Below, in pieces: positions 1-40,000 of a DNA stretch of 40,000 nucleotides. The first letter of the stretch is position 1. Every line of letters begins with the position of its first letter. The stretch covers positions 184,749 to 224,748 of the forward strand of contig JAFWCU010000035.1 in assembly GCA_017534305.1 (NCBI GenBank), in the 5' to 3' direction. Position numbers and translations under genes: made by a program. Origin of the DNA: Clostridia bacterium (GTDB taxonomy: Bacteria; Bacillota; Clostridia; TANB77; CAG-465). Below the pieces are notes generated by a model. That model ran no database searches and was not told the DNA's origin. It saw only the letters and a program-made list of their open reading frames with translations.

Positions 1-1134
1 AAAAAGAAAAGAAATCAACAAACAGCAATAGGATTTGGTATATTATTCGTATTAATATTAATAGTTCTTGCTGTTGTAGGACTTAAAGGTTTGAAAGAAG
101 GTAAAAAATACAAAACTACTACTATTTATGGAGCAGTAGGTGGAGGTAAAGAAAACTTCTTAGCAGATGAAGATTTTAACGAAATATTAGCAAAAGAATA
201 CGGAATTAGCGTAGTAAATGACAACTGGAGTAACGGAAAACTTGTTAAAGAATCAGTTGTAAGAAAAGAAGATGGAGCACACTATGACTTCATATTTTTC
301 TCAGATCAAAGATTCTATGAGTATTATAAAACTGCTGCTAATAAAGAGGCCGGTGAAGCTCCAAGAGAAACTGTTCTAAATGGTAGCTTAACATTAAACA
401 CACCAATAGTTATTTATAGCTGGGATGTCGTAGTAGATGCTTTAATGAGAGAACAAATAGTAACTCAAAAGGATGGAGTATACTACATTACAGATATGAA
501 CAAATTATTAAACTACATTTTAGAAGGTAAAAAATGGAAAGATATTGGACTAGATACTTTATATGGTTCAATAAATATAAATTCAACAGACCCTGTTACA
601 TCTTCTCCAGGTGCAACATATTATGGATTATTATTATCTATAATGTGTGGTGGTGAAGTTAACGAGGCAAATATTGAAGAAAACTTACCAAAACTAAAAC
701 AATTCTATGAAAAATCTGGATATATGAGCTTTGCTCCTGCAGATCTTTTTGATAAATACCTAAAAACAGGCGTTGGCGCATATCCAATGATTGTAGATTA
801 TGAAAAGAGTATAATAGACCTTGCAAACTCAAATCCAGATGGATTTGCACAAGTAAAGGATAAAATAAGAATATTATACCCAGTTCCAACAATTTGGAAT
901 TCACACTGTATTGCAACATTAACAGAAAAAGGTAATACATATTTTGAAGCATTTTCAAATAAAGATATACAACAAATTGCATGGAATAAATATGGATTTA
1001 GAACTGGTGTTACTGGTGGTAACTATGATGTAAGTAGTGTTGGAGTAGAAGGACTACCACAATCAATTGATACTGCAGTATCAGGACTTAGAATCAATAT
1101 TTATAATAGATTAATAGAGTACTTAGGACAGTAA
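1..1134 (+). CDS. membrane-anchored protein with a possible periplasmic-binding-protein-like ectodomain (5' end cut by the window edge)
   Basis: Frame 1 is open from base 1 (KKKRNQQTAIGFGILFVLILIVLAVVGL, a TM helix) into the listed 91..1134 ORF, so the true start lies upstream. The loop STDPVTSSPGATYY resembles anion-binding loops of sulfate/molybdate-type binding proteins. The stop is 15 nt before the telA-like gene. Confidence 0.5.
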   Translation, partial: KKKRNQQTAIGFGILFVLILIVLAVVGLKGLKEGKKYKTTTIYGAVGGGKENFLADEDFNEILAKEYGISVVNDNWSNGKLVKESVVRKEDGAHYDFIFFSDQRFYEYYKTAANKEAGEAPRETVLNGSLTLNTPIVIYSWDVVVDALMREQIVTQKDGVYYITDMNKLLNYILEGKKWKDIGLDTLYGSININSTDPVTSSPGATYYGLLLSIMCGGEVNEANIEENLPKLKQFYEKSGYMSFAPADLFDKYLKTGVGAYPMIVDYEKSIIDLANSNPDGFAQVKDKIRILYPVPTIWNSHCIATLTEKGNTYFEAFSNKDIQQIAWNKYGFRTGVTGGNYDVSSVGVEGLPQSIDTAVSGLRINIYNRLIEYLGQ

Positions 1135-1149
1135 GGAGGATTAATAAGT

Positions 1150-2328
1150 ATGGAAAATGAAAACTTAGTATTAGAGGTAAAACCTGAAATCTCAACTGTA
1201 GAGATTGAAAACGAGCTAGTAGCTCACAAAGCAGTTAGTGAAGAAGTAGTAGAAAATTCACTAAACTATGAAAAATTATCTGATGCAGAAAAAAATGCAA
1301 TAGATGATTTCATCTCAAAAGTAGATGTTAAAGACACATCTGTAATTCTTGCATATGGTGCTAGTGCACAACAAGAAATTGCAAAATTCTCAGATGAAGT
1401 ATTAACAAATGTTAGAACAAAAAATACAGGTGATGTAGGAGAACTTCTTACTGATCTAGTAGTAGAAATTAAAGATTTCGATAGTGCAACAGATGTTAAC
1501 AAACCAACTGGACTATTTGGAATATTTAGTTCACTTAAAAAGAGAGTTGAAAAACTTCTTGCAAAATATGATAAAGTTAACAACAATATTGACAGAATAG
1601 AAAAAAGACTTGAAGGTCACAAAGTTCAAATGTTAAAAGATATAGCTATATTTGATGAAATGTATGACAAAAACTTAGATTCATTCAAACAAATATCTTT
1701 ATACATTATTGCTGGTGAGAAAAAACTTCAAGAATTAAAAGAAGTTGAACTTCCAAAATTACAAGCTCAAGCACAAGAAAGTGGAGAACAAATAGATGCA
1801 CAAAAAGTTAACGATTTAATGGCAATCATTAACAGATTTGAGAAAAAACTATATGATTTAAAAACAACAAGAATTATCTCAATTCAAATGGCTCCACAAA
1901 TTAGAATGATTCAAAATAATGATTCTGAACTTGTAGAGAAAATTCAATCATCAATTACTAATACAATTCCACTATGGAAAAACCAAGTTGTTATTGCACT
2001 AGGACTAGCTAATGCAAAAACTGCTTTGAACACACAACAAGCTGTAACTGAAATAACTAATGAAATGTTAAAGAAAAACAGTGAAAATCTAAAACAAGGA
2101 ACTATTGAAATTGCTGCCGAAAGTGAAAAAGCAATTGTTGATGTTGAAACTCTTAAGAAAACAAATAGCGACATTATAGAAACATTAGATACTTTAATCA
2201 AAATTCATGATGAAGGTGCTAAACAACGTAGTGAAGCTGAACTAGAACTACAAAAAATCGAAAAAGAATTAAAAGATAAACTTGTAGAAATAAGAGACCA
2301 AAAACAAGCTCAAGCTGTTGAGGAATAA
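1150..2328 (+). CDS. TelA/YaaN-like toxic anion resistance family protein
   Basis: 392 aa, all-helical and coiled-coil-like. The block LFGIFSSLKKRVEKLLAKYDKVNNNIDRIEKRLEGHKVQMLKDIAIFDEMY is typical of the TelA family. RBS TAAGGAGG lies upstream of the ATG. Confidence 0.8.
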   Translation: MENENLVLEVKPEISTVEIENELVAHKAVSEEVVENSLNYEKLSDAEKNAIDDFISKVDVKDTSVILAYGASAQQEIAKFSDEVLTNVRTKNTGDVGELLTDLVVEIKDFDSATDVNKPTGLFGIFSSLKKRVEKLLAKYDKVNNNIDRIEKRLEGHKVQMLKDIAIFDEMYDKNLDSFKQISLYIIAGEKKLQELKEVELPKLQAQAQESGEQIDAQKVNDLMAIINRFEKKLYDLKTTRIISIQMAPQIRMIQNNDSELVEKIQSSITNTIPLWKNQVVIALGLANAKTALNTQQAVTEITNEMLKKNSENLKQGTIEIAAESEKAIVDVETLKKTNSDIIETLDTLIKIHDEGAKQRSEAELELQKIEKELKDKLVEIRDQKQAQAVEE

Positions 2329-2341
2329 TAAGGCAAAAAAG

Positions 2342-2369
2342 ATACGGGACTTAACATCCCGTATTTTTT
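2342..2369. terminator. bidirectional rho-independent terminator between convergent genes
   Basis: ATACGGGA-cttaaca-TCCCGTAT hairpin followed by a T-run. It sits between the telA-like stop (2328) and the stop of the convergent gene (2375). Confidence 0.8.
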
Positions 2370-2374
2370 ATTTT

Positions 2375-3403
2375 CTATTCTAATGAATACTCATCAGTAA
2401 GATTACCAACAATTTCTTCTACAGCGTCTTTTAGTGTTATAACACCAGCCATTCTATTTTCATCTTTAACAATTACCATAGCTTGTTTTTCAGATTGCAT
2501 CATTCTAAAAATATCATCTATTTTATCATTTATATCAACAAAGTATGGCGTATGCATAGCTGTTTTATAGTCTAATTTTCCATTTTGTGAATATCTAATA
2601 AGCAATTCTTTTACAACAAGAATACCAACAATATTGTCCATCTTATCTTTATATACTGGTATTCTTGAAAAATTACAATTCTTTATAATGTGTAGTAGTG
2701 CTTTTTCACTAGTATAAGTATCTATAGCAATAACTTTCTCACGAGGTGTCATTACTTTTTCAGCTGTAGTATCATCAAACTTAAATACTTTAAGAAGTAA
2801 ATCTTCTTCTTCCATATCTATTATTCCTTCGGTTCTTCCGCGAGAGATAATAGAGATTATTTCATTTTCTGTAATAGTATCATCAGTCTTCTTCTTTATA
2901 CCTAAAAGCTTACATACAAAGTTTGTAGTTGTACTAAGTAGTATTACTATTGGATAGAATATCTTTTGAAAAATAGTAATAGGAAAGCTACAGAAGTATG
3001 CTACCTTTTGTGGAGAAACAAGAGCTATTCTTTTTGGAACAAGTTCACCAAGTATTAATGTAAAGAAAGATAATACTAAAGTAACAAGTATAATTAGTAT
3101 TGTTTCAGTAGAAGAAAGACTAAGTGGAATAAGTGGAGCAACTACTTGTGCAAGTTTTTCAGCAAGAGTTTCTGCGGCAAAAGCACTAGACAAGAAACCA
3201 ATTACTGTAATACTTATCTGTATAACTGCTAAAACATTACTTGAATTTTCTAATAATTTCTTAACTCTTTTTGCTTTTTTATTTTCTTGCTTAATATCAT
3301 TATCTAACTGGATTTTATTGATAGATACAAACGCCATTTCAGATGCAGAAAAAAATCCATTAATGAGTATTAAAACAAAAAGCAAAACAATTTTCAATAT
3401 CAT
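2375..3403 (-). CDS. DUF21 (CNNM) + CBS-pair membrane protein (hemolysin/CorB-like family)
   Basis: Start moved to the internal ATG at 3403 (MILKIVLLFVLILINGFFSASEMAF, the canonical DUF21 N-terminus), with RBS GAAGGATG at about 3413-3419. Four TM segments are followed by a CBS pair. The protein ends at EIVGNLTDEYSLE, so it appears to lack a CorC_HlyC C-terminal domain. Confidence 0.8.
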   Translation of the reverse strand: MILKIVLLFVLILINGFFSASEMAFVSINKIQLDNDIKQENKKAKRVKKLLENSSNVLAVIQISITVIGFLSSAFAAETLAEKLAQVVAPLIPLSLSSTETILIILVTLVLSFFTLILGELVPKRIALVSPQKVAYFCSFPITIFQKIFYPIVILLSTTTNFVCKLLGIKKKTDDTITENEIISIISRGRTEGIIDMEEEDLLLKVFKFDDTTAEKVMTPREKVIAIDTYTSEKALLHIIKNCNFSRIPVYKDKMDNIVGILVVKELLIRYSQNGKLDYKTAMHTPYFVDINDKIDDIFRMMQSEKQAMVIVKDENRMAGVITLKDAVEEIVGNLTDEYSLE

Positions 3404-3652
3404 ATAATCAACATCCTTCAATAATAAATTATCATATAATATGAAAATATACAACCAAATAGATAATATATAAGCACATAAAAAATATTATACTTTTATG
3501 TTGCGTATTGAAAAATAAGACAAAAATAAATATTACAATTACATAACAAATGAAAAAGCGAGCAATTGTTCTTGATTTTTCTTAAAAAGTATAGTATAAT
3601 ACAAATAGTAAAAACGAACATAAATTTTTTTAGTAAACAACCTCTACGGTAA

Positions 3653-3686
3653 AAAGGATGCATTTTTAATGCATCCTTTGTTTTTT
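3653..3686. terminator. bidirectional rho-independent terminator downstream of the M23 peptidase gene
   Basis: AAAGGATGCAT-tttta-ATGCATCCTTT perfect 11-bp hairpin. It is flanked by TTTT on the minus sense and GTTTTTT on the plus sense. Confidence 0.8.
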
Positions 3687-4464
3687 ATTTATATATAAAT
3701 AGTAGTGGATTCATACCACTAGACTCTTTAGTATCTTTTCTAACTGCAAAATGAAGATGACAATGCTTATCATTCACTACGGTTGAAACATCTTCTCTAC
3801 CAGTTATTGTACCAATAGCTTGTCCTTGATATACATATTGACCATTAGATACGTATATAGTAGTTAAATTTGAATAATATGTATATAAATCATAACCTTT
3901 TATATTATGCTTAATCATTATATAGTTATCTTGGTCTTCACTATAGCCAACGTCAACTACAATACCATTTGCAGCACACAAAACTTCTTGACCACTATAT
4001 CCATTTAAGTCTATAGCTGGATGAGATAAGTCATAGTTTCTGTTTGTAGAAGAATTATCTAAAGGCTTAATTATAGTTCCTCTTAAATCTTTGTAATAGT
4101 TGTAACTTGAATAATATAAAATATTATTCCATAAACCAAATTTTAAATCTAAATTAAATGAAGAAGAATCATCTTGTAAAGCATAATGCATTCTTTTTTC
4201 ATCTAGTTTGGCTTTTAAAAAGCTTACAGGCTTAAATATCCATATAAGTAGGATAATTAATAGTATAGTAATTATCTTACCTTTATGCTTATATTTTGGC
4301 TTTGTAGAGGCTATAAAATCATCTACTTTAGAGTTGTGTTTGTTAATTCTAAATTTTTCTTTTGTATCAGATTTATTTTTCTTAGTTTTACTAACTGCAT
4401 TATTTTCTTTAGGACTTTGAGTGTAATCTGGATCAACACCAATATACTTAATATCGTCTGCCAT
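3685..4464 (-). CDS. M23 family metallopeptidase, N-terminally membrane-anchored
   Basis: HPAIDL (HxxxD) and HCHLHF (HxH) zinc-ligand motifs. TM helix IITILLIILLIWIF. The start overlaps the stop of the upstream pentapeptide gene (TAATG). Confidence 0.85.
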   Translation of the reverse strand: MADDIKYIGVDPDYTQSPKENNAVSKTKKNKSDTKEKFRINKHNSKVDDFIASTKPKYKHKGKIITILLIILLIWIFKPVSFLKAKLDEKRMHYALQDDSSSFNLDLKFGLWNNILYYSSYNYYKDLRGTIIKPLDNSSTNRNYDLSHPAIDLNGYSGQEVLCAANGIVVDVGYSEDQDNYIMIKHNIKGYDLYTYYSNLTTIYVSNGQYVYQGQAIGTITGREDVSTVVNDKHCHLHFAVRKDTKESSGMNPLLFIYK

Positions 4465-5105
4465 TATTCTTTAACAACAATACCTAAAAGCTTAACAAAG
4501 GCAAGGCTTTGTGAACCTGTAAGTATTACTCCTTTTATATCTTTTGGATAAACTGTAATTCCAGATATTTCACTATCCCTTAAATCTAATCCTGAAAGTT
4601 TTGTATCACTTAAGTTTGCAAAACTTAAGTCTGAGTTAGTAATTTCTAAGTTTTTATGTTTTACATCTGTAAAATTTGAATATCTCATAGATGAATTAGA
4701 TATATCTACATAGTTCATAGAACTATTATCTAATACAATATCATTTAATACACATTCTTCAAATTTAACGTTATCCAAATATGAAGAAGAAGCTATTGCT
4801 CCTGTCAATTTAGAATTTTTAAATAGTACTCTTTTGAAAGAAGATTTTTCAAAGTTTATTCCGGTTAAATCGCAAGAGTCAAAAACTACATCTTCAACTT
4901 CGCATTTTGGAAGAATGGTACCACTAAATTTAACATTTTTAAAATAGCTTTTAGAAAGTATTACTTCATCTAATTCAAAATTTGTTATTTCCTCATTTTG
5001 TATTCTACAGCTATCTATTTTATCTGAGTATTTAAGATAGCCAGTAGGATCAAAAAGAACATCTAGCTCTATTGGAAGTCTAGGTCCTGAAAGCATTTTA
5101 ATCAC
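4464..5105 (-). CDS. pentapeptide-repeat protein
   Basis: 213 aa with tandem 5-residue periodicity, e.g. SCDLTGINFEKSSFKRVLFKNSKLTGAIASSSYLDNVKFEECVLNDIVLDNSSMNYVDISNSSMRYSNFTD. Confidence 0.8.
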   Translation of the reverse strand: MIKMLSGPRLPIELDVLFDPTGYLKYSDKIDSCRIQNEEITNFELDEVILSKSYFKNVKFSGTILPKCEVEDVVFDSCDLTGINFEKSSFKRVLFKNSKLTGAIASSSYLDNVKFEECVLNDIVLDNSSMNYVDISNSSMRYSNFTDVKHKNLEITNSDLSFANLSDTKLSGLDLRDSEISGITVYPKDIKGVILTGSQSLAFVKLLGIVVKE

Positions 5106-5238
5106 ATCCTTTAGATAATAATAGTATATAGACTTGTATGCGTTTTGTCAAATAATAATAAAATTAATTTAAAAGTGTGGAAATAATTTATTATTTGGTA
5201 TATAATCAAAAAAAAGATTGCATATTTAGGGGGAAAAT

Positions 5239-6120
5239 ATGGAACTAAATCAAAAGGTTGGAAATATGCTGACACCGGAACAAAAAGCAAATTTTCAAAA
5301 AGATAATGGTAAGTTCAAATTACTAAATCATATAGTAATAGTACCAATTATCTCAACACTTTTGGGAATCTATTTAGAAAACTTTATTATAGTTGGTGTT
5401 TCAATTGCACTAATTATAGCGTTTTTGATACTAAAAACGTATTCATTTACACACAGAAACTTAGTATACGAAAAAGAGATAATTCCTATAGTATTAAATG
5501 AAATATTTGAAGACGTGTTATGCATGGATAAAGATGAAGAAATTAAAGAAAATTTTAAAAAATCACAACTTGTGGATGATTATGACAAGGTAAAAGTAGA
5601 TAGAACTGTAGTTATTAGACAGCCTAATTACGTTGTTAACGTATCAAAAATTAATATTTTACAAGAAAATGTTGAAGAAAATGATGGAGTAGTAGATAAA
5701 GAAATAGAAGACAAGATGAGTGGACTTTTCGCATATACTAGACTTCCTTCAAAATCTTTAATAGACTACAAAGTAATTAGAAAAGGACTAAACGCTTCAC
5801 TTGATGATTTAATTAAAATTCCAAACATGGATTTTGATAGAGCTTATGATGTATATGCTAAAAGCCCAGTTGAAGTAAGAAATGTTTTATCTTATGGTGT
5901 AATGGCAAGGATTCTAGATTTTGATACAGAGCTTGGAAAAATTATTAGCTTTTCTATAGTTGAAGATATGTTATATATTGCTATAGATTATCCAAAATTC
6001 TTAGAGTTTAAAGGAAAAGGAAGAACATTTGTTATTGAGTCACAAGCACAAGAAGATTTAAGAGAATTAGAAATATTAGATATGTTCATTACGTATATAA
6101 TGAATATGTATCAAAGATAA
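5239..6120 (+). CDS. membrane protein, DUF3137-like
   Basis: N-terminal TM hairpin, and a C-terminal block FDRAYDVYAKSPVEVRNVLSYGVMARILDF that resembles the conserved DUF3137 core. RBS GGGGGA precedes the ATG. Confidence 0.55.
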   Translation: MELNQKVGNMLTPEQKANFQKDNGKFKLLNHIVIVPIISTLLGIYLENFIIVGVSIALIIAFLILKTYSFTHRNLVYEKEIIPIVLNEIFEDVLCMDKDEEIKENFKKSQLVDDYDKVKVDRTVVIRQPNYVVNVSKINILQENVEENDGVVDKEIEDKMSGLFAYTRLPSKSLIDYKVIRKGLNASLDDLIKIPNMDFDRAYDVYAKSPVEVRNVLSYGVMARILDFDTELGKIISFSIVEDMLYIAIDYPKFLEFKGKGRTFVIESQAQEDLRELEILDMFITYIMNMYQR

Positions 6121-6375
6121 AATAAGACTATTAGTAAAAATAATAGCCTTATTTTTTTATGCAAAAATTACAAATATAAATACTATAGATGGCTAAATAT
6201 ATGCAAAAAATGACAAAATGTAATAATATATAAATATTAATGTTAACAATAAAATATTAATATCAAAGGTTATTAATATAAAGATTTTATCTTGAATTTA
6301 ATTAAAAATAGCTATATTGCATTATTAAAAAATATAATGTTATAATTCAGTTGTAATTAAATAGGAGGAAAATTT

Positions 6376-7689
6376 ATGTATTGTTCAAAATGTGGAAATG
6401 AAATTAAAGATGGTTCTCTTTTTTGTGATAAATGTGGAAATAAATTAGAGATGCCACAAGAAGCAAAAGAACCAGAAACTACTTCGCAAGAAGTAGTAGA
6501 AGAAGTTACTCCAAAACAAGAAGGAGTAACAGAAGATAGACTAGATGAAATACTTAGTATGTTAGATGAAAAAGAAGAAAAGGTTGAAGAACCTATTGAA
6601 GAAAAAGTAGAGGAAAAAACTGAAGAAGTTGAAATCCCTATAGTTGAAGAAACTAAAGAAGAGGTTAGTCAAGATAGATTAGACGAAATTCTAGGTATGC
6701 TAGATGAAAAAGAGGAATCAAAAGAAGAGGAACAAACAGTTGAAGAACCTGTTCAACCTCAAGAACCAGCACCTGTTGTAGAACCTCAACCAGTTCAACA
6801 AACAATAATACAAGAGCCTGTTGCTACAACAATTGTACCTGAAGCAAATAGAGTAGCAACTGAAGTTGTTTCAAAACCTGTTACTCAAAAAGTTGAAGAA
6901 CCAAAAGCACCTGAAGCTAAAAGTAATTCACCACTTGGCTTAATTTCAATGATAATTGGTATTGCATGTATACCTTTAGCTTTCTTTATTAAATTATGGA
7001 CTATTCCTGTAGCTATTGTAGGCATCATAGTTGGAGCATGTCATAAAGGAAAAGATAATAAAAAGACAGCAGGTATTGCTTTAAGTGCTGCAAGTATTCC
7101 AATTGCTGTTATTGTAGCAATTGTTGCAGGTATATTTGGACTTGTTGGAGGACTATTTAATTTAGCCGGAGACGCTATAAAAGAAGAAATTAAAACTCAA
7201 ACTCAAACAGAAATTGAAACAAAATCATTGGTATATAAAGGCGATGGCTTTACTTTTAACTATAACTCAAATTGGAGCATTGTAAAAAATGATGACGGTG
7301 ACTATTTAGATTATAAAGATCAAGGAGATTACCTAGTTCCAGTAGAAATTATTAGTCTTGTTGATGAAGATGGTGCTGATGATGTATCTACAAAAGAAGG
7401 AAGAAATTCTTTTTACTCATATTTATTGGATTATTGGATCCAAGAATATGAAGGCACAAATGTTACAATAAAAGGAGATTCTAATTTTAAATATCTAAAA
7501 GATGATTTGTATTATGCAACGTATACATATGAAGATAAAGATAATAATAGAAAGGGACACTATATAATTATAGCTTCAAAAGATAATAACTCAGTCTTAA
7601 CAATGGTAACTTCGTGTTCAACAATGGACCCTGAAGAACTAATGGATGAAGTTGAGATAATTTTAAAAACTTTAGAAATGGTCAAATAA
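6376..7689 (+). CDS. zinc-ribbon membrane protein with an acidic repeat linker and an extracytoplasmic C-terminal domain
   Basis: N-terminal CxxC-x12-CxxC (MYCSKCGNEIKDGSLFCDKCGN). A duplicated [ED]DRLDEIL[SG]MLDEKEE segment and a P/Q/E-rich linker. Three TM helices. RBS TAGGAGG. Confidence 0.7.
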   Translation: MYCSKCGNEIKDGSLFCDKCGNKLEMPQEAKEPETTSQEVVEEVTPKQEGVTEDRLDEILSMLDEKEEKVEEPIEEKVEEKTEEVEIPIVEETKEEVSQDRLDEILGMLDEKEESKEEEQTVEEPVQPQEPAPVVEPQPVQQTIIQEPVATTIVPEANRVATEVVSKPVTQKVEEPKAPEAKSNSPLGLISMIIGIACIPLAFFIKLWTIPVAIVGIIVGACHKGKDNKKTAGIALSAASIPIAVIVAIVAGIFGLVGGLFNLAGDAIKEEIKTQTQTEIETKSLVYKGDGFTFNYNSNWSIVKNDDGDYLDYKDQGDYLVPVEIISLVDEDGADDVSTKEGRNSFYSYLLDYWIQEYEGTNVTIKGDSNFKYLKDDLYYATYTYEDKDNNRKGHYIIIASKDNNSVLTMVTSCSTMDPEELMDEVEIILKTLEMVK

Positions 7690-7731
7690 TAAGTTTTAAT
7701 AAACTAATTTGAACAATATTTAAACATAAAA

Positions 7732-7771
7732 AAAGGGATATTAGAATCAAATCTAATATCCTTTATTTTTT
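7732..7771. terminator. bidirectional rho-independent terminator
   Basis: AAAGGGATATTAGA-atcaaa-TCTAATATCCTTT hairpin with one bulged G and T-runs on both sides. It closes both the + strand zinc-ribbon gene and the minus-strand RNA/oapA-like unit. Confidence 0.8.
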
Positions 7772-7787
7772 AGTTTAATGTATGTAA

Positions 7788-8351
7788 CTATTTATCTTTC
7801 TTTTTAAAACTAAAAATTCCTAAGACTTTTGTAAATCTATCAACTATTTTATTACTGTGAGCTTGAGCAACAAGTTTAAAACCTGCTTTACCACCAATTG
7901 TAAGCGATGCAACTAATGCTGAAATGATTACTTGCATATTTATTGGTAAGTTATATCTCTCAGTAATTTTTAATGCAATTATTGTACCTACGGCACCACT
8001 TATGATACCACATACGTCACCAATTACGTCGGCACATATACTAGATAGTTTGGGAGCATTCCTAATAAGTTTTATTGAAGTTTTAGCTCCGTCTAATTTT
8101 CTACTTGCTTTAGAATGGAATTCTTTTTCCTCAGCATAGTTAACAGCCATGGAAATCATATCAAAAAGAATACCAAGAGCTATAACAAGTAATAATACTA
8201 AAATTGCAATAGGTATAGGTAGTATATTTACTGTCTCAGTTGCAATAAATGAGAAAACTATTGACAGTATAAATGATAAAAGCGACACTGTCGCTACCCA
8301 TTTACCAGTTGAACTATTATCTTTCTCATTTTTTGAATCTTGCGATTTCAT
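7788..8351 (-). CDS. oapA: small four-TM membrane protein, OapA-like (putative OLE-RNA-associated protein A)
   Basis: Start set at ATG 8351 (MKSQDSKNEK...), preceded by RBS AAGGGGAG. 187 aa with four predicted TM helices and a DVIGD motif in TM3. It is co-oriented with and immediately downstream of the structured RNA, with no terminator between them. The family call rests on synteny and architecture only. Confidence 0.6.
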   Translation of the reverse strand: MKSQDSKNEKDNSSTGKWVATVSLLSFILSIVFSFIATETVNILPIPIAILVLLLVIALGILFDMISMAVNYAEEKEFHSKASRKLDGAKTSIKLIRNAPKLSSICADVIGDVCGIISGAVGTIIALKITERYNLPINMQVIISALVASLTIGGKAGFKLVAQAHSNKIVDRFTKVLGIFSFKKKDK

Positions 8352-8399
8352 ATTTATATTATCTCCCCTTAAAAGCAATAATAAGATGGTGATTTTTTA

Positions 8400-8978
8400 A
8401 GTAAATACTATGGTTTAGGTCCAGTAGAATTTCTCTGCAATCTACTAACCATTGCTAGTTAGCCGTTTCCGTTTAAAGACAACACATGGGGGTTACCCCT
8501 ACCATGAACTGGATCGCCACTTAAATCCATACTTTAATCCTTAAAAAATCTTATCCTTTTGGACAAACATCCTAGAAGTTTTCCTTTGGTGTGCACTGTA
8601 CAATTACTAGTCTCTTTTGCAGTGTAAATTTCATTACCAGGTATCAAGTTATAATTGGCCACATATAACTTCATACCATTTTAACGGGTAAATCCCAATA
8701 ACACCACTCAAGACAGGCTACGCTACATATTGTGTCTTGGCACTCAATGTAGGGTTTTACTAATTGTGTCTATCATCATATTTAGAACTTTTAGCCTCAG
8801 CGAAAATAGGATGCGGTATTATATGCCATTATAATCTACTCCTAAATTCTTTACTCCCAGAGTACACGCAAAACTGGGCGTTTCGCGCATAGACCAGAAA
8901 CTTCATCGGTATGCCTACTAGTGGATTTTTAGCCCCACCCTCGTAAAAGTTCGTGCAACTAGAATAATGCACCATCAC
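8400..8978 (-). ncRNA. ole: large structured non-coding RNA, probably OLE (ornate, large, extremophilic) RNA
   Basis: No ORF of 60 aa or more on either strand. G+C rises sharply (8461-8520 is 31/60 G+C, against 10/60 for 9061-9120). There are multiple GC-rich helices, including the GNRA-capped hairpin at 8485-8506. A dedicated promoter lies at 8984-9012. The RNA is followed by an oapA-like gene. Ends are approximate: the 5' end is inferred from the -10 box and the 3' end is undefined. Confidence 0.65.
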
Positions 8979-8983
8979 ATATT

Positions 8984-9012
8984 ATTATACCACAATTGAA
9001 TCAAAAATGCAA
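8984..9012 (-). promoter_or_regulatory. sigma-A type promoter driving the large ncRNA
   Basis: On the minus sense: TTGCAT (9012-9007), a 17-nt spacer, then TGgTATAAT (extended -10, TATAAT at 8989-8984). The predicted TSS is about 8976-8978. Confidence 0.7.
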
Positions 9013-9189
9013 GTTGATTGCACATTAAAAGGATTACATAAAACATATAACACAGATATAGAGCCAGTTATATGAATTTTTGTTTTTTTATAAAAAAGAA
9101 GAAAATTATAAAAAAATACAAAAATTTATACTTTTATCTTTTCTTTTTTGTAATTTATGGTAAAATCTTTGTCAGAGGTGATATATACT

Positions 9190-10161
9190 ATGGCAAGAAA
9201 GGGAAACAATAAAAGTTCCCTTCTCGAGATAATTATTGGGCTGGTTTTATTAGCATTAATAATTTTTGCTGGTAGCAGATTAGACACGTCTATAATTAAC
9301 GACTTCTTGAACATAGAATCAAACTCGCTAGAAAATGTTGAGACTTTACCAAGTCAAAACACAACTCCTACTGCTGTGGATGGTAATCTAGTAATTGACT
9401 ATATTGACGTTGGCCAAGGAGATAGTATTCTAATACGTCAAGGTGAGCATGCTATGCTTATTGATGGTGGAACAATTGAATCCAAAGATACTATTTTAGA
9501 CTTTCTTGAGGACGAAAATGTAGATCATCTAGATTATATTGTGGGAACACATCCACATGAAGATCATATTGGAAGCTTAGATGATGTAGTTACAGCTATA
9601 GATTTTGATACGATACTTTTTCCAAAAGTTACAACTACAACAAAGACTTTTGAAAACTTAGTACTAGCTGTACAAAACAAAGGGAAAAAATTTAAGACTC
9701 CAGTAGTTGGGGAGGAATATTCTTTAGGTGAGGCAAGATTTATTATATTAGCTCCAAATTCAGTCTCTTATCAATCGCTAAACAACTATTCTATTGTTAT
9801 TAAGATGACGTATGGTACAAATACTTTCATGTTTACAGGAGATGCTGAAACACTATCAGAAAAAGAAATATTAGCTTTAGGCTATGACTTATCTGCAGAT
9901 GTGTTAAAGCTAGGACATCATGGTGCGACAACTTCAAGTTCGCAAAAATTCTTAGATGCAGTAAATCCTAAATATGCTATAATATCATGTGGTAAAAATA
10001 ACACATACAAGCATCCTACCAAAACAACAATGGACAAAATGGTTAAAATGCAAATTGATGTTTATAGAACAGACGAACAAGGAACTATAGAACTTGTAAG
10101 TAATGGTGAAACTATTACATTCAACGTTGAACCAGGTAGCTATAGTTATATGGGAGGTTAG
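9190..10161 (+). CDS. ComEC-C-terminal-type metallo-beta-lactamase fold hydrolase, membrane-anchored
   Basis: Start set at ATG 9190 (RBS GAGGTGA). Motifs DVGQGDS, HPHEDHIGS, TGDAE and LKLGHHG. N-terminal TM helix. Confidence 0.8.
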   Translation: MARKGNNKSSLLEIIIGLVLLALIIFAGSRLDTSIINDFLNIESNSLENVETLPSQNTTPTAVDGNLVIDYIDVGQGDSILIRQGEHAMLIDGGTIESKDTILDFLEDENVDHLDYIVGTHPHEDHIGSLDDVVTAIDFDTILFPKVTTTTKTFENLVLAVQNKGKKFKTPVVGEEYSLGEARFIILAPNSVSYQSLNNYSIVIKMTYGTNTFMFTGDAETLSEKEILALGYDLSADVLKLGHHGATTSSSQKFLDAVNPKYAIISCGKNNTYKHPTKTTMDKMVKMQIDVYRTDEQGTIELVSNGETITFNVEPGSYSYMGG

Positions 10162-10163
10162 CT

Positions 10164-10388
10164 ATGCAAGGTATTGTAGATAGAATAGAGGATGATATTG
10201 TAGTAATAGAAGCAGAAGGTACTATGTATAACGTAGATATCGAACTTGTTGAAGACGAAATTTCTGAAGGAGACGTAGTAGATATTGAATTTGCGGATAA
10301 CGAGATAATCTGTGTAACTAAAGATTATTCACAAACCAAAGAGCGAGAGGCGTATATAGAAGAGTTAACTCGAGATATGTGGGAATAA
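10164..10388 (+). CDS. DUF3006-like small protein
   Basis: 74 aa starting MQGIVDRIEDDIVVIEAEG. It is a typical small partner gene immediately after ComEC-type MBL genes, 2 nt after the preceding stop. Confidence 0.6.
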   Translation: MQGIVDRIEDDIVVIEAEGTMYNVDIELVEDEISEGDVVDIEFADNEIICVTKDYSQTKEREAYIEELTRDMWE

Positions 10389-10432
10389 TAATTAAGGAAA
10401 TAAAACATAAATATACTGTAGGAGGTATGTTT

Positions 10433-11125
10433 ATGTTTTTTTCTTATTTACTACAATTATTTACGAGTCTTTTTGGACTATTTGGATATATATCACAAGA
10501 CAAATTATATCCAGAACCTTTAAGTAAGACTGAGGAAGAATATTATTTAAGAAAATACTTTCAAGGGGATAAAGATGCAAGAAATATTTTAATTGAACAC
10601 AATTTAAGACTTGTTGCACATATTGCTAAAAAGTTTACAGATGATAAACAAGAACTAGAAGAATATATTTCAATAGGCACCATTGGACTAATAAAGGCCA
10701 TAGACAGCTTTAAAGAGAACAAGGGGTATAAGATTAGTACTTACGCTTCAAGATGCATAGAAAACGAAATATTAATGAATATACGAAGTTCGAAAAAGAT
10801 AAAACAAGAGGTTTCACTAAATCAAGTAATTGGAACAGACAAAGATGGAAATGACATGGAACTAGAAGATACACTTGTAATACAAGAGAAAGACTTTGCA
10901 GATTCAATACATGATAGGACAATGCTAAAACAAGTATTATCTTTTATGGATAAAAATCTAGATGATAGAGAAAAGTATATTATGAATAAAAGATATGGAA
11001 TAGATGGAAATAAAGCAAAAACACAACAAGAGTTAGCTTCAGAACTTGGAATATCTAGATCTTATGTATCTAGAATTGAAACTAAAATACAAGATATGTT
11101 AAATAAAGTATTTAAATCCCAGTAA
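10433..11125 (+). CDS. sigK: RNA polymerase sporulation sigma factor K (pro-sigma-K), uninterrupted
   Basis: LIEHNLRLVAHIAKKF, ISIGTIGLIKA, YASRCIENEILM and GISRSYVSRIE closely match the B. subtilis SigK regions. A hydrophobic pro-sequence precedes YPEPLS. Start chosen 7 nt after GGAGG (the alternative ATG is at 10427). Confidence 0.85.
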   Translation: MFFSYLLQLFTSLFGLFGYISQDKLYPEPLSKTEEEYYLRKYFQGDKDARNILIEHNLRLVAHIAKKFTDDKQELEEYISIGTIGLIKAIDSFKENKGYKISTYASRCIENEILMNIRSSKKIKQEVSLNQVIGTDKDGNDMELEDTLVIQEKDFADSIHDRTMLKQVLSFMDKNLDDREKYIMNKRYGIDGNKAKTQQELASELGISRSYVSRIETKIQDMLNKVFKSQ

Positions 11126-11248
11126 TAAAAAACTATACAAAATATTACATAATTAGTGCTAAAAATATTGTAATAATACTAACTTTATGCTAAAATAATC
11201 TACGATAAAATAATTAAAATGGACAAGATTAATTAGGAGGAAACAAAA

Positions 11249-11854
11249 GTGAAAAGCAAGAATTATCTAGGTAAGCCAGATGAAAACAGAGGAATATTAA
11301 TAGCTCTTGCAATATTTGTAGTTATATTTGCAGTAGTATTTATAATAAATGCAATTTCTAAAAGTCATGATATTGAAGAAGTAGTTTTTGAAGAGGATTT
11401 TGCAGTAGCAGAAAAAACAACAGCTACAATTAGTAAATTAGAAGTTACAGAATCAAAAGTATTAATTGAAGGATTATTAAAAGCAGGATTAACACAAGCA
11501 AGAATAATAAAATTAAGAGACGTAGATTTAGTATTAAGAGCAAATCAAGAAGATAAATATGAGTTTAATCTTGGTTATCATATATCTGCAGAAGATATAG
11601 ATTTCTCTACCAAACTTAAAGATAGTGTAGTTTTAGACTTAAATCAAATTGAACCAGGAGAATATAAAGTTTTCTTAAGAGTTAAATTTGAAAGCTCATC
11701 AAACGAACAAGGTTACGCATATAAATATTATTCACTAGCTAGTAGTGAAGAACTTCAAAATATAGAACAAGAAGGTTTAAAAATTTCTTTGGACAAATAT
11801 AAAGGAGTTTTAGACTATTTAACAATAACAAAAATACAAGTAACTGAAGAATAG
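11249..11854 (+). CDS. hypothetical membrane-anchored protein
   Basis: GTG start 8 nt after AGGAGG. One N-terminal TM helix (ILIALAIFVVIFAVVFIINAI) followed by a beta-rich ectodomain. No family recognised. Confidence 0.6.
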   Translation: MKSKNYLGKPDENRGILIALAIFVVIFAVVFIINAISKSHDIEEVVFEEDFAVAEKTTATISKLEVTESKVLIEGLLKAGLTQARIIKLRDVDLVLRANQEDKYEFNLGYHISAEDIDFSTKLKDSVVLDLNQIEPGEYKVFLRVKFESSSNEQGYAYKYYSLASSEELQNIEQEGLKISLDKYKGVLDYLTITKIQVTEE

Positions 11855-11875
11855 TTAAATAAAGAACAAAAATAA

Positions 11876-11903
11876 AGGAAGGATTTAATCCTTCCTCTTT
11901 TTT
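11876..11903. terminator. bidirectional rho-independent terminator
   Basis: AGGAAGGAT-tta-ATCCTTCCT 9-bp hairpin followed by CTTTTTT. It sits between convergent genes. Confidence 0.75.
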
Positions 11904-12363
11904 AGTCAATATCACGTAAGCAATATGCTTTTTTTGCTCTCATAACAGCAGAGTGAACTCCTTCTTTATAAACTCTCATATATGAAGTGTTATCCCATCT
12001 ACCATCTATTCTTGTAGCAACTCTTTTTAAAGTTACTGTTCTATTTTCCATATCTATATTTTCAACTTTATACATTTTAACAACATCACTATCTAAAGCA
12101 TAGTTTGCTTCTATATATATACCTTTAGTAGATATTCTAACTAAGCTTTTAGATTTAAAATATCCAACACCAGTACGCATTATCTTTTCAAGTTTACCTG
12201 TAGAAGCACAAAATGCAGCTGCAGCACCATATCTTGCTTTTGGTTGCATAAATCTAAATGTTTGAATCCACATAGCAGGATATCCTTTTTTAGTAATAGT
12301 GATTGGCTTAACTAGTCTTTTAACGTCATCTTCTTGAGTGATTTCTTCTAATTTTTCTTCCAT
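11902..12363 (-). CDS. hypothetical soluble protein (153 aa), unknown family
   Basis: Clean ORF with RBS AAGGATGG, a near-consensus promoter and its own terminator. No motif I can assign. Confidence 0.65.
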   Translation of the reverse strand: MEEKLEEITQEDDVKRLVKPITITKKGYPAMWIQTFRFMQPKARYGAAAAFCASTGKLEKIMRTGVGYFKSKSLVRISTKGIYIEANYALDSDVVKMYKVENIDMENRTVTLKRVATRIDGRWDNTSYMRVYKEGVHSAVMRAKKAYCLRDID

Positions 12364-12389
12364 AATTTATACCATCCTTATACATATGA

Positions 12390-12418
12390 ATTATACCATA
12401 GTATATGTGCAAAGTCAA
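12390..12418 (-). promoter_or_regulatory. near-consensus sigma-A promoter for the 153-aa gene
   Basis: On the minus sense: TTGACT (12418-12413), a 17-nt spacer, then TGgTATAAT (TATAAT at 12395-12390). Confidence 0.7.
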
Positions 12419-12516
12419 AAAAATTATTTTTAAAAATTTTCTCAAAAAATGTATACATATACTAAAATTTTTGTTATAATTTTACATGAGTTAAATGAAA
12501 AATATGGAGGTAATAT

Positions 12517-12963
12517 ATGCAGCTAGGAAAAAGCTATATCGAAGATATAGAAAGAATCTGCAGAGCTGCTGATGATTATGTGGCCGAAGGAAATAATGAT
12601 GAGGCATATAGAAAATATAAAGAGGCCCTAGACATTATACCAGAACCCAAAACTGCATATGAAACAGCTACTTGGATTTTTGTATCAATTGGAGATTTAT
12701 ATTTTAAAACTGGAAGATATGATTTAGCAAAAGATTACTTTTATGAAGCAAAAGAGTGTCCAAATGGTGTAAGTAATCCTTATGTACTATTTAGACTTGG
12801 ACAATCATTAGTAGAAACTAATGATGAAAAAGACGCTAAAGAATTTCTACTTCGTGCATATATGTTAGTAGGAGATGATATCTTCTGGGATGAAGATGAA
12901 AAATATTATAATGTAATAAAGGAAATGATTAAAATAGATGAAACGGATAGTGATATACTATAA
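12517..12963 (+). CDS. TPR-like repeat protein
   Basis: 148 aa, helical, with TPR-like segments (AYRKYKEALDIIPE, IGDLYFKTGRYDLAKDYFYEAKE). RBS GGAGG. Confidence 0.55.
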   Translation: MQLGKSYIEDIERICRAADDYVAEGNNDEAYRKYKEALDIIPEPKTAYETATWIFVSIGDLYFKTGRYDLAKDYFYEAKECPNGVSNPYVLFRLGQSLVETNDEKDAKEFLLRAYMLVGDDIFWDEDEKYYNVIKEMIKIDETDSDIL

Positions 12964-12991
12964 TTTGTAGTAATTTGCTATTCGTTTTTTC

Positions 12992-13020
12992 TTGCAATAT
13001 GACATAAAAAATGGTATAAT
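12992..13020 (+). promoter_or_regulatory. sigma-A promoter for the small membrane protein gene
   Basis: TTGCAA (12992-12997), a 17-nt spacer, then TGgTATAAT (13012-13020). Confidence 0.6.
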
Positions 13021-13079
13021 TCATGTGTCAACTAAGATAAAAAGATGTTTAAAAATAATTTTTTAAAGGAGGCGGTATT

Positions 13080-13385
13080 ATGATTATAATGCTAATTGAA
13101 TTACTATTCGTATATTTATTAATGCGATTTATTGAAGAGATAGGCCTTAAAGGTTCATGCATATTCTATATGGTGTTAAACGTAATAGGTGCTTTAGTAG
13201 CATCAACTGTTACAGTAGCATCAGTACTTTGGGCAGCATTTTACGGATTAATATATGGCGTTATTGCATATATAGCTGCAAAATTTTTCTTGTTCTTAAT
13301 TAGAGTACTTGGTACACTAGGCGTTTTTTTGGTAATAGCTATATCTATATTAATAATACTTGGAATGTTAGGAATAGTAATATAA
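13080..13385 (+). CDS. small integral membrane protein (3 TM), unknown function
   Basis: 101 aa, almost entirely hydrophobic. RBS AAGGAGG 7 nt upstream. A terminator follows. Confidence 0.6.
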   Translation: MIIMLIELLFVYLLMRFIEEIGLKGSCIFYMVLNVIGALVASTVTVASVLWAAFYGLIYGVIAYIAAKFFLFLIRVLGTLGVFLVIAISILIILGMLGIVI

Positions 13386-13399
13386 TTAAATATTAAAAA

Positions 13400-13424
13400 G
13401 AGAGCTTAATGCTCTCATTTTTTT
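13400..13424 (+). terminator. rho-independent terminator
   Basis: GAGAGC-ttaat-GCTCTC hairpin followed by ATTTTTTT. Confidence 0.65.
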
Positions 13425-13449
13425 GTCGAAATTTTTGGTACGATTTTCT

Positions 13450-13479
13450 TTGACATTCCACTATTTTAGGGGTTATAAT
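13450..13479 (+). promoter_or_regulatory. sigma-A promoter of the sortase-adhesin operon
   Basis: Perfect TTGACA (13450-13455), an 18-nt spacer, then TATAAT (13474-13479). Confidence 0.65.
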
Positions 13480-13506
13480 TGAGTCAGCCTTAAAGGAGGT
13501 GAGAAG

Positions 13507-14064
13507 TTGCAGGTAAAAAGACGGAAGTTTATCTTGCTTTTGTTATTATTCATAATAATTACGATTTTTACAATTTTCAGTTATTCAAATATATACAAGA
13601 TTAATGTAAGTGATTATCCTCCAAAAACAATTAATCTAGAAAATATCAATTTATATCAAGACGACAAAAATTTTATTCAAAAAGATGAATGGACATTATC
13701 CATTCCAATTTTAAATCTATATAATATCCCCATAATAGATAGTATTGAGGTAGATAAATTAGAAGACTATATAGGTCATTTCCCCATAAGTTCATATTTA
13801 AAAGGCAATATTTGTTTAGCAGCACATAATGATGGCTTTAAAAATAATTATTTTAAAGATATTAATAGCTTATGTACTGGAGACAAATTAATATATTCAT
13901 ATAATAATATAGAAAAATCATACTATGTAGATAGAATATATACTATATCTAGTACAGATTTTTCGTTTTTAAACTTAGATCAAAAAGATAAATTAACTCT
14001 TGTTACCTGTATTTCAAACTCACCTCTTATAAGGCTTTGTGTAGAAGCAGTAAATAAGGAGTGA
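13507..14064 (+). CDS. sortase (cysteine transpeptidase), membrane-anchored
   Basis: TTG start after AAAGGAGGTGA. N-terminal TM helix. Catalytic His in LAAHN, the TLVTC active-site motif (LTLVTC) and a downstream Arg (LIRLC). Confidence 0.85.
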   Translation: MQVKRRKFILLLLLFIIITIFTIFSYSNIYKINVSDYPPKTINLENINLYQDDKNFIQKDEWTLSIPILNLYNIPIIDSIEVDKLEDYIGHFPISSYLKGNICLAAHNDGFKNNYFKDINSLCTGDKLIYSYNNIEKSYYVDRIYTISSTDFSFLNLDQKDKLTLVTCISNSPLIRLCVEAVNKE

Positions 14065-14068
14065 TTAC

Positions 14069-15607
14069 ATGACAAAGGTATACGAGTATAAAGATTCAAT
14101 GCTTGGATTAATACACAAAAAAAGAAGAAGAATATTTGCATATTTAAGACAAAACCAAATTAAAAGAATTAAAGCAATATTACTCATATTAGTAGTTGTA
14201 TTTTCAAATTGCTCAATTTTTGCAGTAGAAAATAACAATATTAACTATGGAAAATATAAAATAAATGTTGTTAAAGACCCCTTTATGTACGTTATATTTA
14301 ATGGAGTAATGCAACCAAATTATATGTATAGTTACTCAGATGAAGAAGAAAGATGTGTATATTGTTTAGAAAGAGGAAAAGTTGGGCCTGAAAGCAAAGA
14401 TGAGTATTTTGTAGATGCTAAAGAAAAAATAACAGATGAAATGCTACAGCTAATATTATTAAATTGTTATCCATACAAAAGCCCAGAAGAGTTAGGCCTA
14501 ATGTCAATTGAACAAGCAAAATTTGCTTCTCAGTTTGCTATTTGGTGTTATACATCTGGTGTGAATATAGATAGCATAGAACCTATTAGTGATTTAAATT
14601 TAGACATGATACAAGCAATTAAAAAAATATATTATTCAAAAGATGGTAATTTAGATGACTACAAAGTAGACTTAAATATCAAAGAAGACAAGATGCAAAT
14701 AGAAAATGGATATATAACTAAAACTCTAGAGCTAGATACAAAGAATATCTTAGAGTATAACATCACAACTTTAGATAGTAATATATCCATAAAAAAAGAA
14801 GAAAATAGGTATAAGATATATTTACCATTAGATAAGATAGAAAATAAATATAGCACATCTTTAAAAATAGAATACAAAGCAAAAGAGAATATTTCACTAC
14901 TTGGTAAAAAAGAAGATGCAAATAATCAAGATATGGCTGTACTTTTAGATACTACATTTAATGGTCAAGATAGTTATATTTTAAATTTTGCAGTAACTAC
15001 AACAGATTTTACTTTGCAAAAGATAGATAAAGATACAAAAGAACCATTAAGTGGAGTGGAATATAGCATTACAGATAATAACAATATAGACTATGGTACA
15101 AAAGTAACAGATGAAAACGGAAAACTAACTTTAAAAATTAAATATGTTGATGGTGCAAATATAATTGTTAAAGAGGTAAAAAGCAAAGAAGGATATGTGT
15201 GTGATACAAATCCATATATATACCAATTAAAAGGATGCCCAGTATGCAATGAAATACTAGAAAACGAAAAAGAAAAAGGGATAATTCAAATAATAAAAAA
15301 GACTAAGGAATACAATAAAGCAACAGATATTAAAGAGAATTCTCCTCTTCAAAACGTTGAATTTGAAATATTAGATAGCAATATGAATATAGTCCAAAAA
15401 GTAACAACAGATGAATATGGATACTGTAAAACAGAGAGAATTCCAATTGGAAAGTATTATATCAAAGAGACAAAAACAAATCCAAATTATGAACTGTTAA
15501 AAGAATTAGTTGAAGTAGAAATAAAAGATAATGATGATCAACTGCTAGTTCAAATATTGAATGATAATGCTACTATTTTAAATGAATTGCCAGTTACAGG
15601 AAAGTAA
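14069..15607 (+). CDS. surface adhesin: thioester (TQxA) domain followed by two SpaA/CnaB-like Ig-fold domains and a C-terminal LPVTG
   Basis: Candidate thioester Cys in VYCLERG and Gln in SQFAIW (TQxAIW-type motif). Repeats FTLQKIDKDTKEPLSGVEY...VKEVKSKEGY and IQIIKK...VEFEIL...YYIKETKTNPNYEL. The protein ends ...NELPVTGK followed by TAA TAA. The gene is 4 nt after the sortase gene. Confidence 0.8.
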   Translation: MTKVYEYKDSMLGLIHKKRRRIFAYLRQNQIKRIKAILLILVVVFSNCSIFAVENNNINYGKYKINVVKDPFMYVIFNGVMQPNYMYSYSDEEERCVYCLERGKVGPESKDEYFVDAKEKITDEMLQLILLNCYPYKSPEELGLMSIEQAKFASQFAIWCYTSGVNIDSIEPISDLNLDMIQAIKKIYYSKDGNLDDYKVDLNIKEDKMQIENGYITKTLELDTKNILEYNITTLDSNISIKKEENRYKIYLPLDKIENKYSTSLKIEYKAKENISLLGKKEDANNQDMAVLLDTTFNGQDSYILNFAVTTTDFTLQKIDKDTKEPLSGVEYSITDNNNIDYGTKVTDENGKLTLKIKYVDGANIIVKEVKSKEGYVCDTNPYIYQLKGCPVCNEILENEKEKGIIQIIKKTKEYNKATDIKENSPLQNVEFEILDSNMNIVQKVTTDEYGYCKTERIPIGKYYIKETKTNPNYELLKELVEVEIKDNDDQLLVQILNDNATILNELPVTGK

Positions 15608-15692
15608 TAATTATTATTCATAATTAATAAAATTAATGTAATATATTGTAAATAACCACATTTTAATATATAATCTAGGCGGAGGGATGTTT

Positions 15693-16760
15693 ATGCCAAA
15701 AACATGGTATAAAGTTATTTTAGGAGCTTTGGGAGTAGTACTTGGTGTGCTTCTAATAGGCTTCATAATAATTATATTTAGTGAATATTTCCCAGAAGAT
15801 AGGGAAAATGTAGTTATAGATGGTCAAGGATCAAAAACTATTAAAGAAGGAGATGCCCTAAACCTTATTACATATAATTTAGGTTATTTATCTTTAGATA
15901 ATACCCAAGATTTCTTCATGGACGGAGGTAAAGGTGTTCGTCCAAAAACTGCTACAAACGTTACAAAAAACTTAGCAGCAGTAAAAACACTTATATCAAA
16001 TCAAAATAATGATATTTATCTATTTCAAGAAGTAGATAAAAAAGCAAAAAGATCATATAACATTAATGAGTACGATGGATTAAAACAAGATTTTGACGGA
16101 GCAGCTGCTTACGCTGCAATGTTTAATTCGCTTTATATTCCATACCCAATATTTAATCCTATTGGGCATGTTGAAAGTGGAGTAGTAACATTAAGCAAAT
16201 TTGGTATAACACAAGGAACAAGAATAGCATTACCATCACATAGCAGTTGGCCAAAAAGAGCAGTAATGTATAAAAATCCAATACTTGAAACAAGAATTCC
16301 ACTTGAAGGCTCAAGTAAGGAATTAGTTGTATATAATGTTCACCTAGATGCGTATGGTTCAAAAGGTGAAAATTCAGACCAATTACAAATATTAATAGAC
16401 AATATGACTGCTGAATATGCTAAAGGAAATTATACAATAGCTGGTGGAGATTTCAATCAAACATTTCCACAAACAGACTTAGAACAATTTCCTCTAAATG
16501 ATAGTAAAAATTTCTATCCAACACAATTATCTCAAGAACAATTGCCAGAGGGATGGAAATTTGTAACAGATGCAACTAAACCTACATCAAGACTATTGAA
16601 TGAAGTATATAGTGGAAATTATGATAATACACAACTATATGTAATTGATGGATTTTTAATAAGTCCAAATATAGAAAGTAAGAGTGTAATCACTATTGAA
16701 AACAATTTCTCATATAGTGATCATCATCCAGTAAAAATTAGAATTGAATTAAAGAAATAA
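15693..16760 (+). CDS. endonuclease/exonuclease/phosphatase (EEP) family protein, membrane-anchored
   Basis: Second ATG chosen (GGAGGG lies 6 nt upstream). Motifs YLFQEVD, NVHLDAYG, GGDFNQ and SDHHPV. Confidence 0.8.
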   Translation: MPKTWYKVILGALGVVLGVLLIGFIIIIFSEYFPEDRENVVIDGQGSKTIKEGDALNLITYNLGYLSLDNTQDFFMDGGKGVRPKTATNVTKNLAAVKTLISNQNNDIYLFQEVDKKAKRSYNINEYDGLKQDFDGAAAYAAMFNSLYIPYPIFNPIGHVESGVVTLSKFGITQGTRIALPSHSSWPKRAVMYKNPILETRIPLEGSSKELVVYNVHLDAYGSKGENSDQLQILIDNMTAEYAKGNYTIAGGDFNQTFPQTDLEQFPLNDSKNFYPTQLSQEQLPEGWKFVTDATKPTSRLLNEVYSGNYDNTQLYVIDGFLISPNIESKSVITIENNFSYSDHHPVKIRIELKK

Positions 16761-16778
16761 CAAAAAAGAGAGGTTAAT

Positions 16779-17990
16779 ATGGAGATTAAAGAGAATATTT
16801 ACTATGTTGGAGTTTTAGATGAAGGTCTTAAAACTTTTGATGTAATAATGAATACAAAATATGGTTCATCATATAATTCATATCTTGTTAAAGGTAAAAA
16901 TAAAGTTGCTTTAATTGAAACTGTAAAAAGTGAATTTGCAGATGAATTTATTAAAAATATCGAAAAATATGTAAAAGTTTCAGACATAGATTATTTAATA
17001 GTTAATCATACAGAACCAGATCACGCAGGCTCTATTGGAAAATTATTAGAACTAAATCCTGAAATTGAAGTGTGTGGAACTAAAATGGCAATAGATTTTG
17101 TACGAAACATTATTAATTTTGATTTCAAATCTAATGTTTTAAGTGCAAATGATAGTATAGATTTAGGCGGTAAAGAGTTTAAATTCTTTGCATTTCCAAT
17201 GCTACATTGGCCAGATTCAATGTACACATATTTAAGAGAAGATAATATGCTATTTACTTGCGACTCGTTTGGAGTACACTATGCAAGTAAAGAACTATAC
17301 AATGATTTAGAAGAAAAAGGAGAAGTTTTAGAAGATAAAACTATAGTAGAACAATACAAATATTATTTTGATTGCATACTTGGACCTTTTAAAACACCTT
17401 TCCTACTAAATGCATTAAACAAAATAAGTCTAATACCAATAGATTATATTTGCCCAGGACATGGTATGATTATACGTAAAGATATACCAAAGTATATTGA
17501 AATGTATAAATCATGGTGTACTCAAACAGAAGAAATTAAACCTAAAATTACAATATGCTATGTATCTTCATATGGATACACTAAAAGAATAGCTAGAGCA
17601 TTAGTAGAAGGAATTAAAAAATCTGGAAAAGATATAGAGATTAAGGAATATGATCTTCAAATAGATTCTATGGAAGAAGCTAAAAAAGACCTTGCTTCTT
17701 CACAAGGAATCGCACTAGGTTCACCTACAATTCTTTCAGATTCTCTACCACAAATATATGATGTAATGTCTGTATTAAATCCTATTAAAAATAAAGGAAT
17801 GTATGCATTATCTTTTGGATCATTTGCATGGAGTGGTGAGGCTTCAGTAAACATTAACAACAGATTTGAAGCTTTGAAATTTAACATTGTTCATGAACCA
17901 ATTAGGATAAAACTAAATCCTTCAAAATATGATATAGAACAAATAGAAATGATTGGTGAAAACTTTGCCAATACAATAACAACAAAATAA
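16779..17990 (+). CDS. fprA: FprA-family flavodiiron protein (MBL-like plus flavodoxin domains)
   Basis: HTEPDHAGS di-iron motif. The C-terminal flavodoxin-like segment begins KITICYVSSYGYTKRIA. 403 aa, typical of class A flavodiiron proteins. Confidence 0.85.
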   Translation: MEIKENIYYVGVLDEGLKTFDVIMNTKYGSSYNSYLVKGKNKVALIETVKSEFADEFIKNIEKYVKVSDIDYLIVNHTEPDHAGSIGKLLELNPEIEVCGTKMAIDFVRNIINFDFKSNVLSANDSIDLGGKEFKFFAFPMLHWPDSMYTYLREDNMLFTCDSFGVHYASKELYNDLEEKGEVLEDKTIVEQYKYYFDCILGPFKTPFLLNALNKISLIPIDYICPGHGMIIRKDIPKYIEMYKSWCTQTEEIKPKITICYVSSYGYTKRIARALVEGIKKSGKDIEIKEYDLQIDSMEEAKKDLASSQGIALGSPTILSDSLPQIYDVMSVLNPIKNKGMYALSFGSFAWSGEASVNINNRFEALKFNIVHEPIRIKLNPSKYDIEQIEMIGENFANTITTK

Positions 17991-18034
17991 ACAAAAGTGC
18001 AGAGCAATCTGCATTTTTGCATTTGAGGTGAAAA

Positions 18035-18883
18035 ATGGTTTTAATATATACAATTATTGGTATAACACTTATACTTTGTATTCTTATTTATGTTAGCAAT
18101 AATATGCTTAAAGTAACAGAATATAGAGTAGTAAATAGCAAAATACCAAAAGCATTTAATAATTTAAACATTGTCCAAATATCTGATACTCATTCTAAAA
18201 TGTTTGGAAAAAATAATGAAAAGCTCATAAAACTTGTTGAGAGCACAAATCCAGATATTATAGTTATGAGTGGTGATATAATAGCAGGTAAAAAAGGTGA
18301 CATACAAAAGGCGATAGAAATGTTTAAACCTCTATATCAAAAATATCCTGTTTATTATTCTATTGGAAATCATGAGTTAATGCTTGATAAAAATAAACTT
18401 AATAAGTACTTAAAAATGCTTGAAAATAATGGCGTAAAAGTACTAATAGATAATAGTTCATATTACGAAAAAAATGGAGAAAAAATTAGAATAATTGGAA
18501 TTAATTACGACGAAAATGCAAATATGGAGAACAATTCTATTGACAAAAATGAAAACTTTGTTAAAATTATTAAGGATAAATTTAATGATATTAACAAAGA
18601 TGAGTATAACATTTTAATAGCACATGACCCAGAAAACTTTGAACTATATGAAAAAATAAAACCTGACTTAATCTTTTCTGGACATGACCATGGTGGCTTG
18701 ATTCGTTTTGGAAAAGTTGCACTTTTATCTCCAAGAAAAAAGTTCTTTCCAAAATATGCATATGGTAAAAACACAATTAATGATACTACAATGATAACAA
18801 GCTCGGGTATAGGAAACGCAAGAATTCCAATAAGATTATTTAATAGACCAGAAATAGTAAAAGTTATATTAAAAAATGAATAA
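18035..18883 (+). CDS. metallophosphoesterase (YkuE-like), membrane-anchored
   Basis: Motifs QISDTHS, SGDII, GNHE and SGHDHGG. N-terminal TM helix. Confidence 0.85.
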   Translation: MVLIYTIIGITLILCILIYVSNNMLKVTEYRVVNSKIPKAFNNLNIVQISDTHSKMFGKNNEKLIKLVESTNPDIIVMSGDIIAGKKGDIQKAIEMFKPLYQKYPVYYSIGNHELMLDKNKLNKYLKMLENNGVKVLIDNSSYYEKNGEKIRIIGINYDENANMENNSIDKNENFVKIIKDKFNDINKDEYNILIAHDPENFELYEKIKPDLIFSGHDHGGLIRFGKVALLSPRKKFFPKYAYGKNTINDTTMITSSGIGNARIPIRLFNRPEIVKVILKNE

Positions 18884-18918
18884 TATCTTGAAAAACACTC
18901 AAGATATTATATTTTTTT
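18883..18918 (+). terminator. rho-independent terminator
   Basis: ATATCTTGA-aaaacac-TCAAGATAT hairpin followed by a T-rich run. Confidence 0.7.
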
Positions 18919-18970
18919 CTGTTATATTAATAATAAAAATAAAAAAATGTAAACAATATTAAAATTATTG

Positions 18971-18999
18971 TTGCAAAATTATGTAATGTGTGTTATAAT
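18971..18999 (+). promoter_or_regulatory. sigma-A promoter of the BY-kinase module
   Basis: TTGCAA (18971-18976), a 17-nt spacer, then TGtTATAAT (18991-18999). Confidence 0.6.
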
Positions 19000-19028
19000 C
19001 AACTTATGTGTTTAAGGGGAGGAAAAGA

Positions 19029-19757
19029 ATGGAAGAGTTAGATATAATGGAACTGTTATATGCTCTAAAAAACAAAATAGTATATATAATAGTTACAGTA
19101 TTAATATTCGCCGTACTTGGTTTTGTATATTCTAAATTCTTAATTACACCAATGTACAAATCAAGCACTTCATTCGTACTTTCAAAATCTACAGAAAGTA
19201 CAACACAATCAGGAACAACAGTTAGTGAAGGTATCACTCAAAGTGATGTAACACTTAACTCAAAACTTGTTTCAACTTATAGTGAGATAATTAAATCTAA
19301 AACAATAGCAAAAGAAGTTATGCAATCACTAGGATTAGATATGAGTGTTGGTGAATTCAGATCAAGAGTAACTGTATCTTCTAAATCTGATACAGAGCTT
19401 ATTGAAATCACAGTAGCAAACGAAGATCCTGAAACTAGTGCAGCTATAGCAAATTCTCTTGCTGAAGTATTTAGAGATAAAGTATATGAAGTATATAAAA
19501 TAGATAACCTATCAGTTATAGATGAAGCTGAACCAAATCCGGTTCCATATAACATAGGTACTGTTAAAAATATTCTATTATTTGCAATCGTAGGATTAGT
19601 GCTATCATGTGGAGTTATCTTTGTTATCGTTTACTTTGATGATACAGTAAAAGAAGAAAAAGATGTAGAAGCATTAGTAAATATTCCTGTTATTGCAGCT
19701 ATACCAGTATTAGAAGATAGTGAAGGAGGTAAATTAAAATGGAAAAAAGCGAAATAA
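19029..19757 (+). CDS. Wzz/CpsC/YwqC-type chain-length determinant (BY-kinase transmembrane modulator)
   Basis: Start set at ATG 19029 after GGGGAGG. MEELDIMELLYALKNKIVYII plus a TM helix, the PMYKSSTSFVL motif and a second TM helix near the C-terminus. Confidence 0.8.
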   Translation: MEELDIMELLYALKNKIVYIIVTVLIFAVLGFVYSKFLITPMYKSSTSFVLSKSTESTTQSGTTVSEGITQSDVTLNSKLVSTYSEIIKSKTIAKEVMQSLGLDMSVGEFRSRVTVSSKSDTELIEITVANEDPETSAAIANSLAEVFRDKVYEVYKIDNLSVIDEAEPNPVPYNIGTVKNILLFAIVGLVLSCGVIFVIVYFDDTVKEEKDVEALVNIPVIAAIPVLEDSEGGKLKWKKAK

Positions 19758-20461
19758 TTGTAAATGATTTTCCTCGTTCACCAGTAGCTGAATCATTCAG
19801 ACTATTTAGAACAAACTTATTATACCTATTTGAAAATGACGAAAGCAAAACACTTTGTATAACAAGTTCAAATGCAGGTGAAGGTAAAAGCTGGGTTAGT
19901 GCTAACCTTGCAATTTCATGTGCACAATATGGTAAAAAAGTTCTAATAATAGATGCAGACTTAAGAAAAGGTAGACAACATAGAATATTCAAAAAATCTA
20001 ACAGAACAGGTTTATCTGATTTATTAAAAAATCTTAGAGGAAATATTACAGCTGAAGATATAGATAAAATTCAAGAAGAATTAACTTTAAAAATTCAAGA
20101 CACAGATATACCAAATGTATATCTGTTAACATCTGGCCCAGTACCATTTAATCCATCAGAATTATTAGGTACAGCAAACATTGATTTATTACTTGAATTA
20201 TTAAAGAAAGAATTTGATATCATTATAATAGATACTCCACCAGCTGCAATCATAGCAGACGCATTAATATTTGCTACAAAAGTAGACCACATGTTTCTTG
20301 TTGCAGCATCTAGAAAAACTAAGAAAGAGTATTTATTAACAACAAAAAAATCTGTTGAATCTGTAGGTGGTAAAATTTCAGGAATTATATTAAATGAAGT
20401 TGCTGCCGGAAGAAGAAAAGAATATTCAAAATCATATCAAAAATACGTTATTGAAAAATAA
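19739..20461 (+). CDS. CpsD/CapB/YwqD-type bacterial tyrosine kinase
   Basis: Walker A ITSSNAGEGKS, Walker A' VLIIDADLRKG, Walker B IIIIDTPP and a C-terminal Tyr cluster KEYSKSYQKYV. It overlaps the modulator gene by 19 nt. Confidence 0.85.
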   Translation: MEKSEIIVNDFPRSPVAESFRLFRTNLLYLFENDESKTLCITSSNAGEGKSWVSANLAISCAQYGKKVLIIDADLRKGRQHRIFKKSNRTGLSDLLKNLRGNITAEDIDKIQEELTLKIQDTDIPNVYLLTSGPVPFNPSELLGTANIDLLLELLKKEFDIIIIDTPPAAIIADALIFATKVDHMFLVAASRKTKKEYLLTTKKSVESVGGKISGIILNEVAAGRRKEYSKSYQKYVIEK

Positions 20462-20478
20462 TATACAACAAGATATAC

Positions 20479-20511
20479 ACAGAGTAAATAGCAGTATTTA
20501 CTCTGTTTTTT
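20479..20511 (+). terminator. rho-independent terminator
   Basis: ACAGAGTAAATA-gcag-TATTTACTCTGT perfect 12-bp hairpin followed by TTTTT. Confidence 0.8.
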
Positions 20512-20538
20512 ATTAAATTTTAGAATGGAGGACAAACT

Positions 20539-21285
20539 ATGATAGATATGCATTGTCATATCGTTCCCTTTACAGATGATGGTGCTGTAGACAATGATGC
20601 AAGTTTAGAAATGGGAAAACTAGCCATGGAGCTAGGGTACACAGATATAATTTGCACTTCGCACTACATCATTCACGATATAGAAAATGACTATAGTGAG
20701 TACAGGGATAACGTGGAAAAGTTAAATAAATTGTTTGAAGAAAACGGTATAACTGTTAAGCTTCATCCAGGTAATGAAATTTTCTTTACTAATGACATTG
20801 TAAATCTAGTAAAGGATAAAAAAGTTAGTTCACTAAATGATACAAAATATGTATTAGTTGAATTTCCATTATTTAATAACACATTACCAATGAATGCTTA
20901 TGATGAGTTTAATGCATTACAAGATGCAGGTTATACACCAATTCTTGCACATCCTGAAAGATATGATTTCGTATCTAAAGGAGTTGAATGCTTAATACCA
21001 TTAGTTGAATCTGGAGTATTACTTCAAGCAAATATGGGAAGTATAAACGGAAAATACGGAAAACATGCACAAAAGAATATAAAGAAAATGTTAAAACTTA
21101 ATATGGTACATTTCTTTGGCACAGACTCACACAATACTTCTGTATATGAAATGCAAGAAAAAGCATTAAAGAAAGTTAAAAAGATAATAAAAGATGATGA
21201 ACTTATTGAAAAGATTTTTGTAGAAAATCCTCAAAAAGTTTTAAACAATGAAAAAATAAGTATATGGTACCCAAAGAGCAAGTAA
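20539..21285 (+). CDS. PHP-family tyrosine-protein phosphatase (CpsB/YwqE-like)
   Basis: MIDMHCHIVPFTDDG N-terminus, with the TSHY, AHPERY and GTDSHN metal-ligand motifs. Confidence 0.85.
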   Translation: MIDMHCHIVPFTDDGAVDNDASLEMGKLAMELGYTDIICTSHYIIHDIENDYSEYRDNVEKLNKLFEENGITVKLHPGNEIFFTNDIVNLVKDKKVSSLNDTKYVLVEFPLFNNTLPMNAYDEFNALQDAGYTPILAHPERYDFVSKGVECLIPLVESGVLLQANMGSINGKYGKHAQKNIKKMLKLNMVHFFGTDSHNTSVYEMQEKALKKVKKIIKDDELIEKIFVENPQKVLNNEKISIWYPKSK

Positions 21286-21303
21286 AACACTTGCTCTTTT
21301 TTA
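21274..21303 (+). terminator. rho-independent terminator overlapping the phosphatase stop codon
   Basis: AAGAGCAAGT-aaaac-ACTTGCTCTT 10-bp hairpin followed by a T-run. Confidence 0.75.
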
Positions 21304-21347
21304 TTGTAAATATTTAATTTCTATGATACAATTTTGTTGGTGATTAT

Positions 21348-22610
21348 ATGGACAAAATCGAAAAGGCAATTATAGTTGGTGCAAATATTGACCAATATGA
21401 AAGATTTGAAAAATCAATGGATGAACTAGAAAATCTAGTTTTAGCTTGTGATATAGAAGTTGTAGGAAGAGAAACACAAAATCTACTTGAAGTAAATAAT
21501 GCAATGTACATAGGAAAAGGAAAAGCAGAAGAAATAGCTACAAAAGCTGAAGCATTAAAAGTAGACTATGTTATATTTAACAACGAATTATCTGGAAGAC
21601 AGATGAGAAACTTATCTAAAATAATCAAAGCAGATATACTAGATAGAACTGCATTAATATTAGAAATATTTTCTAGACGTGCTCGTACTAAAGAGGCAAA
21701 ACTTCAAGTAGAAGTGGCAAGACTTGAGTATATGATGCCACGTCTTGTTGGAATGCATGAAGCACTTGGAAGACAAGGTGGTGGTTCATTCTTCAACAAA
21801 GGTTCTGGTGAAAAGAAAATAGAACTAGATAGAAGACTTATTGAAGAAAAACTAACAGACTTAAGACACGAACTAGAAGAGTTGTCTGTAGATAGAGAAG
21901 TTCAAAGAAAAAAACGTGAAGAATCTAATATTCCGCTTGTATCTCTTGTAGGATATACAAATGCTGGAAAATCTAGTTTAATGAACTATATGATAGATAG
22001 ATTTGTAAAAGACGAAGACAAAAAAGTTTTTGAAGAAGACATGCTATTTGCAACTCTTGAAACATCTGTAAGAAAAATTGAATTAGAAGATAACAGAAAA
22101 TTCTTGCTTTCAGATACAGTAGGATTTATTAGTGAACTTCCTCATGATTTAATAAAAGCATTTAGATCAACATTAGAAGAAATTAAAAATGCAGATTTAC
22201 TTGTTCAAGTAATAGACTATTCAGATAAAGATTTTGCAGAACACATGGAAGTAACAAAAGAAACTCTAGAAAAGATTGGAGCAGGAGATATTCCAGTGAT
22301 TTATGTGTATAACAAATCTGAACTTATGCTTGAAAAACTACCACTTGTAGATGGAGATGAAATCTATCTTTCAATTAGAGAAAAACGTGGTATGGATGAG
22401 CTAATAGATATGATAATAAACAAAATATACAGTGAGTATAAAAAAGTTAAAATGCTTATACCTTTTAGTGACGGTAGTGTAGTATCATATTTAAATGAAC
22501 ATGCAACTGTAATGAATACAGATTATGATGAAAAAGGTACAATTCTTACAGTAGAATGTACACCTGCTCAATATAACAAATATCAAGAATATATAGTTGA
22601 AGAGGAGTAA
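21348..22610 (+). CDS. hflX: GTPase HflX
   Basis: HflX N-domain (DRTALILEIFSRRARTKEAKLQVEVARLEYMMPRL), G1 GYTNAGKSS, G3 DTVGF and G4 NKSE. Confidence 0.9.
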   Translation: MDKIEKAIIVGANIDQYERFEKSMDELENLVLACDIEVVGRETQNLLEVNNAMYIGKGKAEEIATKAEALKVDYVIFNNELSGRQMRNLSKIIKADILDRTALILEIFSRRARTKEAKLQVEVARLEYMMPRLVGMHEALGRQGGGSFFNKGSGEKKIELDRRLIEEKLTDLRHELEELSVDREVQRKKREESNIPLVSLVGYTNAGKSSLMNYMIDRFVKDEDKKVFEEDMLFATLETSVRKIELEDNRKFLLSDTVGFISELPHDLIKAFRSTLEEIKNADLLVQVIDYSDKDFAEHMEVTKETLEKIGAGDIPVIYVYNKSELMLEKLPLVDGDEIYLSIREKRGMDELIDMIINKIYSEYKKVKMLIPFSDGSVVSYLNEHATVMNTDYDEKGTILTVECTPAQYNKYQEYIVEEE

Positions 22611-22614
22611 GAAA

Positions 22615-23415
22615 ATGGAAGAAATTAAACAAATACTTTCAAGAATAAAAATAACAAATATTTTATCATCTCTTGCTATAATCATTATTAGCTTTATCAT
22701 ATACAAAGTCATAGTATATCTTTTAACAAGAGGTGGAGAAAAAACACAATTAAACATGTTTACAAGTAAAAAAAGCAAAACATATATGAAGCTTTTAAGA
22801 AGTATAATTAGATATGCTTTTATCATAATAACAGCATTGATATTGCTTCAAGTAAATGGTGTTAATGTAAGTTCACTACTTGCAGGAGTTGGAATCTTTA
22901 GTGTGGTTATTGGTCTTGCAATACAAGATGCTCTAAAGGACATAATTAGAGGAACTAGTATTTTATCAGACAACTATTTTAACGTAGGTGATGTCGTAAA
23001 ATACGGAGAGATTGAAGGAAAAGTAGTAGCACTAGGACTAAAGACTACAAAAATTGAATCATTAGTAGATAACAATATTATTTCCATTGCAAATAGAAAT
23101 ATAGAACAAATTGAAGTCTTAAGCGGAATAATTAATGTAAATATTCCAATGCCATATGAAGTTAAAGTTGAAGAAGCAGAAAAAGTAATAAACGAAATAG
23201 TTGAATGTGTAAAATGCAACAACAACGTCAAAAACTGTTGGTATAAATCAGTTAATGAACTAGCAGATAGTTACATTAATTACTTAATTCAAGTTCAATG
23301 TGTTCCACAATTTAAACGTCAAGTAAGAAGAGATTCACTAAGAACTGCATTACTAGTACTTGAAGATAATAACATTGCAGTACCATACACACAAATAGAT
23401 ATTCATAATAAATAA
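22615..23415 (+). CDS. MscS-family mechanosensitive channel
   Basis: Start set at ATG 22615, 7 nt after GAGGAG. TM helices are followed by the beta-domain core GDVVKYGEIEGKVVALGLKTTKI. Confidence 0.8.
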   Translation: MEEIKQILSRIKITNILSSLAIIIISFIIYKVIVYLLTRGGEKTQLNMFTSKKSKTYMKLLRSIIRYAFIIITALILLQVNGVNVSSLLAGVGIFSVVIGLAIQDALKDIIRGTSILSDNYFNVGDVVKYGEIEGKVVALGLKTTKIESLVDNNIISIANRNIEQIEVLSGIINVNIPMPYEVKVEEAEKVINEIVECVKCNNNVKNCWYKSVNELADSYINYLIQVQCVPQFKRQVRRDSLRTALLVLEDNNIAVPYTQIDIHNK

Positions 23416-23423
23416 TTAAAATT

Positions 23424-23452
23424 AGAAGTATAGAAATATACTTCTTTTTTTT
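23424..23452 (+). terminator. rho-independent terminator
   Basis: AGAAGTATA-gaaa-TATACTTCT hairpin followed by TTTTTTT. Confidence 0.75.
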
Positions 23453-23466
23453 ATACAAAAAGAATA

Positions 23467-23832
23467 GTGGCAAATAATATAATTATGGATATAGTTGCAA
23501 ATATAATAATTGGATTTACAAATGGAATATTTTCAAGTGGTGCTGGTCAAATACTTCTTCTATACTACATATATTTTAAAAAATATGATTCTAAAGATAT
23601 AAGAAACCTAAGCCTTATAATTATGCCATTAATCTCGATTCCATCTTTGATTTATTACTTTTTAAAAATTGATATTAATACAAAAGAAATTGCTATTTTA
23701 TGCATAATCTCAATCATATTTGGAACATTAGGAAATACAATAATGAAAAAGATGAATTCAAACATCTTAAACTTAATTTCAGGAGTTATATTGGTAGCTA
23801 TTACAGCAATTAATATGTGGTGTGTAAAATGA
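23467..23832 (+). CDS. half-size TauE/SafE-like membrane protein (first of a tandem pair)
   Basis: About 4 TM helices and a glycine-rich N-terminal helix IIGFTNGIFSSGAGQILL. The start is uncertain (GTG 23467 or ATG 23485, both with a weak RBS). Confidence 0.5.
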   Translation: MANNIIMDIVANIIIGFTNGIFSSGAGQILLLYYIYFKKYDSKDIRNLSLIIMPLISIPSLIYYFLKIDINTKEIAILCIISIIFGTLGNTIMKKMNSNILNLISGVILVAITAINMWCVK

Positions 23833-24218
23833 TCTATTTAATATCAATCATATCCTCTTTTTTATCTGGTTTAGGTGTTGGTGGGGGATCATTATTTGTT
23901 TTGATACAAATAATGGCTAAAAAACAAGATTTGAATCAAATAAGGGCATATAATTTAGCAATGTTTATTTCTATTGGACTAGTACTTGCAATAAAAAACA
24001 AAAATGAAATAAAAGGATTAAAAATTAACAAGTTTTCAATAATAGTATTTGCAGCTGTTGGCTCAATTATTGGTGCAAAAATTGGTAATAAAATTAATGA
24101 AAATATAACCAAAAGAATATTTAATATTTTTATGCTAATCATTGGATTTTATGAAATAATTGTCAGTTTAAAAAGAATTAAAAATGCCAAGAATAATAAT
24201 GTGAAAGGAGATAAGTGA
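23829..24218 (+). CDS. half-size TauE/SafE-like membrane protein (second of a tandem pair)
   Basis: The ATG at 23829 overlaps the upstream stop (ATGA). FLSGLGVGGGSLFV is the TauE signature. 4 TM helices. Confidence 0.55.
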   Translation: MIYLISIISSFLSGLGVGGGSLFVLIQIMAKKQDLNQIRAYNLAMFISIGLVLAIKNKNEIKGLKINKFSIIVFAAVGSIIGAKIGNKINENITKRIFNIFMLIIGFYEIIVSLKRIKNAKNNNVKGDK

Positions 24219-24219
24219 T

Positions 24220-24357
24220 ATGAATTTTTTAAAAGGAACAATAATTGGTATGGTAGCAGGTGCATGCATCGGTTATATGGAAAATGAATCAATTTGCAAA
24301 ATTATGAAAAAGGGTGAAAGAGAATTTAAAAAAATTAAAAGAAAATTTGGAATGTAA
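24220..24357 (+). CDS. 45-aa small protein with a glycine-zipper TM/amphipathic segment (not in the ORF track)
   Basis: My own translation: MNFLKGTIIGMVAGACIGYMENESICKIMKKGEREFKKIKRKFGM. RBS AAAGGAG lies 9 nt upstream. The start is 1 nt after the preceding stop, and a terminator follows. Confidence 0.45.
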   Translation: MNFLKGTIIGMVAGACIGYMENESICKIMKKGEREFKKIKRKFGM

Positions 24358-24366
24358 TAACAAAAA

Positions 24367-24400
24367 AGCTAAGGTAAATCACATTACTTTAGCTATTTTT
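24367..24400 (+). terminator. rho-independent terminator
   Basis: AGCTAAGGTAA-atcaca-TTACTTTAGCT hairpin (11 bp including one G-U pair) followed by ATTTTT. Confidence 0.65.
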
Positions 24401-24441
24401 ATGTAAAATTAAGATATTTTGCACTTTTTCTAATACTACAC

Positions 24442-24470
24442 TTGATATTTCCATCTATTTAATATATAAT
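24442..24470 (+). promoter_or_regulatory. sigma-A promoter of the two-gene operon of unknown function
   Basis: TTGATA (24442-24447), a 17-nt spacer, then TATAAT (24465-24470). Confidence 0.6.
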
Positions 24471-24515
24471 TATATGTGTATAAATTTAATTATGTAAGAT
24501 AATGGGGGAGTTATT

Positions 24516-24836
24516 ATGCAATATAAAAAAGTTATAACTTTATCACTAATATTTGCTGTCGTTTTTGCAATCGTTAATGAATTCGTATTTGCAGCATCTA
24601 CAGCAGTAACAGGAGACGGTATATTAGATGGTGCTTTAAAAGTACTAGTTATGATACAAAAATACTCATGGCCAGTAGTTACATTACTTATGGTATGGGC
24701 TTTATACAAATACTATGTAATGGGTAATGAAGTTCTAGCAGAAAAAGTTGTAGGACAAAGAATGGTAGTAGGAATTGCCATATTTATGGTAATTGTTCAA
24801 TGTTTACCATTAGTTTATGCATTCTTTATTGTTTAG
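24516..24836 (+). CDS. secreted small 2-TM membrane protein, VirB2/TrbC-pilin-like topology
   Basis: Signal peptide MQYKKVITLSLIFAVVFAIVNEFVFA|AS, then two hydrophobic helices separated by a short charged loop (YKYYVMGNEVLAEKVVGQR). RBS GGGGGAG. Confidence 0.6.
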   Translation: MQYKKVITLSLIFAVVFAIVNEFVFAASTAVTGDGILDGALKVLVMIQKYSWPVVTLLMVWALYKYYVMGNEVLAEKVVGQRMVVGIAIFMVIVQCLPLVYAFFIV

Positions 24837-24913
24837 AACAAAGGTTAATGATTATAGACATATTATAATTAATATGCAACCTAAAATTTAATTTATTGAA
24901 AGGGAAAGAGAAT

Positions 24914-26620
24914 ATGAGGGTACTTTTTGGAATTAGTAACGATGCCACAATAGCAGGTATCGCTAAATACTATGAAGAAAAATATAATGAAAAAATAGAA
25001 TATGATGTGGCTTTATATTTCAATGACTTTAGTAGCAAAATTGCATCTGGAGATTATGATAGAGCTCTACTTAGTGAAGAACTCGAAAAAATGCCAACTA
25101 AAAGTTATGCTGAAGCCGATAGATTAATATTTGAATATTTAGATAGAGTATTAAATAATTTTGACGCTAAAGATTTAGTTTTACTATGTTCTGAAAGAAG
25201 AAAATTAGGAGACGATTTCTTAGCTAGATTATTTGCTATTGGTGTATATACAACACTTACTGGAACAGATAGAACTAAAGGTAAAGTTTGTGAAGCATTA
25301 CATAGTCCATATACAAGAAGAGATATGAGAAAGTACTATGATAAATCACAAGCAGGTAATGTTTTTAATGCATCTGAAGTAAGTGAGCTTGAGCTAAGAA
25401 AAATACTAACATATTTCAAAAATTTAAATGGTGATTCTAGTAGATATGTTGAAATTTTTGATAGAATTAACCAACAATATAATAGCGAACAAATGGCTAT
25501 TATAATTAGAGTTTTACCTAAAGATGTTAAAGATTTCTTAGAAAAAAATAGTGAAACATACAAGAGTTTGGTTGCACAAAGTCAAATTCAACCTGCTCCA
25601 CAACCTCAAGTACAACAACCACAGCAACAACATATTCAAACAAACAATAATAACTATGAAATCAAAAAAGGCGATGACATAGCAAAACAAATAGTAATAA
25701 AAGAAGTACCAAAAGAAGTAGTAAAAGAAAAAATTGTTACACAAGTAGTTGAAAAGAAAGTTGTAGAGCAACTATATGATGTTCCAAAAGATTATAGAAA
25801 AACTGTAATTTTTGTTGGAGCACCAAAAGTTGGAACATCTTTCTGTATCAATGCAATAGGAACATATCTTGCAAAACAAAAAATAAAAACAGCTATTGTA
25901 GATATGACTAGAAAAAGAGATATGTACACTATATACACATATGATAACACTGGTAAAAGAAACATAGCTGGAGACAGTATGAAATATGCTTCAAATGGTA
26001 AAAATGAACCATTAATTTATGATAAACTAAGCATATACACTGCAGTTCCAGGTGAAGATAGAAAATCATACAATCCAAACTTACTTGTTGAAACAATTTC
26101 TAAAAATAATAATGTTGTATTAATAGACGCAGACTTTAGTACACCATTAGATTATTTTAGACTTGCAAACGACATTTATATTGTTCAAGATATGAATATA
26201 CTAAATGTTAACCAAATAACTATGTTTTTAAGAGAACTTAAACAACGTGGAATTGGTATGGAAAAGGTTAAAATAGTAATAAACAAGTATGTAGATTGTT
26301 CTTTATCTTCAAAAGATATAATTGATGGAATTGCTACATATACTAGTTATGACTTAAAGATGTTTGACGAACTATTTAATCCAAAAAGAATACAATACTT
26401 TGTACTACCATTTAATGTAGATAACTATAAAAAATATATAGATATGGTATACAAGTATTCAAATAAATTTGCAAGTTTTTCTAAGGATTTCCAAGAAAAC
26501 TTAAATGCAGTAATAAATAGTATTTATCCTACAAAAGGAGATGTTAGTGTACAAGAAGAACATTATACTGAAGAAACTAACAAAAAGAGCGGAGGATTTG
26601 GACTATTTAGAAGAAAATAG
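24914..26620 (+). CDS. receiver-like N-domain + Q/P-rich linker + degenerate MinD/ParA/CpaE-like P-loop domain with a C-terminal amphipathic tail
   Basis: Start set at ATG 24914. The P-loop region VIFVGAPKVGTSFCINAIGTYLAKQKIKTAIVDMTRKRD aligns with MinD IVVTSGKGGVGKTT...VIDFD, but both lysines are displaced. Walker B-like VVLIDADFS. C-terminal tail KKSGGFGLFRRK. Confidence 0.6.
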   Translation: MRVLFGISNDATIAGIAKYYEEKYNEKIEYDVALYFNDFSSKIASGDYDRALLSEELEKMPTKSYAEADRLIFEYLDRVLNNFDAKDLVLLCSERRKLGDDFLARLFAIGVYTTLTGTDRTKGKVCEALHSPYTRRDMRKYYDKSQAGNVFNASEVSELELRKILTYFKNLNGDSSRYVEIFDRINQQYNSEQMAIIIRVLPKDVKDFLEKNSETYKSLVAQSQIQPAPQPQVQQPQQQHIQTNNNNYEIKKGDDIAKQIVIKEVPKEVVKEKIVTQVVEKKVVEQLYDVPKDYRKTVIFVGAPKVGTSFCINAIGTYLAKQKIKTAIVDMTRKRDMYTIYTYDNTGKRNIAGDSMKYASNGKNEPLIYDKLSIYTAVPGEDRKSYNPNLLVETISKNNNVVLIDADFSTPLDYFRLANDIYIVQDMNILNVNQITMFLRELKQRGIGMEKVKIVINKYVDCSLSSKDIIDGIATYTSYDLKMFDELFNPKRIQYFVLPFNVDNYKKYIDMVYKYSNKFASFSKDFQENLNAVINSIYPTKGDVSVQEEHYTEETNKKSGGFGLFRRK

Positions 26621-26674
26621 TAAACTAAACAAAAAATTGTTTTGATTATATAAATTTAAGGGAGTGTGATAGAT

Positions 26675-26920
26675 ATGAATCAAGATACAACAGTTTTTAA
26701 ACCACAAAAAGATGAATCAAAAAGAGTAAAGGAAATTATGGAACAAGTAGTTGCTGCTCTAAAAGACAAAGGATATGAGCCAACTAGCCAAATTATAGGT
26801 TATATATTATCAGGAGATCCTACATATATAACATCTCACAATAATGCAAGAGCATTAATTTGCAAAATTGAAAGAGACGACCTATTACAAGAAATGATTA
26901 AAAAATATCTAGATCTATAA
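26675..26920 (+). CDS. ireB: IreB/YrzL family regulatory phosphoprotein (UPF0297)
   Basis: Start set at ATG 26675 after AAGGGAG. Contains LKDKGYEPTSQIIGYILSGDPTYITSHNNAR. Confidence 0.85.
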   Translation: MNQDTTVFKPQKDESKRVKEIMEQVVAALKDKGYEPTSQIIGYILSGDPTYITSHNNARALICKIERDDLLQEMIKKYLDL

Positions 26921-26934
26921 TTTATAGGTGAAAA

Positions 26935-27351
26935 ATGAAAAGAATATTAGCAATAGATTATGGAGATGTAAGAGTAGGACTTGCAATTTCGGATGAACTT
27001 GGAATAACTGCTCAAGGATTAGATAATCTTGTAATCAATGGTAGTGATAAAAAATTCATATCAGGCATTAGAAAATTAATGCAAGAATATGGCTTTGAAG
27101 AGGTTGTTATTGGATATCCTAAAAATATGAATGGAACCAAATCTCAAAAAACAGAAAAGGTAGATTCACTAATTCCACAACTTGAAGCTTTAGGACTTAA
27201 AGTTCATACTTGGGATGAAAGATTAACTACTGTTTCTGCGTACCAAACAATGAGAGAGATGAATATATCTCAAAAGAAAAAGAATACTTATGCAGATAGA
27301 CTTGCAGCCACTTATATATTAGAAGGATATTTAAATTCAATATCTAAATAA
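26935..27351 (+). CDS. ruvX: Holliday junction resolvase-like nuclease RuvX/YqgF
   Basis: MKRILAIDYGDVRVGLAISD N-terminus. 138 aa. Canonical position between yrzL-like and DUF1292 genes. Confidence 0.9.
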   Translation: MKRILAIDYGDVRVGLAISDELGITAQGLDNLVINGSDKKFISGIRKLMQEYGFEEVVIGYPKNMNGTKSQKTEKVDSLIPQLEALGLKVHTWDERLTTVSAYQTMREMNISQKKKNTYADRLAATYILEGYLNSISK

Positions 27352-27366
27352 GCAGGAGGAATTAAA

Positions 27367-27702
27367 ATGGAAGAATTTGGAGGATGCTCAGGTTCATGTA
27401 GCTCATGTGCTGGATGTGGACCAATGGACATGGAATCATTACCAGTTTTAACTTTAACAGATGAAAATGGTAAAGAAACAACTTTTGAAAAATTAGACGT
27501 TGTTGTTTTAGAAGATGGAAGATCATTTTTAATAGTTTCAGAAATTACAGAAAATATCAGCGAAGAAGTTGAAATTGTAATTTTAGAAATAAAAACAGAA
27601 GATGGTGAAAATGTATATGATACATTAACAGATAAAGAACTTCAAAAAGAAGTATATAAAAGATTCTTAAAACAACAAGGAATAGAAGAAGTTCAAGAAT
27701 AA
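27367..27702 (+). CDS. DUF1292 (YrzB-like) protein with a Cys-rich N-terminal extension
   Basis: LTLTDENGKETTFEKLDVVVLEDGRSFLIV core. N-terminal GGCSGSCSSCAGCG. RBS AGGAGG. Confidence 0.75.
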   Translation: MEEFGGCSGSCSSCAGCGPMDMESLPVLTLTDENGKETTFEKLDVVVLEDGRSFLIVSEITENISEEVEIVILEIKTEDGENVYDTLTDKELQKEVYKRFLKQQGIEEVQE

Positions 27703-27713
27703 AAAGTACAAAT

Positions 27714-27740
27714 AGATACCAAGAAATTGGTATCTTTTTT
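27714..27740 (+). terminator. rho-independent terminator
   Basis: AGATACCAA-gaaa-TTGGTATCT hairpin followed by TTTTT. Confidence 0.8.
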
Positions 27741-27856
27741 ATGCTTAAGTGAAAAATATTAAAACTTTGTGACACTAGTGAATTTTTGGTGAAATGCTAC
27801 ATAATATGTTTATTTTATGCCTCTCTTGTGATATAATTACAATCGGTGATAAAAAA

Positions 27857-29122
27857 ATGGAAAGCGCATACAAATTATTTAATATTAGTGAAGAATTAGA
27901 AAAATTAGCAAGACAATCTGAAGATGAATGTAAAGAAGTCTTCAAAAGAATAGAGGAGAATGCTTTATACAATCAAGCAAGAGTATTAAAAGCATTTCAA
28001 TCTGTACCAATTACTACTACACATTTTGGTAAAAGTACAGGTTATGGACATGGAGATCCAGGAAGAGAAGCAATAGAAACTGTATATGCAAATCTTTTTG
28101 AAGCAGAAGCAGCTTTAGTTAGAGTTCAATTTGTAAGTGGAACTCATACACTAGCTACTGCACTTAAAGGATTACTAGAATATGGAGATGAGATGCTTGC
28201 TGTATCTGGAAGACCATATGATACTCTAGCTACTGTAATAGGACTTGAGGGAGACAATGAAATGTCTCTATTAAAAAGAGGAATAAAATATGCTCAAGTA
28301 GACCTAGATGAACAAGATAATTTTAAATGTGAAGAAATAAAAGAATACCTAAGAAACCACAAGGTAAAATTAATACATATTCAAAGATCTAGAGGATATG
28401 CAGTAAGAAAAGCATTACTAATTGCAGACATAGAAAATGTTATAAAAGAAATTAGAAGTGTAGATAAAGATGTAATTATATTTGTAGATAACTGCTATGG
28501 TGAATTTACTGAAACTAAAGAACCAACTGCAGTAGGTGCAGATATTTGTTGCGGATCATTAATTAAAAACGCAGGTGGCGGACTATGTGAAATGGGTGGA
28601 TACGTTGTAGGAAAAGAAGCTCTAATTGAAAGAGTAGTTCAAGAGTTATATTGCCCAGGACTTGAAAGAGATAATGGTGCTACACTAGGACAAAACCAAA
28701 ATATAATTCAAGGATTATTTATGGCACCAACTGTTGTAGAAGCAGCCCTAAAAGCAATGACTTTTGCTTCTAAATTATTAGAAAATCTAGGAATGGATGT
28801 ATTCCCTAAATATACAGATATTCGTAGCGATATCGTTCAAATTATTAACTTTGGAGATAGAGATAAACTAATTAAATTCATCCAAGGAATTCAATATGCT
28901 TCTCCAATAGATAGCAATGTTGTACCTATGCCATGGGAAATGCCTGGATATACAGATGAAGTAATAATGGCAGCAGGAACATTTATGGAGGGAGCTTCTA
29001 TAGAACTTAGTGCAGATGCACCTATGAGAGAACCATATGCTTGCTATATGCAAGGCGGTTTATCTTACGAGAGTGCAAAACTTGCAGTATTAATTGCTGC
29101 TCAAAAAATGTTAGGAGAATAA
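27857..29122 (+). CDS. ynbB: YnbB-like PLP-dependent enzyme (methionine gamma-lyase / aluminium-resistance family)
   Basis: Start set at the internal ATG 27857 (MESAYKLFNISEEL). Contains HFGKSTGYGHGDPGRE and GSLIKNAGGG, typical of the family. Confidence 0.75.
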   Translation: MESAYKLFNISEELEKLARQSEDECKEVFKRIEENALYNQARVLKAFQSVPITTTHFGKSTGYGHGDPGREAIETVYANLFEAEAALVRVQFVSGTHTLATALKGLLEYGDEMLAVSGRPYDTLATVIGLEGDNEMSLLKRGIKYAQVDLDEQDNFKCEEIKEYLRNHKVKLIHIQRSRGYAVRKALLIADIENVIKEIRSVDKDVIIFVDNCYGEFTETKEPTAVGADICCGSLIKNAGGGLCEMGGYVVGKEALIERVVQELYCPGLERDNGATLGQNQNIIQGLFMAPTVVEAALKAMTFASKLLENLGMDVFPKYTDIRSDIVQIINFGDRDKLIKFIQGIQYASPIDSNVVPMPWEMPGYTDEVIMAAGTFMEGASIELSADAPMREPYACYMQGGLSYESAKLAVLIAAQKMLGE

Positions 29123-29123
29123 T

Positions 29124-30362
29124 ATGAAAGTAGTTGTAGTTGGTGGTGGAGCTAGTGGAATGATTGCAGCTATCACTTCAGCAAAGCAAGGAAACGAGAC
29201 AATACTTGTAGAAAAAACTAGTAGTCTTGGAAACAAAATAAAAATCACAGGAAAAGGTAGATGTAACGTTACTTTTGATGGAGATATAGAAGACTTTAAA
29301 GAGAATATTAAGCATAATAATAAGTTCATGTATAGTTCATATATGAACTTTTCAAACAAAGATGTTGTAGAGTATTTTAATTCTCAAGGAGTTGAAACAA
29401 AACTAGAACGTGGAGGAAGAATATTCCCTGTGTCAGACAAAGCACAAGACATTGTAGATGCTCTAGTAAATGACATGAAAGCAAATAATGTAAAAGTTAT
29501 GCTTAATACTGAACTTAAAGACTTAATAATAAAAGATGAAACTTGTGTAGGTATAAAGACTCAAAAAGAAGAAATATATGCAGATAAAGTAATTATAGCT
29601 ACAGGTGGTAAATCTTATCCATCAACTGGAAGCGATGGCAAAGCTTTAGATATACTAGAAAAAAATGGTATAACTATAACTAAGCTATTACCAGGACTTG
29701 TACCACTAAGAAGTGAAGATAAAATATGCAAAGAGCTTCAAGGATTAACTCTAAAAAATGTATCATTAAAAATAATAGATAGTGGTAAGACTATATACGA
29801 TAGCTTTGGCGAAATGCTTTTTGCACATTTTGGACTAACTGGACCAATAGTTTTAAGCTCTAGTAGTATTTTAAATAGAGTAGAAGATATAGATAATAAG
29901 CTAAAAGAACATAAAATAACAGCATCAATAGATTTAAAACCGGCATTAGATATAGATACTCTAGATAAAAGAATACAAAGAGATTTTCAAAAATATACAA
30001 ACAAAGAATTTAAGAATGCTTTAGATGATTTACTACCTCAAAAACTAATTCCAGTTATAATTTCAAGAAGTGGTATAGATGAGAGTAAAAAAGTTCATCA
30101 AATAACAAAAGAAGAAAGAGAAAACTTAGTAAAATCAATAAAAAATTTAGAGATAAATATAACTGGATTTTTAGGATATGATGTAGCAATAATTACATGT
30201 GGCGGAGTAGATGTAAAACAAATAAATCCAAAAACAATGGAAACAAAATCAATTAAGAATTTATTCATTGTTGGTGAGGCATTAGATGTTGATGCACTTA
30301 CAGGCGGATTTAATTTACAAATTGCTTTTTCTACAGGTGTTGCTGCAGGAAATAATTATTAA
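29124..30362 (+). CDS. FAD-dependent oxidoreductase, HI0933/BaiN-like
   Basis: VVVGGGASGMIAA dinucleotide-binding motif, GKGRCNVT and a C-terminal GGVDVKQINPKTMETK...GEALDVDALTGGFNLQ. Confidence 0.8.
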   Translation: MKVVVVGGGASGMIAAITSAKQGNETILVEKTSSLGNKIKITGKGRCNVTFDGDIEDFKENIKHNNKFMYSSYMNFSNKDVVEYFNSQGVETKLERGGRIFPVSDKAQDIVDALVNDMKANNVKVMLNTELKDLIIKDETCVGIKTQKEEIYADKVIIATGGKSYPSTGSDGKALDILEKNGITITKLLPGLVPLRSEDKICKELQGLTLKNVSLKIIDSGKTIYDSFGEMLFAHFGLTGPIVLSSSSILNRVEDIDNKLKEHKITASIDLKPALDIDTLDKRIQRDFQKYTNKEFKNALDDLLPQKLIPVIISRSGIDESKKVHQITKEERENLVKSIKNLEINITGFLGYDVAIITCGGVDVKQINPKTMETKSIKNLFIVGEALDVDALTGGFNLQIAFSTGVAAGNNY

Positions 30363-30435
30363 TAAAAAGAATACAAGAATAGAGAATAGATTAGAATATA
30401 AATATAAATAGTTTTAGATTTAGGAGGAAGATAAA

Positions 30436-31581
30436 ATGGAAGATAGAAGTTATGACATATATAAAGAAAAGAAGAATTCTAATGTAGGACTAATTGTTGG
30501 AATTCTATGTGCTATGGTTGTTGTATCAATAATTAGTTCTGCAATAACATATAGCCTAATGAGTAAAGGACAAATGCAACTTATAGGAGCAAACAACACT
30601 ACATATACTGTTGAAAATGTGGAAAATCCAGTTGTTGCAGTTGCAGAAATTACTGGACCATCAGTAGTAGGAGTAAGTGTTACATTTTATGAGCAAAGCT
30701 TTTGGGGAGAACTTGCTGAAGGAGAAGCAGAAGGATCTGGAGTTATATACTCAGAAGATGGATATATAATAACAAACTATCATGTAATTCAAGAGGCGGT
30801 GAATTCTTCAAATTCAGCAGTTAAAGTTACACTTGCAAATAAAGAAGAATATGAAGCTACAATTGTAGGTGCAGACGAAACAACAGATTTAGCATTGTTA
30901 AAAATTGAAGCTACAGGACTAACACCTGCAAAATTTGCAGATTCAGATAAAATTAATGTAGGTGAATATGCTATTGCTATAGGAAATCCACTTGGAAAAG
31001 AATTTGCAGGAAGTGTAACAGTAGGATATATATCTGCAGTAAATAGAACAATAACAGCAGATGGAAGAACATATAATGTTATACAAACAGATGCTGCAAT
31101 TAACCCTGGTAACAGTGGTGGAGCATTAGTTAATTCTAAAGGTGAAGTTGTTGGAATAAACACTGTAAAAATAAGCGATGAATCAGTTGAAGGATTAGGA
31201 TTTGCTATTCCAAGTAATTATGCTTTAAAAATTATAGAAGAACTAAAAGAAAACGGAAAGATAGTTAGACCATATATTGGAATATATGGAATAGATTTAG
31301 ATAAAACATTAGCATCAAAAAATAATCTTGTAGAAGGTGTATACATATATAAAATTAGTGCTAATTCACCAGCTCAAGAGTTAGGATTACAAAGAGGAGA
31401 TGTAATTGTAGAATTTGATGGGCAAAAAGTTTTAACAATAAATGAAATAAATACAATAAAAAATGAAAAAAATATTGGAGATAAAGTAAAAATAAAAGTA
31501 TACAGAGATGGAGATTATAAAGAAGGAGTTTTAACACTTGGTAGTGATGAAAACGTATCTACATCAAATGTAACAAATTAG
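30436..31581 (+). CDS. htrA: HtrA/DegP-family serine protease with a PDZ domain, membrane-anchored
   Basis: Catalytic His (TNYHVI), Asp (TDLALLKI) and Ser (GNSGGAL). C-terminal PDZ domain (GLQRGDVIVEFDG). N-terminal TM helix. Confidence 0.9.
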   Translation: MEDRSYDIYKEKKNSNVGLIVGILCAMVVVSIISSAITYSLMSKGQMQLIGANNTTYTVENVENPVVAVAEITGPSVVGVSVTFYEQSFWGELAEGEAEGSGVIYSEDGYIITNYHVIQEAVNSSNSAVKVTLANKEEYEATIVGADETTDLALLKIEATGLTPAKFADSDKINVGEYAIAIGNPLGKEFAGSVTVGYISAVNRTITADGRTYNVIQTDAAINPGNSGGALVNSKGEVVGINTVKISDESVEGLGFAIPSNYALKIIEELKENGKIVRPYIGIYGIDLDKTLASKNNLVEGVYIYKISANSPAQELGLQRGDVIVEFDGQKVLTINEINTIKNEKNIGDKVKIKVYRDGDYKEGVLTLGSDENVSTSNVTN

Positions 31582-31595
31582 ATAAAAGATAGAAG

Positions 31596-31620
31596 GAGCC
31601 TAAGTTTAGGCTCTTTTTTT
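31596..31620 (+). terminator. rho-independent terminator
   Basis: GAGCCTA-agtt-TAGGCTC hairpin followed by TTTTTTT. Confidence 0.75.
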
Positions 31621-31658
31621 GCTTTTAAAAAATATGTCGTAAAATGTTATGTAAAGTA

Positions 31659-31687
31659 TTGAAAAATAGAAAAAATGGGTGTATAAT
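31659..31687 (+). promoter_or_regulatory. sigma-A promoter of the deacetylase gene
   Basis: TTGAAA (31659-31664), a 17-nt spacer, then TATAAT (31682-31687). Confidence 0.55.
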
Positions 31688-31777
31688 ATTTTGCATATAA
31701 ACAATATATTAATTGGCTTGATTAAAGTCAAAAAAACATGAGAAAAAATTATTTAAAAAAGGGAGGAGATATTTTTT

Positions 31778-33061
31778 ATGAAGAGAATACTCAAAGTATT
31801 TGTTTTGCTACTATTTTTAGGAGTAGCTTTTATTGTGGTGAATTTACTATTCACAAACAGTTTTAACAAATTAGAGCTTCCAATTTTATCATCTACTTCA
31901 AAGGAATTTGGAGAACTTGTAGATGTAGAACAAAAGGAAGACAACTTTGAAATTTACAAGGAAACTCTTAATTACTCAGAGTTTATAGACAACGATGTTA
32001 ATTCAAAAATCGAAAATGATGTAAATGCTTTAATAGCAACTACTACTGACAAAGAAGGTGTTAAAGAACACGAAAAAGCAGTATACAAAAATGTTATTGA
32101 TACATATGTTATTAACGATACTATTGTTAGCGTAAAAGTTACATCATCTGTCAAAAACTTATATGAAGACAACTATACAAAGACAGTAACTTTATATAAT
32201 TACGACACCAAAAACGAAAGAGCAATATCGCTAGATGATTTTTTCAAAGACGGATACAAAGACACTATTGCAAAGGACTACACAGATAAATATTTATTAA
32301 CTAAAACAGGTGCAGATTTTTATACAGATAATAAAAAATCTGGATCATGTAAATATTTAGATCTTAAAGATTTTGCAATCAGTAAAACTTTAACAAAAGA
32401 AAATTTCAATGTAAGTGAAGAAGAATACAAAGAGATTTTCAAAAACTACATAGACCCAAATAAAAAAATGATAGCTATTACTTTTGATGATGGACCATCA
32501 CCATACAACACATATGAAATTGTTAATATACTTGAAGAATATAACGTTCATGCTACTTTCTTTATGCTAGGACAAAATGTACAAGCATATCCTGAAGTAG
32601 TAAAAAGAGTATATGAAACTGGAAATGAAGTAGCTAATCATTCATGGAACCATCCACAACTAACAAAATTATCTGCAGAAAACATTGCTAAACAAATTAA
32701 TGATACATCAGATGCTATATACAATATTACTGGGGAGAGACCAAAACTTGTAAGACCACCATATGGTGCTATGAACGACACAGTAAAATCTACAATACAA
32801 GAGACATTAATTCTTTGGAACATTGACTCACTAGATTGGAAAACTAAAGATCAAAATCAAATAGTTCCACTAGTTATGAGTGATGTTGAAGATGGAGATA
32901 TCATCCTTCTACATGATATTCATCCAACAACTACACCTGCAGTAAGAAGAATTGTAGAACAGTTGTTAGCACAAGATTATCAAATAATTACAGTTTCTCA
33001 AATGTTAGAAGCAAAAGGAAAAGACACTGTAAACATTAAGTATTTTTATAGTGCACACTAA
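31778..33061 (+). CDS. polysaccharide (peptidoglycan) deacetylase, NodB domain, with an N-terminal ectodomain of unknown function
   Basis: NodB motifs ITFDDGP, HSWNHP, LVRPPYG and ILLHD. N-terminal signal or anchor sequence. Confidence 0.85.
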   Translation: MKRILKVFVLLLFLGVAFIVVNLLFTNSFNKLELPILSSTSKEFGELVDVEQKEDNFEIYKETLNYSEFIDNDVNSKIENDVNALIATTTDKEGVKEHEKAVYKNVIDTYVINDTIVSVKVTSSVKNLYEDNYTKTVTLYNYDTKNERAISLDDFFKDGYKDTIAKDYTDKYLLTKTGADFYTDNKKSGSCKYLDLKDFAISKTLTKENFNVSEEEYKEIFKNYIDPNKKMIAITFDDGPSPYNTYEIVNILEEYNVHATFFMLGQNVQAYPEVVKRVYETGNEVANHSWNHPQLTKLSAENIAKQINDTSDAIYNITGERPKLVRPPYGAMNDTVKSTIQETLILWNIDSLDWKTKDQNQIVPLVMSDVEDGDIILLHDIHPTTTPAVRRIVEQLLAQDYQIITVSQMLEAKGKDTVNIKYFYSAH

Positions 33062-33068
33062 ACATATA

Positions 33069-33106
33069 AACTACTAAGATTAATCTCTTAGTAGTTTTTC
33101 TTTTTT
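33069..33106 (+). terminator. rho-independent terminator
   Basis: AACTACTAAGA-ttaatc-TCTTAGTAGTT 11-bp hairpin followed by TTTTTCTTTTTT. Confidence 0.8.
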
Positions 33107-33183
33107 AGACAGGAAAAATGTGCTTTAAACTTTTGCACTATTTATTTTTTTATAGTATAATAATGATGTTTGAGGAGATAGAT

Positions 33184-35184
33184 ATGGCAAAAAAAGTAAT
33201 AGTAACAGAAAAACCTAGCGTAGCAATGGAATTTGCAAAAGCTTTAAAGATAAATACTAATAGAAAAGACGGATATATTGAATCAGACGAATGGATAATA
33301 ACATGGTGTTATGGACATTTAGTTACAATGAGTTATCCAGAGGTGTATGATGAAAAACTAAAAACATGGAGACTAGATACACTTCCTTTTCTACCAACAG
33401 ACTGGAAATATGAAATATTACCAGGTACCGCTGGCAAGCAATTTTATAACATTCAAAAAATACTTCAAAGAGAAGATATAGATACTATATACAACGCAGG
33501 AGACTCTGGACGTGAAGGAGAGTACATACAGCGTTTAGTATACATGATGGCACATCCTAATCCAAATGCCAAATTAAAAAGAGTTTGGATAGATTCTCAA
33601 ACTGAAGATGAAATATTAAGAGGTATAAGAGAAGCAAAAGATTTAGATGAGTATAACTCACTATCAGACGCAGCATACCTTAGAGCAAAAGAAGATTATC
33701 TAATTGGAATAAACTTTTCTAGACTACTTTCTTTAATTTATGCAAGAGGACTGGCAAAGAAAATGGAAGAGGATAGAGCTGTAATTTCAATTGGTAGAGT
33801 TATGACTTGTGTATTAGGATTAGTAGTAAATAGAGAAAGAGAAATTAGAAACTTTAAAAAGGTTTCTTTCTACAAAATTCGTGGAGCATTTCAAAAAGAA
33901 GAAAGTAATCTTCTTGCAGATTGGAAAGCAGTGGAGGGTTCAAAGCTTTTAGACTCTCCAAGATTATACAACGAAACAGGATTTAAGAAAAAAGAGGATG
34001 CATTAAAGTTCATTGACTATTTAAAAGGCAAAGAAAAAGCAACAGTAGAGTCAATTCAAAAGAAAAAGAATAAAGAAAATCCACCGCTATTATTTAATCT
34101 TGCAGAAGCACAACACGAGTGTACTCGTAGATTTAAGATCAGTCCAGATCAAACATTACAAACAATACAAAACTTATATGAGAAAAAACTTGTTACATAC
34201 CCTAGAACTGATGCAAGAGTACTTTCAAGTGCTGTTGCAAAAGAGATAACTAAGAATTTAAATGGACTATCTAAACTAAAAATAGATGATGAGATAACTC
34301 AAGCTATACAAACTATGGCTAAAGAAAAATATAGCACAAAACTAGAGAAGACAAAATACGTAGATGATTCTAAAATCACAGACCACTATGCAATAATTCC
34401 AACAGGACAAGGTGGAGAAAACTTAGAAGGCTTAACAGAACTAGAAAAGAATGTATATATATTAATTGTTAAAAGATTTCTTGCAATCTTTTATCCACCA
34501 GCAGAATATAATAGAATTACAGTAACTATAGATGTTGATGGTGAAAAATTCTTTGCAAATGGTAAGGTTTGCACTCAAATGGGCTATCTTGAGTTATACA
34601 AAAATGATAAGATAAAAAAAGATACAAGCAAAAAAGAAGATAAGTCTGATGATGACGAAGAAGATAAAGAAAAGGAAGAAGAGGAAACATTAGACGATGT
34701 TGAGATTCTTTCAAAGCTAAAAAAAGGTGATGTACTTATTGCCACAGATTATACAATTCGTGAAGGTGAGACAAAGCCACCTAAAAGATATAATTCTGGA
34801 GATATGGTTCTTGCAATGGAGAATGCAGGAAAACTAATTGAAGATGAAGAACTTCGTGAACAAATAAAAGGTAGTGGCATAGGAACATCTGCAACTCGTG
34901 CAGAAATAATTAAAAAGCTTATACGTATAAACTATATTGCAGCAAACTCAAAAACACAAATTTTAACACCAACAAAAAGAGGAGAAGCAATTTATGATAT
35001 CGTAGCATCCACTATGCCAGATATGCTAAATCCAGAACTTACTGCAAGCTGGGAAAAAGGTCTAACTATGGTAGAACAAAAAGAAATAAGCGCAGATGAA
35101 TTTATGGATAAACTTGAAGCATATGTAAGAAACAAGGTAGTAAAATTTAAAAAGAGCAGAAATGAATACTTGTATGGGTATTAA
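33184..35184 (+). CDS. topB: DNA topoisomerase III (type IA)
   Basis: Start set at ATG 33184 after GAGGAG. Toprim N-terminus KKVIVTEKPS, the DxD-type segment AGDSGREGE and the active-site Tyr in LVTYPRTDAR. There is an acidic insertion KKEDKSDDDEEDKEKEEEE. Confidence 0.85.
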   Translation: MAKKVIVTEKPSVAMEFAKALKINTNRKDGYIESDEWIITWCYGHLVTMSYPEVYDEKLKTWRLDTLPFLPTDWKYEILPGTAGKQFYNIQKILQREDIDTIYNAGDSGREGEYIQRLVYMMAHPNPNAKLKRVWIDSQTEDEILRGIREAKDLDEYNSLSDAAYLRAKEDYLIGINFSRLLSLIYARGLAKKMEEDRAVISIGRVMTCVLGLVVNREREIRNFKKVSFYKIRGAFQKEESNLLADWKAVEGSKLLDSPRLYNETGFKKKEDALKFIDYLKGKEKATVESIQKKKNKENPPLLFNLAEAQHECTRRFKISPDQTLQTIQNLYEKKLVTYPRTDARVLSSAVAKEITKNLNGLSKLKIDDEITQAIQTMAKEKYSTKLEKTKYVDDSKITDHYAIIPTGQGGENLEGLTELEKNVYILIVKRFLAIFYPPAEYNRITVTIDVDGEKFFANGKVCTQMGYLELYKNDKIKKDTSKKEDKSDDDEEDKEKEEEETLDDVEILSKLKKGDVLIATDYTIREGETKPPKRYNSGDMVLAMENAGKLIEDEELREQIKGSGIGTSATRAEIIKKLIRINYIAANSKTQILTPTKRGEAIYDIVASTMPDMLNPELTASWEKGLTMVEQKEISADEFMDKLEAYVRNKVVKFKKSRNEYLYGY

Positions 35185-35249
35185 TTATTGCTTTTTTAGG
35201 ATTTTATTGTATAATTATTGTATAAGATTTTAAAAGGAGAGAAAATAAT

Positions 35250-35798
35250 ATGGATTATCAAGAAATTGAAGACAAAATGCAAAAAGCAGTAGATTATTTA
35301 CAAGAAGAATTAGTAGCAATCAGAGCAGGAAGAGCAAACCCTGCTATACTAAATAAAGTTACAGTAGATTACTATGGAGCACAAACTCCACTAAATCAAG
35401 TTGGAGCAATCTCTGTACCAGAAGCAAGACAAATTCTTATCACACCTTGGGATAAATCTTTAATTGGACCAATAACAAAAGCTATTCAAATGGCTGAACT
35501 TGGAGTAAACCCAATTAATGATGGAAATGGCGTAAGATTAACATTTCCAGAATTAAATGAAGATAGAAGAAAACAAATCGTTAAAGAAGTTAAAGCTTTA
35601 GGTGAAGATGCAAAAGTTGCAGTAAGAAACGTAAGAAGAGACGGAATTGACGATGCTAAAAAACAAGAAAAAGCTGGAGAAATCACTGAAGATGAATTAA
35701 AAGGTGCTGAAGATAAAATCCAAAAAATTACAGATAAATTTACAGCAAAAATAGATGAAATGATTTCAGCTAAAGAAAAAGAGGTTATGGAAGTATAA
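35250..35798 (+). CDS. frr: ribosome recycling factor
   Basis: 182 aa. Contains LVAIRAGRANPAILNKVTVDYYG and VRNVRRDG. RBS AAAGGAGAG. Confidence 0.95.
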   Translation: MDYQEIEDKMQKAVDYLQEELVAIRAGRANPAILNKVTVDYYGAQTPLNQVGAISVPEARQILITPWDKSLIGPITKAIQMAELGVNPINDGNGVRLTFPELNEDRRKQIVKEVKALGEDAKVAVRNVRRDGIDDAKKQEKAGEITEDELKGAEDKIQKITDKFTAKIDEMISAKEKEVMEV

Positions 35799-35818
35799 TC
35801 TAGTAAGGAGAAGGAAAA

Positions 35819-36643
35819 TTGAATAATGCAGTTAAAAGAGTAGCAACAGCATTAATTATGATGACTGTTGTAATCGGTGGACTTGTTTTAAATAGCCAAA
35901 TAATATATTCAATATTTACTACCCTACTAGCTGTTATAGGAGTATATGAATGTAATAGGGTTTTTAAAGCAAAAGGACATCATCCAATCCCTTTGGTTGG
36001 ATACTTAAGTTGCCTAATTATACCTTTACTTGGTAATGTTCCTACAGACTGGGTTTTAAATGTAGTTCTAGTAGCACTTCCTTGTCTAATATTATATACA
36101 TTTGCATATATAATCTTTAAGAAACTTGAAGTGACAGTTATAGATGTAGCAATTACATTTTTAACTATACTGTATTCTCCATTCATGTTTGCATTTATTA
36201 AGCTATTACTTGCACAAGCAAATGGTAGAATATTCTTCCTACTTGCAATTACATATGCTAGTGCAACAGACACTTTTGCATACGAAATAGGATCAAGATT
36301 TGGAAAACACAAATTATGTCCAACAGTTAGTCCTAAGAAGAGTATTGAAGGTTCAGTTGCAGGAATTATAGCATCAGTAGTAATAAGTGTTTTAATATGC
36401 TATATAACTAATACATATTTTGGCACTAACTTTAATCTACTATTAATGGGAGTTATGGGAGTTGTATTTAGTGTTGTAGGTCAATTTGGAGACTTAGCAG
36501 CTTCTAGCATTAAACGTTATTGTGGAGAAAAAGATTTCAGTCAAATATTACCAGGACATGGTGGATTATTAGATAGAGTAGATTCTGTACTATTTATTGC
36601 ACCATTTTTATACATATTTTTATATCTAACAAAACTATTATAA
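35819..36643 (+). CDS. cdsA: phosphatidate cytidylyltransferase
   Basis: TTG start after AAGGAG. C-terminal signature SIKRYCGEKDFSQILPGHGGLLDRVDS. Multi-TM protein. Confidence 0.9.
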   Translation: MNNAVKRVATALIMMTVVIGGLVLNSQIIYSIFTTLLAVIGVYECNRVFKAKGHHPIPLVGYLSCLIIPLLGNVPTDWVLNVVLVALPCLILYTFAYIIFKKLEVTVIDVAITFLTILYSPFMFAFIKLLLAQANGRIFFLLAITYASATDTFAYEIGSRFGKHKLCPTVSPKKSIEGSVAGIIASVVISVLICYITNTYFGTNFNLLLMGVMGVVFSVVGQFGDLAASSIKRYCGEKDFSQILPGHGGLLDRVDSVLFIAPFLYIFLYLTKLL

Positions 36644-36655
36644 GGAGGCATAATT

Positions 36656-37942
36656 TTGGTAGGATTATTAATAACTATTATAAAACTATTAGTAATTATC
36701 CTTTGTGTTGCAACAATACATGAATTTGGACACTTCTTAGCAAGTAAATGCTTAAAAACAGGAGTAGACGAATTCTCTATTGGATTTGGACCAAAGGTTT
36801 TTCAAAAGAAATTTAAAGGTACAATGTATTCTTTAAGATGGTTACCACTTGGAGGATATTGTGCAATTGAAGGTGAAGGTGGAGAAGAATCTGAAGAAGA
36901 TAAAAAAGATGAAAACAAAGAGCCTGCACCAACATCATATCAAGCAAGAAAATGGTGGGAGAAAATAATAATTCTTTCTATGGGAGTTATATTTAATTTC
37001 ATCCTTGCAACAGTTGTATTCTTATGTGTTTATCTACCAGGTAATGTAGCAACAACTACAATACAAGAGCTAAGTGAAGACTCAGTATTAATTGAAGCTG
37101 GTCTTCAAGCTGGAGATAGAATAGTAAGTATAAACGGAAAGAAAGTTGAACTTTATAGTCAATTATCTAATTACGAATTAAAATCTGGAGTTACAGATGC
37201 AACAATAGAATATGAAAGAGATGGGCAAATTTACACTGCACAAGTTAAAAATGCTCAAACAAAAGAAGGAAAAATTGGTATTACATTTGTTCAAAATGAA
37301 GAAGGTGTAAATACTAACCAAATAGAACTTGTAGGAGCAGGAACACCTGCTGCAAAAGTTGGAATTAAATCTGGAGATATTATTCTTTCAATAGATGATG
37401 TATCTACACCAGATGCTAAAAATGTCGTACAAGAAATAAAAAATAAAGGCGACCAAGAAATTAAAGTTGTAGTTCAAAGAGGAGAAGAAACAAAAGAATT
37501 TAAACTTGTAGCTGAATCAAAAGAAGTTATGGATTTAGGTATAAGAAGTGTTTCAACAACAAAATCTAGTATCAAGTACTCTTTCATTGAAACTACAGAA
37601 AACATTAAAAATATCGTAGGATCATACGTTAAATTATTTACTGGAAAAGTATCAATAGGGAACATGTCTGGTATTGTTGGAATAGGTGAAGTAGTATCTA
37701 AAAGCTCAGGACTTTTAAACTTCTTCTATCTAATGGCAATGATATCTATGGCAGTAGGTGTTGCAAACATACTTCCTTTCCCACCACTTGATGGAGGAAA
37801 AATAGTAATTGTATTAATTGAAGCAATTACTAGAAAGAAAGTATCAGAAAAAGTTGAGCTAATTATTTCATATATAGGTTTAGCATTACTTCTAGGTTTA
37901 ACATTATTCATAACCGTTAAAGATATAATTAGAATAATTTAG
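36656..37942 (+). CDS. rseP: RIP site-2 metalloprotease RseP/RasP family
   Basis: TTG start 7 nt after AGGAGG. HEFGHF (HExxH), PDZ domains (AGLQAGDRIVSING, GIKSGDIILSIDD) and the C-terminal NILPFPPLDGG motif. Confidence 0.9.
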   Translation: MVGLLITIIKLLVIILCVATIHEFGHFLASKCLKTGVDEFSIGFGPKVFQKKFKGTMYSLRWLPLGGYCAIEGEGGEESEEDKKDENKEPAPTSYQARKWWEKIIILSMGVIFNFILATVVFLCVYLPGNVATTTIQELSEDSVLIEAGLQAGDRIVSINGKKVELYSQLSNYELKSGVTDATIEYERDGQIYTAQVKNAQTKEGKIGITFVQNEEGVNTNQIELVGAGTPAAKVGIKSGDIILSIDDVSTPDAKNVVQEIKNKGDQEIKVVVQRGEETKEFKLVAESKEVMDLGIRSVSTTKSSIKYSFIETTENIKNIVGSYVKLFTGKVSIGNMSGIVGIGEVVSKSSGLLNFFYLMAMISMAVGVANILPFPPLDGGKIVIVLIEAITRKKVSEKVELIISYIGLALLLGLTLFITVKDIIRII

Positions 37943-37953
37943 GAGGGATTTAT

Positions 37954-38211
37954 ATGGTAGCAAATTATACTGTATTAATTTTTGCAGCAATAGCTGTAAT
38001 TGTAATTGCAAAACTTCTAGCATGGCCAGTAAAGAAAATAATAAAACTTGCAATTAACTGTGCAATAGGTGCATTACTTGTATTCTTAGTTAATACATTT
38101 GGTGGTGCAATAGGAATTTCTATTCCGTTTAATATTATAACTGCATTAATTGCTGGTGTATTTGGAGTTCCAGGAGTTATATTCTTAGTAATTCTAGGAT
38201 TCTTTATATAA
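37954..38211 (+). CDS. bofA: pro-sigma-K processing inhibitor BofA
   Basis: 85 aa with 2 TM helices. LLVFLVNTFGGAIGISIPFNIITALIAGVFGVPGV closely parallels B. subtilis BofA LLLVCVNMFGGSLGIHVPINLVTTAISGILGIPGI. Confidence 0.85.
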   Translation: MVANYTVLIFAAIAVIVIAKLLAWPVKKIIKLAINCAIGALLVFLVNTFGGAIGISIPFNIITALIAGVFGVPGVIFLVILGFFI

Positions 38212-38294
38212 TAAAAATAAAATATAAAAAAACAAATAAAAAGACATATTGTATATTAAATTCATTAATTACCAAAATATTATTAGGTGATTAT

Positions 38295-38759
38295 ATGAAA
38301 AAAATAGCAATATGTCTTTTTTTATGCATAACAATATCAATATGTATTGTATATTCTAAAGAGGCACAAAGCTCTATTTATACAGATGTGCCATCTGGAG
38401 ATAATATGGTTGAACTTTTAGCAAGACTAATTAATGCAGAAGCAAGAGGAGAAAGTTACTCAGGCCAAGTAGCAGTTGGTGCAGTAATAATGAATAGGGT
38501 GAAAAGTCCACTATTTCCAAATACAATTGCAGGAGTTATATATTCTCCCGGACAATTCTCATCTGTAGCAGATGGGCAAATAAATTTACCAGTAGAAGAT
38601 GAGAGTATAATTATGGCAGCACAAGACGCAATAAACGGAGCAGATCCAACTTCAGGTGCCCTTTATTTCTATAACCCAAGCAAAACAAAGTCTAAATGGC
38701 TTTTCTCTCTTCAAACAGTAACAACAATTGGAAAGCACGTGTTTGCAAAGGAGAACTAA
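38295..38759 (+). CDS. sleB: spore cortex-lytic cell-wall hydrolase, SleB catalytic-domain type (no N-terminal PG-binding domain)
   Basis: LARLINAEARGESYSGQVAVGAVIMNRVKSPLFPNTIAGVIYSPGQFSSVADGQI is nearly collinear with the SleB/CwlJ Hydrolase_2 core. There is a signal peptide. The stop overlaps the ypeB start (TAATG). Confidence 0.85.
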   Translation: MKKIAICLFLCITISICIVYSKEAQSSIYTDVPSGDNMVELLARLINAEARGESYSGQVAVGAVIMNRVKSPLFPNTIAGVIYSPGQFSSVADGQINLPVEDESIIMAAQDAINGADPTSGALYFYNPSKTKSKWLFSLQTVTTIGKHVFAKEN

Positions 38760-40000
38760 TGGAAAAGTTTGAAAAACTAGTAATAAAAATCAAGAAAAAG
38801 CTTGGAGAAAAGAAAGTAGGAATAATATACTTTGCAGTACTTGCAATTGTTTCACTTATATTTATGAACATTCTTAAAGGATATAAAATTGAAAGACAAG
38901 AAACAGAGGATTCATATAATAAAGCACTATATAATTTTATCGGAGATATAAGTAACATTAAAAATGAAATGCTAAAACTAAAAATTACTTCAAATGATAC
39001 ATATACATTAACAACATTAGCTTCAATTTTTGCAAAAGCAAATAGTAGTATATCTAACTTATCTTCATTACCGCTATCTCCAAATATAACAGAAAAAATA
39101 AACATGTACTTAACTCAAACCAGCGATTATTCATATACACTTATGCGAGCTATATTAAACAATAAAGAGATAAAGGAAGATGAAATAAGACAAAATATAG
39201 ATACGCTTTATACCAAGATAGATGAACTAGATAAAGCATTAAACTCTTTATACGTACAAATAAATGAAAAAGCTATAAAATGGAATGAATTAAAAGAAGA
39301 AGGAGACAAGATACTAAATGAAAAGATAACAGATTTTGACTCTAGTATAAGTGGAAAAATAATTAAACCATTTACAGACTATGAGGGCATTATTTATGAT
39401 GGTGCATTTTCTAATCATATATTGTCTTTAAAACCAAAATCACTATCAGATAGAATAATTTCACAAGAAGAGGTAGAAAACCTTTTAAAAGACAAATTTG
39501 AAACAATGAACGTACAATTTGAAGAAGAATTGAATGGACAAATTGAATTATACAAATATAAGGTAGATGAAAAGGATATATATATAACAAAACAAGATGG
39601 AAAACTATACCAAATGATTGGAAATAGAAATATAGAAGAAAAGATAATTGAAAGTAAAGAGGCAATAGATAATGCAAAAGAGTTCCTAAAAAAATGGAAC
39701 ATAGAAAGCATCGAACAAACATATTACCAAGAAATGGATAATACTCTAACAATTTCTTTTGCAGCAGTTCAAGAAGATGTAATTTGTTATCCAGATTTAA
39801 TTAAGGTTAAAGTTGCACTAGATAATGGTGAAATCTTAATGGTAGAAGCTAATGGGTATATATTTAACAATCATTTGAGGGTAATTAATCCTGTTAACAC
39901 AGAACAAACAGCAAAAGAAAAAATTAATCCTAACTTAAATATAGAAAAAACAAGACTTGCTCTTATTCCAACTGAATCTAAAGATGAAGTACTATGTTAT
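38759..40000 (+). CDS. ypeB: germination protein YpeB (3' end cut by the window edge)
   Basis: Absent from the ORF track because there is no stop in the window. My own translation is open for 414 codons from ATG 38759 (MEKFEKLVIKIKKKLGEKKVGIIYFAVLAIVSLIF... PFTDYEGIIYDGAFSNH ...). It has an N-terminal TM helix and is translationally coupled to sleB. Confidence 0.75.
   Translation, partial: MEKFEKLVIKIKKKLGEKKVGIIYFAVLAIVSLIFMNILKGYKIERQETEDSYNKALYNFIGDISNIKNEMLKLKITSNDTYTLTTLASIFAKANSSISNLSSLPLSPNITEKINMYLTQTSDYSYTLMRAILNNKEIKEDEIRQNIDTLYTKIDELDKALNSLYVQINEKAIKWNELKEEGDKILNEKITDFDSSISGKIIKPFTDYEGIIYDGAFSNHILSLKPKSLSDRIISQEEVENLLKDKFETMNVQFEEELNGQIELYKYKVDEKDIYITKQDGKLYQMIGNRNIEEKIIESKEAIDNAKEFLKKWNIESIEQTYYQEMDNTLTISFAAVQEDVICYPDLIKVKVALDNGEILMVEANGYIFNNHLRVINPVNTEQTAKEKINPNLNIEKTRLALIPTESKDEVLCY

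Follow-up and report, generated by a model that had tools for sequence, protein, structure and literature searches.

An OLE RNA gene in tandem with oapA in an uncultured gut Clostridia bacterium

Layout of the locus

The minus strand of the window (the whole stretch of DNA analyzed, 40,000 nt) carries a structured RNA of about 592 nt followed, in the same orientation, by a gene for a 187-aa membrane protein (Table 1). The RNA is an OLE RNA, an ordinary copy of a family already catalogued, and the protein is OapA. The Rfam OLE model RF01071, for which the curated gathering threshold is 50 bits, is matched untruncated from position 1 to 616 of its 616 positions, with 376.8 bits and E 2.4e-107, and this is the sole Rfam match within the 40 kb. 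The earlier note on this DNA had read the segment as an OLE/OapA locus and had proposed the covariance-model search on the minus strand; the family call proved correct, being backed by the full-length match, OapA homology and gene linkage. Its fallback, a new large non-coding RNA, is excluded. About 2,800 representatives of the OLE family have been catalogued (PMC11332333). The best description of the locus, and a nearly certain one, is an ole-oapA transcription unit belonging to an uncultured bacterium of the gut Clostridia. Established directly are the identities of the two genes, the covariation-backed fold, the positionally conserved promoter, the tandem gene order and the terminator.

Table 1. 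Features of the ole-oapA locus (positions in the window)
Feature	Position	Strand	Evidence
-35 element TTGCAT	9007..9012	-	read from sequence; 3/6 match to TTGACA, TTG kept
Extended -10 element TG-g-TATAAT, 17-nt spacer from -35	8984..8992	-	read from sequence
Rfam RF01071 match, including poorly conserved model flanks	8370..8991	-	376.8 bits
OLE RNA itself, about 592 nt, with P1 at its ends	8385..8976	-	P1 covariation, Rfam pairs, MFE
5' hairpin GGUGGG[GCUAAAAA]UCCACU, P2 by position	8920..8939	-	6/6 pairs canonical
Long hairpins of domain 1, P5/5.1 (8900-8854) and P6/6.1 (8849-8802)	8802..8900	-	pairing, compensatory changes
Hairpin P7 (by position), shortened and poorly conserved	8760..8794	-	weakest part of Rfam match
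Hairpin with conserved apical sequence GUGCCAAGACAC, P8 by position	8723..8752	-	9/13 pairs canonical
Long P9 arm, palindromic apical loop GGCC at 8660-8657	8610..8714	-	30/35 pairs canonical
3' domain (domain 2), 11-bp closing helix 8550-8540/8401-8391	8391..8550	-	45/46 pairs canonical
P13 hairpin CAUGG-UA-GGG[GUAA]CCC-CCAUG, putative OapB-type site	8485..8506	-	8/8 pairs canonical
RBS of oapA, AAGGGGAG, 14 nt past the 3' end of P1	8363..8370	-	read from sequence
oapA, 187 aa, four transmembrane helices (stop codon included)	7788..8351	-	homology, motif, linkage
Two-way intrinsic terminator at the end of both ole-oapA and the convergent upstream gene	7728..7764		terminator scan

The promoter that the earlier note had placed at 9012-8984 is present as read, and is unlisted by a generic scan because the -35 element agrees with the consensus at only 3 of 6 positions. 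Of 77 related loci, 71 have a perfect TATAAT at the same offset from a conserved TGGTGCA, to be compared with 1.8% at random positions in these loci, and 65 have a TTG-type -35 located 16-18 nt upstream of the -10 box. Transcription is predicted from these signals to start at a purine in 8980-8976, 0-4 nt before the terminal helix P1. An ole-specific promoter has been reported for H. halodurans too (PMC9723947).

Scanning found no intrinsic terminator from the RNA to the ATG at 8351, and a terminator working in both directions closes the unit after oapA, as had been claimed on both points. On the minus strand its stem spans 7761-7736 and precedes a T-run; on the plus strand it spans 7733-7764. 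Two further candidate signals were discarded. The number of promoter-like sites (11, against 9.9 expected) puts the one at 8405-8378 at chance level. A terminator-like hairpin inside oapA (8295-8281), considered as an attenuator uncoupling RNA and protein levels, was rejected because hairpins early in oapA occur in 6 of 64 relatives, which is the rate of control windows (9.3%), and their register is not shared. The ole-oapA pair is a free-standing unit of two genes, divergent from a cluster encoding a ComEC-like metallo-beta-lactamase (MBL), a DUF3006 protein and SigK, and convergent with a gene for a zinc-ribbon membrane protein.

Composition, fold and covariation of the RNA

The RNA (8385-8976) has a G+C content of 38.3%, against a window mean of 29.0%, and is the most G+C-rich 592-nt stretch of the whole window. 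The hand counts reported earlier are exact (31/60 at 8461-8520, 10/60 at 9061-9120), and so is the absence of ORFs of 60 aa or more from 8400 to 8980, the longest on either strand measuring 49 aa. The minimum free energy is -158.1 kcal/mol (z -2.77). A length of about 600 nt and closure by a terminal helix between the 5' and 3' ends are both traits of OLE, and both are found here, the RNA running for 592 nt from 8976 to 8385. In the terminal helix P1, GAUGGU (8976-8971) pairs with ACCAUC (8390-8385); the helix is paired at 99.7% across 62 sequences, shows compensatory changes in 3 of 6 pairs, and its covariation score was equalled by none of 500 shuffles.

Canonical pairing is found at 133 of the 149 Rfam consensus pairs (89%), the other 16 being non-canonical. 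In the 62 relatives 87.7% of the cells of the consensus structure are paired, against 37-50% after the partners have been shifted by 1-3 columns, and compensatory changes were noted at 93 consensus pairs. The covariation score is 0.315, the shuffled mean 0.161, and no shuffle out of 500 scored as high; the consensus helices thus covary, which answers the test on homologous loci suggested in the earlier note. Of the four helices offered there as examples, all are complementary as described, and only 8506-8485 is a consensus helix. The remaining three (8446-8441/8428-8423, 8739-8733/8715-8709 and 8878-8874/8860-8856) conflict with consensus helices and were rejected; they show no covariation in the 62 relatives: their score of 0.063 lies below the mean for shuffles (0.066) and was reached by 394 of the 500.

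P-numbers of individual helices were inferred from their order and from the description in PMC12265935. The P2 hairpin is paired at 99.5% in relatives, and its loop does not vary among the 62 aligned sequences (alignment A2). Helices 2-4, the hairpins of domain 1, are 90-99.7% paired, with compensatory changes at 19 pairs. The P5/5.1 loop reads GCCCA (8879-8875) and the P6/6.1 loop AUGGCA (8829-8824); the P5.1 and P6.1 loops make published kissing contacts between OLE monomers. P7 is 35 nt long vs. 45 in the model, relative to which it carries deletions; it retains 8 of 13 model pairs, 6 of these canonical, and is 50% paired in the MAFFT alignment. The P7 region is known to vary among OLE RNAs (PMC11332333). 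P8 (30 nt) and P9 (105 nt) have the full model length, and the basal pairs of P8 covary. The apical loop of P9 is GGCC in 52 of the 62 relatives, the palindrome AGCU in 4, and absent in 6; these counts agree with the GGCC/AGCU covariation reported in PMC12286853 for this loop, through which the two RNAs of an OLE dimer kiss. The conserved dimerization loops of OLE (P9, P5.1, P6.1) are all present in the window RNA.

Domain 2 contains P13 and a GCAA-capped hairpin (8463-8444). Its helices 14-20 are 71-100% paired (87-100% leaving out helix 18, which has two pairs only), and 36 pairs show compensatory changes. P13 is capped by a GUAA tetraloop of the GNRA type, and has a bulge of 2 nt (UA) located 3 bp below the loop. 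In H. halodurans OapB requires a GNRA loop and a single-nucleotide bulge on P13 (PMC7936274). A GNRA-capped P13 is found in only 10 of the 62 relatives.

The OapA protein and its linkage to ole

OapA proteins are small (about 21 kDa), and feature four transmembrane helices, a basic cytoplasmic loop and a DxxxD motif, specific to OapA and absent from CNNM domains. The RBS, the ATG at 8351 (33 nt after P1, same strand) and the co-oriented four-helix protein of 187 aa pointed out earlier were all confirmed, the AlphaFold model showing four long hydrophobic helices (12-43, 46-81, 90-133, 137-164) and a short C-terminal helix (pLDDT 71). The comparison with OapA homologues proposed in the earlier note gave 33% identity over 164 aa (BLASTP, E 5e-27) to a published OapA (Supplementary Table 4 in PMC12286853), the published sequence having been machine-read from a PDF and possibly containing small errors. 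The motif D108-V-I-G-D112 (encoded at 8030-8016) is aligned with DVIGD of the published protein and is invariant in 23 homologues, in which K85, K90 and K101, residing in a K/R/H-rich loop (75-101), are nearly invariant. Homologues found number 1,136, some of them with precomputed PF01595 matches.

Neither Pfam nor NCBIfam scans of the 187-aa protein gave a match, even at E 10, a sequence search of PDB gave chance-level matches to membrane proteins only, and the exact sequence has no record in the assembly index. The protein is hence assigned to the OapA family on the strength of its motif, its fold, the gene linkage and a single published sequence. The five best PDB matches of the model in Foldseek are all CNNM/CorB/CorC membrane domains, all weak (E 0.03-0.37). 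CorB 7M1U is reportedly the top structural match of OapA in the literature. The resemblance between OapA and CNNM membrane domains has been published (PMC11332333). OapA differs from the CNNM-family Mg2+ transporters (MpfA/CorB/CorC) in having four transmembrane helices rather than three, the DxxxD motif and an RNA partner, and in being devoid of CBS or CorC/HlyC domains. Identification of the 187-aa protein as an MpfA/CNNM transporter was rejected: PF01595, CBS and CorC_HlyC domains were not detected in it even at E 10, and the protein ends after the fourth transmembrane helix.

OLE lies directly upstream of an oapA homologue in 15 of 15 loci searched with Rfam, and in 79 of 80 homologue loci searched with nhmmer, the sole exception having no upstream DNA; OapA is accordingly found only with ole in all the 79 loci where upstream DNA is available. 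All 80 are from Clostridia or Clostridium MAGs, and the closest genome is syntenic, its OapA being 97% identical. OLE hosts are Bacillota, typically anaerobic or extremophilic. The host is a member of Bacillota, as typical of OLE carriers, and SigK and a spore-cortex-type hydrolase are encoded in the window.

The H. halodurans ole-oapA locus belongs to the same RNA family and has the same ole-then-oapA order and a dedicated ole promoter (PMC9723947). Shared are also a four-helix OapA with DxxxD and a GNRA-capped P13. In contrast, H. halodurans ole resides within a large operon of housekeeping genes, and the window RNA is AT-rich (38% G+C), with a shorter P7 and a P13 bulge of 2 nt. Neither oapB nor oapC is near the window locus, a difference from H. 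halodurans: within the 40 kb, which set the scope of the search, OapB and OapC were found neither by Pfam nor by PDB search nor by tblastn. The C. acetobutylicum and C. botulinum OLE RNAs, resolved as dimers by cryo-EM (PMC12286853, PMC12265935), are from the same class, Clostridia, and similar in length (577 nt in C. acetobutylicum). As judged by sequence, the P9 GGCC, P5.1 GCCCA and P6.1 AUGGCA loops are common to these and to the window RNA, whereas P7 and P13 differ in their apical parts.

Probable function and alternative readings

Judging by its sequence, the unit would be transcribed from a sigma-A-type promoter (9012-8984), with a start 0-4 nt ahead of P1 of the 592-nt OLE RNA (8976-8385), and the same transcript would continue through oapA (8351-7788) to the terminator (7761-7728), read-through being expected because no terminator separates RNA and gene. 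The later steps are drawn by analogy with experiments in Halalkalibacterium halodurans and with the cryo-EM structures of two OLE RNAs from Clostridium. OLE may be released or stabilized as a discrete, abundant species, and may dimerize through contacts between conserved loops, the GGCC loop at 8660-8657 among them. Binding by dimers of OapA, a membrane protein with four helices, would hold the RNA at or in the cell membrane, and the complex might help the cell withstand cold, excess Mg2+, short-chain alcohols, poor carbon sources and similar stresses.

Reduced OLE forms have been described, and the window RNA might be one of them, perhaps acting with fewer protein partners. Variant 2, typical of the RF39 clade, is without P7 and P8; both hairpins are present here. 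In variant 1, the typical form of the TANB77 gut clade, P7, P8 and P9 are short and the OapB site is missing (PMC11332333). The window copy resembles it in residing in an AT-rich, uncultured gut Clostridia MAG and in its shortened, weakly matched P7, and the failure to find oapB or oapC in the 40 kb goes in the same direction. Most of the 62 relatives match the variant 1 description, 52 being without a GNRA-capped P13 and six without distal P9. Yet P7 is the only variant-1 trait present: unlike in variant 1, P8 and P9 are of full size and P13 is GNRA-capped and bulged, both in the window copy and in its nearest relatives (L001-L006). In the window copy the GGCC loop is in place, and the total length is 592 nt. 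A reduced form is consequently quite improbable.

That the structured segment is mainly a long cis-acting leader, controlling translation or stability of oapA without forming a separate functional RNA, would be in line with the gap of only 33 nt between P1 and the ATG, free of terminators and of convincing promoters. Such a role is very hard to reconcile with about 25 covarying helices and conserved dimerization loops, which far exceed the needs of a leader, with a terminator-like hairpin separating ole from oapA in 10 of 64 relatives, and with experiments in the family, in which OLE is abundant, stable, membrane-bound and needed in its own right (PMC9723947, PMC12265935). Scarcely credible is a decaying, non-functional copy, as reported in rare genomes without OapA. 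P7 is degenerate and the 16 non-canonical pairs could be taken as signs of decay, but oapA is intact, with its invariant motif and no frameshifts seen, the promoter is intact, 89% of consensus pairs are kept and the conserved loops are not lost. Moreover, the nucleotides invariant in the clade (62-sequence alignment) are all present in the window RNA, and the same locus in the closest genome (L001) differs by compensatory rather than random changes.

As an ordinary ole-oapA unit, the locus fits published OLE descriptions throughout, its dedicated promoter included. Novelty is minimal because the family, the partner gene, the reduced variants of gut clades and dedicated promoters are all published. 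What is gained is a clean annotation of promoter, RNA ends, oapA and terminator; evidence, drawn from some 77 species of gut Clostridia, that the transcript begins essentially at helix P1; and a lineage which retains the putative OapB-type P13 site lost in most relatives.

A truncated CNNM-CBS transporter gene is located 4.3 kb from ole-oapA. In the window and in five related loci (L001-L005), making up a genus-level group, ole-oapA lies within about 0.1-5 kb of a CNNM-CBS gene without the CorC/HlyC domain. When profiles were compared, the OapA alignment matched the CNNM-CBS protein of the window weakly (probability 12.5%). To our knowledge, MpfA-type proteins and OLE are generally mutually exclusive across Bacillota, and in view of this exclusion the conserved neighborhood could mean a joint or divided function. 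Cooperation of the OLE RNP with the truncated MpfA-like transporter, or the splitting of one task between them, e.g. divalent-cation export, is an unlikely but conceivable arrangement; if true, it would offer a natural system in which to test whether OapA/OLE and MpfA are functionally equivalent, as has been proposed.

Identity and fold of the RNA

The scan of the whole window with Rfam 15 returned a single match, to OLE (RF01071), at 8991-8370 on the minus strand, untruncated over model positions 1-616 of 616 and scoring 376.8 bits (E 2.4e-107; the gathering score is 50 bits). The family named in the earlier note is thus correct, and the fallback offered there, a new ncRNA, is excluded. The features that it listed lie where it placed them, and its hand counts of G+C (31/60 at 8461-8520 vs. 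10/60 at 9061-9120) are exact. The longest ORF in 8400-8980 on either strand is 49 aa, and 8385-8976 (38.3% G+C vs. 29.0% in the window) is the highest-G+C 592-nt stretch across the entire 40 kb. GAUGGU (8976-8971) and ACCAUC (8390-8385) of the minus strand form a terminal helix, P1, absent from the Rfam annotation, which is 99.7% paired in 62 OLE RNAs, with compensatory changes at 3/6 pairs, and delimits a functional RNA of about 592 nt. The annotation of the locus, an ordinary member of a known family, is secure; about 2,800 OLE representatives are catalogued, gut MAG clades among them, and as a discovery the locus is of low interest.

Projected onto the window sequence, the Rfam consensus structure gives canonical pairs at 133/149 positions. 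The weakest region is the hairpin 8794-8760, assigned to P7, which is shorter than the model and aligns poorly; in the 3' domain as a whole, and in the hairpins taken as P8 and P9, model length is kept. Many consensus helices are recovered by unaided thermodynamic folding of 8976-8385 alone (MFE -158.1 kcal/mol, z -2.77). In a MAFFT alignment of the 62 OLE RNAs from related loci the Rfam structure is 87.7% paired, vs. 37-50% with partners slid by 1-3 columns, a measure favoured by projection from the window's own row, which does not favour the counts of compensatory changes. Homologous loci bear the structure out: 93/149 pairs change on both sides, and the covariation score (0.315, shuffled mean 0.161) is reached by 0/500 shuffles.

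Among the four example helices of the earlier note, only the GNRA-capped one (8506-8485) is a consensus helix, P13. The other three join segments complementary here, yet compete with consensus helices, and are rejected as parts of the structure, showing no covariation (0.063 vs. 0.066 shuffled, 394/500 shuffles as high). For one of these pairs, CAAGACA (8739-8733) and UGUCUUG (8715-8709), 94.6% of cells in the 62 relatives are complementary, with no compensatory changes; as both segments are conserved, the complementarity is uninformative either way. On the minus strand CAAGACA is the apex of the P8 hairpin and UGUCUUG the base of P9. The two could form an alternative pairing, or be simply two conserved segments.

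Three OLE types are distinguished by Fernando and Breaker (PMC11332333): the main one, of full-length RNAs; variant 1 (TANB77 clade), with short P7-P9 and the OapB site on P13 lost; and variant 2 (RF39 clade), without P7 or P8. The window RNA has a short P7, full P8 and P9, and a P13 (8485-8506) with a GUAA cap and a UA bulge; its P8, P9 and P13 place it nearest to the full-length RNAs. GNRA on P13 is kept in only 10/62 RNAs (the window, its nearest relatives L001-L006 and three others), P13 being a variable AU-rich hairpin elsewhere in the alignment (A2). This distribution suggests that the OapB-type site was lost across most of the clade and retained in the window's lineage. Distal P9 is missing in 6/62 relatives, and at the tip of P9 the loop reads GGCC in 52 and AGCU in 4, reproducing the palindromic covariation which supports an intermolecular kissing loop (PMC12286853).

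Promoter and transcription unit

The proposed promoter is present as read: on the minus strand, TTGCAT (9012-9007) is followed after 17 nt by TG-g-TATAAT (8992-8984). The -35 box agrees with TTGACA at 3/6 positions only, hence its absence from the generic scan output. With the conserved TGGTGCA as the anchor of an alignment of 77 relatives, 71 have a perfect TATAAT whose end is 8-10 nt upstream of it, compared with 1.8% of random positions within these loci; a -35 of TTG type is spaced 16-18 nt away in 65/77, and the TG extension is present in 41/77. From the conserved -10 placement, transcription is predicted to start at a purine within 8980-8976, 0-4 nt before P1, so that 5' processing would be unneeded. 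A dedicated ole promoter has been published for H. halodurans (PMC9723947), and the one found here is therefore not new.

As anticipated, no terminator-like site was reported by the generic scan in the interval from the RNA to the ATG at 8351; beyond oapA it reported a two-way terminator. The gap from P1 to this ATG is 33 nt and includes the RBS (8370-8363), co-transcription being thus the natural reading: ole and oapA would share one transcript. Within oapA, 56 nt from its start, is a terminator-like hairpin (8281-8295, minus strand; AGCGAC-AGT-GTCGCT, with a T-run). Similar early-oapA hairpins occur in 6/64 relatives vs. 9.3% in controls, and given this background rate the hairpin is probably due to chance.

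OapA and its linkage to ole

Searches of Pfam, NCBIfam and PDB sequences with the 187-aa protein gave no match. The protein is OapA, as had been supposed: it is 33% identical over 164 aa (E 5e-27) to the OapA of Kretsch et al. 2025 (Supplementary Table 4), and contains D108-V-I-G-D112, invariant across 23 homologues, DxxxD being the hallmark separating OapA from CNNM domains (PMC11332333). Homologues in the protein collection number 1,136. AlphaFold predicts four long hydrophobic helices (pLDDT 71), and the five best Foldseek PDB matches of the model, weak (E 0.03-0.37), are all CNNM-family membrane domains, including CorB (7m1t, 7m1u) and CorC (7cff, 7cfg).

The scan for relatives, in which each species was represented by a single genome, yielded 80 related loci; every one lies in a gut MAG of uncultured Clostridia or of 'Clostridium sp.'. 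Full-length OLE lies directly upstream of the homologue, on the same strand, in 15/15 loci tested with Rfam; with an nhmmer profile OLE is placed there in 79/80, the remaining locus having no upstream DNA. In one relative a bS21 gene (rpsU; tblastn E 4e-13) is found about 4 kb downstream of oapA. bS21 is a published component of the OLE RNP.

What is shown here is the identity of both genes, the fold of the RNA, the conservation of the promoter, the tandem order of the genes and the terminator. By analogy with experiments on the family (PMC12265935, PMC9723947, PMC12286853), the OLE RNA would accumulate as a discrete species, dimerise via its conserved loops and be bound at the membrane by OapA dimers, and the complex may help cells grow when stressed by Mg2+, alcohol, cold or carbon source.

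Gene neighbourhood

Features of the window and of related loci (prefixed L)
Feature	Location	Strand	Remarks
CNNM-CBS protein, 359 aa	2375-3454	-	CNNM PF01595, 165.6 bits, + CBS
Zinc-ribbon membrane protein, 437 aa	6376-7689	+	N-terminal zinc ribbon, membrane segments
Two-way terminator	7733-7764 / 7761-7736	+ / -	
oapA, 187 aa	8351-7788	-	
ole	8976-8385	-	
Stand-alone metallo-beta-lactamase (MBL) protein, 334 aa, then DUF3006 protein	9157-10388	+	ComEC/Rec2 C-terminal domain
sigK	10379-11125		
Sortase gene, then 512-aa protein	13507-15607	+	512-aa protein: thioester + SpaA-type domains
Two TauE/SafE-type ORFs, 121 and 133 aa	23467-24218	+	adjacent, slight overlap
bS21 gene (rpsU)	L017:6648-6800		
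tRNA gene	L024:5657-5729	as oapA	directly after oapA
tRNA gene	L041:5602-5682	as oapA	directly after oapA
tRNA gene	L072:5548-5627	as oapA	directly after oapA

None of the classic operon neighbours of ole in H. halodurans is within the 40 kb, nor was an OapB-like (KOW) or OapC-like (L7Ae) protein found encoded there. The nearest genome (L001, CAMVON010000003.1, 'uncultured Clostridiaceae bacterium') is syntenic, with neighbour proteins 94-100% identical. On one side, divergent from ole-oapA in the window and in L001-L005, are the ComEC-like MBL gene, which matches the ComEC/Rec2 C-terminal domain only (TIGR00361 positions 443-663), a DUF3006 gene and sigK, in this order. On the other side are genes for DUF3137, pentapeptide-repeat, M23 peptidase, CNNM-CBS and TelA proteins. 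The CNNM-CBS protein has no CorC/HlyC domain; its gene is 4.3 kb from oapA in the window, and in L001-L005 its distance from ole-oapA is about 0.1-5 kb. MpfA-type proteins are reported to anticorrelate with OLE, though some genomes have one copy (PMC11332333).

In the zinc-ribbon protein a long acidic stretch, rich in E, P and V, contains internal repeats. The protein shares only 64% identity with its equivalent in L001, vs. 94-100% for the neighbours; its gene appears to be evolving fast. The sortase and 512-aa protein genes resemble a small cassette for a pilus or an adhesin. The C-terminal half of the sulfite-exporter profile (about 130-236 of 237) is matched by each of the two TauE/SafE-type ORFs, which may encode a pair of half-size subunits.
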